DNA of 64,000 nt, from contig JAUPSS010000014.1 of the NCBI GenBank assembly GCA_040285825.1, forward strand, positions 324,321 to 388,320, written 5' to 3'. How positions within the stretch are numbered: position 1 is the first letter of the stretch; each line of letters starts with the position of its first letter. Of the stretch, positions 1 to 64,000 are shown piece after piece. The position numbers and the translations under genes were made by a program. This DNA comes from Eukaryota sp. TZLM1-RC (Eukaryota > Protista > Metamonada: BaSk clade). Under the pieces are notes generated by a model that was not told where the DNA came from, did not search any database, and saw only the letters and a program-made list of their open reading frames with translations.

Positions 1-2510
1 GCTTTGTCAGCTTTAAGTCCCGGAGTTAAAGCACCCAACAATAAAAATACAATAGATAAACTAAAAATAATTCATCCTTATGAAGACCCTATAATGGATC
101 AAAATTTTTACGGCACATACTGGGAAAATTATCCATTGATGCCATCAGAAGTTTGTTCGGTGATCAAAAAGAGACCACGCGGTAAGTCTGCCGGACTTTC
201 TGGTATTACTATTGATCATGTAAAAGCCGTAATTATTTATTCAGAGGATTGTCTTGGTTTATTAACCAAATTTTTCAACAAAATATTGTCTGGTCAACTC
301 AAATACCCAGAAGAATTAAGAAGTTCTCGTTTGACTGCACTTGTCAAAAATTCAAAAATGGATGTTCGTCCTATTGCAGTCTCTGAGAGCTTACATAATA
401 TTTTTTCTGCGTGTTGCGTAAGCAGGTTCAATGAGAAAGCAAAAAAAATTTATTACCCTTTCAATATGGTATTAATACCACAGATGGAGTCTCTTCAGCG
501 ATATTTGCTACTGATGTTTTATTTCGCCAAAATGAATCCAATGTTTGTATGTCATTGGATTTTAGTAATGCTTTCAATTCACTAAGTCGTCGCAGTATCT
601 ATGGTGCTCTATTGCAATATATGCCGGAATTAATACCGTATTTTCAATCAACATATTGCACATATTCTAATTTACATTTTGGTAATAACATTTTGAGTTC
701 ATAAAGTGGTGTAAAACAAGGAGATCCGTTAGGACCTCTTTTGTTTTGTTTGGCCATTCATCCTATTTTACTGCAAATTCAAGAGATGTTTCCTTCACTG
801 AAAATGATTACATTTATGGATGATGTTGTGCTTATTGGTGATTTAAATATTGTGAAACAAGCAACTGTATGTTTTAAAGAATTATTTATGAAAATTGGTC
901 TCCGACTTAATTTACTTAAATGTGTTTTGTTATCGAATTCTCCAGTTTCCACAATAGTTGATGGTATTGAAATTCAAGCCAAATTATATTCAATTGATGC
1001 TATTCGTCATTTGGGTTCGTTTACAGGAAATAATGATGAAATTACCAAAAAATTGTTTGAAAAGTTGAACTCAATTTCTGACAAAATTGACCGAATGATG
1101 AATTTAGATATAAAAAAACACATCAAATTTACCATTGTAAGATTGTGTTTTAGTTCCAATTTTAATCATATATTTCGATCTACAAATCCTCTCGCCACTA
1201 GACCTTTGGCTCAGAAGTTTAATGAGTTACGTGCAAAAGTTCTGTCTCAATTACTGGGATGTAACATGTTTCAAATTCCAGATCATGCTTACCTTAGTCC
1301 ACATTATGGCGGTTTAGGGTGGACGAAGGCTTCTATTCTTACCTCGTGTGCTTTTGTTGGTGGATGCAGAAATGCAATCTTTGAGTTTTCCGAATGATTT
1401 GCAGATTGGGAAGATTTATTGATGACAACGCAAAGTTCCACTGTTTTTGCATTAAATGAAGAAATTTCAAAAATTGATGTAGACAAATGTGGTCGATGTT
1501 TTCCCCAATCATTCAATGGCAATCTTCCAGAAAAAAATGTTTTAAATTTGAAGTACACTCTTCGAACATTACAGAAACGATTGACTGGAATGTATGAAAA
1601 AGATCTTTATAATAATATATGCAGCTCGGCTGTTTTAAATCAAGATCTTCACTCATTGTTATTGGAAAAGGGTGTTTGTGAAAACAAGTCGTCAGATTCT
1701 TCACTTTTTGTAACCATTGTACCACGAAGATTTGGACTGTGTGCCACTAATGAAGCATTTGTAACAAAAATGAGATTATATTTGAACATCCCCATTAATC
1801 AATTATTATCAAAAGAAAAATGTATTTGTTCGAATTCACCTCAACTCACTTTGCACCATGCTCTGAATTGCTCTAAATTGATAACTTATCGTTTTTCATT
1901 ACATGATGCTGTTAGAGACACTGTTTTCAATATGGCACAAACTGCAAGGATATCGTGTATCAAAGAGCCCCTGCTGAAGGAAACACTTTCTCTGAATAAT
2001 TTTGGTTCTGATGATAGAGGTGATGTATACTGTGATTGGATTGATAATTCTGAAGCTATTGTTGACTTTGTCTCATGTAATGTTGCAAATGATACTTTGG
2101 TTCACACAAGAAAACTTAATCCTGTGGCTGCTCTGGATTTCAAAGCAAAAGAGAAACATAGAAAATATGATAAAGATATTGAAGAGGCTAATGTCGATAG
2201 AAATACACAGCTGGTTTTTATTGCTTTCCCATTTTCGATAAATGGAAGATTATCAGTTGAAGCAGAAACTTTTTTGAATGACTTCCAAAAATGGTGCAAG
2301 AAAAAACAATGAAAAGATTTGATATTTTTTTATGGCGCTCACGGATTCAATTTGCAATTATTAATAGATTACCACGGTTTTTCAATCGAATAAGAGAAGC
2401 TTTGGCTAGACAGCAAGCAGATCAAGATTTTGTAGAGGAAATCTTGGTTCAATGATAGTCGTCCCATTAGTTATGAGTTAATTTAATTAAGTGTGCATGT
2501 TCAATAAATA
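1..2510 (+). mobile_element. Degenerate CRE-like non-LTR retrotransposon, family 1 (RT + CCHC zinc knuckle + restriction-like endonuclease); 5' end outside the window
   Basis: Consecutive frames carry RT motifs KSAGLSG, VRPIAVSE, LDFSNAFNSLSR (~556), SGVKQGDPLGPLLF (~705) and FMDDV. They are followed by CxC...HALNC, HDAVRD, RGD..D..KxxKY and PFSINGRL. Broken by a frameshift in an A run (~445), stops (~701, 1395) and a 3' frameshift. Confidence 0.9.
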
Positions 2511-4400
2511 TTGATTTATGCTTATATGGATGACATTTTTATTATTGGTTTTTTTGAGAGCATTTGTAGGGTTTCTGAAAACATTGCTGCGAACTACAAA
2601 GACATTGGATTAGCCTTGAATCCAACCAAATGTCTCTTGATTGGAAGAACAAAACAATTTTTGTTGATTGAGCACCATCAGAATGATGATGCTCAGATTT
2701 CCTTTATTAATTATGACCAACAAACGTTCAAGTTTCTTGGATGTTGGTTAGGTAATTTGGCTGAAATTTATTCCCAGTTGAACAATTTATTGGAGAATTT
2801 TGATAAGGATCTTAGTTTTATTGTTGAATGTGATATTGAAAAACACATCAAATTTTTTATTTTAAAAATTTGTTATTCTGGAAAAATCACTCATATTTTG
2901 AGGTCAACTCCACCTTCAGTGTATCATGATTTTTGCAGCTCTTTCAACAAACTTCGGGTCAACTTTCTTTCTTCTTTATTGGAAATAAATGAGTCTTTAA
3001 TTCGAAGTCATGTATTTTGTTCTGCTAAATTGGGTGGAATTCTTTTCACTAAATCTTCAATTTTATGTAAAGCAGCTTTTTTAGGAGGTGGAAAAAATTA
3101 TATATTTGAATTTTTCCAAAGCTTCCCTTATGTTGTTCATCTGATCCATGATGAATCGAATTTATTTAAATCAACTTCAATTTGAATTAGATAATTTGCC
3201 TAGTGATATCTGGATTCAGTGTTTTCCTCAAATTGTTCAAGAAATTTCCAACCGATCGCTTCCAAATTTACGTTTTTGCTTGAAAAAGCTTCAGCACCGT
3301 CTGGTTAAAGTATATGAAGGCTTGGATTATGAAGTAAGATTTGGTTTGGGCAAAATTGAAAATCCCACTTTCGGAAATTTTTTAAAGGACGTTAGTGATA
3401 GTTCTGCTACTACTTTTGTGACGCAAATTTTTTGTGTATATGGACTTTTGTTAAAAAACAATGAATGGCTTTTGAACATGTGTTTTCGTTGTTTTCTGTG
3501 GCCAAACAATTTGCCTAATCATTTGACATGTAAATGTGGTAAACTTCTTTTGTTTACTCATCTTTTGAACGTCAAGCAGTTTATTACATTTAAAAGTAAA
3601 GTACATAATAATGTCAGGGACCAGATTTATGTAAGGTGTAAATCATATTGAGTAGATTCCTTTTTAGAGCCTTTGTTATCAAAATTAATTCTTGATGACC
3701 CCAATATTGTTAGTATGCGCTACACCAGAGCTTCTATGGGTTTGACAAGAGGTGATCTGGTTGTTCGCGGCTTAAATGGTAGTTTTACTATTTTAGACGC
3801 CATGTCCATTGATCCTTGTAATTCTTCCAACGAACATTTCATTAACTCGGATGTAAATAATCCTCTTCTTGCTGGCGAAACATATAAAATTGCTAAATAT
3901 GCGAAACCCATTTCCTCAGTGAATGAAAATTCTCATGTCCAATATTGATGCCGTTAGGCAGAAATACCAAAGAAGTAAAGAGAGAAAAAAGAACTTTATT
4001 AATAGAAATACTTGTTCTTGAACAAGTGCCACATCATCATGTGAATTTCTCATCTGTCTACCAAGTTAGTTTATCAGTAACAACAACATTATAATTTATG
4101 TCCCTTTGTTTTTTTTGCTTGGATCTCTAGGTGAGGCTGCTATGGCTTTCCTGGAGGATTTTGTTGTAGTTGTGAAGAAAAGGACTGGAAGAATTTTCAA
4201 TCGTGTTTACTGGCAAAACAGGATTGTATTTTCTATTTTAAAGGAAATGGTTAAACTGATTTCTGATTCACTCTCTTCTTTTGAGAAATTTTCTGAATCT
4301 TAAGCAATTAATTGTTTTAAAGCAGGGGAGACAGATTTTGAGGATGTGGAGCTTTAGTTGTGTATTTTATGTTTTCATATTTGTTGTTGAATAAAAAGAA
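2511..4400 (+). mobile_element. 5'-truncated degenerate CRE-like non-LTR retrotransposon, family 2
   Basis: YMDD, FKFLGC, CKCG...HLLN, HNNVRD, RGDL..LD..KIAKY and PFVFxLxGxLG across frameshifted ORFs 2511-3185, 3148-3651, 3673-3948, 4106-4303. Paralogous to family 1. Interrupted at 3946-4088. Confidence 0.88.
3946..4088. mobile_element. Solo-LTR-like insert (143 bp, TG...CA)
   Basis: Starts TGATG, ends CAACA, flanked by ATAT/TTAT (4-bp TSD with one mismatch). Removing it restores the retroelement frame HVQY-NLCPFVF. Related copy at 12464-12605. Confidence 0.75.
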
Positions 4401-4429
4401 TTTGTTTGATCTCTATTTCTATCAGTATA

Positions 4430-4850
4430 AGCTTCCTCAATATTTTTGTCATATTTTCAATGTTTTTCTTTCGCTTTATATTAAGGAGCCTCTACAGGAT
4501 TTTCCTTCTTTGAACCAAAATTGTATTTACAACATTTCAGGAAACAAAATAAAACAACTTCAGAGTTACCAATCCAAAAGCTGTAAATATCACCTCTGTC
4601 ATCAGAACCAATTATTTCATGGAAAGGATTTTTTCGCAGAGACGTATTGATACACAAGACTCTTGGATTTCTGACCTCATTTAAAACATTGTTTGCTACA
4701 GCAACATGTAATGAAGAACCAGAAGTTGTCAATATAGGAAAATTAGAACATGACAAAAGGTGAGCCGGGATCAATACAAACAAATAGAGTATTCTTGTTT
4801 TAAAAGTTGGTGAATTAGTATATTTAGATGAAACCTCATTTTTGTTACAA
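4430..4850 (-). mobile_element. Fragment of family-1 retrotransposon endonuclease region
   Basis: ORF 4481-4783 contains IIGSDDRGDIY, matching FGSDDRGDVY of ORF 1419-2312. Confidence 0.75.
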
Positions 4851-5123
4851 ACCAGTTCAACAAAATTAGTTTATGAATCTGCCAAACTCATTATCCAAAC
4901 TACTATAAAACCTTATAAAAAATATGATATTCTAAACTTTTGCTGAAACTTTGCTTGAATCATCACGCAATTCTCCGAATGAATCCCTTAAAATGTGACT
5001 TATTTTCCAAAATCAAAAGTGAGTTGAATGGCGACAAGAAAGAATTTGATTTCCATCAGAACTTTGTTGAATACCGTAAACCAACCAATATCAATATCGT
5101 ATTTATTTATAAAAACACCCAAA

Positions 5124-7641
5124 CTAAAGTCTTGGCATTGATTTTGGAGGTTCCGATGATGACAGCATACTTTGTGATCTTTGTGGAAATCTATTAGGGT
5201 TCTGTGACCTTGTCCACACAATGGAGTAATCATCATCAGTTTGAAAACCCAAGTGGGCTTGTTCAATACCAGCTTTGAAATCTTGCACTGCGGTAGCTAC
5301 CATCTGGAACTTTTCATTGTTTAAAACATAAAAGAAATCATCCTCTAGGGGACGGCGGGGAGAAAACTCAACTGTAGAAAAGTCTGTTGACTGAATGGAG
5401 AGCAGGAGTGAAGCTGAAAAATGTGGTTTTTCTGGATTGTAGTAGATTGACCTTGGTGTTCTCAGATGTTCTGCAACGTTTTTCCTTGATCTAATCTCTC
5501 CAGTCTTGATTTGTATCTGCAGTACTCCAAGATAATCGGCCGCATAATTGTTCCTTATGGCTTTCACTATCTCCTCCACTGTTGGAAAATCGTGGGATTC
5601 AGAGGGCTTAAACACAACAGGGACAATAGCATCAATATCCGCTGTTCCGGGCGGGAGAACCACTATTGTTCGATGGATAAAGGCTCCCAGAAGCATAAAA
5701 TAGAAGTCTTGGGGTTCTTGAAGGTCAACAGTGGTCAACATTGATTCACAAATACTTATATATCCAGCAGCATTCAGTTTTCTAGTATTTTTTGATGAAG
5801 GTAATCGATAACAATGACAATTCTCCTCTAAGAATAAACGTAGAGGAATCGGATACAAGTGTGAGAAAAGTTGAAAATTGGCAGGTATTTGGATTAACGA
5901 GTTGAAATTTAATTGACTGAATTGAAACAAATAGAGGAGAACACCAACACAAACAGGCTCGATAAGGATTCCCAAGGTTGTAGGAGCAACATGAGTAGTG
6001 AGAAGCTCCTTCATGATATCAATCAATGTTGACTGCCATGGTGCACTTGCTTTCAAATGTAGATAATTCCATGCAAAATGGGACAGAATAGGATCAACAG
6101 TGGGAAGAAGATAGGAGAAAACTCTATTTCCAAAATTGGAAGGAAAGAATTTGATAACGGCAAAGGAACAATGAACAAAATGGGAGAGTAGTGACTCATG
6201 TATAGCAACACCCTCTAGAATAAGAGAGAGGACAATGGCAGCATCTTTTGGAAGGACAGTACTATTGAAGGCATTTTCCACCTTCAAATTTACCTGAGTA
6301 GCAAAAAACATGAGTGAACTTGAATTGAGCGCATATGTTAACCATAGAGGTCTACAACTAACAGCATTTCTGAGAGACAGAAGTGGAGACACCAACGTTT
6401 GAAAATACCCTGATTGTGATTGGGGAGGAAACAACTGAAACATTCCCGTTGAAAGTGGAGGTAGTGTGGTGCCGCATTGCACATGACTAACCATGTAAGG
6501 TTTCAACATGGGAGTTCTATAAGCACCTTCCTTCACTGCATCATGGCAAAAATGACGAAGAGAAGTGTGTGTTCCTGCAACCACAACTAGTAATTGAAAA
6601 TGTTGTGTAAATAGATTTCGTGCAGCATGGCGCAAACAGCGATATAGATTCCATTCACTATCCATCCCGTTTGTTCCTGTGTTGAGACAGTTGTTGATTA
6701 GGGACACCGCACTTGAATCGATTAAACTGCTGACCTCATCAGCAAATAGGACATATACAAATTCACGGGAGTGGTTCCGCTGAAGCAGTTGCACTAACGT
6801 CTCCGTCATGGCAGATATCGGCTCATTCTGCCGAAAATGGCCATTGAAAAGTTCCTTTGCCTGATCGACAACATTGTGGAAGGCTTCAACATACTCAGAT
6901 CTTTTTCGTCACCCCTTTCCAATCAGTTGGCTGTTCAGAGAGGAAAGATGCAATGATCATACACTGACAAGCAAATACAAACATTTTTACTCGTTCCCCT
7001 CTTTCCTCTTGTTGACAGGCCACTGGAACTAATGATTGAACAAAGGAAATTACACTAGGATCTGAAGGCGGCCAGGTATCTAATATGTCTCCAGTTTTTG
7101 AGTATCTTGGGAAAGTAAAGTATGATGCCTTGTATTTGGTGTCGTTTTGTAGCCTGCTACATGTTTCGATCATAAATCTGGTCTTGCCCATACCAGTTGA
7201 GTTGATAAGAGGTAGTACATTGGAATGGTAATTTAAAAGCAGATTAGCAGATGTATACTGAGGTAGTAGTTTCATAAACGTCTGGTAATGTCCAATATCT
7301 ACATAGTCAGGAACCAAAAGATCTTGTTGCAGATTTCGTGCTATTTGATCTGGTCTGTCTACTTCTATACTCTCTTGTACAAGGTGGAAAACATGCAGGG
7401 GAGGTTCAGTGGGTGCTTTGTGTAATGATAGTAGACTTGAATCAACGTTGAGCATCAAAATCAGTGGTTCCAATGAATTGAGGTATACGTCCTCTACTTG
7501 GTTCACTGGAAATCCTGCACGTCGTGCTTTCATATGAAATCGTAAAGGGTCTTTCACCTGATTATCAGGACCGCTCATCTCTTGGAGCAATGATACAAAC
7601 TTTGGAAGGTCATGAAAATACAGAGTCGTTTCTGTAGGCAT
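5124..7641 (-). pseudogene. Crinkler/CR-type P-loop NTPase + PD-(D/E)xK nuclease gene, copy 1, single frameshift
   Basis: ORFs 6895-7641 and 5124-6809 together match the intact gene at 31711-34227. Frameshift at ~6902-6906 (GACGAAAAAGATCT vs GACGCAAAGATCT) is in a homopolymer, so it may be an assembly error. Confidence 0.75.
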
Positions 7642-8059
7642 GTTGCTGGTAGAAGGATAAACTGTAGATAGTGGTAATGAATTCAGAAAGAGGATATCAC
7701 AATATTATGGTCCTTCTCTGACTATAAAATTACTTCTCTGTGGAGTTCCTGCGATGCAAGACGTAGACGCTGTTGAATGTGATAGTTGGATGAAGCAAAT
7801 TAGTAGTATTTTTAATTATATCAAATAATGAGAAATAATTTAGATTGTCTGTCAATCCAAAAACAAACTTAAGCATGCTGTTGGTTCGTGCCACTCACGT
7901 TACAGTATCAAAACAATGGTTGTTATCTTGTGACCAAATAGATGGACCGTGAAGTGTGTGGAATATAGTTGTGATTCCGAAATACGTAGCACACTCTAGA
8001 ATAGTGTAAAGACTAACACGAACGCATAATACATTACAAATATGGCCAGTATTCAAACA

Positions 8060-8900
8060 AAAGTCGATACAAAATTTTTTTGATAACGTAGACATTACAC
8101 AAGATGATGAACATAGTTTTTGGCTATTGAAACAAACTATATTAAGATTTGAGAGCAAAACAAGTAACTATTGATATAACCCTTGGATGCCACGTAAACA
8201 ACTTTGCTATGTTGCCTATGATATTATACTTAATGCTGTTTTCACTCTTTGAAGGGGTAATCCATCACCCACTTTTCCCAAACCAAATAATCTCTTCACG
8301 ATTTGCAACCATGTTTTTAATTATCTGGACAAAATTGCTGAACCTCCTTTGGCGACAGATATAAAAGTCAATGCGATCAAGGCGAATGGCTTTTCTTTTT
8401 CCTTGATTAAGATGATAATCCATTAAACTTCAACTGCCAGTGTTGTCTCTGTGAAGATTTCCAGTAAGTCAAGTTCCAGTTCAATAGGTTGAGCAACATC
8501 GACAAACATTGTTGTTATTGATATAAGATACTGATAATAGACCTGAACAGAATAGCAGTATGGAATCAGTTGACTCAACGGAGGAGCGAACATCATCAAG
8601 TGAGGCTTGGGTGCTATGACTAATGCCTGAATTCAGTGATCCACCAGCTTGACCAGCTGTCCAACAGACTAGATTCCGGTAGCTGAACTCGATGGCCATG
8701 CAGAAAGTGTCGAAATTCTCGAAAGGCCTTTGATGCTACCTGGGGTGCTAGTTGCTTTCTGCTACTGGGTCCTGAATTGCTTGCAATCAGTACGTGGAAT
8801 TATTCTACTTTACCTGCGGCTTGGGTCTTCTTCATTTGTCATGATATTTGTGATACTTATCCTCACACGAAAAAGCGAATAATTTTGAATTTGGATAAGT
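8060..8900 (-). pseudogene. Heavily decayed Fanzor/TnpB-like remnant
   Basis: Minus-strand pieces in the expected order: FDTFCMAIEFSYRNLV (RuvC-I-like, cf. GIDPGxRNL), RIDFYICRQRRFSNF, IIWFGKSG, PLQRVKTALS, LRGIQ..LFCSQ, FVSIAKNY (cf. DVSAAKNI). Catalytic acids are lost. Confidence 0.4.
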
Positions 8901-9059
8901 CAACCGTACCTTTAATTTCCAGGTATAATGGAATTCAATGGAATAAAATCAACCATTACATTTTTTTGCAAAAACTCCGATCATTATTCTTGATTCTTGG
9001 ACTTCTTCTATTGAATGTTGAATTAATGTTGATGCAAATAATTCTCTTCTTGTTCAGAC

Positions 9060-9390
9060 AAATACATCATTGCTAAATATACAAAACCTTTGTTTTTTGC
9101 TAATGAAATTTCTCATGCTCTACATAATCTTAGCTAATGTTGCTTTGGCATTCTTTGGCGATTTAAGTGTACTCGCTAAGCAAATGGCTCGGGCATTTTT
9201 CACTCATGTTTACTGGCAAAACAAGTTTGTGAATTCAATTTAACAGTGTGGTGAAATTAATTTGTGATTCTTTGTCTTCCTGTGGGCAATTTTCAGAATC
9301 TTTAACTGCTACGAGGTATGTTTTCAAGACGTGGAGATTAAGGTGTGTTTTTGATTGTTCTGTTTTTCTTCATTGCTTAATAAAAGAAAT
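9060..9390 (+). mobile_element. 3' fragment of family-2 retrotransposon
   Basis: Nucleotide similarity to 3890-4400 (attgctaaatat, gtttactggcaaaaca, tgattctttgtcttc...gaatct). Confidence 0.7.
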
Positions 9391-10399
9391 TTAGTCTTTT
9401 CATGTGAAATAAATTAAAGAAGACTGTGATAATTATCTCAAATTTTGAGCTTTGAAAGACTGAAATGCCCAATTTTTAGAATCACACTTACTGATTAAAG
9501 CAAATTGTAGTCAGTCCCAGAAAGTAAATTTCCTCATTTTTTAAAAAGAAATACTGGCTCCAACCTTGGGATTCTGTTTTTGCCCGGTGTACACTACGGT
9601 GTGCACTATGAAGTATTAAGTAAAACATCAGAATTACAAAGTAGTTGTGGTTTTTGCTTTTTTTGTTTATGCATTGAATTCATTATTGGCAAAAAAATTG
9701 CGTGTCTAAAAGAATTAAGGTAAAAAACGTGATTGAAATTTGTTTATAAACCATAATGACAGCATTATTAATAGGAAAGGCGGAGTGTAAATTTTCTCAG
9801 CTTAAACATGAGAAAAACACTATGACTGAATTGTCAATGATGTTGAAACGAAGCTCTAATTCAGATAGAGTACACAGAACACAGGCGAGTGCACCAGCAC
9901 CTTTAGGGCCAATATTGTTTGACTGAAGATTCATAGTAGTTATAGAACCATCCAAATCGTCACCTAATCATTCAATCCATCCCAATTCATAATTTGACTC
10001 GATGTCATCAAGAATATTTTTTCCACGCATTGGCTGTTTCATTTCACCATGTTCCTTCACTTTTGGCATTCCTTCATTATTAAGTGAAACTGTGTTGGGT
10101 GAATTCCTTGTGTGAAAATGGTTGTGTAGCTGCTTTCAAGGTATCAGTTCCATGGGTAATAGTTCCTACTCCTCCAAAATTTTTCTTTCGAAAAAATTGC
10201 TGTTTGCTAGATTTACTATCAACTTTCTTTCTGTCACGTATTGGTAAATGGTCTAATGAAGCCAATTCCATATGTAATGTCGATTGTGTTAATACTACAT
10301 CCACATCACATATGATGACGTGAACACCTTCCTAAAGAGGCAAGTCACGTTTAGCTACTGCTAACATCTCTTTTGTATTAAATCAATTGGTGAATTGTC

Positions 10400-12080
10400 A
10401 GTGTTCTCAATTAGATCCATTATTGCAAAGTACCTAATTCCAAGTTCCTTGGAATAACAATGTAATGAAGCTCTAATAGTTCCATTATTTTCAGTGTAAC
10501 ACGAACTTCTGAGCCAGCATTATTTATAAATTCACTATCAATCAATCAAGTGCACAATGACAAAGTGGCATGTTATCGAAAGTTAATCAATCCACAACAC
10601 GTAATTTGTTCTTAAAAGCAGTCAAAACAGACCAAACCTCTGACATACTTCGTCTTTGGCTAAAATGAAACTCTAAACATTGAGAAAGTAAAGAGCACAA
10701 ACTTAAAGGTAGGTCTTGATGCAGAGGAATAGACGGATGAGTACCAGAAGTTAGGTTATCGATAATAATTTGCTTATTGCGGTTTCCATGTACTATGCCC
10801 TGCCAAATACTTTGACCAGTAAAGACAAATAGTAATTTCTTTCACCTGAAGCTTGCTCTGGACTAGTGCAACTGGGAGTAACAACTCTTTTCAATCAAAG
10901 AAGGAGACATGGTAAACCGGTGTTTTTCCCACTTCCCCAGTCAATTGATACAGGAACTCTGTCTCTAAACAAGATGTTATCTGGCTTTGGGTCCCTGTGA
11001 AAAAAATGGCATTCGTGACACGTGGCAAGAGTTTTGCTCTTAATTTTTCAAACTTTATCTCTAAGTGTAAAACGTGAAAGTATTTCCATAACCTTCTTCT
11101 TAAACTTGAACAATACCAAATACTCTCGGAACAGAAGGAACGCTGGGAAGAGATATTCAAATGCGGTATTCTCTTGCAAGATCAGCAGATATGCTTTTAT
11201 CATCAACATAAAATTTGATTGCAACATTGGCTAAGCTGTATTCAGCAAATACTTCTGCTTGGCCACTATGAATTCTGGAATTCCAATCAACATCCAGGTC
11301 TTCAGTTTATCAATTCCTAGTTGTTCATCACTACTCTGTAATTGTATAATCTCCTTTTCCTTTCCTTCTTTTTCTTTCAAACATGTCATCATTTCTGCTT
11401 TAAGTTCTTCCCTAACTGTGGTCGCATTTGCTTCAACAATTCTGATTGTTGATCACTGATTTGTCCCAAAATTGGCTGGTCATAAGCAGCAAATGCTGAC
11501 ATAAAAAGTCTTCATCATGAGTAATAATACGTTCTATCTGGATTCTATCACAAGATTTCGTGACGTTCATAGTTTCTTATACAATGATGATGACATCAAT
11601 TTAAAAACTCAAATTCTCAAATTTGACTAATTCTCAGTTTGACAAGTAAATAGCTTGTTGTGTTTTTCAAACTGCCTCTTGAACCTCTCTCAGGCAAATG
11701 CCCTTTTGTACCACTTTGAGCCATTATTCTGGTTCAGACAGGTGGTGATTTTGTTCGTAAGAGCTACAAAGCTATCAATGGTGTAGCAAACAGCGGCAGA
11801 GTTTGAAAGATCGGGAAGCTTCTCTAAGGGAGAGAAGGTAGCCTTGGTGAGACAAAGAACGCGGGCAGCTAAGACCGCCGATTGAGAACGGTTGTACTTG
11901 ACTTGTTTGAGGACAGAGAATACCTGCCTTTTGACACTTCCTATCGGATTTAGAATTAGGTAAGGCAGAATGTTTGGCGATGAGGTCAGCAGCAGTGATA
12001 ATTGGAGGGGACACCAGATCGACCAACATGTTATAGTTCCATTCCGTAAGGTTCAGAGGAACATTGGATATTGAAAGCAA
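10400..12080 (-). pseudogene. Decayed protein kinase gene with N-terminal extension
   Basis: Minus-strand fragments HSGQAEVFAEYSLANVAIKFY...AREYRI (Gly loop, VAIK, alphaC Glu; ~11270-11160), VPRVFGIV, and GIVHGNRNKQIIID (degenerate catalytic loop, ~10800). Many stops and frameshifts; limits approximate. Confidence 0.55.
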
Positions 12081-12229
12081 AGCGTTGAGATCAGGCTCTT
12101 GTCGTCACATTAATGATCCTTTTAGGTGAAATTTCAATTGTATATTTTTACAATTAAAATCAATAATTCAGGGCTTCACAACACAAATATTGATTTTGTC
12201 AATGACATTAATTTTTTCGGTAGATCAGA

Positions 12230-13080
12230 GTCATCTGTTCTGTTACTTTCCCAAATGATTTTTTCTGCTGTCGAATAATCTAATTGTTTAGTTACAGCTG
12301 TTGAAAAATTTGGTGCTCTTTGTTATTCAAAAATAAATCGAGTATCACGGATTTTCAACTTCCTTCGTTGATGAACAAAGAGAAACATTTCAGGGGTTTT
12401 AGGTAAATAATACCCTGAGAGCATCATGTGATGACGAACAATAAGCTATCTATTAAGGACATTTGATGCCGTTAGGCAGAAATGCCAAAGAAGTAAAGAG
12501 AGAAAAGAGCGTTTCTTAATGAAGAAACCTGTTCTTCAACGAGTGCCACGTCATCAAGTGAAATTCTGAGATAACTACTAACCTTATTTATCAGTAACTA
12601 TAACACATTTAAAGCATGACATAAGGTGAGCTGTTATGAATTAGAACAAATACTAGTTTTTTGTAATAAAAGTTAGGGATATTGAGATGTAACCTCATTT
12701 GTGTTATGAAAGCTTCATTATCAGCACATATCATAAACCTTATTGGTGCAATAGAAACAAATAGTGATGTTTCTGATGACTCATTCTCACGTACATCTAA
12801 TGTAAAACTTGGCCCGACAGCCAACCTAGTTGTAGACATTTTTAAAGAGACCATTTTCATACGTTTTGATCATTAGTTTTTGTAGTGTTCGAAGTAGTGT
12901 TATTTTTCAAATTCAATTTTGGTTCAGGAATATTGCCAAAGAATGACTGAGGAAAACACTGATTTCGTTTTTTGGATCCGTAATGTTATTCAAAATGGAG
13001 TTAATACCACGAGGAAGAGCTTTCAATAACGAAAATTCTGTTCTTCCAAATCAACAAATCGATTGCACGACCACTTTCTT
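12230..13080 (-). mobile_element. Decayed family-1 retrotransposon fragment
   Basis: ORF 12609-12860 SSETSLFVSIAPIRF..ADNEAFITQMRLHLNIP matches SSDSSLFVTIVPRRF..ATNEAFVTKMRLYLNIP of ORF 1419-2312. Confidence 0.8.
12464..12605. mobile_element. Solo-LTR-like insert (142 bp, TG...CA) with perfect 4-bp TSD
   Basis: CATT-[TGATGCCGTTAGGCAGAAAT...ACTATAACA]-CATT. Same family as 3946-4088. Confidence 0.85.
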
Positions 13081-13242
13081 TGAGAAGATTTCCCAAATCA
13101 TCTCAAAAATGGAGACCTTCAGTTTTAATGGTACCAAAAATAGAAATGGCAATTGGGATTGAGTAAATGTCGAATGAAATGAGATTATTGTATTTCGTGT
13201 TGTGTTCAATTTCAATTTAATATCCAAATAAAAGTTCTTGAC

Positions 13243-14412
13243 ATGGTAAAGAAAAACAAGGCCAAGGCTTCCTCCAAGGCATCCATATCAAGTCCTACAG
13301 CACAGTCCAAGTCTGGCACCTGTTGCACAACTAGTACTGACCTATTCAAACATCTTCCTGCTTTCTACTCTGTTACCTCAAGCTCACTCAAGCAGACATT
13401 TGATTTAAATACAATACATCCAGCAATTCAGAAAGTAGGTTTGAAGACTTCAAACAAACTACTGAATCGAGGAAGATCGAGGTCTATCGCCATGTTAGAA
13501 GCTTTCCAGCAACTCATTAGTGATCACAAGGTGGATCCTCAACAAACCTTAATGTCATCTCTGCTCAAGTCCATAACCCTATCTGAAAGATTCCTTGATA
13601 AATGTAGACCTCTGGCTCCTGCCCAACTTTCTATCTTGCAATACCTCAAGCTCTACATGTCCAGTCTTCCTCAAGATGAAGAATCGTCAAGAGCGAAGCT
13701 TATCGAGTATTGCACACATTTTATTGATACACGGATCCACGTGGCTTCTGATCTGATTGGCGAACACATACGGTCAAAATTAACCCAAGATGATGTGATT
13801 TTGACCTATGGAGCCTCAACAACCGTTCTATCTGCTCTCATTTCTGCTTCTAGAATGACCAAGTTCAAGGTCATAGTGGTTGACTCAAGACCTGATGAAG
13901 AAGGTTTTCGTGCAGTGGAACGCTTAACAAAGGAAGGAATCGAAACCACCTTTTGCTTACTAACTGGACTTTCTTTCGTTATCTCCAAGGTGACAAAGGT
14001 CATTTTGGGAGTTTCAGCAATGCTTTCCAATGGTTCGGCATTTGGTCTATGTGGTACGGCCACTGTGGCTCTCACTGCTCATGCTTCAAACATCCCTGTT
14101 GTTGTGGTTTGCGAAACCTATCGTTTTATTGAACATTGCCAGTTAGACTCTGTCACCTGGAACGAACTTGGTGATCCTCATGATTTGGTAGTTGCAGATG
14201 TACCACGGCCTTTATCATCAACGCGACCAAGCGAAGTAACAGAGGGTAATATAGGGGGATTTGCCACTAATGATAATCTTGACATTCTCAACTTAGTTTA
14301 TGACGTTACTCCAATCCATTACATTGATGTTATAGTTTCGGAATGGGGTTATATCCCCCCAACGGCTGTCCCATTAGTTTTAAGGGAGTTTAAAGAGTCG
14401 GCGATATTTTGA
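13243..14412 (+). CDS. EIF2B4: Translation initiation factor eIF-2B subunit delta
   Basis: IF-2B family motifs IHPAI, CRPL, VILTYGAS, FKVIVVDSRP..EG, SNGS, VPVVVVCETYRF, NELGDP, LNLVYDVTP, PPTAVPLVLRE. Confidence 0.92.
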   Translation: MVKKNKAKASSKASISSPTAQSKSGTCCTTSTDLFKHLPAFYSVTSSSLKQTFDLNTIHPAIQKVGLKTSNKLLNRGRSRSIAMLEAFQQLISDHKVDPQQTLMSSLLKSITLSERFLDKCRPLAPAQLSILQYLKLYMSSLPQDEESSRAKLIEYCTHFIDTRIHVASDLIGEHIRSKLTQDDVILTYGASTTVLSALISASRMTKFKVIVVDSRPDEEGFRAVERLTKEGIETTFCLLTGLSFVISKVTKVILGVSAMLSNGSAFGLCGTATVALTAHASNIPVVVVCETYRFIEHCQLDSVTWNELGDPHDLVVADVPRPLSSTRPSEVTEGNIGGFATNDNLDILNLVYDVTPIHYIDVIVSEWGYIPPTAVPLVLREFKESAIF

Positions 14413-14835
14413 TAATAAAAATGATAGTTTGTGTTGTTGTTGTTTTTGGTTGTTGTTTTTGGTTGTTTTTGCAAATCATTCGCAACAAGTTCAAAAGAAA
14501 AAATCGCTAAAAAATCTTATAAATAATGCCCACTCTGCTGCTCAATCCTCATGAACGACACCAAGTATTCCAATAATTTATTTTCAATAAGCAAAACCAA
14601 TAATAATTTTGAAGCAGGAAGAAGCTGACGTTGGCCTATAGCCTTATTTAGTGAGTTATAGTTATAGTTGATAAACAGCCGTTGGGTTGAAAGCATATGG
14701 ATTGATGAACATCTGTTCTCGTTTGTACTACTCTTTTTTTTGTGCACATAACCCAACACTAAATTTGAAATGATATAGAACGTTGACTGTAAAGTTGATG
14801 ATATACTCCAGGTTACATCTCCCTGATAGTTGCTG

Positions 14836-15459
14836 ATGACCATCAAAGGATTCCTTTATGACAAATTCATGTCTTTGTTTGAAAGGAAGCTTGGACGTGC
14901 CCTACGATCTCAACTATGTGATGGTATTTCCGGCAGAGTACTCGACATTGGTTCTGGTACCGGGGCAAACTTACCTTATATCAAAAAGTCTGCTGATCAG
15001 AAGGGTGATTTTGTTGAAGTCGTTTCTGTTGACCCTTCATCATCTTTTAATTCTGTCTCAGAAAAACGTGCTGCTGATCTAGGTCTGCATCACACAATAG
15101 TTGAGACCATGTTCGAGGAATATTCCAGTTCACAACCATTTGATTATATAATTTCTTCTCTAACAATGTGTTCTTGTGCGGATTTAGAAAGGTACACTCT
15201 CAACGCCCTTTCGCTACTCAAACCTGGCGGAGAGTTTAGATTTCTTGAACACACCTATTCTTATCGTCCTTTGTTACGATATTTGCAAACAGTTATAGAC
15301 AAAATTACCCATTTCCTCACCCAAAAGCCAGGTCACCTCACACGTCCAATTGTTGAAACAATTGAATCAAGTTTTCCTCTATGTACAATTTTAGAAGAGC
15401 GGAATACAGTTTTCCCCATTTGTAGATTTGTACTGGGTGTTGGTAAAAGCAGTTTCTAA
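14836..15459 (+). CDS. Class I SAM-dependent methyltransferase (METTL7/type 11-like)
   Basis: VLDIGSGTGAN motif I, VDPS, FDYII, LTMCS, LKPGGEFRFLEH. ATG at 14836. Confidence 0.88.
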   Translation: MTIKGFLYDKFMSLFERKLGRALRSQLCDGISGRVLDIGSGTGANLPYIKKSADQKGDFVEVVSVDPSSSFNSVSEKRAADLGLHHTIVETMFEEYSSSQPFDYIISSLTMCSCADLERYTLNALSLLKPGGEFRFLEHTYSYRPLLRYLQTVIDKITHFLTQKPGHLTRPIVETIESSFPLCTILEERNTVFPICRFVLGVGKSSF

Positions 15460-15699
15460 ATTGTAATAATATGGGTTTATTCTACATCGATTTGTTCTAC
15501 GATTTTTGAGGATGTGAATTGCCACATTTAAACTTTCCATGTTTCTTTATGGTAATATTTCATTTTTGTCTTGGAGTCCACGTGTTGAATGAAGATATTG
15601 GAATTTGAACTGAAATTGTGAAATAACGACAATGATTACTTTAGAGGTAATGAAAAGGAAGTATAATCAAATTTTATTTCAAGAAACTGTATGAGCTTT

Positions 15700-15977
15700 A
15701 AACAAAAGAATGTGGCATAATTTTAATAGTCGAATTAATGCTGATTATTAAATCTCAGACGGTGATTGGCAGTTTCAGCCAGGTTGTTTTTGAATATCGA
15801 AGCTGGGAACAACAAAAACACATGAAATTCAAAGAACCTGCCAAAAGAACAGATTTGAGAATTGTTTTTCAAAAGGATGGTTATAAGGCGGCACTCAGTG
15901 TGTTGGCCGTGACGGAAGCATATGTAGGTAGTGGAGATTGTTCAATATTCGTGCAAAGAGTCAGAATCAAAAGTTGA
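15700..15977 (+). pseudogene. Internally deleted Fanzor fragment (same subfamily as 46070-47368)
   Basis: WEQQKHMKFKEPAKRTDLRIVFQKDGYK joined directly to LAVTEAYVGSGD. Compare WEQRKHKKFKEPTKRKGLRILFRKDSYR and LAVMEAHVKGGD at 46.9-47.2 kb. Confidence 0.75.
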
Positions 15978-16238
15978 CTCATAATCAATAAAAAAATTAA
16001 CAAAAATTAAAATAATCAAAATAAAATAATTAATCACACTTGAGCGAATTCAATTGAGTGGTCAAACTTTGGCATTTGATACAATTGTGGAAATTAACAA
16101 TCAATTTGAAATTGCAATCAGCATGGCAGACATCGTATCTGACAGAATGAAGGAAATATCTTCCAAAACAATCAATTCCTGTTCATTAGTGTAATAGGGA
16201 CGACTCTTATTTCATTGTTGTCAACAATATTTGTAAGA

Positions 16239-17474
16239 ATGGGACAACGGTTCTCCATCCCTAGAACACAGTCCCTTGTCCATCAATCTCTTCCTGAGAT
16301 CACTTATCCACGATCCCACTTTCACTCCCTACATCTCAATCAGCATCTCAAATTCATCGTGTTAGTACAACTTGCTAGACTCATTATCCCGTCAGATTCT
16401 GGCTATCTTCACGAGCTTGGTCTTTTTCGATTTCTTTCAAAGACGATTTCTGTAAGCAAACAATGTAGGAACATGGCTTTTCAGTCTTTGAACTCTCTCC
16501 AACTTCATTTTTCTCAGTCATTTTCGCCATCTTTTGTAATATCTAATCTTGTTAATTCTCAAGAAATCTCATTTACAATTGATTATTTGCCTTTGGAATT
16601 TAGTACCAGTTCCCTCAATAAAGCGTGTCATTTGTCAATTAATTCTTGTTATTTTGAATGGAATTTCCTGAATTTATTCCCTAATCTAAAGTCGTTGATT
16701 ATAGAAACTAATCACAATTTGATTTTTGACCTACCTTCTGGCCTCGAGTCTTTGGAAGTCAATGGACTATTGCCCTGTAGTCCACTTTGCGATTTCACCA
16801 ATTTACCTAATTCAATTAAATCAATCACGCTTTTTAGAATCAAAAATGTTGTTGGTTTTGATTATCTATCAAATTTGCATTCATTATGTTTGAAGAATGT
16901 AGCCAAGATTGATGTATCTAATTTTTCTTTATTTTTAAAGTTGAAAACCTTGCAAATTCACCAATGTTTATTTACTGATTTGTATTTATCAAATTCTCAA
17001 TTGGAATCATTGACTTTGGTTGACCTTCCATTTTTGGAATATTTGATGGTCGACTCTAGGATTGAAATTTTGATGTTGTCACATTGTCCATCTTTGGGTA
17101 AAGATTTCCACTTCTCTAATTCTAAAAATGTATCTTCACTGTTTACATCTCATTTGTTGATGTTTAATTATTTTTCAAATCATTTTGTCAAAAAATTGAC
17201 ATTGTCAGACATGATTTTTGACGCTTTTCCTTCTGTACCTGAGTCGACAATAGTTTTAAATATTCAAACTTGTCATGTCAAGCAGTTTGACATGATCTCT
17301 TCTATTGTTGAACTTGGAATTTTTGAATCTTTTATACCCTTTCAAGAATTACAATTATCATTTCCAAATACATTGGTTATAAATTGTAATGATGAGTTAT
17401 ATGAAACATTATTGATTTATTTTCCAAAAGAAAAACTAAATGTAATTTCATCATACTTGTCATTGAAAATTTAA
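16239..17474 (+). CDS. Leucine-rich repeat-like protein
   Basis: Repeated LxxLxL units (FPNLKSLII, LPSGLESLEV, LSNLHSLCL, LKLKTLQI, LESLTL). ATG at 16239 gives an MG start. Confidence 0.65.
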   Translation: MGQRFSIPRTQSLVHQSLPEITYPRSHFHSLHLNQHLKFIVLVQLARLIIPSDSGYLHELGLFRFLSKTISVSKQCRNMAFQSLNSLQLHFSQSFSPSFVISNLVNSQEISFTIDYLPLEFSTSSLNKACHLSINSCYFEWNFLNLFPNLKSLIIETNHNLIFDLPSGLESLEVNGLLPCSPLCDFTNLPNSIKSITLFRIKNVVGFDYLSNLHSLCLKNVAKIDVSNFSLFLKLKTLQIHQCLFTDLYLSNSQLESLTLVDLPFLEYLMVDSRIEILMLSHCPSLGKDFHFSNSKNVSSLFTSHLLMFNYFSNHFVKKLTLSDMIFDAFPSVPESTIVLNIQTCHVKQFDMISSIVELGIFESFIPFQELQLSFPNTLVINCNDELYETLLIYFPKEKLNVISSYLSLKI

Positions 17475-17501
17475 AAAATTCATTAATTTTTTTAATAATA
17501 G

Positions 17502-20500
17502 CTAAATATAAGGACCATAGCCTTCAAAAGTTCTAAAAATCAAATTTTCGTCACATGCCAGTTCAATCAATTCATCAACTTGATTACTGACATCCAAAAT
17601 ATCGTCATCATCCCAATCAACTATAATTGAATTGATTGCAGTTGCAGTTCCTTTCAACCTGCCAAATTCAGACATTTTTAATTTTTTTGCTGGATTAAAT
17701 AGGTCAAATGCTTTTTTAATTAAAATTTTTGGACTTTTTCCTAATAATTTCTGGATAGCAAAATCAATTCTGGACGAAATTATTTCTGATTCAGAAAGTC
17801 TGCAACCATAAGAATTTATCAAAGTATTGGCTTGTTGTTTGAAGTCACTCAATGAACTATATTTTAAAGATTCAAATAATGGCATAATTAATAATAAAGA
17901 AGACCGTAAAGCTTTTAGAGCGTCTGAAAGCCCTCTTTTTGTATAACCAATGGGATCTAATGGTTTGAAGACATTTTGGAAACTTTGGGTGAACCTAAAA
18001 GGGATCACTTCTGGAATCGGGACTGACATTGATATATCAAATGACTGACCAAAATCAATCAAACATAAATGACCAGTCGACTTTTGATAAAGATAGTTGC
18101 CTAGGTGTCTGTCTCCCAATCCTAGGATATAACCAACTGCGGCAGAACTCACTACGTCTGATCTAAATTGGGTCAATTGTTTTAAAAATTCAAAAGAATT
18201 TCCTGAATTTTGCTCAATTAAATCTCTAAATAAATTTTTGGGAACCATATTTTTAGTTTCGTCAGCCAATTCTAATACCTTCTCCCTTGTCATTGCTCTG
18301 CTTGGTGATGAATAGGCCTTTTTATAATGATTCTTAGCTCTGGTAGCACCTTGTAATGCACTATTATCATTTAAAACTACTGAAGTTAGAGGTTCAGTAT
18401 CTGGAATAAAAGTAATCAGACTAAAGTAATTTGTTAAAGGAATAACATCATATTGCACAATCTTAAATCTTTCTAAAGATTGAGACTGAAAAGCCAGGTT
18501 ACAGGAGGTAAAAAAACGCTGAACATGCTGGTCCAATCTCAGGTCCTCTCCACCTTTGAAAATCAATTGGACTGAATGACCATTGGACATAATTAAAGAT
18601 AACCGACAGGGTTTTCTGATCGATTGAAGGAATTGAATATTTGTGGAAATGCCAACAATCGACAATGACGAATTGGGATCAAACGAAATATTTGAAAAAT
18701 TAAAATCGTCCAAAATTTTAGAAAAATCAGATAATCTGCGCTTTGAATTATTCATAAATTGCCTGAATTCTGAGGTTTGAGTCATTTCAGTTGCAATCTG
18801 CTTCCTTTTGGCTGGATATTTGAAAAATTCCTTGATTGAGGATGCATTCTTCTTTGCAAATTTACTATTGTATCCTCTCAATTTATGTCTTTCATCCTGA
18901 AAATCTTGCATTAAAACTGATATTAGATCAGAATTAGAAGCAGCATCTTTAAACCTTAGTTCAGGGAGAATCAAGAACCTGAATTGTGTAACAAAGGTAC
19001 TAACTTTAGATTCAAATAAATCATCAATCCAATCAGAAATGAGACTCATTGAAAGTTCATCTTTATAAGGATGTAGAGATATTATAGTGAAATTTTTGTC
19101 AGTACTGACTAATTTTTCTAGTAAAAGTCGGGACAAATTTTGCTGTTCTGAATTGAAAATAGCAACAATAGAATGCATGAAATTTCTAAAATAGAGGTGG
19201 CTAATTGAAGGTAAATATGAAATAAATAATTCAACAATTTCTGTGTTTGATGTCATGTAGTCAAGAATTAAGGGAAACCATGCAGAAATTTTGACGAAAT
19301 TTTGAGTATCTGAAGGTGAAATTTTTACTGCAATACGACAAATGGTATCAACTAACTTTTGGTAATCACCAATTTGATTGAATAAAAGAGCCAATTTCAA
19401 ATGAATATTTACTAATCTGTCGTTCTCTAGATGTGACAAGCGTAAATTTTGGAGCTCTTCGATCAAAAGAGATTGATTTGATTGTGACATTGAGCCTGAA
19501 TCACTCAGTGTTTGGGTTAGTTCCAATCTAATATAATCAAAATTTAAAAAACTTGATTTCAAAAAAGTAGAATCTGTAACTGAACTGAAATCTGTCTGTA
19601 ATAGAGATTGACACGTGGAAATTTTTGATTGATCTCTATTCGTCAACATTACAAATATGTCTTTTAATAATGGGATTTGATCCATAAAGTTGGATAATTG
19701 ATCGTGAACAAGTTCCCGAATTCCAGGAAAACTTGATGAAAATTTCAAACACTTGAGTAATATAGATATACAAAAATCATTGACATGGAACTCGGTCAAA
19801 AATTTGGGATTATGAGTGACAATTAGACATCTAATCAGTGAATCTCGAACATTACTGATATCATCCGAATCCCTTCTTTCTTGTAGCCAGGAATTCAAAA
19901 GAGTCATAACGTCATCAGATGACGTGATTTGATTGTAATCCAGAACGTCCACCAAAGGTCCAAGTGAGGTTACATTACGCAACACAGGTTCAATTGCATA
20001 GCAGTGCTCCAAAGAAGGTACAGATTGAGAAATTAATTTGATAACAGAAGAAATTGTACTAGAGAAATCCTTGCAAACAATATTAGAAACTATACTCCAA
20101 TAAGGCAGTTTTCTGTTAATAAGTGACTCAGAAATGTCCAAAAATGACTGTGAATCACGGTCAATCACGTCATTAACACGTTTAATCATGTTATAATCAA
20201 CATCACTGATTGAAAAACTTCCAAAAATAGCGGAATTGATCATTGAAGGGGTTAAAAACCTATTTTTTGGGGGTCTGAATACATTATCGACCTCTACAAT
20301 TTCCAAAACACCTTCCCAATCACCCAGCATCACTAGTGAACGATACAGTCCTTCTTCGAATACCAAAGTAAAAGAAGTGGCAAAATCATCTACTGGAAGG
20401 GTTTCCAAGGTATTGATGCAGGTTGAGTAATGATCCTCTGCAGATTCAAAGTCAAAATTTAACTCACTGACAAGCGCATTGACACCTGTCTTGAGCTCGT

Positions 20501-23500
20501 CATGTTGACACAAAGAGATCAATGACAACATGGCAGTTTCAGCTTCCATTTTTAAATTTAATTCTTTATAAAGAGGGATTAATCGGGATAAGTAAATTGC
20601 TGAATATCGAGGATAAGATTCATTCAATGACAATGCTTCCAAAAGTCGAATCAAGGGCTGGATTAAATCAAATGTTAGTGCTTCTGATACAAAAGTGTCC
20701 AAGTAATATGAACATAAATTCTGATGCAAGTCATGGTGGAAATGATTGGCGAAAAGTGGTAAAATTTCAAATATTGGAAGCAAAACAGACTTATCCTTGA
20801 CAGAATGAGCTAGGGAGAGTATATTTAGAATACAAGCTGAGGAATTTCCCATAAAGAAAGGTAGAATAGAGCACAAAAATGCTCTGAACAAACTTTGAGT
20901 CAGTGACTCGTCATTGAAGGACAAGTAAAGCAAGGGTTCAACTAAATCTTTGGTACTCAAATCTAGATCCACAAACTCACCAGTTCTGTAGCTTTTACGA
21001 AGGACTCCCTGAGAATCTGTTCGAACCTTTCTACTTAAAAGACTCTTATCAAAACCCGGAGTAAATCGTTTTCTAGGAGCTTTTGGCTTGTCTTCTTGAG
21101 ATTTCTCCAAAATTTTAAATTTTTGCAGTACAGCTGGCAGGTTGTCAGCACTAACAAGTGATTCATATTCGTCGAAAGTACCACCAATTTCGGTTGTGAG
21201 AGTAGAGAAAAACTGAGAAAAAAAGGTCAGACCAGTTATAGAGGCAGTTTCGAGGTTGATTTTTTTTGAGGTATATGATCCTTCAATGGCATTTGAAATG
21301 CGTACGACTGGGATGGCATCAATCAAAAGGGAGTTAAAAACTGGCAGCACAAGAGACCTTGAAGTATGAAAAACATTGGTTTTGTGGATAGAGTCTAATA
21401 GATTGGAAAAACGGTAAATTAAATCACCTGGCAAATTAAAAGTTAATTGGGGTAAAATTAACTCAATATCATCAAGTTTTGGAACAAAGCAAATGATATA
21501 ATTGAAAGCTAAATCTTTAAATTCCTGAGAAATTGACTCAGAATGTCTGATAAACGATAAAACTTTGGAATATTCAGTGTGAACATCACCATTGGCATTT
21601 TCCATTATGTTATCAAAATTCTGGAAGACCAAAGAAATTAAATCTTCGGTATACCGTGCGTCTTCTAACAGATTCAAGACTAATTTCAGAGCAGCTACTG
21701 TGCATTTAGTGTCAGAACTGGTAAGTAAATGATTGAATTGAGGAATTACAGCGGTGATTAACATTTCTAATCTATAGAAATGAACAGTGGATAAAAGTAA
21801 TAAAAGTGATTCTAATAGTAAATGTTTGTCAATACCAGAGGTGGAGAGATTGATAAGATCAATAAATTGAGGCTCAAATTTTAACAGAAAATTAGAATCT
21901 TTTTTACCAATATTGAAAACAATTCTTAAAAACATATTATAATGTTGATCAACGAAAACTCCACGTGCTTGATTGACCACTGATGAGGTCAAGTTGTCGA
22001 TTTCAGGGTCAGAAATTCCCATAGAGGAAACCAAAACAGAGCCGATTGCTGATGCCGAATTTGAGTGAACATCCACTCGCGGAACACCCAGACTTTTTGC
22101 CAAAAACACAAATAAATTAGACCATTTTGAGCACTTAGATTGGGACAAAGAATGATTGTAACCACTATCAAACAACAATTGAACCAAATTAGACGCCACA
22201 TAGAGGGTGACTTCTTTTGACCGGTCTTTCATAGTCAAGCGACCTACACGTGATAGGTCAGAAACTCCTTTAAATCCTTGATTAAAGAGGTAGATACAAG
22301 AATCAAAATTGATATCAACAAGAGGTGCCCAAAAGGATAAAAATTTTCCAATAATTTCCAAATTATTCTTAATGACAGCGTAATTATGGGTGTTTTCTCG
22401 TACAAATCTTGATATTAATATTGCAATAAAACTTGATGCTAAGGAAGGATTATTTTTACCAAGATCAACAATACATTTTCCACTTTCTTGATTTGCCCAA
22501 TCAATCAAAAGAAGGCAAGAATCACGAAGAAAATAATGAATTCCAGGAGATTTTAAAATTCTATCGTCCATGGTAGTTTCATCAATTAAGACTTGGATAA
22601 TTGACTCTAAATAATGTTCAATAAAAGGAACAAAAAGAGACTGTCTGTTTAAAATTACCTTTAAAAAGAAAAGCCGAACTAATAATGAATACTGTGAACC
22701 TAATAGTTTCAGAATCGTTTTAAAAGGGCCAGCAAAATCTTTGAAGCTCTCCGGTAGCCAATCTAAAGCTGCCAAGACACAAGGCATAATCGTAATAGAA
22801 TTAAAAAAATCTAATTCAAATTCACTCTCAAATTGATTATCTACAATGCTAACTGGTTGTGAAAAAGGAGTTACATTGGTACCGAATAAGTGATCCTGAC
22901 TGCTTGACAAGGAAAGACTAGACTCTGTAATCAAAGAATCATGAGTCGAGGTATCACGTTTACCTTCCGTTTCAAAGGTAGTTTCGACCTTGAAAACTGG
23001 CAAGTCTTCTGAATTCAAGAGAAATTCAGACCAAATAGGATGTTTTGCACTTGGACTCAGTACATAAGCATCCACTAGTTTTTCTTGCTTTTCTAACTTT
23101 GCCGTCGCTACCACAATGTTTACTATACTGCAAAAAGCTGCTTGCCTAAAAGAAAAAAGACAATCCTTGATAAAATTAGCAATGTTGGAATCAAAGGATG
23201 AATCTTGAAGAAATGGTGGATTTCCTGTTACTCGTAAAGGTAAAAACTTTTGGATTAATTCCCTTCCAAGATTGGGATTGTTTAATTGTGTAGTTAATTC
23301 CTCTTTAAGGAAAATTTTATCTAATTTATGATAAAAATTGGAAATTAAATTGAGTGAAATGGACTTATTACTGTAAAATGAGCATAATTCAGCATAATTG
23401 TGATCTTTAAGAGCACGGGATATGATGACGTCATCTGATGACGTGGCTATTTCAATGAGAACAGGAATGAGCTTGACTGCTACATCATTTAGAATCTGAG

Positions 23501-26500
23501 TGTTGATCAAGTTTGATTTGAAGATAGGAAAAACAAAAGTATCGAAAAATATCCTTTTTGCTCTGTAAATGAATGAATTTTCAAAAAGAGTAGTAATTGA
23601 ATTGAACAAAGAGATCAAGATGGATTCATCCTCCAAAATTTTGTCCATGACACTTTCTGACAACTTTTTAAACCTAGTGTTCCAATCAGAAGAAACATTT
23701 TCTTTAAATGAATACCAACCAAGAATAGATAATAACAAATCAATTGATTCCCTTAAACAATTTTCATTGACAACAATTAAGTTTGGTAAAATCCCAATCA
23801 AATAATCAAATCGCTCCAAGCAGGCAATGTACACCGCTGAAGAGGAGTCTTGAATGGTCAAGGGGTTGGCTGGCAAACTTTCGAGAAGGGGGGAAGCAAA
23901 GGTGTTTACAAGAGGTAAAGAAATAGCTTTAACTTTTGCAAAATTACAGATTAATTGAAAAGAATAAACTGCTTTTTCTGTTCTTCGACCACTAAACCTG
24001 GACTTTTGCATGAAAGATGTGGAAATTTCAAGACACAAATCCAAAAATTCAGCGTCAATGTCAATTATTTGATGAGGAAATGCCTCCAAAAACGCCAACA
24101 AAGCACAGCTCAGGTCCAAAGATAAGGGATCATTTGAGCAATGAAAAATATTTTGTGAATATTCTCTGCAAAATTCGATTAATTTCCTAACAGAAACTGA
24201 CGAAAATTTCATCAAATATTTATGTGATCTTTTCAGATACGCCAAGACGGACACTAATAAGTTAGGATTAAGCTCCCAAATTTCAGGATTATTTAAACTT
24301 TTTTCAATTAAAAAGACACAAAATTCATTAAAAAACTGATCCACAACCAAAGAGCCCAGAGCTTTTGGGGAGTTATCTGTATCAACCCTTTTTAGCTCTT
24401 TTAAGACTGAATCTGGAGGGGTAATTAAAAGGTAAACTATACACATTTGAGAACTTAATTCTGTTTTAGAGTTTGGGTTTTCCGGTATTTTTAAAATTTG
24501 GGAAAAACAACAAACCCTGAGAGTTTCGAGGTGTGATGGGTCAAAATATGCCATCTGATCACGTGTCTGATCACGTGTCAGTAGTTGAATTAAGAGCGCA
24601 AAAAGGCGAGAAAGAACAATTTCGTCACTCTTGTCGGAACCAATTTTTGAAATAACTCGTTGAGATAAAGTACTAAATGCAGATTGCAATTCATTAACAA
24701 ACTGATACTTTGAAAGAAAAGTCCCCAAAGTATAACTCAAACGCTCAAAATATCGGTCCAAAATAAATGGAGGAATTCCTAAATGATCCAGACGTGACAC
24801 TATTGTTTCAACCAAGTTATGTAGTGGCGAAGAAAAAGTTTTGGACTGACAAATGTGAGAAAATCGAAGAATTTCTATTAAAGTCAAGACATATTTTACA
24901 ATGTCAACCCCAGATTCAGACTGTTCCATTGGATTAAAAAGTCCAATTAGATTAATACCAGGCTCTGCGGATTCAAATAATGAATTAGAAGTATTATCAA
25001 CCAAGTCATGAGAAGTCAACCATCTTGCCAAGTACAGTTTGCCTAAAAGAGTTTCCAAAAAAGAATTATTGACAACTTCCGGAATTTCTAACCGCTTGTA
25101 TGCAGTAAGAGACAGTTGATTATGAATATCAGAATGATTTTTGAACCACGCCTGGATATTAACTGTACCCTTGAAATTTTCACCTTGTCTATTGATTAAA
25201 GGTAGCAGAACAGACATTATTCGGAGAACTTCCTTCAAATACCTAAACTTTGAAGTAGAAATTGATTCCAAAAACCGTAAACAAAACGCATTTAAATTAT
25301 CAAAATCAACTCTATCAGAGTTGCTCTCGCTCAATTCAAAACAATGTTTCTCAGTAATTTTCAAAAAGACTTTAATACCATCAAATAATGATTGAACATG
25401 CTCATCAGGATCGTCATGTAACATTTTCAACAAACTTCCAAAAAACGTCAATGAAAACTTAGAGGAAAGTTCCGAATTAGACATGAAAATTCTGTAAAAG
25501 GCTACATTTGAGACCCCAGGATTGAATAGAAACAAATCAATTACTCCCAATCTTTTCTTTAAATCAGGATCTCTTGATAGACCAATCAAAGGGGTGAAGA
25601 AGAGATCATAAAGTCGAACAAGGTCCAAATTTTCAGTCTTGGCTTGTCGAACTAAGTAGAATAGTTGAGCTGACAACACGGCAGCTGCAAAATTTCGTAA
25701 AGATGCATTTTGTTGATCTGAAAGTGCTTCAATGACAACTTCTATAAACGTGGGCAATTCTTTACAATATTCACGGTTAATTTGAATATAAATTAATAAT
25801 CTGCCAAATTGAATGGCTAAATCCCTAAACAATTGACGTGCAACAGTGTCCCCAGATGAAGCTAAAAATAGAATTTTTGGGAGAATGAACCGTAAAGAAT
25901 CCGAATGATCAGAAGACGGGCTAAACGAATTAACAATTAAAGAGCACAATCTGACAGTAATGGAATGTAGGCACTCAAAGGCGGAAATTCTGGTTTTCTT
26001 ATCTTTAGAATCAGCGAGTCTCAATATATGAGGTACAATTGGGCTGAAATCAATGGAAACTTCACCAGAAGTAGACGAAAACTGTATAGGAAACTCAAAT
26101 ATTACTGATTTCTTATCTTCAATTATTGAAAAAAACCGAGTTAGCTTTACTAAAATATTCGCCACCAGTGATTGTACATTAAAAGTATTCGTAACAGGAA
26201 AATCAAACCTAACTAGGGGGTACTGTCCGTATATAGGAACATTGGCAAAGTTGAATACCAAATCTTTATCAACAGCTTGAGACAACAATCTTTGTGCTTT
26301 TGAAAATAAGGAAAAAGCAATTGGTGAGAGAACTTTGGGGTTGAACTTTAGAAAAACTTGGTATAAAAGTTTTAAATTGTAATAAATAGAAGTCAGATAC
26401 TGAACTGGAAACGATAAAGAAACTTGAATTAAAGTCAAATGATCATTTGTTAATGTCTCAATAGGAATAACACTTATACAATGACTAATTGCCACCTGAG

Positions 26501-28718
26501 TTCTGATGGGAAGGGATTTTATTTGATTAACTAAATAACCAGTAATATTGGCCAAATAAGAAGAGTAATTAGAATGATCTGGCCAAGAAGGTTTGACTAA
26601 ATTCAGATAATCACTATTAATCGAGTGAACAAGGGGAGAATTAACACCCTTTTGACTCCATTCGACTGCCGAATTGACCTCAATCAAACTACGTATACAG
26701 TCAAAAACTATCCAACAATCTGCGAAATTGATTGTGTTTTCCCCGATTTTAAACAATTTTGGTAACAAATCAATAGATACTATTGGTACAAAAATTGCAT
26801 TATTTACAATTAAGGACTGTAAAACATAAACCAATCTACAAAACAATTCAGAATTAAATACCTTTTTGGAATCAACAGCTCCCACAGAGTCCACGTCACC
26901 AACTGCCACGTCAGCAGTTGCCAGCTCAGTGGAAAGAGTTTCAACGGAAGCCAAGATATTATTGATTAATGATCTGAAAACAGAGAGGCAGGTTGAGCCA
27001 AAAGCAATCATCAATTCATCCCTTGGAAGATTTGCAAAAGTTATAGCACGTTCATATTCCGTAGATCTACATAATAAATTCCAAATTTTTAAATAATTAA
27101 CCGTATACCCCTTAGAATCACTTACCTGGATATCATCAACATTGGATTTAATAATAATTCTTGGTAATGAAGTTATTAAAATAGCTTCCAAACTTCTATT
27201 GAAAACTCTGTCCAATAAACCAGCCTGATTCAAAGAAAAGAGTAAAGGTAAAAGACTTGAGGTTAGCTTAATTTGGCTCCTGTAGAAACAATGATTTAAA
27301 GTTGAAAAAACGAGAGAAATTGCAATAACAGAAGATTCAACTATTAGTTCGGAATCACATTCAAACAAAGAGGTCATTAATGCAAGACTTTTGGGGACTT
27401 GACAGACAGTGTTGACGTCATCTGCGCTAACAATGGAATCTCCAGAAATAGTGGCTTCGAATTTACCCTTGAAATCATTAAAAAACGAAATATAATTAAC
27501 AATTATTCCTTTCGATTCAGCCTTTAATCTAACAAGAGGCGTGGACACGTGTCCAATCAAAACAAATAAAACAGAATACAATGATTTTAATAACTCCTTT
27601 CGATTCGTGTCAATAAAATCTACTATAAAGTCGAGTCTTTCGAGTTTTTGGTTGTCATTAACATCAGACACGACCAAATTTTGACAAGTGAGCTCTACTA
27701 CTTTATCAAATGTTTCAAAAGCAGCTCCCCGTAATAGAGATTTTTTATCCATTTTAATTAGGGCAAACAAATCTTCAATTAACGAAAAGAAATTGAAAAA
27801 TATTTTTCCTTGGAAAACACTACTTCTAATTAACACTAGACTTGCCAACGGCACGGCCGTCTGAATTCTTTCAGATAAGGATTGTACAGTCTTCCTAATA
27901 ATACCCCTACTGACATCAAATGCTTCGTTAGCAAGACGAACTATCACGTCATCTTTATGACCTGTTTCTTCCAAAGTCTTGAAATCAGGGTCAAAAATGC
28001 TGAAAAAAGAGCTCAACCCTAATAAACAACCTTCTAAAAGTACAGAACTTTCATCCTTCCCTGCTGACAACACACCATGATTGTAAATAGATTTAGCAAA
28101 TTTCAAAGTAAATTGGTCCATATACTCTGGGAATAAAACAAACAATTTCCCCAACACTTTAAACACCTCTCCCCTTACACCACCAGATATCTTCATCGTA
28201 GACTGTCGGAGTAACTCCTTCACTATGGTTGACAGTGAAGGTGCTACGTCCATTAACTCGTCATTGGGAGAAATGCCTGCTTCTTGAAGTGAGAAAATAA
28301 GCTCATAGAGAGTGGAAAGAGCAGCTTGTTTGGTGGCAGAATGCTTCGACTGGAGAAAACTATTGAAGAGTGAGAATTTAAGTGAAGACAATTCAGAAGA
28401 GAGATTGTTTGAAAGAAAGAATGTTGAAAAATACTTTGAATTACTGGTGATTACCAAGGAAATGATGGACACAAGATCCTTGGAAGAGCGTTCATTACGT
28501 GTATCTAACACCAGTTGTGGCAGTGTTGTGTGATCAGTGCATTGAACGAAAAGGAGCTTGATGAGATTGTTTTTTAGTTCAGTGTTGGTTGATCTAGCAA
28601 TGGAAGTTGATGTTTGGCTGAGGTCACGAATGAATTCAGTACCAAGCGAATCGATATTGGTTATGACATTAGTTATAGAAGTGAGAGCTGATTTAACATT
28701 ATCCAGCAGAGAAGTCAT
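17502..28718 (-). CDS. PRKDC: DNA-dependent protein kinase catalytic subunit (PIKK), intronless, ~3740 aa
   Basis: C-terminal PIKK domain with SIRKP, KGGEDLRLDQ (DNA-PK-type), GLGDRHLGN, IDFG, PEVIPFRFT. FATC-like end DENLIFRTFEGYGPYI. Internal GIHYFLRD and RKSYRTGEFVD. Long helical N-terminus. First ATG at 28718. Confidence 0.9.
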   Translation of the reverse strand: MTSLLDNVKSALTSITNVITNIDSLGTEFIRDLSQTSTSIARSTNTELKNNLIKLLFVQCTDHTTLPQLVLDTRNERSSKDLVSIISLVITSNSKYFSTFFLSNNLSSELSSLKFSLFNSFLQSKHSATKQAALSTLYELIFSLQEAGISPNDELMDVAPSLSTIVKELLRQSTMKISGGVRGEVFKVLGKLFVLFPEYMDQFTLKFAKSIYNHGVLSAGKDESSVLLEGCLLGLSSFFSIFDPDFKTLEETGHKDDVIVRLANEAFDVSRGIIRKTVQSLSERIQTAVPLASLVLIRSSVFQGKIFFNFFSLIEDLFALIKMDKKSLLRGAAFETFDKVVELTCQNLVVSDVNDNQKLERLDFIVDFIDTNRKELLKSLYSVLFVLIGHVSTPLVRLKAESKGIIVNYISFFNDFKGKFEATISGDSIVSADDVNTVCQVPKSLALMTSLFECDSELIVESSVIAISLVFSTLNHCFYRSQIKLTSSLLPLLFSLNQAGLLDRVFNRSLEAILITSLPRIIIKSNVDDIQVSDSKGYTVNYLKIWNLLCRSTEYERAITFANLPRDELMIAFGSTCLSVFRSLINNILASVETLSTELATADVAVGDVDSVGAVDSKKVFNSELFCRLVYVLQSLIVNNAIFVPIVSIDLLPKLFKIGENTINFADCWIVFDCIRSLIEVNSAVEWSQKGVNSPLVHSINSDYLNLVKPSWPDHSNYSSYLANITGYLVNQIKSLPIRTQVAISHCISVIPIETLTNDHLTLIQVSLSFPVQYLTSIYYNLKLLYQVFLKFNPKVLSPIAFSLFSKAQRLLSQAVDKDLVFNFANVPIYGQYPLVRFDFPVTNTFNVQSLVANILVKLTRFFSIIEDKKSVIFEFPIQFSSTSGEVSIDFSPIVPHILRLADSKDKKTRISAFECLHSITVRLCSLIVNSFSPSSDHSDSLRFILPKILFLASSGDTVARQLFRDLAIQFGRLLIYIQINREYCKELPTFIEVVIEALSDQQNASLRNFAAAVLSAQLFYLVRQAKTENLDLVRLYDLFFTPLIGLSRDPDLKKRLGVIDLFLFNPGVSNVAFYRIFMSNSELSSKFSLTFFGSLLKMLHDDPDEHVQSLFDGIKVFLKITEKHCFELSESNSDRVDFDNLNAFCLRFLESISTSKFRYLKEVLRIMSVLLPLINRQGENFKGTVNIQAWFKNHSDIHNQLSLTAYKRLEIPEVVNNSFLETLLGKLYLARWLTSHDLVDNTSNSLFESAEPGINLIGLFNPMEQSESGVDIVKYVLTLIEILRFSHICQSKTFSSPLHNLVETIVSRLDHLGIPPFILDRYFERLSYTLGTFLSKYQFVNELQSAFSTLSQRVISKIGSDKSDEIVLSRLFALLIQLLTRDQTRDQMAYFDPSHLETLRVCCFSQILKIPENPNSKTELSSQMCIVYLLITPPDSVLKELKRVDTDNSPKALGSLVVDQFFNEFCVFLIEKSLNNPEIWELNPNLLVSVLAYLKRSHKYLMKFSSVSVRKLIEFCREYSQNIFHCSNDPLSLDLSCALLAFLEAFPHQIIDIDAEFLDLCLEISTSFMQKSRFSGRRTEKAVYSFQLICNFAKVKAISLPLVNTFASPLLESLPANPLTIQDSSSAVYIACLERFDYLIGILPNLIVVNENCLRESIDLLLSILGWYSFKENVSSDWNTRFKKLSESVMDKILEDESILISLFNSITTLFENSFIYRAKRIFFDTFVFPIFKSNLINTQILNDVAVKLIPVLIEIATSSDDVIISRALKDHNYAELCSFYSNKSISLNLISNFYHKLDKIFLKEELTTQLNNPNLGRELIQKFLPLRVTGNPPFLQDSSFDSNIANFIKDCLFSFRQAAFCSIVNIVVATAKLEKQEKLVDAYVLSPSAKHPIWSEFLLNSEDLPVFKVETTFETEGKRDTSTHDSLITESSLSLSSSQDHLFGTNVTPFSQPVSIVDNQFESEFELDFFNSITIMPCVLAALDWLPESFKDFAGPFKTILKLLGSQYSLLVRLFFLKVILNRQSLFVPFIEHYLESIIQVLIDETTMDDRILKSPGIHYFLRDSCLLLIDWANQESGKCIVDLGKNNPSLASSFIAILISRFVRENTHNYAVIKNNLEIIGKFLSFWAPLVDINFDSCIYLFNQGFKGVSDLSRVGRLTMKDRSKEVTLYVASNLVQLLFDSGYNHSLSQSKCSKWSNLFVFLAKSLGVPRVDVHSNSASAIGSVLVSSMGISDPEIDNLTSSVVNQARGVFVDQHYNMFLRIVFNIGKKDSNFLLKFEPQFIDLINLSTSGIDKHLLLESLLLLLSTVHFYRLEMLITAVIPQFNHLLTSSDTKCTVAALKLVLNLLEDARYTEDLISLVFQNFDNIMENANGDVHTEYSKVLSFIRHSESISQEFKDLAFNYIICFVPKLDDIELILPQLTFNLPGDLIYRFSNLLDSIHKTNVFHTSRSLVLPVFNSLLIDAIPVVRISNAIEGSYTSKKINLETASITGLTFFSQFFSTLTTEIGGTFDEYESLVSADNLPAVLQKFKILEKSQEDKPKAPRKRFTPGFDKSLLSRKVRTDSQGVLRKSYRTGEFVDLDLSTKDLVEPLLYLSFNDESLTQSLFRAFLCSILPFFMGNSSACILNILSLAHSVKDKSVLLPIFEILPLFANHFHHDLHQNLCSYYLDTFVSEALTFDLIQPLIRLLEALSLNESYPRYSAIYLSRLIPLYKELNLKMEAETAMLSLISLCQHDELKTGVNALVSELNFDFESAEDHYSTCINTLETLPVDDFATSFTLVFEEGLYRSLVMLGDWEGVLEIVEVDNVFRPPKNRFLTPSMINSAIFGSFSISDVDYNMIKRVNDVIDRDSQSFLDISESLINRKLPYWSIVSNIVCKDFSSTISSVIKLISQSVPSLEHCYAIEPVLRNVTSLGPLVDVLDYNQITSSDDVMTLLNSWLQERRDSDDISNVRDSLIRCLIVTHNPKFLTEFHVNDFCISILLKCLKFSSSFPGIRELVHDQLSNFMDQIPLLKDIFVMLTNRDQSKISTCQSLLQTDFSSVTDSTFLKSSFLNFDYIRLELTQTLSDSGSMSQSNQSLLIEELQNLRLSHLENDRLVNIHLKLALLFNQIGDYQKLVDTICRIAVKISPSDTQNFVKISAWFPLILDYMTSNTEIVELFISYLPSISHLYFRNFMHSIVAIFNSEQQNLSRLLLEKLVSTDKNFTIISLHPYKDELSMSLISDWIDDLFESKVSTFVTQFRFLILPELRFKDAASNSDLISVLMQDFQDERHKLRGYNSKFAKKNASSIKEFFKYPAKRKQIATEMTQTSEFRQFMNNSKRRLSDFSKILDDFNFSNISFDPNSSLSIVGISTNIQFLQSIRKPCRLSLIMSNGHSVQLIFKGGEDLRLDQHVQRFFTSCNLAFQSQSLERFKIVQYDVIPLTNYFSLITFIPDTEPLTSVVLNDNSALQGATRAKNHYKKAYSSPSRAMTREKVLELADETKNMVPKNLFRDLIEQNSGNSFEFLKQLTQFRSDVVSSAAVGYILGLGDRHLGNYLYQKSTGHLCLIDFGQSFDISMSVPIPEVIPFRFTQSFQNVFKPLDPIGYTKRGLSDALKALRSSLLLIMPLFESLKYSSLSDFKQQANTLINSYGCRLSESEIISSRIDFAIQKLLGKSPKILIKKAFDLFNPAKKLKMSEFGRLKGTATAINSIIVDWDDDDILDVSNQVDELIELACDENLIFRTFEGYGPYI

Positions 28719-28768
28719 GCAAAGTGGGAAATACCTATAAATACACAATCTAATTTCGTGTGGAATTA

Positions 28769-29820
28769 TTACAAAAACTGTCTACTGCACAGATACTGAG
28801 GCCTTCCATTACCACTCATTCTGGCTTCAGCATTTGCAAACATATTCAGACAAGCCAGCTTATTTCTATTGAAAAGCTTTGTTGAGCCTTTGTTACTGAG
28901 TTTGCAACTCTCACTTTTACAAGCTAATAAACCATGACATGTATTAACAGGAATCTTTTCTCTTCTATAGAATCTGGAATTTGTTACTCTCAAAAACGTA
29001 GCAACCTTTTCAAAACGAACAGGACATTTTGCTGAAGTGAAAGCCTCATTAATCATCAACACTTCAAATCCATTTCTTTTCAGAAATTGAATCCATCCAA
29101 TGCCTCGCGTAGGCATATGATGTTTTAAATTCTTGGAACCTTTTAAAGTGGAGTGTTTTTACGGAAAAATCCAAAAATGTTACAGATTCACTGTAGTAAA
29201 AAGGTCTTTTGCATTACGTTTGAAACTTTGTTGGCTACAAAATTAAAGTAAATCACTTTTACCAGGGTCAATATGTACTTTGTGTTTTAATGACAGAAAT
29301 TCAACATCCAAATCATACAAAGAATTCTCAGTGGTTGCAAATTTTGCACTATCAGGCTTGAAGGACACGCCAATACAATCCTCTCTTGCTGGCTCAATAC
29401 AGGCTGCAAAATCATCAGTTTTAAAAGTGTTGTTTAATTTGTAGCCTTTTTTAATAAATGATCTATTCAATTCAAAAAAACCAAATTAAATTTTGTTCTC
29501 TGGACTCATATGTTGAATGTCAGGTATTGGATTCCACTCTGAATTCTTTCCCTTGTCATTAATCTCATTATTTGTAAAAAAAAGAACGCAAAATACCCCA
29601 TAGTCCAGCTTCAAAAATCCAGTAGTTTCATGACGTATATTTGGAATAGCATTAAATGTTTTACCCTCAGCTTCTTCTATAAAAGTATTAATTTTGATAG
29701 CTGATTTGATAAAAGATTGGGGATGCTTTTGCACAATGGAAAGTAATGATTTGACTTCAATAGCATGTTCCTCATTTTTTGAATTTTTTACCACAATAGA
29801 TATAGGAATTACTGAATTCC
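28769..29820 (-). pseudogene. Degenerate Fanzor1-like (TnpB-like) nuclease, 5'-truncated and internally deleted
   Basis: Ordered fragments KTFNAIP..LKLD, KKGY..FKTDD, HIDPGKSDLL (RuvC-I), INEAFTSAKC (RuvC-II), CHGLLACKSESC (Zn finger), FNRNKLACLNM (RuvC-III with D>N), RPQYLC. Confidence 0.85.
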
Positions 29821-29826
29821 AATTAT

Positions 29827-30400
29827 ATGATTGACCAATTATATTGTATGTGTAAGTCTCGTAGAATTGAGTCCTCTTTAGAACCTCTGTTGTCAAGTCT
29901 GTTTGATACTGAAGATGATTTTCATAAGTATATTAGAGGTGACGTCATATTACGTGGATTACCTGGAACCTTCATTTTATTGGATGTAATGTCTGCTGAT
30001 CCTCTTAATGCCTCAAATGAAAGGCTTGCTACTTCTGAAATTCATAATATTCTTTCAAATGCTGACAATTTCAAAATCAAAAAATACAATGAAGCTTTGC
30101 CCAAATTATCCGGTCAACAGCATGCAAAATACAATTTGTATCCATTTGTATTTTCTCTATTTGGTTCACTTGCCCCAACGGCTATACGTTTTTTGGCTTA
30201 TTTTTAAATGAGTGTAAAGAGAAGAACTAACAGAAATTTCAACAGATTGTTTTGGCAAGATGGAATTGTGTTTTCTATTTTTAAGGGGATGTTATAGATG
30301 GTTTCTGATGCTTTGCTTTCTCTTGGATCTCACTATGAGGAAGTTGCATCTAGTTTTTTTGTTTTGGAAGAGATGGATTATTTAGATGTTGATTTATAGG
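29827..30400 (+). mobile_element. 3' endonuclease fragment of a CRE-like retrotransposon (related to family 2)
   Basis: CKS..IESSLEPLL, RGDVILRG, LLDVMSADP, KIKKY, PFVFSLFGSL. Confidence 0.82.
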
Positions 30401-30674
30401 TTTTTAATGAATGTGATAATTATAAACAACTGAATTCAACCAATTCTCATCTTTTAAAAAATTACAAATTTTGGAATAAGTAGTGTCTAAAATAACAGTT
30501 TTTGCTGATTGATTCACACAATTTTCATTGTCTTCGTTCAAGATTTCATCATCAGAACGTTTAATGAAATTAAAAACTTGATCATCAGTAGTTGGCAAAT
30601 TGTTACGATTACTGTGTTACTTAATTGTTACTTTGTTTGATTGAAACAGTAGAAATAATTTTAAACCAAGCACA

Positions 30675-31125
30675 CTATCTTTTGAATGAGTAATTAATTG
30701 TATCTTGGAATCTACTTTCAAAACAATCAATTGGTAAAATGTTTTTAAATGTATCATGAAAATACCCTTTAGACTCATTTAACAGGAACCAACTAAGAGA
30801 CTTCAAGGATTTACTTGACTTTGATGTAAATAAATTTTGTTTTGGGTGAATATTTTCTGAATCCAAAAATCCTGGAAAGAATTTCCATAAATTTCTAAAC
30901 TGTTGCAACATCAGATTTTATCATATTAAAACCCGTCAAAACATCAGGTTTGTGATCAGTTACAAATTGAACAAAAAATAATAACAATTCTTCTTCCATA
31001 TCAAAAAAATTAATAATTTTTACAATGATCGGGAAATTCCAACGTCCCTTCAGGTTTTCTTGCACTTGAAGCAATAAAACTTTTTTGCATATAAAATTCA
31101 TCTTTCTAAAATAGCCCAAAGACAC
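30675..31125 (-). pseudogene. Family-B DNA polymerase 3'-5' exonuclease fragment
   Basis: FDMEEELLLFFVQFVTDHKPDVLTGFNMIKSD matches the PolB ExoII region (E.ELL..F......PDVLTGYNI..FD). Neighbouring frames are broken. Confidence 0.55.
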
Positions 31126-31453
31126 CAGATATTATGAAAACTTTTTGGTTATTGACCCATTGAATTTGTTCTTCATTGCTCATTTTTTAGGTCTTCAGCC
31201 TCTTTTTTCCTCAGCAATACCCTTTACTTTTACTATGGGCTTTTTATTATTATCTTTGTCTTTTTGTGTTTTTTTGTTATTCCCACGGGGTTCGGGTTTC
31301 TTCGGCTGCACCTCAATTTTTGTGGTCTTTACATCAATTGGAGGTATAGCTGAGGTATTTAAAGTTACACCATCAATCCTATTTTACAGCAATAATTCCT
31401 CAGCTGACTGTGAAGCCCTTTGAGTCAGATACACAATCTAAATTATTTCTCAT

Positions 31454-31518
31454 TGTTGGCGCCCTAAGGCTTATATCATATGAATAGAAAATAAATCAAG
31501 CTTTCTTTAATCTCTTCA
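31454..31518. mobile_element. 65-bp TG...CA insert with 4-bp TSD (TCAT), mini solo-LTR-like
   Basis: TCAT-[TGTTGGCGCCC...TCTCTTCA]-TCAT. The paralogous inverted copy (~7820-7845) shows the empty site TTTCTCATTATTTGAT. Confidence 0.75.
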
Positions 31519-31710
31519 TCATTATTTGATATAATTCAAAATACCACTAATTTGCTTCATCCAACTATCACATTCAACAGCGTCAACGTCTTGCATTAAA
31601 GGAACTCCACATACAAGTAATTTTAAACTGTTGGAGATTGACCATAATGTTGTGATATTCTCTTTTTGTGTTTACCCCAATTATCTACAGTTTATCCTTC
31701 TACCAGCAAC

Positions 31711-34227
31711 ATGTCTACAGAAACGACTCTGTATGTTCATGACCTTCCTAAGTTTGTATCATTGCTGCAAGAGATGAGCGGTCCTGATAATCAGGTGAAA
31801 GACCCCTTACGATTTCTTCTGAAAGCACGACGTGCAGGATTTCCAGTGAACCAAGTAGAGGACGTATACCTCAATTCATTGGAACCACTGATTTTGATGC
31901 TCAACGTTGATTCAAGTCTACTATCATTACACAAAGCACCCACTGAACCTCCCCTGCATGTTTTCCACCTTGTACAAGAGAGTATAGAAGTAGACAGACC
32001 AGATCAAATAGCACGAAATCTGCAACAAGATCTTTTGGTACCTGACTATGTAGATATTGGACATTACCAGACGTTTATGAAACTCCTACCTCAGTATACA
32101 TCTACTAATCTGCTTTTAAATTACCATTCCAATGTACTACCTCTTATCAACTCAACTGGTATGGGCAAGACCAGATTTATGATCGAAACATGTAGCAGGC
32201 TACAAAACGACACCAGATACAAGTCATCATACTTTACTTTCCCAAGATACTCAAAAACTGGAGACATATTAGATACCTGGCCGCCTTCAGATCCTAGTGT
32301 AATTTCCTTTGTTCAATCATTAGTTCCAGTGGCCTGTCAACAAGGGGAAAGAGGGGAACGAGTAAAAATGTTTGTATATGCTTGTCAGTGTATAATCATT
32401 GCTTCCTTCCTCGCTGAACAGCCAACTGATTGGAAAGGGGTGACGCAAAGATCTGAGTATGTTGAAGCCTTCCACAATGTTGTCGATCACGCAAAGGAAC
32501 TTTTCAATGGCCATTTTCGGCAGAATGAGCCGATATCTGATATGACGGAGACTTTAGTGCAACTGCTTCAGCAGAACCACTCTCGTGAATTTGTATATGT
32601 CCTATTTGCTGATGAGGTCAGCAGTTTAATCGATTCAAGTGCGGTGTCCCTAATCAACAACTGTCTCAACACAGGAACAAACGGGATGGATAGTGAATGG
32701 AATCTATATCGCTGTTTGCGCCATGCTGCACGAAATCTATTTACACAACATTTTCAATTACTAGTTGTGGTTGCAGGAACACACACTTCTCTTCGTCATT
32801 TTTGCGATGATGCAGTGAAGGAAGGTGCTTATAGAACTCCCATGTTGAAACCTTACATGGTCAGTCATGTGCATCGCGGCACCACACTACCTCCACTTTC
32901 AACGGGAATGTTTCAGTTGTTTCCTCCCCAATCACAATCAGGGTATTTTGAAACGATGGTGTCTCCACTTTTGTCTCTCAGAAATGCCGTTAGTTGTAGA
33001 CCTCTATGGTTAACATATGCTCTCAATTCAAGTTCACTCATGTCTTTTGCTTCTCAGGTAAATTTGAAGGTGAAAAATGCCTTCAATAGTACTGTCCTTC
33101 CAAAAGATGCTGCCATTGTCCTCTCTCTTATTCTAGAGGGTGTTGCTATACATGAGTCACTACTCTCCCATTTTGTTCATTGTTCCTTTGCCGTTATCAA
33201 ATTCTTTCCTTCCAATTTTGGAAATAGAGTTTTCTCCTATCTTCTTCCCACTGTTGATCCTATTCTGTCCCATTTTGCATGGAATTATCTACATTTGAAA
33301 GCAAATGCCCCATGGCAGTCAACATTGATTGATATCATGAAAGAGCTTCTCACTACTCATGTTGCTCCTACAACCTTGGGAGTCCTTATCGAGCCTGTTT
33401 GTGTTGGTGTTCTCCTCTATTTGTTTCAATTCAGTCAATTCAATTTCAACTCGTTAATCCAAATACCTGCCAATTTTCAACTTTTCTCACACTTGTATCC
33501 GATTCCTCTACGTTTATTCTTAGAGGAGAATTGTCATTGTTATCGATTACCTTCATCAGAAAATACTAGAAAACTGAATGCTGCTGGATATATAAGTATT
33601 TGTGAATCAATGTTGACCACTGTTGACCTTCAAGAACCCCAAGACTTCTATTTTATGCTTCTGGGAGCCTTTATCCATCGAACAATAGTGGTTCTCCCGC
33701 CCGGAACAGCGGATATTGATGCTATTGTCCCTGTTGTGTTTAAGCCCTCTGAATCCCACGATTTTCCAACAGTGGAGGAGATAGTGAAAGCCATAAGGAA
33801 CAATTATGCGGCCGATTATCTTGGAGTACTGCAGATACAAATCAAGACTGGAGAGATTAGACCAAGGAAAAACCTTGCAGAACATCTGAGAACACCAAGG
33901 TCAATCTACTACAATCCAGAAAAACCACATTTTTCAGCTTCACTCCTGCTCTCCATTCAGTCAACAGACTTTTCTACAGTTGAGTTTTCTCCCCGCCGTC
34001 CCCTAGAGGATGATTTCTTTTATGTTTTAAACAATGAAAAGTTCCAGGTGGTAGCTACCGCAGTGCAAGATTTCAAAGCTGGTATTGAACTAGCCCACTT
34101 GGGTTTTCAAACTGATGATGATTACTCCATTGTGTGGACAAGGTCACAGAACCCTAATAGATTTCCACAAAGATCACAAAGTATGCTGTCATCATCGGAA
34201 CCTCCAAAATCAATGCCAAGACTTTAG
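31711..34227 (+). CDS. Crinkler/CR-type P-loop NTPase + C-terminal PD-(D/E)xK nuclease protein, intact copy (~838 aa)
   Basis: Walker A INSTGMGKTR, Walker B VLFADE, VVVAGT, and C-terminal GTADIDAIVPV...LQIQIK restriction-endonuclease-like motif. Confidence 0.72.
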   Translation: MSTETTLYVHDLPKFVSLLQEMSGPDNQVKDPLRFLLKARRAGFPVNQVEDVYLNSLEPLILMLNVDSSLLSLHKAPTEPPLHVFHLVQESIEVDRPDQIARNLQQDLLVPDYVDIGHYQTFMKLLPQYTSTNLLLNYHSNVLPLINSTGMGKTRFMIETCSRLQNDTRYKSSYFTFPRYSKTGDILDTWPPSDPSVISFVQSLVPVACQQGERGERVKMFVYACQCIIIASFLAEQPTDWKGVTQRSEYVEAFHNVVDHAKELFNGHFRQNEPISDMTETLVQLLQQNHSREFVYVLFADEVSSLIDSSAVSLINNCLNTGTNGMDSEWNLYRCLRHAARNLFTQHFQLLVVVAGTHTSLRHFCDDAVKEGAYRTPMLKPYMVSHVHRGTTLPPLSTGMFQLFPPQSQSGYFETMVSPLLSLRNAVSCRPLWLTYALNSSSLMSFASQVNLKVKNAFNSTVLPKDAAIVLSLILEGVAIHESLLSHFVHCSFAVIKFFPSNFGNRVFSYLLPTVDPILSHFAWNYLHLKANAPWQSTLIDIMKELLTTHVAPTTLGVLIEPVCVGVLLYLFQFSQFNFNSLIQIPANFQLFSHLYPIPLRLFLEENCHCYRLPSSENTRKLNAAGYISICESMLTTVDLQEPQDFYFMLLGAFIHRTIVVLPPGTADIDAIVPVVFKPSESHDFPTVEEIVKAIRNNYAADYLGVLQIQIKTGEIRPRKNLAEHLRTPRSIYYNPEKPHFSASLLLSIQSTDFSTVEFSPRRPLEDDFFYVLNNEKFQVVATAVQDFKAGIELAHLGFQTDDDYSIVWTRSQNPNRFPQRSQSMLSSSEPPKSMPRL

Positions 34228-34509
34228 TTTGGGTGTTTTTATAAATAAATACGATATTGATATTGTTTGGTTTACGGTATTCAACAAAGTTCTGATGGAA
34301 ATCAAATTCTTTCTTGTCGCCATTCAACTCACTTTTGATTTTGGAAAATAAATCACATTTTAAGGGATTCATTCGGAGAATTGCTTGATGATTCAAGCAA
34401 AGTTTCAGCAAAAGTTTAGAATATCATATTTTTTATAAGGTTTTATAGTAGTTTGGATAATGAGTTTGGCAGGTTCATAAACTAATTTTGTTGAACTGGT
34501 TTGTAACAA

Positions 34510-35830
34510 AAATGAAATTTGGTCTGATTAGACTAATTACCCAATTTTTATAACAAGATAACTGTATTTGTTTATATTCATCACAACTCACCTTTTGTCA
34601 TGTTCTAATTCTCCCCAATTGATATCTTCATGTTCTTCATTACATGTTGTTGTAGGAAAGAGTATTTTAAACATCGTTAGAAGTGCAAGAGTCGTGTATT
34701 AAAACGATCCTGCAGAAAAAATTCTTTTCATTGAATAATTGGTTCTGTTGATAGAGGTGATATTTGCTGCGATTGGATTGAAAACTCGGAGGTTGCTGCT
34801 GTTTTTTATCTCCTGTAATGCTGCAAAAGATACTGTGGTTTAAGATAGAAAACTCAACCCTGTAGAGCCTCTTGAATATAGAGTGAATGAAAAACAGAGA
34901 AAATATGGCAAATTTATTGAAAAAGCTTATCCTGATAGAAATTGACATTTGGTTTTTAATGCTCTTCTATTTAGTATAACAGGGAGGCTATTAGTAGAAA
35001 CAGAAGCTCTTTTTGAATGATTTTCAAAAATAGGTTCAAGAAACAACAGTGAAGAGAACTGTTGTCTTCTTGTGACGATCACCAATTCAATTTGCCATAA
35101 TTAAAGTATTCTTCATGCTCTGAAAAGTTATTTTGAAACGCAAACAAAACAAATTAACAAATAACTAGAACTCACTATTCTCAATACACGCACCAACATC
35201 ATCAAATCTCTTCAGTGTGTGAGTTTCATACTGTATTCCTTATTGTAACAGTGTTTTGATTATCATTTTGGGAATTGCTTTAAGTATTCTGAAACAATTC
35301 TATTGTGCCAGAAATTAAAGTTCAACTCTTTTCCTGCTCTTTCCTTTATTAAGGATCTGAAACCTTCAAGAAATTCAATACCAGATATTCCAATCTTACC
35401 AAAAAGGGAAACAGCAAATGGAACCAGCTCATATTTTTACATGCTCAACACGCCCAAGCTGAGATAAGGGCTCCTTGTACTTTTTGATTTTGCTCTTTTC
35501 AGCAAAGCAAAGTTGAGTTTCAGCTTTCTTTCAAAAATAGAGATCTGGTTTTTATTGCTTTCCCATTTTCTATAAACGGAGGACTATGAGCAACAGCAAA
35601 CTTTTTTGAATGCTTTCCAAACAATGTTTGAAGAAAGAACAATGAAAAAATTTGATATCTTTTTGTGGCGATCACGAATTCAATTGGCTATCAGCACATA
35701 ACTTCGCTTCTTTCGTTGAATTGGAGAATAAAAGCGAGAACACAAGCAGATCAGAACTTTGTGGGGGAAATCTTGATTCTTTTTTTGATCCTTTAGTATT
35801 TTAGTCCCATTAGTTCTGATGTTATTTTAC
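34510..35830. mobile_element. Cluster of decayed CRE-like retrotransposon 3' fragments in both orientations
   Basis: 34510-35100 and 35530-35830 (+) resemble 1760-2480 (gatagaggtga, ttgctttcccattttc, caagcagatca). 35240-35520 (-) encodes ELVPFAVSLFGKIG. Confidence 0.7.
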
Positions 35831-36419
35831 TAAATGTTTTTGTCATAAAATAATACCATAAAGTAACAATTAACTGTTATTCTTGGAAATATCAACAAAC
35901 ATCAGCAGTTTAATTTGCTCTAACTCTATTGTGTTAATATAAGCATTTTCTTTAAAAAGTTAATATAATTGCAAAGCGAAAATATTCGAAACATTTGATT
36001 TCCATAAAAGTATGATGATGATTCAACTGTCACCATTTTAACACACCATTGAGGGCAGCACCTCTTATTTTGTGGATAGTAGAGCTTTGAAAACAAAATA
36101 AGTCGACTGAATAATTTGGATATGAATCCGTTTATGAATCACTTGAAAATTACAATTAAACTAAATAATATATTACACTTATTGCTCAACATAACAGTAG
36201 TTAAATACTAACGAAGACCAGCACCATCATGGAATCTATCCATAAATTCAGTCAATTTTGTTAATTCTGTTGATGAATATTGAGAACAACGACTAAAAGA
36301 TCTTACAAACTCAGCAATATCAATCAAAGAAATATCTTTTTTACCATCCAATACTTACAATTTCGACACGAAAGTTTGTGTATTAAAGTTACTCCATTAC
36401 ACAATCTTTCGTATAATTC

Positions 36420-37300
36420 ACTTACCAATAGCCGTCTCACATCTCTTCCACGTCATTGGATTTTTAACCTTGGACAACCTTCAGCTTTCCTTGTTTGCTT
36501 CTTCACACTGAAACAACAACTGCTTCGACACTCTTCTATTGAAAAGACCTTTTAATCAGTATTTAAATAGAATTTTCAAAGCTTTCTTTGGTAGGTTCTT
36601 TGAATTTTATGGGTTTTCGTTGTTTCAAGTTTCCAATTCAGAACAAACAGTTGGCTGGGATCACAATTTACTGATTTGAATCACTGTCATTTTTCGGCAA
36701 TAATCATAATAATAAATAATATTTGTAAATTTTCAGACATTGTGCGATTGATGTTAGTCCACCACCTTACTTTTTGGAATAAGTTTTTTTGGAATAAATT
36801 TGGAGATAAACTTTGCCAACAATACTGTTTGGTGGCTGTTCTATTAAATTATGTATAGATCCATCTTTTGGTGTTGCTCCAATTCAGTTATAGATAAATC
36901 AGTCACCTTACCAGTAAACTGACTTATTGTGATAACAACGTGTTTCCCTATACCATTTCTTATTCTTTTTAATTAGGAATTTTTAGACTCACGTCTCTGA
37001 TGCTCATGAGTGTAACTAAAATGAATATACTTATCTCTTTCAGAGTGTCTTGAATGAGTTAATCCAGTATGAAAATTGACAGATGAATGAAATCAAAATG
37101 TTCTATATTCATAGCAACAAAGAATATCATCCCTTTGTTGCAACAAAGGGAGAGACAATTTTTCCTAATTCTTTCCAGTTTTTCAAAAGACATGGTTTGT
37201 TCCATTTTTTTTAATTTTTTAATGGTGACCAACTTAACAGAAAGCAAAATGTGCAATTCAATCTTTTCACTATTGTTGTACCACGCTTTTCGATTTCCGG
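36420..37300 (-). pseudogene. Decayed Fanzor remnant (same subfamily as 46070-47368)
   Basis: Reverse complement aligns by eye with 46320-47100: gagataagtatattcatttt, gtgatcccagccaa, aaattcaaagaacctaccaaa, KVFSIEECRSSCCF, tggaagaga. Upstream limit uncertain. Confidence 0.75.
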
Positions 37301-37865
37301 TTGCACACTACAGTATGTTCTCAAATGCCAAAAAATGGTTTTGAAAGAGCTTGAAGGTTTAACGGTAGTTGTTTTCCTGCAAGAACTGAATTTCACTTAT
37401 TGTTATATTGAAGAAATTTTATTGTGAAAAACACATTCATTGTGGAAGCTGAACTTGTTATAAACAAAATCAAAGGCGTCTGCTCAAAGGAAAGTGTACA
37501 GGCAAAGAAGCACAATATAACAACCAGAATGGGTTATTCCAATTTCCTCATATAGAATGTGGTGGGCAAAAGCATTGAATACACTGTGTAATCATGCTTC
37601 TAACTAACTGAAATGAGAGCAACTGGTTGTTTAAATGGGGTCAAGTAAATCTAATTTTCATCCAGTTAATGAAATTTTTTAACGTGATCAATCTTTTAAA
37701 ATTTCATTAAAACATCCACTCCAAATTTAGACAAATTAATTTATTGAAATACTTTTTTATTTTTTATTTATTTTTATTATTTAAATACTGACATCACTAA
37801 TGATGTACAACAGTGATAGTTAAATTATACAATATAGATACACTTCTCAACCCTCACAAAAGCTT

Positions 37866-39107
37866 TCACTCTTGCTCATCATCATTGACTACTTCATCCA
37901 CCACCTCCTCTACCTTTTCTTCTTCCTCTTTCTGTTCTCCTTCTTCAGTGACATCATCTGTCTTATTATACAATTGAACTTCCAAGCTCCGGAGCTTTGC
38001 CTCCAACAAAGCAATGGTTCTCTCCTCAGCAGCCAGCATTGAAGCTGTTTGCTCTTCTGTCTTTAATCGTTCATATTGCTCTGCATCAAGGCGTTTTCTG
38101 AGTGATTCTATTAATTGTAGAGGATGGTCATCATTGACATTTTCTTGTTTTTGTGGTTTCTCTTTCAGTAATTCAGATTTAATTGCCTCGATTAAGTCTT
38201 CTCTATTAGATAACTGTTCATCTGTTATCTTTGACTGATTAGGAAACTGATTTGATTGAGTCGACACTTGATTTGATTGAGCAGTCATTTGATTGATGAC
38301 TGATTGACTATTCCACGAACTATGAAAACTTTCCCCTTCATGGCCTTCAAAATTACTAATATCTCCCAATTGATGAACCAGCTCGGTACACTTGGCCCTC
38401 GTTTGCTCCAACAACTCTTCAGTTTTTAACCGTCTGAGTCTTTCCTGTTCCAGATCACGTGATAGCTGGGAAACTTCCTCCTGGTGTTGAGCTCTCTCTT
38501 GACTCCATTTGAACAGGATTTCCTTAAAGACTTCTTCCAACGATTCCTGTTCGGTATCAAGTTCTTCTTGGAAAACTGCCATTTTTTGTTTTAAATGATC
38601 ATAAGCCTCTATTCTGGTCTGCACAATGTTGAGAATGACAGAATCACGATCTTGTTCCTTCTCAACATTTTCAGATACATGAACTGCTTCCTCCTTACTC
38701 TCCTTTACCTCTTTGACTGGAGGCTGTTTGGGAGTCGGAGCAGGCTTTCTCACGGGCTTTTGCGTTGGTTTTGCAGGCTGTTGTTTAGGAGAGACTGTTT
38801 TGGTAGGTTCGTTTCTGGTTCTTGCTTCAGATCTGCTTCGTTTAGGTTTGGAGTCTGTTTGTTTTCTGTGTTTATTGACATATCGAGCAGAGTATCCTTT
38901 GCGAGGACTGGGTTGCCGTGGTTCATTGTTTTGATGAGGGGTTGAGAAAGAAGGAGTTGAGATTGGTGTCGGTTTGGGTTCTTGTGGTGATGGTTCTGGA
39001 TAAGGGGACTTTTTTGGTGATTCTCGAACAGGAGAAGGTTGTTGCTGTTGAGACTCACGTTGACGTATAGATTCGTAAGCCATTTCCAGAAGACGGGATG
39101 ACATCAA
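37866..39107 (-). CDS. Hypothetical protein: Pro/Ser/Lys-rich N-terminus, coiled coils, acidic tail
   Basis: 413-aa open frame with heptad-like E/Q/L-rich segments and an internal repeat (EQERLRRLKTEE / EQYERLKTEE). Confidence 0.75.
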   Translation of the reverse strand: MMSSRLLEMAYESIRQRESQQQQPSPVRESPKKSPYPEPSPQEPKPTPISTPSFSTPHQNNEPRQPSPRKGYSARYVNKHRKQTDSKPKRSRSEARTRNEPTKTVSPKQQPAKPTQKPVRKPAPTPKQPPVKEVKESKEEAVHVSENVEKEQDRDSVILNIVQTRIEAYDHLKQKMAVFQEELDTEQESLEEVFKEILFKWSQERAQHQEEVSQLSRDLEQERLRRLKTEELLEQTRAKCTELVHQLGDISNFEGHEGESFHSSWNSQSVINQMTAQSNQVSTQSNQFPNQSKITDEQLSNREDLIEAIKSELLKEKPQKQENVNDDHPLQLIESLRKRLDAEQYERLKTEEQTASMLAAEERTIALLEAKLRSLEVQLYNKTDDVTEEGEQKEEEEKVEEVVDEVVNDDEQE

Positions 39108-40256
39108 CTTACTATTGCAGAAAGAAAATGTTACAAATTGAGTAAGTTGTGTTAAGAGGATTTTAAATCAAAACTTTCACTGAAATGAGAACGACTTTCA
39201 GAGGCATAATAACCACCAAAGATTCTGAACCACATATTAAGACCTTCTACAGGCAAATAAATGGATTGGTTATTACTTTAATGCTGACATGCATGCCTTT
39301 GTGAGTATTTTTATCTTTTCTTACTCTCCTAGCTTGCTTCAGCATGTAGACGTTTATTGAAATTAGTACATAGACAATTCATTCGCAATTGTGTATGCTT
39401 TTATCAGTCATCAACAGGATCATTATGGCAATGTTTGGTTTCATGTAGCCTATTCTAACAAAGTCACATGTTCTGTGGAATTCAACATTACCAAAAGCGT
39501 ACAATGGGACATGGACTTTTCACAGCATTTCTCTCGATTAAGGTTGAAATAACATCAATAGGATCTGATATAGATGATTGTTAAAAGTTTCAACTGGAAA
39601 TTAAAGAGTTTTGAGTTTCAATATAATGAAATTGAAGATATTGGACCCAAAGATATTGATGCTATATATGGTGTCGTGAAAATCACCACAATGAAGGCAT
39701 TCATTTCAATTCACTGGCACTACTAGTGAAGTCACTACATTATAAATGCCGTCATTAGTGAAGTCAACGATAATGTTTAATGTACTGATTGCCCAGAGTA
39801 CAGTACCTTATATAATGATCACAATTTGTTTTCTCAACAGATTTCAAGACTGAAACTCTGGGATGTATGACATCAACTACTGTGAGTGATTTATGGCTGA
39901 AAATGGTTGTCATGATGATGTTTTTGGTGGGCGACCTGTTTTGAACTAAAGACCATCTTGTGGTGATACTCTTCATACAGCTTATCATGTCATTTTATTG
40001 TATATTTGCTGTCTTGAAAACACTTGAAAACAATGAAAACACTTCTTCTCGCAGAATTACTATATGATTATCTAAATGTGAAGAAGTGAACTACTATGAA
40101 CTGAATAGACGATGAGTCATCAGAAATCACTGTATCTGCCACATTATTATCAAGATTATCAAGAAGATTCGATACATGATTTTATTTCAATTACATTGAT
40201 TAAATTTAAAGCAAAAGTAATCCATCACTGTTAATTTTGCCTTCAATGTTGTTTGA

Positions 40257-40466
40257 CTACTTGCTATATCTCTGCTCCATACTTATTTGACTTGTAAACA
40301 GAGGTGCCGTGTCTCTTGGAATTAACTCTGGTCTGTCCAACGGAGTGGTCTTTGGATCAAACCTTGACTCTACTCTGTCCTTCCACTCTCCATCATTGAT
40401 GCAGGTGGCGAACTGACTGGAATCTTGAAAACGTCGAGAAGCTGAACTTGACCGAGGATATCGCAT
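40257..40466 (-). CDS. Small hypothetical protein
   Basis: 69-aa ATG-started frame (MRYPRSSS...) in a locally GC-richer patch; no recognisable motif. Confidence 0.3.
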   Translation of the reverse strand: MRYPRSSSASRRFQDSSQFATCINDGEWKDRVESRFDPKTTPLDRPELIPRDTAPLFTSQISMEQRYSK

Positions 40467-41113
40467 ACAGATTGTATTTAGCAAAGATAGGGTTCATTTT
40501 TGAGGAGTTCTTTTTCCCAAAAGTTAGTAAGATATTCTGATTTTCAGACATTATACTGTAATAGTTTGGCATAAATCAAATCTCTAGCTCAATTTCATTC
40601 ATTTGAATGTTTAATATTGACTTGAATTGAACAATGTAACCATCAGAATTATCTCAACATTTCAAATTTACTATTATAGAACACAAAACTTCTCTTTACA
40701 AATTATGCGAAGACAAACCAGGTCAACTTGTCAGTTTCAGTTTCTGCATCATCTTGAAAACTTTATTATTGGCCTTTGTTAAAAATACAATACTAAAGAA
40801 GAAAACTAAAACAATTGCAGGTAAGTTCATTTATTGAAGAACCTATCCAAAGGTGACTTTAAAAACTACTAGTCTAAATAATAGTTTGTGGTTCAAAGTA
40901 CAAACAAGTGGAACAAAAATCTTCAAAAAGTTGGTCCAACTAAAGATCTGTTTGATTAAAAACACAAATCCCACAGCCAAAGCCAATTCTCTGAGCAAAA
41001 GGAATTTCACAACACAAAAATAGCCTAAAACCAAAACAAAATAATTGAAAAGTTTCGAAACAATTTGATAATAAACCTAAATTACTTACACAATTTGATG
41101 ATAAAACAGAAAC

Positions 41114-42895
41114 TTATTTGGATCCGCAACAAAATGCATTACTCAAATCAACAACTCCTTGGCCTTTGAGTAAAGCTATAACCAAGCCGTCAACTACCAT
41201 ATCATCAACTATAGAAGAATCCCATTCCAAAACAACTTCATTTTCTTCTCTTCTTAACAAAACATTATTGACTCTGTACTGATCATCTGGTAAAATCTCC
41301 ACTTCCAATGGAAAACATCTTAACAATTCTCCCAAATCAACATCCGGTAATGGTAACCTCATAGTTTGTAATAACGAAACCTGTTCGTATACAGATTCTT
41401 GAACCAAGTCTTCCTCGGCAACGATAGAGTAATCCAAGTCTTGTTGTAGCAACACTCCATCAATCCTTCCACCTCTAGCAGCAGTTTCAGCTAGAGAACC
41501 ACGAACCAAGGCCACAGGGTCATGTTTGAATCTGAGTGACAAAGTTTTGGTATTCTTTGGATTATAAATTTGCATTCCAATTTTACCAAACTGTCGGTGT
41601 AAATCATTCTTAAATCTGGCCATCTCAGTAGCTTCGCCATGAACCAAAACCACGTGTCTTGGGTTCGTTTCAGAGAGAAATTCCTTTGTTTGGGAGGAAT
41701 CAGAATGTGCGGAGAATGATATATTAGAAATGACTTCTATATTACGATCCACTTTCCTACCGTCCAACAATTGTACCTGTAATGGGTCTTTTTGCAGTTG
41801 TTTTGCCATGGTACCTTCTACTGAGTAACCTGGTATTATCACCATGCTTTTAGCATCAGTACACCATCGGTCAAAAAGCTCACGTGATGTTCCTGACTGA
41901 AGCATACCAGGGGAAGCCATAACTACACATGGTTTAGAATCATCAAAACCAACAGATTCTCTCAAATATTTAATATGTTTGAAAACAAAAGGGTTTCGGA
42001 TATCAAATTCCCTTTGAATTTCGCTATTCATTGAGCTAATGGAAGACCTGAATAGTGGCATACATCGTTGTGCTAGTGAAGATGCATAGTATATAGGAAA
42101 TTGTTGAAGTTCAGGATGTTGATCCCAAAACTCGTCAAGAATTAATAACAATTCTTGAGCTCTTCCTAAAGCAAATACTGGTATCAAACATCTTCCTCCA
42201 CGTTTCACAGTCTTTGCAATGTTCCCCGTGAACTGAGCTTCCCTTTCTTCACGAGGTCTGTGTGTGGTGATACCATAAGTAGATTCACATATAACAACAT
42301 CAGGTTGAATTTGGGGGATCTCGGCAGCACATAAATGACGATCTTCGTGCCGGGAAAAATCGCCAGTGTAAAGGATTCGGACTCCGGCTATCTCAATCAT
42401 CCACATACAGGCCCCCAGTACATGCCCGGCATTGTAACACCAGAAACGAATCCCGTTGAGTTCACTAACTTGATGGTACTGTACAGCTTTTACCCTCTTG
42501 AGTGAGGTTTCAAGGTCTCGTTCTGTGAATAGAGGGGTTTCAGTGGCTTGGCGAAGGAAGTCAGACATGAGCATACGGAAGACAGAACGAGTGGGGTACG
42601 TCATGTAGACTGGTCCTGTGTAGCTTGTTTGTGTGCAAAAGTAAGGGACGGCTCCTATATGGTCTAAATGAAAATGTGATATGAGGACAGCGTCAATTGT
42701 AGAAGGATCTATTGCATCAAAAAAGGGTAATTGTTCTTCACCAGTTTCACCTGGGTGAATACCACAGTCAAGCATGACTGTGCGACCTTGATAAGAGACA
42801 ATAATACATGAACGACCAACTTCGCTACCTGCACCAAGAGGAGTAATACGTACAAATTCAGAAGCAAGACGTTTTTCAGGATCAGTTTGTGACAT
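41114..42895 (-). CDS. CPSF3: CPSF73/Ysh1 pre-mRNA 3'-end endonuclease (metallo-beta-lactamase/beta-CASP)
   Basis: PLGAGSEVGRSC, DCGIHP, SHFHLDH, AGHVLGA, YTGDFSR, ESTYG, PVFALGRAQEL, ASPGMLQSG, SFSAHSD, LVHGE. Confidence 0.95.
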   Translation of the reverse strand: MSQTDPEKRLASEFVRITPLGAGSEVGRSCIIVSYQGRTVMLDCGIHPGETGEEQLPFFDAIDPSTIDAVLISHFHLDHIGAVPYFCTQTSYTGPVYMTYPTRSVFRMLMSDFLRQATETPLFTERDLETSLKRVKAVQYHQVSELNGIRFWCYNAGHVLGACMWMIEIAGVRILYTGDFSRHEDRHLCAAEIPQIQPDVVICESTYGITTHRPREEREAQFTGNIAKTVKRGGRCLIPVFALGRAQELLLILDEFWDQHPELQQFPIYYASSLAQRCMPLFRSSISSMNSEIQREFDIRNPFVFKHIKYLRESVGFDDSKPCVVMASPGMLQSGTSRELFDRWCTDAKSMVIIPGYSVEGTMAKQLQKDPLQVQLLDGRKVDRNIEVISNISFSAHSDSSQTKEFLSETNPRHVVLVHGEATEMARFKNDLHRQFGKIGMQIYNPKNTKTLSLRFKHDPVALVRGSLAETAARGGRIDGVLLQQDLDYSIVAEEDLVQESVYEQVSLLQTMRLPLPDVDLGELLRCFPLEVEILPDDQYRVNNVLLRREENEVVLEWDSSIVDDMVVDGLVIALLKGQGVVDLSNAFCCGSK

Positions 42896-43029
42896 TGATT
42901 AAAAGGACAAAGCTGTCAAAATGTTTAGTTGGAGGAATTTGATAAATGAGGGCTTTGCTATAAATTTCACTTATCATGCATTCCCTTGTGAAATTCGCTC
43001 CTGTTTTCAACTTTCTCAGTGTCTACTCA

Positions 43030-43310
43030 CAGGATGTAAGAGACATGTAGCATCATTTGACAATAGGCTATCTCACTTAAATAAACCTACTGCTTTCACA
43101 GAACAAAGCCTCGCGACTTAATGTATCTAAGTGGATCTACCAAATGCTACTAAGGTATTTGTAGATCGGTCTCAAAACTGTTTCAAAAAAATCAAAAATA
43201 AAATAAAAAATCAAAATAAAATATCAGTTTTTCAAAAGTTTTTGTTTCTGTATGCTCAGGTTCCCCACTCATGTCCTCAACAGAGCTTCTGGGCAAATGT
43301 ATCTTTCCGG
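43030..43310 (-). ncRNA. Candidate Fanzor omegaRNA / right-end region
   Basis: Lies directly 3' of the Fanzor ORF. Inverted repeat GATCTAC(C)AAATGC..GTATTTGTAGATC at 43134-43167, AAAACTG/CAGTTTT stem (~43174-43231), and alternative pairing of 43047-43059 with 43141-43150. RNA identity is inferred only. Confidence 0.35.
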
Positions 43311-45275
43311 TCACAATTCCGCTTTCTTCTTAATTGGAATATTTTTTGCAGCGGAAATATCTCTGTCATATACTATTTGACACTCAGTACAAATACGCAT
43401 CTGCCATGAGTCTGCTTGAATATTCTCGGCCTCGCAACAACAGGAAAGTTTGCTTGTATTAAATTCACTGGTTGACAAGTGCTTCACATCCTTTTGATAA
43501 CACAACCATTTTTTGAAAGCCCTTGCTGATCCGTATCGATTGACTTTTCGGCAATGAGAAGGGAAATTAGCAGAACCCACAGCAAGATAGAGTTTATCAG
43601 GATGTCCAGCCAGCCTTTGAAATTTGTTGAGACTCTCTCTTTTCGTCTGCGGTTATCAAATTCTATTATTGTCCATTTCTGGTGATTACTTTCCAAATAC
43701 ACTTTCCTCCTGACCAAATTCCAATGGTTCAAATATTGGTTGAAATTTTGAACGGAATATTGGTTGGGAGAGTGTTTACTGGGTGAAGGTTGAATTCTAG
43801 ATGGGTTTTTTATCTCAATAAACATTTATTTATTAAAAAAAGGTGAAGGTTTTGCCATGTATCTTCTCCCAGTTGGACAAGGGATAACTCCACATTGATT
43901 ATCATTTAAGAAATAACCACATAATCTTGATTGTCCCAGATCAACGCCAATAAGGGACCTTTCAGGTAAAATTTCGACTGTATGTCTACGTCTTCGACGG
44001 GGCATTTTTTAGTGCCCTTCAACTGTGTTTCTCTGGGTTTTTTTTGGCATCAGGGTCACTTTTCATTTCTTTTTTCAATCTTCGTTTCTTTTTCGGTGGT
44101 TCATCCAGCTCATTTGTGTTTTCTGAGTCATTATTTTTACCTTCAAAGGTCAAAAGCAGTTCATTACCATTAGTTTTCAATACAATTTTTTTAAATCTAT
44201 TTTTCAAATTTTTTCTGTTGATATTGAATTTTTGGTAAGGACATTGTTTGAATATTCGTTTCAGACATGTATTTTTGATAAACTTTGTTTTGAAAGATGA
44301 TCCTTCAATAAATGGAAATATTTTCACAGATTGGAAAACATGTGAAGGTACCTCATGAAATTTAGAGCCTTTATGCGAAGCTAAAGGTATTATCCTAAAT
44401 TTCTTCCAGCAATGCATATAGGAAAAGAAAGTGAGTAAATATTGTGAAATTTTATGATTAAAGAGAAAAAGCTCACCAATTTCCTTTGATGAAAAGGTGA
44501 TTTTATCATGTTAGGACAGTAGGGAGGCAGTGGTAGGAAATCTTTGAAGGAGATTAAAGATAAACTTACTTGCATTTAATAAAAAGCAACTTTCTCTTGA
44601 ATTATTCAGATTGAAATTGATGTAGTGTTCGAGAACAGAATCAACAACTACTTCTACGGGTTGGGCTATGGGTTCATCTGGCAAAATAGAGATAAGATAA
44701 TTGGCACAGACATTCGTTTTATTTAGGGCTATACAATGAGCACGATTAAAGTGTTTTGTCCAGGATTGACAAATTTTAGGTAAACTTGTCTTCACGTCAG
44801 AGGCCAATTGACGAGCACGCACGACAAGCAAGGTAAGGAGAAAGCCCTTTTCTATTAATAAAATTACATTTCTGAGACTGCAGCCAAGCATTGAGAAAAA
44901 GATTGAAAGAATTTCTATAAGGCACTAAATAATTTTTTTATGAAGAAACAAGAAACCTATCTTGTGGGCATTCAGGAAGAAATCCACTGTTAAAGATATG
45001 GAGTAATTGGCTTTGGCCTTTAGAGGTGCATGGCTTTGGAAAAGAACCAGTGGTGATGACGGTCATAAACAGATACCATACATCTTGTTCCACTAAAGCT
45101 CTAGATGCAACGGAAAATTTAAAAGAAAAGATTGAAGCAATAAAGAAGCTTCATGACAAGCCTCGGTGACCAAAGGAAGGTCAGTCCGAATTTGTTGCAC
45201 CGCTGCAAGGGTCAGCAGCGAGTTAAGTGCACAAGACCGAGTGAATACACGTGAAACAGAGTGGGTGTTTGTCAT
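43311..45275 (-). pseudogene. Near full-length Fanzor1-like (TnpB-like) RNA-guided nuclease, ~650 codons, disrupted
   Basis: N-terminal SCALNSLL...EASLLL, GLSPYLA.RARQLA, FRIIPL, RuvC-I LIGVDLGQ (~43935-43955), RuvC-II SEFNTSK, Zn finger CCC..CTEC, RuvC-III DRDISAAKNI. Several frameshifts and stops. Confidence 0.85.
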
Positions 45276-45584
45276 GTAGTGAGAATAAACAGCTCATCTA
45301 TCAAATTTTACACTTGTCACCCCATTTTCGACTTCTTGTTGCCTGTTCTGGGAGGTTTTTAACCCTTAACTTGGTTTTGGGAGGTTTTCACTATTCCCAC
45401 ACTTTCCCCTCACTTCATAAATTAGGTTCTTATTTCCCTCACTCAACTTCTTTTTCGAGCTTTAGGACTCCCCTGTAATCTTTCAACTTCTTTCTATTAC
45501 TCCCTCAGTTCATGCCCCACTACTGACCCTCCACAAACTGTAACTTATGCTGCTCTACCACCGACGCCTCAACCGGTACAGTCC

Positions 45585-45842
45585 ATGTACACACCTCCTG
45601 CTCCTCGCTCATCCGGTAATCATACCAGGAAAACTGTCCATGAAAGCTCTGATTGGAAGTTAAACAAAACTGTTAGTCATTCATCAAACAAAAACGCTTC
45701 TGTCCCTAGCGTTTCACTTGGTTTGAAGCTTTCTAATGGCATCTCGAAGGAAAATGTTAACATTGAGCTAAACGAACGAGAGCTGGAAGCCCTTTTCAAT
45801 ACTGTTGAAGATATCTCTGTTCATTTAGACAATCTGTATTAA
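45585..45842 (+). CDS. Small COMM-domain protein (COMMD6-like architecture)
   Basis: DWKL..TVSHSS...PSVSLGLKL...IELNERELEALF..VEDI..HLD fits the COMM domain. An upstream ATG at 45512 is out of frame by one C in a C run, so the true start may be there. Confidence 0.7.
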   Translation: MYTPPAPRSSGNHTRKTVHESSDWKLNKTVSHSSNKNASVPSVSLGLKLSNGISKENVNIELNERELEALFNTVEDISVHLDNLY

Positions 45843-46069
45843 AATAAGTTATTTTGTAAATAAATAGTTGATGTTTTTGTTGTTTATTTGAACATTATTG
45901 GCACGTTATTATGCTAAGAAGCTCCTGAACTGTGTGTTCTAGGTTTGCTGTGTTTTATGTCTACACCATGATTGTCTTGAACAATTCTATTGAACAATTT
46001 CTATAAGAATAAAAGATAACAATTCAACTGCAACATGATAATAATGAAATAAAACAATGTATTGCACAG

Positions 46070-47368
46070 TAAGAACACCAAACTTTATTCTGTAGATACC
46101 AAATACATCATGACTAGCATCTAGACTGATTGAGTAGCAGTTTCGTTCATTCAATCTAGAATGGTCTTGAAACGATATGAGGTAGCTGAAAAGAAATCAA
46201 AGAAGAAGACAAATCGATGACCATGATCTCGAATCTTCTCAATTTCAAGATATGAACCTTGCTGCTGCTGATCCAGGGAAATCTGATCTACTCTATTTTT
46301 CTGCAAATTTAGCTACTGGAATGACTTATTCAAAAAGGCTTGAGAGAGATAAATATGTTCATTTCAAATACACTCAAAATCAACGAAGAGTCGAAAAGTT
46401 CCAAATTCAACAGAATAAGAAACAGCATACGGAATGACACTCTTATCACATTAAGTAAATTTACTGATAAAGTGATTGATCTATCCAATTATGAACTATC
46501 AGAAGAGCAACAACAAAGAATGGCTTTAAGCAGTATAATTAATCGAATGATTGAAAGAACAATTAGTTTATTAACATGAAAAGTACTTCAAGAAATCAAT
46601 ATTCCCCACAAAATTGAACACTCATAAAACCTGGGTAATAACAATCAAGCGACTAATTCTGTAGCAGAATGGGAAGCAATTTTATTCCAATTCCCTTCAC
46701 AAAACTGAAGATTTGAGAGAGTTATAGAACAGAAACATTTACGAATAACATCATTGCTGAGGTCTAGCATCAAAAACATCAAAAATATTTAGGAAAGTAA
46801 GATGATGGGCTGAGATTAATCGCACAAGATCTGAGGCGAAGATGATTCAGAGATTTAAATCAGTAATTGGTGATCCCAGCCAAGTAGTTATTGGAATCGG
46901 AGACTGGGAACAACGAAAACACAAGAAATTCAAAGAACCTACCAAAAGAAAAGGACTGAGAATTTTATTTAGAAAGGATAGTTATAGGGTCTTTTGAATT
47001 GATCAGTTTTGAACCAGGTGTTGTTGTTTCAACAGTAAAAAGCAGAGAAAACAGTTGAAACATTCCGATGGTGCAGAAATCCTAGGCCATGGAAGAGACA
47101 TGAGATGTCTATTCGTCACGGGCTTACCATGTGTAAATCATGCGAAAGTTTGTGGAATAGAGATCGAAATGCTTCGCTGATTACGTTGGCAGTAATGGAA
47201 GCACATGTAAAAGGTGGAGATAGTCTGGAATACCTACAAAGAGCCAAGGTTGATGAATGTTCAAAGAAAATGGTATCAAGGACAAAATCGTCCACTTCTC
47301 AAAAACTCAGTCCCTCTAAATTGGTGCAAAAAGGACACTTATTTCATTGTTATAGACATCATCTGTAA
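46070..47368 (+). pseudogene. Degenerate Fanzor1-like nuclease
   Basis: AADPGKSDLL (RuvC-I), YTQNQRR, VVIGIGDWEQRKHKKFKEPTK, IDQF*TRCCC (decayed RuvC-II), RNPRPWK, RHGLTMCKSC, WNRDRNASL (RuvC-III). Confidence 0.88.
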
Positions 47369-47370
47369 GA

Positions 47371-48363
47371 ATGGAATATGGACTCAAAGGGCTTCAGAGG
47401 TCCTCTACAAACATGCCATTAGAACTTACCCCTCCTTCTGCTCTTTTTAAAGAAGATGAACTTCCGGGTTTACTTAATGTAGCCCGGCAACATCTTGCAG
47501 CATTTGTCATTCAACGATCCTACCGTGCATACCGCTCTATGAAACTTCTTCAATCTTATTGTTCAGATCCTGCTAGCTATCCTCACTTCATGCGTTGTGT
47601 TAAAACCCTTCAGCGAGCAGTGCGATCCCATCTTCAACGAAAGATTATTTCAAACTCTATTTCTTCTATTCCTTGTCACCAACATACTTCTAGTCCCAAG
47701 TATCTGCCAGAAGATGAATTTATGAATGAATATTGTATGATGTTTAGTGAATCACAGAATAAAGCACATTCTCCTCCACCGTCCCCAGAGGTGGCTCCCT
47801 CTTCTTTTCCCATTGAAGATTTCATGGATGATTATGTCCAGGAAAATTCACAGTTAGAGTTTGGAGAGGACAGTTCTAACCCCAGCCCTAACCCTAACCC
47901 TAACCTTTGTTTAACAGACGATGATCCTGAAACAATCGATGATGCAAACCTTATAAGTAAGGAAGCTATTAGTGATAGTCCTAATGTACCTCCACCAGAT
48001 GATGAAAAGCTTCTTTTTGACTCTTACATCATTATAGATCACGATGACGAATCACCTCATTCACCTCCCATTTCTTTATCAGTCCATGACTTTTGTCCCC
48101 CTTCAGAACATTCTTCTCCTTGTACAACTCCCCCAGAACCAGTAAAGAAGACCTTTCCCACTCCCCCGTTATCACCTGAGAATTGTCAATTCCAAGTCCA
48201 CTCTGATGTTCAAATAGAAGCCTTATCGCCAAGAACCCCGACAGGCTCTGTGTCGGGTGAAGAAGCTTTGAATGAGGAGAATAGGCCAAGGGAAGTTGCT
48301 GAAGTAGAGGATGTGCAGAATAAACGACGGGGTTGGTTCTTCTTTAGGTGTTGTTGTGGATAG
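47371..48363 (+). CDS. IQ calmodulin-binding motif protein with acidic/Pro-rich tail and C-terminal Cys cluster
   Basis: AAFVIQRSYRAYR and VKTLQRAVRSHL IQ motifs; ends KRRGWFFFRCCCG. Start may be the ATG at 47413. Confidence 0.7.
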   Translation: MEYGLKGLQRSSTNMPLELTPPSALFKEDELPGLLNVARQHLAAFVIQRSYRAYRSMKLLQSYCSDPASYPHFMRCVKTLQRAVRSHLQRKIISNSISSIPCHQHTSSPKYLPEDEFMNEYCMMFSESQNKAHSPPPSPEVAPSSFPIEDFMDDYVQENSQLEFGEDSSNPSPNPNPNLCLTDDDPETIDDANLISKEAISDSPNVPPPDDEKLLFDSYIIIDHDDESPHSPPISLSVHDFCPPSEHSSPCTTPPEPVKKTFPTPPLSPENCQFQVHSDVQIEALSPRTPTGSVSGEEALNEENRPREVAEVEDVQNKRRGWFFFRCCCG

Positions 48364-48658
48364 TTTGGATTTGTTTTTTTTTCTTTTAGATTTTGTACAT
48401 TAGATTAGGTTGTCTTTGTGTAATTAATTACCCCTATGGTTTTGTAAATTATATCCTTCTCGATGTTTACAATATCATTTACTGTCTTGGCACTTTGAAC
48501 ACCTATGTGAATGATTCAATCAACGGAAATTTACTCCAATTTCAAATTGGGAATTTCAAAAAAATTCTTGCAGAATTTCGATGACATCCGTTCCAAACTT
48601 TTCACCTATTTATGGACTTGCCAGAAAGGCCTCACTATGTGAAGAAGTTTTGAACAGG

Positions 48659-49426
48659 ATGCCATCTGCCCGTCCTGCCCCGACCATCATTGCTATTGGT
48701 ATTTCTATACCGTTTTAACTAACTTTAGCTGGTGGTACGGCCAGTGGGAAAACTACTCTCTGTCGCAAGATTGTTGATATGCTTGGTCTCGAAAAGTCCC
48801 GAGTTGCCATCATTTCTCAAGACAGTTTCTACAAGGTCTTGTCTGAAGAAGAAAGAAATCTCCTCAAGCAAGGACTCTACAACTTTGATTCCCCAGACGC
48901 TTTTGACAAGCCTCTATTTATAGACACTCTGGCTCGCCTTCGTGAGGGAAAGGCAGCTGATATTCCCACTTATGATTACACCACAAGTTCCCGTGCTCCT
49001 CAAGTGACTCGAGTCGAACTTGTTGAATGTGTCCTCGTGGAAGGAATCTTAACCCTAGCACCAGAATATGTACATCTCTATGACATGAAACTTTTTGTGG
49101 ACACTGATAGTGATGTCAGATTAGCACGAAGAATTCGTCGTGATACTGCTGAAAGGGGAAGATCTGTGGAATCTGTATTGACCCAGTACATTACCCACGT
49201 GAAGCCCTCTTATGATCAGTACGTCAAACCCTGCAAAAGGCATGCAGACCTAGTCATTCCTTGGGGTGCTGAGAACAAGGTTGCAGTAAAATTGATTACT
49301 CGCCAGATACAGCATGTCCTAAATGCAGGTTCTCTTTCTAGAACTGTTCCTGAAAGGGCTGCATCTCGTTCTAGTCACTCTTCAGTCAGTGATGATCCAG
49401 TAGATATTGCTGGAGAATTCTTTTAG
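48659..49426 (+). CDS. UCK: Uridine/uridine-cytidine kinase, two exons (48659-48698, 48729-49426)
   Basis: Splicing out GT...CTAAC..TTAG (48699-48728) gives MPSARPAPTIIAIAGGTASGKTT. Downstream ISQDSFYK, NFDSPDAFD, VEGIL, FVDTDSDVRLARRIRRD, ERGR, VKPSY. Confidence 0.92.
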
Positions 49427-50389
49427 TGTTTAGTCTTTTTATCTAAGTTGTTGTTGATAAACTACAACTCCATCCTCAGTTTTGGCAATTAATCTGCAGA
49501 CGTTTTTGGGATTTTTCTCTCTATTTTGATTGCCGTTAGCATTTTTCTTGTGAATAAAATATCCTTAATTTTTTGGTTTTTTATCTATTTGAGTTGGAAT
49601 TCGATAATTGCTACTGCGAAAGTTGAAAACTTAAACTTAAAAACACAGAATTATAACTCTTCCAAGTTAATACTGTTACTATGGGGAAATCTTTAGGGGT
49701 TAAAATGTCTTTGGATTGGTTTTGATCAACATCAATAACAGAGCCAATTATAAGAAGATTACTATAAAATATTGATGAAGATTTTTATTTCGGGTGGTAT
49801 TATGTACTTATTCTGTTTATTTATTAAAAATAGACTGTATCGGTCATTCCTCAAAGATAAACAACCACCAAAGTACCATCAAGCATCAAGGTGTACGATT
49901 GGTTGTGTCCAAAAGCCATATATATAAGTTACAAATGCTAAAACAATGGTAAAGAAACAATTTGAAATATATAATACCAAATTTATAACGTTGAAAGTGG
50001 GTTTATCCTTGCTTGAGAAGAACAAGGCTGTCTTTTTCACTGTTCTGTTTCAACTGTTTGATGGAAAAATAGTGATGTTTGAGGAACAATAACGAATTAC
50101 TCTTTGTAAACACTACAAACATCTACAAACATTATGTTCATTCATAAATTATGGTTGTTGAATTCAAAAGCACAGTCAAAATTTTCACAGGTTTTTTTCA
50201 TAATGTTTATTTATTAACCAACTTATATATCAGCATATAAATAATTCATCTCTCCCAAAACAAAACAACTAAATACAACTCTCTCAAGTGTTCTATTGAA
50301 CCAAATTATATAAAGCAGTTGAGTGTTTCAAATTAGAATTATGTTTTGTATTTAATAATGTTTACATTCGCAACTGATACTTTACAAAT

Positions 50390-50508
50390 GGATGCGGCCA
50401 TACTTGGTCTATAGTACCGGATCCCATTCCGAATTCCGAAGTTAAGGGGCCACAGCCCTGGTTAGTAGTTGGGTGGGAGACCACCAGCGAACACTGGGTG
50501 CTGCATCC
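50390..50508 (+). rRNA. 5S rRNA (first copy of the array, representative)
   Basis: GGATGCGGCCATAC...CCGGATCCCATTCCGAATTCCGAAGTTAAG...AGTAGTTGGGTGGGAGACC...GTGCTGCATCC. Terminal helix GGATGCGGC/GCTGCATCC, Pol III internal A/C boxes, TTTT terminator. Confidence 0.97.
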
Positions 50509-53500
50509 TTTTAACTTTTGTTTGGATTATTATTTCATTATTGAAATTTCCTTGATCTTTTCAAGATCGCATTTGTGTGATTTATGGTCTTAACATTTTT
50601 TGAAAACAAAACATCTCTTCGAATTTTGAAAAAATCAATTAAAACCAGTGTTTTATTGAATTAAATTGCATCAAACAGTTGATAATTTCAAATTAGAATT
50701 ATGTTTTGTATTTAATAATGTTTACATTCGCAACTGGTACTTTACAATTGGATGCGGCCATACTTAGATCTATAGCACCGGATCCCATTCCGAATTCCGA
50801 AGTTAAGCGGCCACAGGCCTGGTCAGTAGTTGGGTGGGAGACCACCAGCGAACACTGAGTGCTGCATCCATATAACTTTTGTTTGGATTATTATTTCTTT
50901 ACTGAAATTTCCTTGACCTTTTCAAGATCGCATTTGTGTGATTTATAGTCTTAACATTTTTTGAAAACAAAACATCTCATTGAATTTTGAATAATTCAAT
51001 TAAAACCAGTGTTTTATTGAACCAAATTGTACCAAACAGTTGGTGATTTCACATTAAAATTATGTTTTGTATTTAATAATGTTGACATTCGCAACTGGTA
51101 CTTTACAATTGGATGCGGCCATACTTGGTCTATAGCACCGGATCCCATTCCGAATTCCGAAGTTAAGCGGCCACAGGCCTGGTCAGTAGTTGGGTGGGAG
51201 ACCACCAGCGAACACTGGGTGCTGCATCCTTTTAACTTTTGTTTGGATTAATATTTCTTTACTGAAATTTCCTTGAACTTTAAAGGTCGCATTTGTGTGA
51301 TTTATGGTCTTGAAATTTTTTGAAAACAAAACATCTCTTCGAATTTTGAATAAATCAATTACAACCAGTGTTCTATTGAACCCAATAATATCAAACAGAT
51401 GATGATTTCAAATTAGAATTATGTTTTGCATTTAATAATGTTTACATTCGCAACTGGTACTTTACAGTTGGATGCGGCCATACTTGGTCTATAGCACCGG
51501 ATCCCATTCCGAATTCCGAAGTTAAGGGGCCACAGGCCTGGTCAGTAGTTGGGTGGGAGACCACCAGCGAACACTGGGTGCTGCATCCTTTTAACTTTTG
51601 TTTGGATTAATATTTTTTTACTGAAATTTCCTTGAACTTTAAAGGTCGCATTTGTGTGATTTATGGTCTTGAAATTTTTTGAAAACAAAACATCTCTTCG
51701 AATTTTGAATAAATCAATTACAACCAGTGTTCTATTGAACCCAATAATATCAAACAGATGATGATTTCAAATTAGAATTATGTTTTGTATTTAATAATGT
51801 TTACATTCGCAACTGATACTTTACAAATGGATGCGGTCATACTTAGATCTATAGCACCGGATCCCATTCCGAATTCCGAAGTTAAGCGGCCACAGGCCTG
51901 GTCAGTAGTTGGGTGGGAGACCACCAGCGAACACTGAGTGCTGCATCCATATAACTTTTGTTTGGATTATTATTTCTTTACTGAAATTTCCTTGACCTTT
52001 TCAAGATCGCATTTGTGTGATTTATAGTCTTAACATTTTTTGAAAACAAAACATCTCATTGAATTTTGAATAATTCAATTAAAACCAGTGTTTTATTGAA
52101 CCAAATTGTACCAAACAGTTGGTGATTTCACATTAAAATTATGTTTTGTATTTAATAATGTTGACATTCGCAACTGGTACTTTACAATTGGATGCGGCCA
52201 TACTTGGTCTATAGCACCGGATCCCATTCCGAATTCCGAAGTTAAGCGGCCACAGGCCTGGTCAGTAGTTGGGTGGGAGACCACCAGCGAACACTGGGTG
52301 CTGCATCCTTCTAACTTTTGTTTGGATTAATATTTCTTTACTGAAATTTCCTTGAACTTTAAAGGTCGCATTTGTGTGATTTATGGTCTTGAAATTTTTG
52401 AAAACAAAACATCTCTTCGAATTTTGAATAAATCAATTACAACCAGTGTTCTATTGAACCCAATAATATCAAACAGATGATGATTTCAAATTAGAATTAT
52501 GTTTTGCATTTAATAATGTTTACATTCGCAACTGGTACTTTACAGTTGGATGCGGCCATACTTGGTCTATAGCACCGGATCCCATTCCGAATTCCGAAGT
52601 TAAGGGGCCACAGGCCTGGTCAGTAGTTGGGTGGGAGACCACCAGCGAACACTGGGTGCTGCATCCTTTTAACTTTTGTTTGGATTAATATTTTTTTACT
52701 GAAATTTCCTTGAACTTTAAAGGTCGCATTTGTGTGATTTATGGTCTTGAAATTTTTTGAAAACAAAACATCTCTTCGAATTTTGAATAAATCAATTACA
52801 ACCAGTGTTCTATTGAACCCAATAATATCAAACAGATGATGATTTCAAATTAGAATTATGTTTTGTATTTAATAATGTTTACATTCGCAACTGGTACTTT
52901 ACAGTTGGATGCGGCCATACTTGGTCTATAGCACCGGATCCCATTCGGAATTCCGAAGTTAAGGGGCCACAGGCCTGGTCAGTAGTTGGGTGGGAGACCA
53001 CCAGCGAACACTGGGTGCTGCATCCTTTTAACTTTTGTTTGGATTAATATTTCTTTACTGAAATTTCCTTGACCTTTTCAAGATCGCATTTGTGTGATTT
53101 ATAGTCTTAACATTTTTTGAAAACAAAACATCTCATTGAATTTTGAATAATTCAATTAAAACCAGTGTTTTATTGAACCAAATTGTACCAAACAGTTGGT
53201 GATTTCACATTAAAATTATGTTTTGTATTTAATAATGTTGACATTCGCAACTGGTACTTTACAATTGGATGCGGCCATACTTGGTCTATAGCACCGGATC
53301 CCATTCCGAATTCCGAAGTTAAGCGGCCACAGGCCTGGTCAGTAGTTGGGTGGGAGACCACCAGCGAACACTGGGTGCTGCATCCTTTTAACTTTTGTTT
53401 GGATTAATATTTCTTTACTGAAATTTCCTTGAACTTTAAAGGTCGCATTTGTGTGATTTATGGTCTTGAAATTTTTTGAAAACAAAACATCTCTTCGAAT

Positions 53501-55061
53501 TTTGAATAAATCAATTACAACCAGTGTTCTATTGAACCCAATAATATCAAACAGATGATGATTTCAAATTAGAATTATGTTTTGCATTTAATAATGTTTA
53601 CATTCGCAACTGGTACTTTACAGTTGGATGCGGCCATACTTGGTCTATAGCACCGGATCCCATTCCGAATTCCGAAGTTAAGGGGCCACAGGCCTGGTCA
53701 GTAGTTGGGTGGGAGACCACCAGCGAACACTGGGTGCTGCATCCTTTTAACTTTTGTTTGGATTAATATTTTTTTACTGAAATTTCCTTGAACTTTAAAG
53801 GTCGCATTTGTGTGATTTATGGTCTTGAAATTTTTTGAAAACAAAACATCTCTTCGAATTTTGAATAAATCAATTACAACCAGTGTTCTATTGAACCCAA
53901 TAATATCAAACAGATGATGATTTCAAATTAGAATTATGTTTTGTATTTAATAATGTTTACATTCGCAACTGGTACTTTACAGTTGGATGCGGCCATACTT
54001 GGTCTATAGCACCGGATCCCATTCGGAATTCCGAAGTTAAGGGGCCACAGGCCTGGTCAGTAGTTGGGTGGGAGACCACCAGCGAACACTGGGTGCTGCA
54101 TCCTTTTAACTTTTGTTTGGATTAATATTTCTTTACTGAAATTTCCTTGAACTTTAAAGGTCGCATTTGTGTGATTTATGGTCTTAAAATTTTTTGAAAA
54201 CAAAACATCTCTTCGAATTTTGAATAAATCAATTACAACCAGTGTTCTATTGAACCCATTTATATCAAACAGATGATGATTTCAAATTAGAATTATGTTT
54301 TGTATATAATAATGTTTACATTTGCAACTGGTACTTTACAATTGGATGCGGCCATACTTGGTCTATAGCACCGGATCCCATTCCGAATTCCGAAGTTAAG
54401 CGGCCACAGGCCTGGTCAGTAGTTGGGTGGGTGACCACCAGCGAACACTGGGTGCTGCATCCTTTTAACATTTGTTTGGATTAATATTTCTTTACTGAAA
54501 TTTCCTTGAACTTTAAAGGTCGCATTTGTGTGATTTATGGTCTTAAAATTTTTTGAAAACAAAACATCTCTTCGAATTTTGAATAAATCAATTACAACCA
54601 GTGTTCTATTGAACCCAATTATATCAAACAGATGATGATTTCAAATTAGAATTATGTTTTGTATATAATAATGTTTACATTCGCAACTGGTACTTTACAA
54701 TTGGATGCGGCCATACTTGGTCTATAGCACCGGATCCCATTGTGAATTCCGAAGTTAAGCGGCCACAGGCCTGGTCAGTAGTTGGGTGGGAGACCACCAG
54801 CGAACACTGGGTGCTGCATCCTTTTAACTTTTGTTTGGATTATTATTTCTTTACTGAAATTTCCTTGAACTTTAAAGGTCGCATTTGTGTGATTTATGGT
54901 CTTAAAATTGTTTGAAAACAAAGCATCTCTTCGAATTTTGAATAAATCAATTACAACCAGTGTTCTATTGAACCCAATTATATCAAACAGATGATGATTT
55001 CAAATTAGAATTATGTTTTGTATTTAATAATGTTTACATTCGCAACTGGTACTTTACAATT

Positions 55062-55151
55062 GGATCCCATTCCGAATTCCGAAGTTAAGCGGCCACAGGC
55101 CTGGTCAGTAGTTGGGTGGGAGACCACCAGCGAACACTGGGTGCTGCATCC
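55062..55151 (+). pseudogene. 5S rRNA copy with a 29-nt 5' deletion
   Basis: Reads TACAATTGGATCCCATTCCG; the segment between the two GGAT tetramers is missing. Confidence 0.9.
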
Positions 55152-56490
55152 TTTTAACTTTTGTTTGGATTATTATTTCTTTACTGAAATTTCCTTGAAC
55201 TTTAAAGGTCGCATTTGTGTGATTTATGGTCTTAAAATTTTTTGAAAACAAAACATCTCTTCGAATTTTGAATAAATCAATTACAACCAGTGTTCTATTG
55301 AACCCAATTATATCAAACAGATGATGATTTCAAATTAGAATTATGTTTTGTATTTAATAATGTTTACATTCGCAACTGGTACTTTACAATTGGATGCGGC
55401 CACACTTGGTCTATAGCACCGGATCCCATTCCGAATTCCGAAGTTAAGCGGCCACAGGCCTGGTCAGTAGTTGGGTGGGAGACCACCAGCGAACACTGGG
55501 TGCTGCATCCTTTTAACTTTTGTTTGGATTATTATTTCTTTACTGAAATTTCCTTGAACTTTAAAGGTCGCATTTGTGTGATTTATGGTCTTAAATTTTT
55601 TTGAAAACAAAACATCTCTTCGAATTTTGAATAAATCAATTACAACCAGTGTTCTATTGAACCCAATTATATCAAACAGATGATGATTTCAAATTAGAAT
55701 TATGTTTTGTATTTAATAATGTTTACATTCGCAACTGGTACTTTACAATTGGATGCGGCCATACTTGGTCTATAGCACCGGATCCCATTCCGAATTCCGA
55801 AGTTATGCGGCCACAGGCCTGGTCAGTAGTTGGGTGGGAGACCACCAGCGAACACTGGGTGCTGCATCCTTTTAACTTTTGTTTGGATTATTATTTCTTT
55901 ACTGAAATTTCCTTGAACTTTAAAGGTCGCATTTGTGTGATTTATGGTCTTAAAATTTTTTGAAAACAAAACATCTCTTCGAATTTTGAATAAATCAATT
56001 ACAACCAGTGTTCTATTGAACCCAATTATATCAAACAGATGATGATTTCAAATTAGAATTATGTTTTGTATTTAATAATGTTTACATTCGCAACTGGTAC
56101 TTTACAATTGGATGCGGCCATATTTGGTCTATAGCACCGGATCCCATTCCGAATTCCGAAGTTATGCGGCCACAGGCCTGGTCAGTAGTTGGGTGGGAGA
56201 CCACCAGCGAACACTGGGTTCTGCATCCTTTTAACTTTTGTTTGGATTATTATTTCTTTACTGAAATTTCCTTGAACTTTAAAGGTCGCATTTGTGTGAT
56301 TTATGGTCTTAAAATTTTTTGAAAACAAAACATCTCTTCGAATTTTGAATAAATCAATTACAACCAGTGTTCTATTGAACCCAATTATATCAAACAGATG
56401 ATGATTTCAAATTAGAATTATGTTTTGTATTTAATAATGTTTACATTCGCAACTGGTACTTTACAATTGGATGCGGCCATACTTGGTCTA

Positions 56491-58184
56491 CCGTATATTG
56501 GTTAGAATTGGTTCAAAAAATAGTGGGAATTTTGGGAATTTTTTGAAAAATTCCCAATTTAAAAATTCCCACTTATTTTTAAACAGTGTTTACACGTGTG
56601 CACTTTTTGGTAACACGTGTCAAATTTTAAATTTTGCGATCCATTGAGACGCATTTGTTTCAACGAAACGAAAAGCAGTCATGATCCATCTTCCCAAATG
56701 GTGATTCAAAGCTCCTCAATTCCCTACTACATATCTCATATATTCGACAATACTATGTCCATTTTGCCACTTTGTAACAGCAGCTTTTGATACACCCTCA
56801 CTTTTTGGTGATAAAGAGTGAATTACTTCACTGGGCCATTCATAATTTGGAACACTGACTTGTGTTTTACCTTCCCAAATCAATTGTAATGGCAGCAAAT
56901 CTCCAGCTTTCGAAATTGTAAGTGTTGCTGTGTTGCCTCTTTTATCACCTAATCCTTGAATAGTGATTTTTTTCTGACCTTTTGGAGCATAAGTTTTTCC
57001 CTTTACTGGAATCCAGGGTACCATGGTTTCGTCCATCATCAGTACTAGGCGCGGGTGATAGTCTTCTGCTGCATCCATAATTGCACTCATTTCTACGGCT
57101 GCATGTTTGGCTTCAACAGGAGTCAATTTTCTGGCAGTGGTAGGCTTTCTATTACTCCATTGCATATGATTTTTCAAAAATGAATACGCCCAGCAGGGGG
57201 TAAATTCAATTGATCCGCCATTACATTTCAATAAATTACCATATCCAGAGCTAATCATCAATTTTTTGGCTGTAGAGGCAACAATCAATGGGGTTATTAT
57301 TGTACTGGCCTTTTCCATAGCTGTAATTAAATTCACCAACTTTTTCTGCATGTCTGTACCAATTAAAGGGCATCTTCCTTTCTTTGGTCGATCCAAAAAT
57401 TCTTCCTTAATTCTATTAGACAACAAAGGCTCATCACATCCTTGAAGAACAAACTTAGCTTTCAAAGCAAGATACTCTTTTTTATATCGGCTGGCATTGG
57501 ACTTGTTCATACCCTTGAAGCGGGCCAACTTGAAACAATAGCTTGCTGTTCTTTGTTCTTTCACCATATACTCAGCAAGTTCAAAATGGCGTTCCATAGG
57601 CCAAGGATTATATGAAGACTTGGCCTTGTCAATGTTGGTGAGGTTGCAGGGTGATTGTAGCACGTCTTTCACCGTTAAACGATCCTCAGGTGGAAGATGT
57701 TCCAGCACTTCTTCAGCAGTGTCGACGTTCAAGACGTCCAAAGTGGTAGATCGTTCAGGAAAATACTCATATAGACGTCTTTGTTTTAAAACAGGTTCAA
57801 GGGCTTTGTCAGGACTGTTCATCAGGTGAGAGATAAAAAAGAGGGTTGTTTCGTCTTCGTGGTCCAAAGTGGTTTATTATCTTGTCTGCCAGCCCTTGGC
57901 TTTTTTCTCTTCTTAAAAGAACGTTTTGTTGATTTGTGATTTATCAAGCATATACATAGACGAAAACCATGTCTAACATTTCAATATGGAGCAATAGTTG
58001 ATACATTTAGTGTTTCTATAAAATTTTGTTATCTGTGTTTACTCAACTTTGCACAAATATGACATACAACAATTTGAGAAAAACATTGGGAATATTGGGA
58101 ACCTTTTGAAAAGTTCCCAATATTTTATTTCCCACTTATAAAAAATTCCCACTATTTTTTGAACCAATTCTAACCAATATACGG
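56491..58184 (-). mobile_element. pogo/Tc1-mariner DNA transposon, 1694 bp, 43-bp perfect TIRs, TA TSD
   Basis: TIR CCGTATATTGGTTAGAATTGGTTCAAAAAATAGTGGGAATTTT at 56491-56533 and its reverse complement at 58142-58184. TA at 56489-56490 and 58185-58186. Confidence 0.95.
56716..57867 (-). CDS. pogo-family (CENP-B-like HTH + DDE_1) transposase, C-terminally incomplete
   Basis: CENP-B-type HTH (FTPCWAYSFLK..W..RKPT), MMDET (first catalytic D), DKRGNTATLTISKAGDLLPLQLIWEGK. The second and third Asp motifs are absent before the stop. True start uncertain. Confidence 0.85.
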   Translation of the reverse strand: MDHEDETTLFFISHLMNSPDKALEPVLKQRRLYEYFPERSTTLDVLNVDTAEEVLEHLPPEDRLTVKDVLQSPCNLTNIDKAKSSYNPWPMERHFELAEYMVKEQRTASYCFKLARFKGMNKSNASRYKKEYLALKAKFVLQGCDEPLLSNRIKEEFLDRPKKGRCPLIGTDMQKKLVNLITAMEKASTIITPLIVASTAKKLMISSGYGNLLKCNGGSIEFTPCWAYSFLKNHMQWSNRKPTTARKLTPVEAKHAAVEMSAIMDAAEDYHPRLVLMMDETMVPWIPVKGKTYAPKGQKKITIQGLGDKRGNTATLTISKAGDLLPLQLIWEGKTQVSVPNYEWPSEVIHSLSPKSEGVSKAAVTKWQNGHSIVEYMRYVVGN

Positions 58185-61100
58185 TATAGCACCGGATCCC
58201 ATTCCGAATTCCGAAGTTAAGCGGCCACAGGCCTGGTCAGTAGTTGGGTGGGAGACCACCAGCGAACACTGGGTGCTGCATCCTTTTAACTTTTGTTTGG
58301 ATTATTATTTCTTTACTGAAATTTCCTTGAACTTTAAAGGTCGCATTTGTGTGATTTATGGTCTTAAATTTTTTGAAAACAAAACATCTCTTCGAATTTT
58401 GAATAAATCAATTACAACCAGTGTTCTATTGAACCCAATTATATCAAACAGATGATGATTTCAAATTAGAATTATGTTTTGTATTTAATAATGTTTACAT
58501 TCGCAACTGGTACTTTACAATTGGATGCGGCCATACTTGGTCTATAGCACCGGATCCCATTCCGAATTCCGAAGTTATGCGGCCACAGGCCTGGTCAGTA
58601 GTTGGGTGGGAGACCACCAGCGAACACTGGGTGCTGCATCCTTTTAACTTTTGTTTGGATTATTATTTCTTTACTGAAATTTCCTTGAACTTTAAAGGTC
58701 GCATTTGTGTGATTTATGGTCTTAAAATTTTTTGAAAACAAAACATCTCTTCGAATTTTGAATAAATCAATTACAACCAGTGTTCTATTGAACCCAATTA
58801 TATCAAACAGATGATGATTTCAAATTAGAATTATGTTTTGTATTTAATAATGTTTACATTCGCAACTGGTACTTTACAATTGGATGCGGCCATACTTGGT
58901 CTATAGCACCGGATCCCATTCCGAATTCCGAAGTTAAGCGGCCACAGGCCTGGTCAGTAGTTGGGTGGGAGACCACCAGCGAACACTGGGTGCTGCATCC
59001 TTTTAACTTTTGTTTGGATTATTATTTCTTTACTGAAATTTCCTTGAACTTTAAAGGTCGCATTTGTGTGATTTATGGTCTTAAAATTTTTGAAAACAAA
59101 ACATCTCTTCGAATTTTGAATAAATCAATTACAACCAGTGTTCTATTGAACCCAATTATATCAAACAGATGATGATTTCAAATTAGAATTATGTTTTGTA
59201 TATAATAATGTTTACATTCGCAACTGGTACTTTACAATTGGATGCGGCCATACTTGGTCTATAGCACCGGATCCCATTGTGAATTCCGAAGTTAAGCGGC
59301 CACAGGCCTGGTCAGTAGTTGGGTGGGAGACCACCAGCGAACACTGGGTGCTGCATTCTTTTAACTTTTGTTTGGATTATTATTTCTTTACTGAAATTTG
59401 CTTGAACTTTAAAGGTCGCATTTGTGTGATTTATGGTCTTAAATTTTTTGAAAACAAAACATCTCTTCGAATTTTGAATAAATCAATTACAACCAGTGTT
59501 TTATTGAACCAAATTGTACCAAACAGTTGGTGATTTCACATTAAAATTATGTTTTGTATTTAATAATGTTGACATTCGCAACTGGTACTTTACAATTGGA
59601 TGCGGCCATACTTGGTCTATAGCACCGGATCCCATTCCGAATTCCGAAGTTAAGCGGCCACAGGCCTGGTCAGTAGTTGGGTGGGAGACCACCAGCGAAC
59701 ACTGGGTGCTGCATCCTTTTAACTTTTGTTTGGATTAATATTTCTTTACTGAAATTTCCTTGAACATTAAAGGTCGCATTTGTGTGATTTATGGTCTTGA
59801 AATTTTTTGAAAACAAAACATCTCTTCGAATTTTGAATAAATCAATTACAACCAGTGTTCTATTGAACCCAATTATATCAAACAGATGATGATTTCAAAT
59901 TAGAATTATGTTTTGTATATAATAATGTTTACATTCGCAACTGGTACTTTACAATTGGATGCGGCCATACTTGGTCTATAGCACCGGATCCCATTCTGAA
60001 TTCCGAAGTTAAGCGGCCACAGGCCTGGTCAGTAGTTGGGTGGGAGACCACCAGCGAACACTGGGTGCTGCATTCTTTTAACTTTTGTTTGGATTATTAT
60101 TTCTTTACTGAAATTTCCTTGAACTTTAAAGGTCGCATTTGTGTGATTTATGGTCTTAAATTTTTTGAAAACAAAACATCTCTTCGAATTTTGAATAAAT
60201 CAATTACAACCAGTGTTTTATTGAACCAAATTGTACCAAACAGTTGGTGATTTCACATTAAAATTATGTTTTGTATTTAATAATGTTGACATTCGCAACT
60301 GGTACTTTACAATTGGATGCGGCCATACTTGGTCTATAGCACCGGATCCCATTCCGAATTCCGAAGTTTAGCGGCCACAGGCCTGGTCAGTAGTTGGGTG
60401 GGAGACCACCAGCGAACACTGGGTGCTGCATCCTTTTAACTTTTGTTTGGATTAATATTTCTTTACTGAAATTTCCTTGAACTTTAAAGGTCGCATTTGT
60501 GTGATTTATGGTCTTGAAATTTTTTGAAAACAAAACATCTCTTCGAATTTTGAATAAATCAATTACAACCAGTGTTCTATTGAACCCAATTATATCAAAC
60601 AGATTATGATTTCAAATTTGAATTATGTTTTGTATTTAATAATGTTTACATTCGCAACTGGTACTTTACAGTTGGATGCGGCCATACTTGGTCTATAGCA
60701 CCGGATCCCATTCCGAATTCCGAAGTTAAGCGGCCACAGGCCTGGTCAGTAGTTGGGTGGGAGACCACCAGCGAACACTGGGTGCTGCATCCTTTTAACT
60801 TTTGTTTGGATTAATATTTCTTTACTGAAATTTCCTTGAACTTTAAAGGTCGCATTTGTGTGATTTATGGTCTTGAAATTTTTTGAAAACAAAACATCTC
60901 TTCGAATTTTGAATAAATCAATTACAACCAGTGTTCTATTGAACCCAATTATATCAAACAGATTATGATTTCAAATTTGAATTATGTTTTGTATTTAATA
61001 ATGTTTACATTCGCAACTGGTACTTTACAATTGGATGCGGCCATACTTGGTCTATAGCACCGGATCCCATTCCGAATTCCGAAGTTAAGCGGCCACAGGC

Positions 61101-64000
61101 CTGGTCAGTAGTTGGGTGGGAGACCACCAGCGAACACTGGGTGCTGCATCCTTTTAACTTTTGTTTGGATTATTATTTCTTTACTGAAATTTCCTTGAAC
61201 TTTAAAGGTCGCATTTGTGTGATTTATGGTCTTAAAATTTTTGAAAACAAAACATCTCTTCGAATTTTGAATAAATCAATTACAACCAGTGTTCTATTGA
61301 ACCCAATTATATCAAACAGATGATGATTTCAAATTAGAATTATGTTTTGTATTTAATAATGTTTACATTCGCAACTGGTACTTTACAATTGGATGCGGCC
61401 ATACTTGGTCTATAGCACCGGATCCCATTCCGAATTCCGAAGTTAAGCGGCCACAGGCCTGGTCAGTAGTTGGGTGGGAGACCACCAGCGAACACTGGGT
61501 GCTGCATCCATTTAACTTTTGTTTGGATTATTATTTCTTTACTGAAATTTCCTTGAACTTTAAAGGTCGCATTTGTGTGATTTATGGTCTTAAAATTTTT
61601 TGAAAACAAAACATCTCTTCGAATTTTGAATAAATCAATTACAACCAGTGTTCTATTGAACCCAATTATATCAAACAGATGATGATTTCAAATTAGAATT
61701 ATGTTTTGTATTTAATAATGTTTACATTCGCAACTGGTACTTTACAATTGGATGCGGCCATACTTGGTCTATAGCACCGGATCCCATTCCGAATTCCGAA
61801 GTTAAGTGGCCACAGGCCTGGTCAGTAGTTGGGTGGGAGACCACCAGCGAACACTGGGTGCTGCATCCTTTTAACTTTTGTTTGGATTATTATTTCTTTA
61901 CTGAAATTTCCTTGAACTTTAAAGGTCGCATTTGTGTGATTTATGGTCTTAAAATTTTTTGAAAACAAAACATCTCTTCGAATTTTGAATAAATCAATTA
62001 AAACCAGTGTTCTATTGAACCCAATTATATCAAACAGATGATGATTTCAAATTAGAATTATGTTTTGTATTTAATAATGTTGACATTCGCAACTGGTACT
62101 TTACAATTGGATGCGGCCATACTTGGTCTATAGCACCGGATCCCATTCCGAATTCCGAAGTTAAGCGGCCTCAGGCCTGGTCAGTAGTTGGGTGGGAGAC
62201 CACCAGCGAACACTGGGTGCTGCATCCTTTTAACTTTTGTTTGGATTAATATTTCTTTACTGAAATTTCCTTGAACTTTAAAGGTCGCATTTGTGTGATT
62301 TATGGTCTTGAAATTTTTTGAAAACAAAACATCTCTTCGAATTTTGAATAAATCAATTACAACCAGTGTTCTATTGAACCCAATTATATCAAACAGATTA
62401 TGATTTCAAATTTGAATTATGTTTTGTATTTAATAATGTTTACATTCGCAACTGGTACTTTACAATTGGATGCGGCCATACTTGGTCTATAGCACCGGAT
62501 CCCATTCCGAATTCCGAAGTTAAGCGGCCACAGGCCTGGTCAGTAGTTGGTGGGAGACCACCAGCGAACACTGGGTGCTGCATCCTTTTAACTTTTGTTT
62601 GGATTATTATTTCTTTACTGAAATTTCCTTGAACTTTAAAGGTCGCATTTGTGTGATTTATGGTCTTAAAATTTTTTGAAAACAAAACATCTCTTCGAAT
62701 TTTGAATAAATCAATTACAACCAGTGTTCTATTGAACCCAATTATATCAAACAGATGATGATTTCAAATTAGAATTATGTTTTTGTATTTAATAATGTTT
62801 ACATTCGCAACTGGTACTTTACAATTGGATGCGGCCATACTTGGTCTATAGCACCGGATCCCATTCCGAATTCCGAAGTTAAGCGGCCACAGGCCTGGTC
62901 AGTAGTTGGGTGGGAGACCACCAGCGAACACTGGGTGCTGCATCCATTTAACTTTTGTTTGGATTATTATTTCTTTACTGAAATTTCCTTGAACTTTAAA
63001 GGTCGCATTTGTGTGATTTATGGTCTTAAAATTTTTGAAAACAAAACATCTCTTCGAATTTTTGAATAAATCAATTACAACCAGTGTTCTATTGAACCCA
63101 ATTATATCAAACAGATGATGATTTCAAATTAGAATTATGTTTTGTATTTAATAATGTTTACATTCGCAACTGGTACTTTACAATTGGATGCGGCCATACT
63201 TGGTCTATAGCACCGGATCCCATTCGAATTCCGAAGTTAAGTGGCCACAGGCCTGGTCAGTAGTTGGGTGGGAGACCACCAGCGAACACTGGGTGCTGCA
63301 TCCTTTTAACTTTTGTTTGGATTATTATTTCTTTACTGAAATTTCCTTGAACTTTAAAGGTCGCATTTGTGTGATTTATGGTCTTAAAATTTTTGAAAAC
63401 AAAACATCTCTTCGAATTTTTGAATAAATCAATTAAAACCAGTGTTCTATTGAACCCAATTATATCAAACAGATGATGATTTCAAATTAGAATTATGTTT
63501 TGTATTTAATAATGTTGACATTCGCAACTGGTACTTTACAATTGGATGCGGCCATACTTGGTCTATAGCACCGGATCCCATTCCGAATTCCGAAGTTAAG
63601 CGGCCTCAGGCCTGGTCAGTAGTTGGGTGGGGAGACCACCAGCGAACACTGGGTGCTGCATCCTTTTAACTTTTGTTTGGATTATTATTTCTTTACTGAA
63701 ATTTCCTTGAACTTTAAAGGTCGCATTTGTGTGATTTATGGTCTTAAAATTTTTGAAAACAAAACATCTCTTCGAATTTTTGAATAAATCAATTACAACC
63801 AGTGTTCTATTGAACCCAATTATATCAAACAGATGATGATTTCAAATTAGAATTATGTTTTGTATATAATAATGTTTACATTCGCAACTGGTACTTTACA
63901 ATTGGATGCGGTCATACTTGGTCTATAGCACCGGATCCCATTCCGAATTCCGAAGTTAAGCGGCCACAGGCCTGGTCAGTAGTTGGGTGGGAGACCACCA

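Follow-up and report, generated by a model that had tools for sequence, protein, structure and literature searches.

Did the pogo-type transposon that interrupts a 5S rRNA gene of Skoliomonas litria land there by chance, or was the site chosen? Pogo and Tc1/mariner elements are taken to be near-random TA inserters. The element lies on contig JAUPSS010000014.1 of Eukaryota sp. TZLM1-RC, which is S. litria (PMC11603281), in a stretch of 64,000 nucleotides that was analyzed as a whole (the window). The host genome comprises 31.9 Mb in 16 contigs and is 55.4% repetitive (PMC11316075). The 5S array, the element, and the gene that it interrupts occupy the following positions.

50287-64000, plus strand: host 5S rDNA tandem array of 359-bp units, running past the window end (34 Rfam 5S matches; TRF)
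55062-55151, plus strand: 5S copy lacking 29 bp across the +21/22 site (deletion with GGAT microhomology)
56469-56490, plus strand: 5' piece of the interrupted 5S rRNA gene (+1 to +22)
56489-56490, plus strand: TA target site (5S +21/22), left copy
56491-58184, minus strand: 1694-bp pogo-type DNA transposon, non-autonomous, with transposase and 5S gene on opposite strands, 99.7% identical to the copy at locus L001
56491-56533, plus strand: 43-bp terminal inverted repeat (TIR) at the 3' end of the element, beginning CCGTA
56516-56576, plus strand: subterminal repeat 1, 82% identical to 58079-58139 by self-BLAST
58079-58139, plus strand: subterminal repeat 2, by self-BLAST
58142-58184, minus strand: 43-bp TIR at the 5' end of the element
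58185-58186, plus strand: TA target-site duplication, right copy
58185-58283, plus strand: 3' piece of the interrupted 5S gene (+21 to +119), Rfam 54.9 bits

An earlier note on this DNA had described a 1694-bp element with perfect 43-bp TIRs and a TA duplication at 5S +21/22, and that description is exact: in silico removal of the element and one TA restores the exact 5S gene, whose internal promoter region is presumably retained in the 3' piece (58185-58283). The subterminal repeats likely represent candidate binding sites for the transposase. The clean TIRs and duplication, and the existence of another copy on a different contig, make an assembly artifact unlikely. The same note had remarked that the 119-nt gene holds few TA sites and the 240-nt spacer many; we counted 5 and 21, respectively, so that random TA insertion into the array would strike a gene with a 19% chance, and the window insertion alone therefore proves nothing. 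Elsewhere in the array, the 29-bp deletion in the 5S copy at 55062-55151 may be a scar of excision or cleavage, and the left part (50390-54344) contains a 3-unit higher-order repeat together with a divergent unit type whose gene is 1 nt longer.

The coding remains of the element, all antisense to the 5S gene, are as follows.

56716-57822, minus strand: truncated transposase open reading frame (ORF), 368 aa from the first ATG, with an N-terminal helical region and the first catalytic Asp, stopping at the internal deletion
57760-57783, minus strand: PIP-box (PCNA-binding) motif QRRLYEYF, residues 14-21 (reached in 0.8% of shuffles; consensus from PMC5371812)
57031-57033, minus strand: first catalytic Asp (MMDET motif)
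56717-56718, minus strand: junction of a ~319-bp internal deletion that removed the last two Asp residues of the DD35D triad, common to L001
56631-56636, minus strand: junction of a ~150-bp deletion over the ORF end, near the 3' end of the element, common to L001

With the second and third catalytic Asp deleted, the window copy cannot encode an active enzyme and must, we infer, have moved in trans, as a young, internally deleted derivative of an element whose full length we approximate at 2158 bp (~2.16 kb). No intact family copy was found among annotated proteins. The only close protein matches of the window ORF are proteins of Eukaryota sp. TZLM1-RC, a PDB sequence search with it gave no match, and because of the internal deletion it has no Pfam match either; the sister copy P0003 matches Pfam DDE_1 at 37 bits (cut-off 22), and both P0003 and most relatives carry the DD35D triad, which the window copy lacks. 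We discarded a ciliate-type genetic code, because 383 codons contain no in-frame TAA/TAG. The predicted structure of a relative, P0012 (pLDDT 77.5), is all helical in its N-terminal half and has Mos1 and SETMAR as its best Foldseek matches (E 6e-8), which points to the RNase H-like DDD/E transposase and mariner-type fold of IS630-Tc1-mariner elements. TA duplications and TIRs, likewise expected of that group, are present in the window copy and in L001, L004, and L005. The DDE_1 domain and DDxD triad of P0003 agree with the pogo superfamily, in which the triad spacing ranges from 29 to 59 and DD35D marks the Passer and Fot families (PMC7386202). Judged by target-site duplication, TIRs, DDE_1 domain, and DD35D triad, the window element is a pogo-type IS630-Tc1-mariner element. 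Its family resembles the pogo superfamily (PMC7386202) in DDE_1, DD35D, TA duplication, 43-bp TIR, a full length of ~2.2 kb, and a single ORF, and resembles Drosophila pogo in its PIP box, but differs in having no Pfam match to the known pogo N-terminal DNA-binding motifs (CENP-B_N, HTH_Tnp_Tc5, BrkDBD, HTH_psq, and HTH_ABP1_N). The family falls in a divergent clade with proteins from Skoliomonas RCL, Pelomyxa, and metagenomes; a protein tree made from search hits only, without reference pogo transposases, is mostly unresolved and too poor to place it.

Our sample of this family consists of the window copy and eight further loci (L001 to L008), which were reached via annotated proteins of one assembly and are not a genome-wide census. 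L001, from a different contig, interrupts a small 5S array at the same TA (+21/22); its orientation is reversed and its flanks differ. It is 99.7% identical to the window element and has both internal deletions in common with it. A single substitution separates the elements over 1690 bp, against 4 over 300 bp of flank (Fisher P = 0.002), and the two interrupted 5S units have zero derived variants in common. Because the flanks diverge more than the elements and no derived variant is held in common, the two 5S copies probably represent independent insertions; a single event, followed by transfer and a flip between the TIRs, is a conceivable but less probable alternative.

Four other copies end next to tRNA genes. 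L002 and L008 each retain an intact 3' TIR that abuts a TA, with the +1 of tRNA-Ala and tRNA-Ser, respectively, as the very next base; the 3' end of L003, its last two bases changed, lies 10-11 bp upstream of tRNA-Cys, and L007 is a 3'-truncated copy whose end lies 11 bp upstream of tRNA-Leu. All four are without a 5' TIR, and their duplications are uncheckable. The remaining three lie elsewhere, L004 adjoining a solo LTR, L005 inside a hairpin that lies 3' of a Fanzor ORF, and L006 within a hAT relic, and neither Rfam nor an A/B-box scan found a hidden Pol III gene at any of them. The earlier note had proposed a 5S-targeted pogo family, and the second copy at the same 5S TA upholds the idea of targeting, whereas specificity for 5S falls with seven of the eight other copies lying outside it. 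Nor do those copies simply lie at unrelated TA sites, the outcome that the note took to speak against its proposal: four of the seven non-5S copies end at tRNA gene starts. The suggestion that the array serves as a safe harbor survives only by way of copy number, since an insertion within the gene destroys that 5S copy.

A Gypsy LTR at L001:4023-4182 stops 5 bp short of 5S +1, on the upstream side, in a Ty3-like position; its family is also represented at L004 by a solo LTR (L004:10587-10747) that 8 bp separate from the 3' end of the pogo copy. Also at L001, the last 5S unit has its spacer interrupted by the ~130-bp end of another widespread repeat (L001:7815-7945), which recurs in L002-L005, L007, and L008. 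At L005:9621-10491 the copy is inserted in a near-perfect palindrome ~350 bp 3' of the Fanzor-like ORF, possibly an omega-RNA or an element end. Where the tRNA-Ser copy breaks off on its 5' side, another S. litria pogo family is represented by one of its ends (L008:10030-10098), whose TIR begins CCGTGTTT, like that of the RCL family. An older TIR relic, 81% similar, sits at L007:10826-10877, ~65 bp downstream of the same tRNA-Leu, and a near-identical tRNA-Leu with other flanks is found at L007:130.

In total, six of the nine family copies are at tRNA or 5S genes and three are elsewhere; when the copy chosen for its 5S location is set aside, Pol III gene starts are the sites of 5/8 (L001, L002, L003, L007, and L008), a small sample. 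Counting intact TIR-TA junctions only, the figure is 4/7 copies at Pol III gene starts, or 3/6 without the window copy. Just one other tRNA gene was present in the 205 kb of S. litria DNA examined. With 2000 tRNA genes assumed, the binomial probability of four of eight copies lying within 15 bp of a tRNA gene is 9e-10, and that of two exact -2/-1 tRNA junctions is at most 3e-5; a second insertion at the 5S TA has P = 4e-4 to 8e-3 for 100 to 2000 5S copies, and we estimate the probability of the Pol III association arising by chance at below 1e-8, all of these figures presuming independent, uniform insertion. Purifying selection alone is an unlikely cause in a genome 55% repetitive, since a repeat content of 55.4% (PMC11316075) leaves ample neutral landing space.

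As controls we used related families from Skoliomonas RCL, Pelomyxa, and metagenomes, whose catalytic region shares 33-39% identity with that of P0003 and which, where their ends could be read, have TIRs that begin CCGT with TA flanking. None of eight insertions of these relatives is at a tRNA or 5S gene, compared to six of nine in the window family (Fisher P = 0.009), with the qualification that some flanks span only 40-80 bp and four of the eight come from one family; the metagenome scan contributed three loci, only one of them with both ends. Given this absence among relative insertions, the Pol III preference seems particular to the window family among the relatives sampled. A complete 5S copy, as a 125-nt insert, lies antisense within a related pogo transposase ORF of Skoliomonas RCL (L010:10655-10774); it has no clear duplication, is missing from L011, which is 98% identical to the L010 copy, and is probably a 5S retrocopy. 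The same eukaryotic contig carries a Pistol ribozyme match at L010:9334-9396 (50.8 bits, gathering score 34.5). Between its TIRs, a metagenomic relative has an additional, convergent ORF that encodes a HIRAN domain (L015:3119-3397), and other relatives of the window family have a C-terminal PHD finger.

Within the regions that are hit, the choice of TA may follow a local rule. A purine stands five bases outside the TA in 9/9 half-sites of the window family and in 11/14 of the relatives, against a background of 0.50, a pattern that carries little weight because it emerged after inspection of 10 positions. The four tRNA targets differ from one another and have in common only TA and the purine 5 bases out, which is why a positional rule fits them. 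The enrichment of GGTC-TA-TAGC that the earlier note had suggested looking for did not appear as a consensus across the junctions, and we rejected a 5S-like target consensus. The motif Y-N4-TA-N4-R fits 7 of the 26 TAs of the 5S unit, and from -39 to +149 no TA other than +21/22 fits it. For a second insertion in the array, the local rule by itself would produce the same-TA match with a 1-in-7 chance. We regard Y-N4-TA-N4-R as a weakly indicated local insertion preference.

We propose, with a probability of roughly 0.6, that a regional choice directed by Pol III genes combines with this local TA rule in the DD35D pogo-type family of S. litria. In a regional step, the transpososome would be attracted to Pol III genes, tRNA and 5S alike, at their 5' ends; in a local step, it would insert at a nearby TA, favoring Y-N4-TA-N4-R. 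Together, the regional pull to the gene start and the local rule would explain why 5S +21/22, the sole fitting TA from -39 to +149, was struck repeatedly. A regional preference for the 5' ends of Pol III genes, both 5S and tRNA, we consider highly likely in its own right. The attraction would most plausibly come from binding of a Pol III factor or the polymerase itself, as Ty3 integrase does with TFIIIB, and by this analogy we give protein tethering an even chance of being the cause. Slightly more tentative is the suggestion that a eukaryotic cut-and-paste transposase independently evolved Pol III tethering in one Skoliomonas lineage, its relatives at 33-39% identity having no such preference. 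Against the proposal, three of nine copies lie away from Pol III genes, two tRNA-adjacent copies have damaged 3' ends, and 5S +21 is within the gene and not at the start site as in Ty3; we identified no targeting domain in the transposase.

The preference could also be indirect, the transposase reaching paused replication forks via its PCNA motif, or nucleosome-free DNA, with busy tRNA and 5S genes the strongest such sites. The canonical PIP box at residues 14-21 fits this reading, as do the reports that Drosophila pogo transposase binds PCNA and that forks are arrested where DNA is heavily transcribed or tightly bound (PMC5371812), and the spread of positions from about -11 to +21 is looser than the 1-4 nt window of Ty3 (PMC5911963). 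However, PIP-like motifs are equally placed in P0012, P0015, P0022, and P0023, and the sampled insertions of P0012 and P0015 are not at Pol III genes, while open chromatin would predict insertion at ~15,000 protein-gene promoters too, where we found no intact end. We therefore think an indirect route unlikely. A 5S sequence specialist at +21/22 in the manner of Dada-5S or Pokey, much as the earlier note had suggested, would account for two copies in opposite orientations at exactly that TA, both of one deletion subfamily, and for the deletion that spans this site in the 5S copy at 55062, but is largely refuted by the seven of eight other copies (L002-L008), several of them 97-99.8% identical, that lie at unrelated sequences, and we consider it very improbable.

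Alternatively, the family could be a generic TA inserter in which deletions, either ordinary or transposase-made adjacent ones starting at one end, erode the flank up to an essential gene, tRNA genes with their internal promoters tolerating the contact, and in which the 5S pair descends from one event by ectopic recombination and a TIR flip. Every tRNA-adjacent copy is indeed 5'-truncated, with damaged 3' ends in L003 and L007; the two 5S copies, 99.7% identical, have both internal deletions in common, and a flip between identical TIRs would be traceless in sequence. Yet such erosion predicts far more ends at protein genes than at tRNA genes, where we observed 0 and 4, respectively, and it requires two exact junctions of TIR, TA, and tRNA +1 and, for the 5S pair, transfer without flanks plus an inversion. 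It also gives no reason for both effects to favor Pol III genes, and we judge it rather improbable.

If Pol III-directed choice with a local TA rule is correct, a DD35D transposase has a several hundred-fold or greater preference for tRNA and 5S starts, and the convergence known among retrotransposons, in which positional target choice at Pol III genes evolved many times, would extend to class II elements. The related families without the preference offer a natural comparison for mapping its determinant. Pogo-family transposases (Passer) are already in use as gene-delivery tools, which would give a natural steering signal to multicopy genes practical interest. We found no report of a pogo, mariner, or other IS630-Tc1-mariner element targeting Pol III genes in the open literature, our coverage of which was incomplete; there, such a habit was on record for retrotransposons alone, and the probable preference would be new for this transposon group.

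To our knowledge, the DNA transposons previously described from RNA genes (Dada and Pokey) are each tied to a fixed site in a single gene type. Like Dada (including Dada-5S) and Pokey, the window family consists of DNA transposons in multicopy RNA genes, 5S and tRNA genes among them (PMC8869645), but those belong to other superfamilies (Dada; piggyBac), and Dada families keep to one site whose primary sequence they recognize (PMC8869645), whereas copies of the window family are not confined to one conserved RNA-gene sequence and use unrelated sequences in several gene types. The Pol III-targeting elements Ty3, Tj1, DGLT-A, NLTR-A, and TRE5 are all retrotransposons, and Ty3, which needs TFIIIB, inserts 1-4 nt from the start site (PMC5911963). 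With these the family shares insertion a few to tens of bp from tRNA and 5S starts, whatever the local sequence (PMC5911963), and an excess of insertions at the 5' ends of varied Pol III genes (5/8 copies sampled regardless of site, a small number). It differs in its TA-bound, cut-and-paste transposase, its leakiness (6/9), and a 5S site inside the gene. The family thus appears to work like the Ty3 class of Pol III targeting, leakily, with factor binding suggested by analogy.
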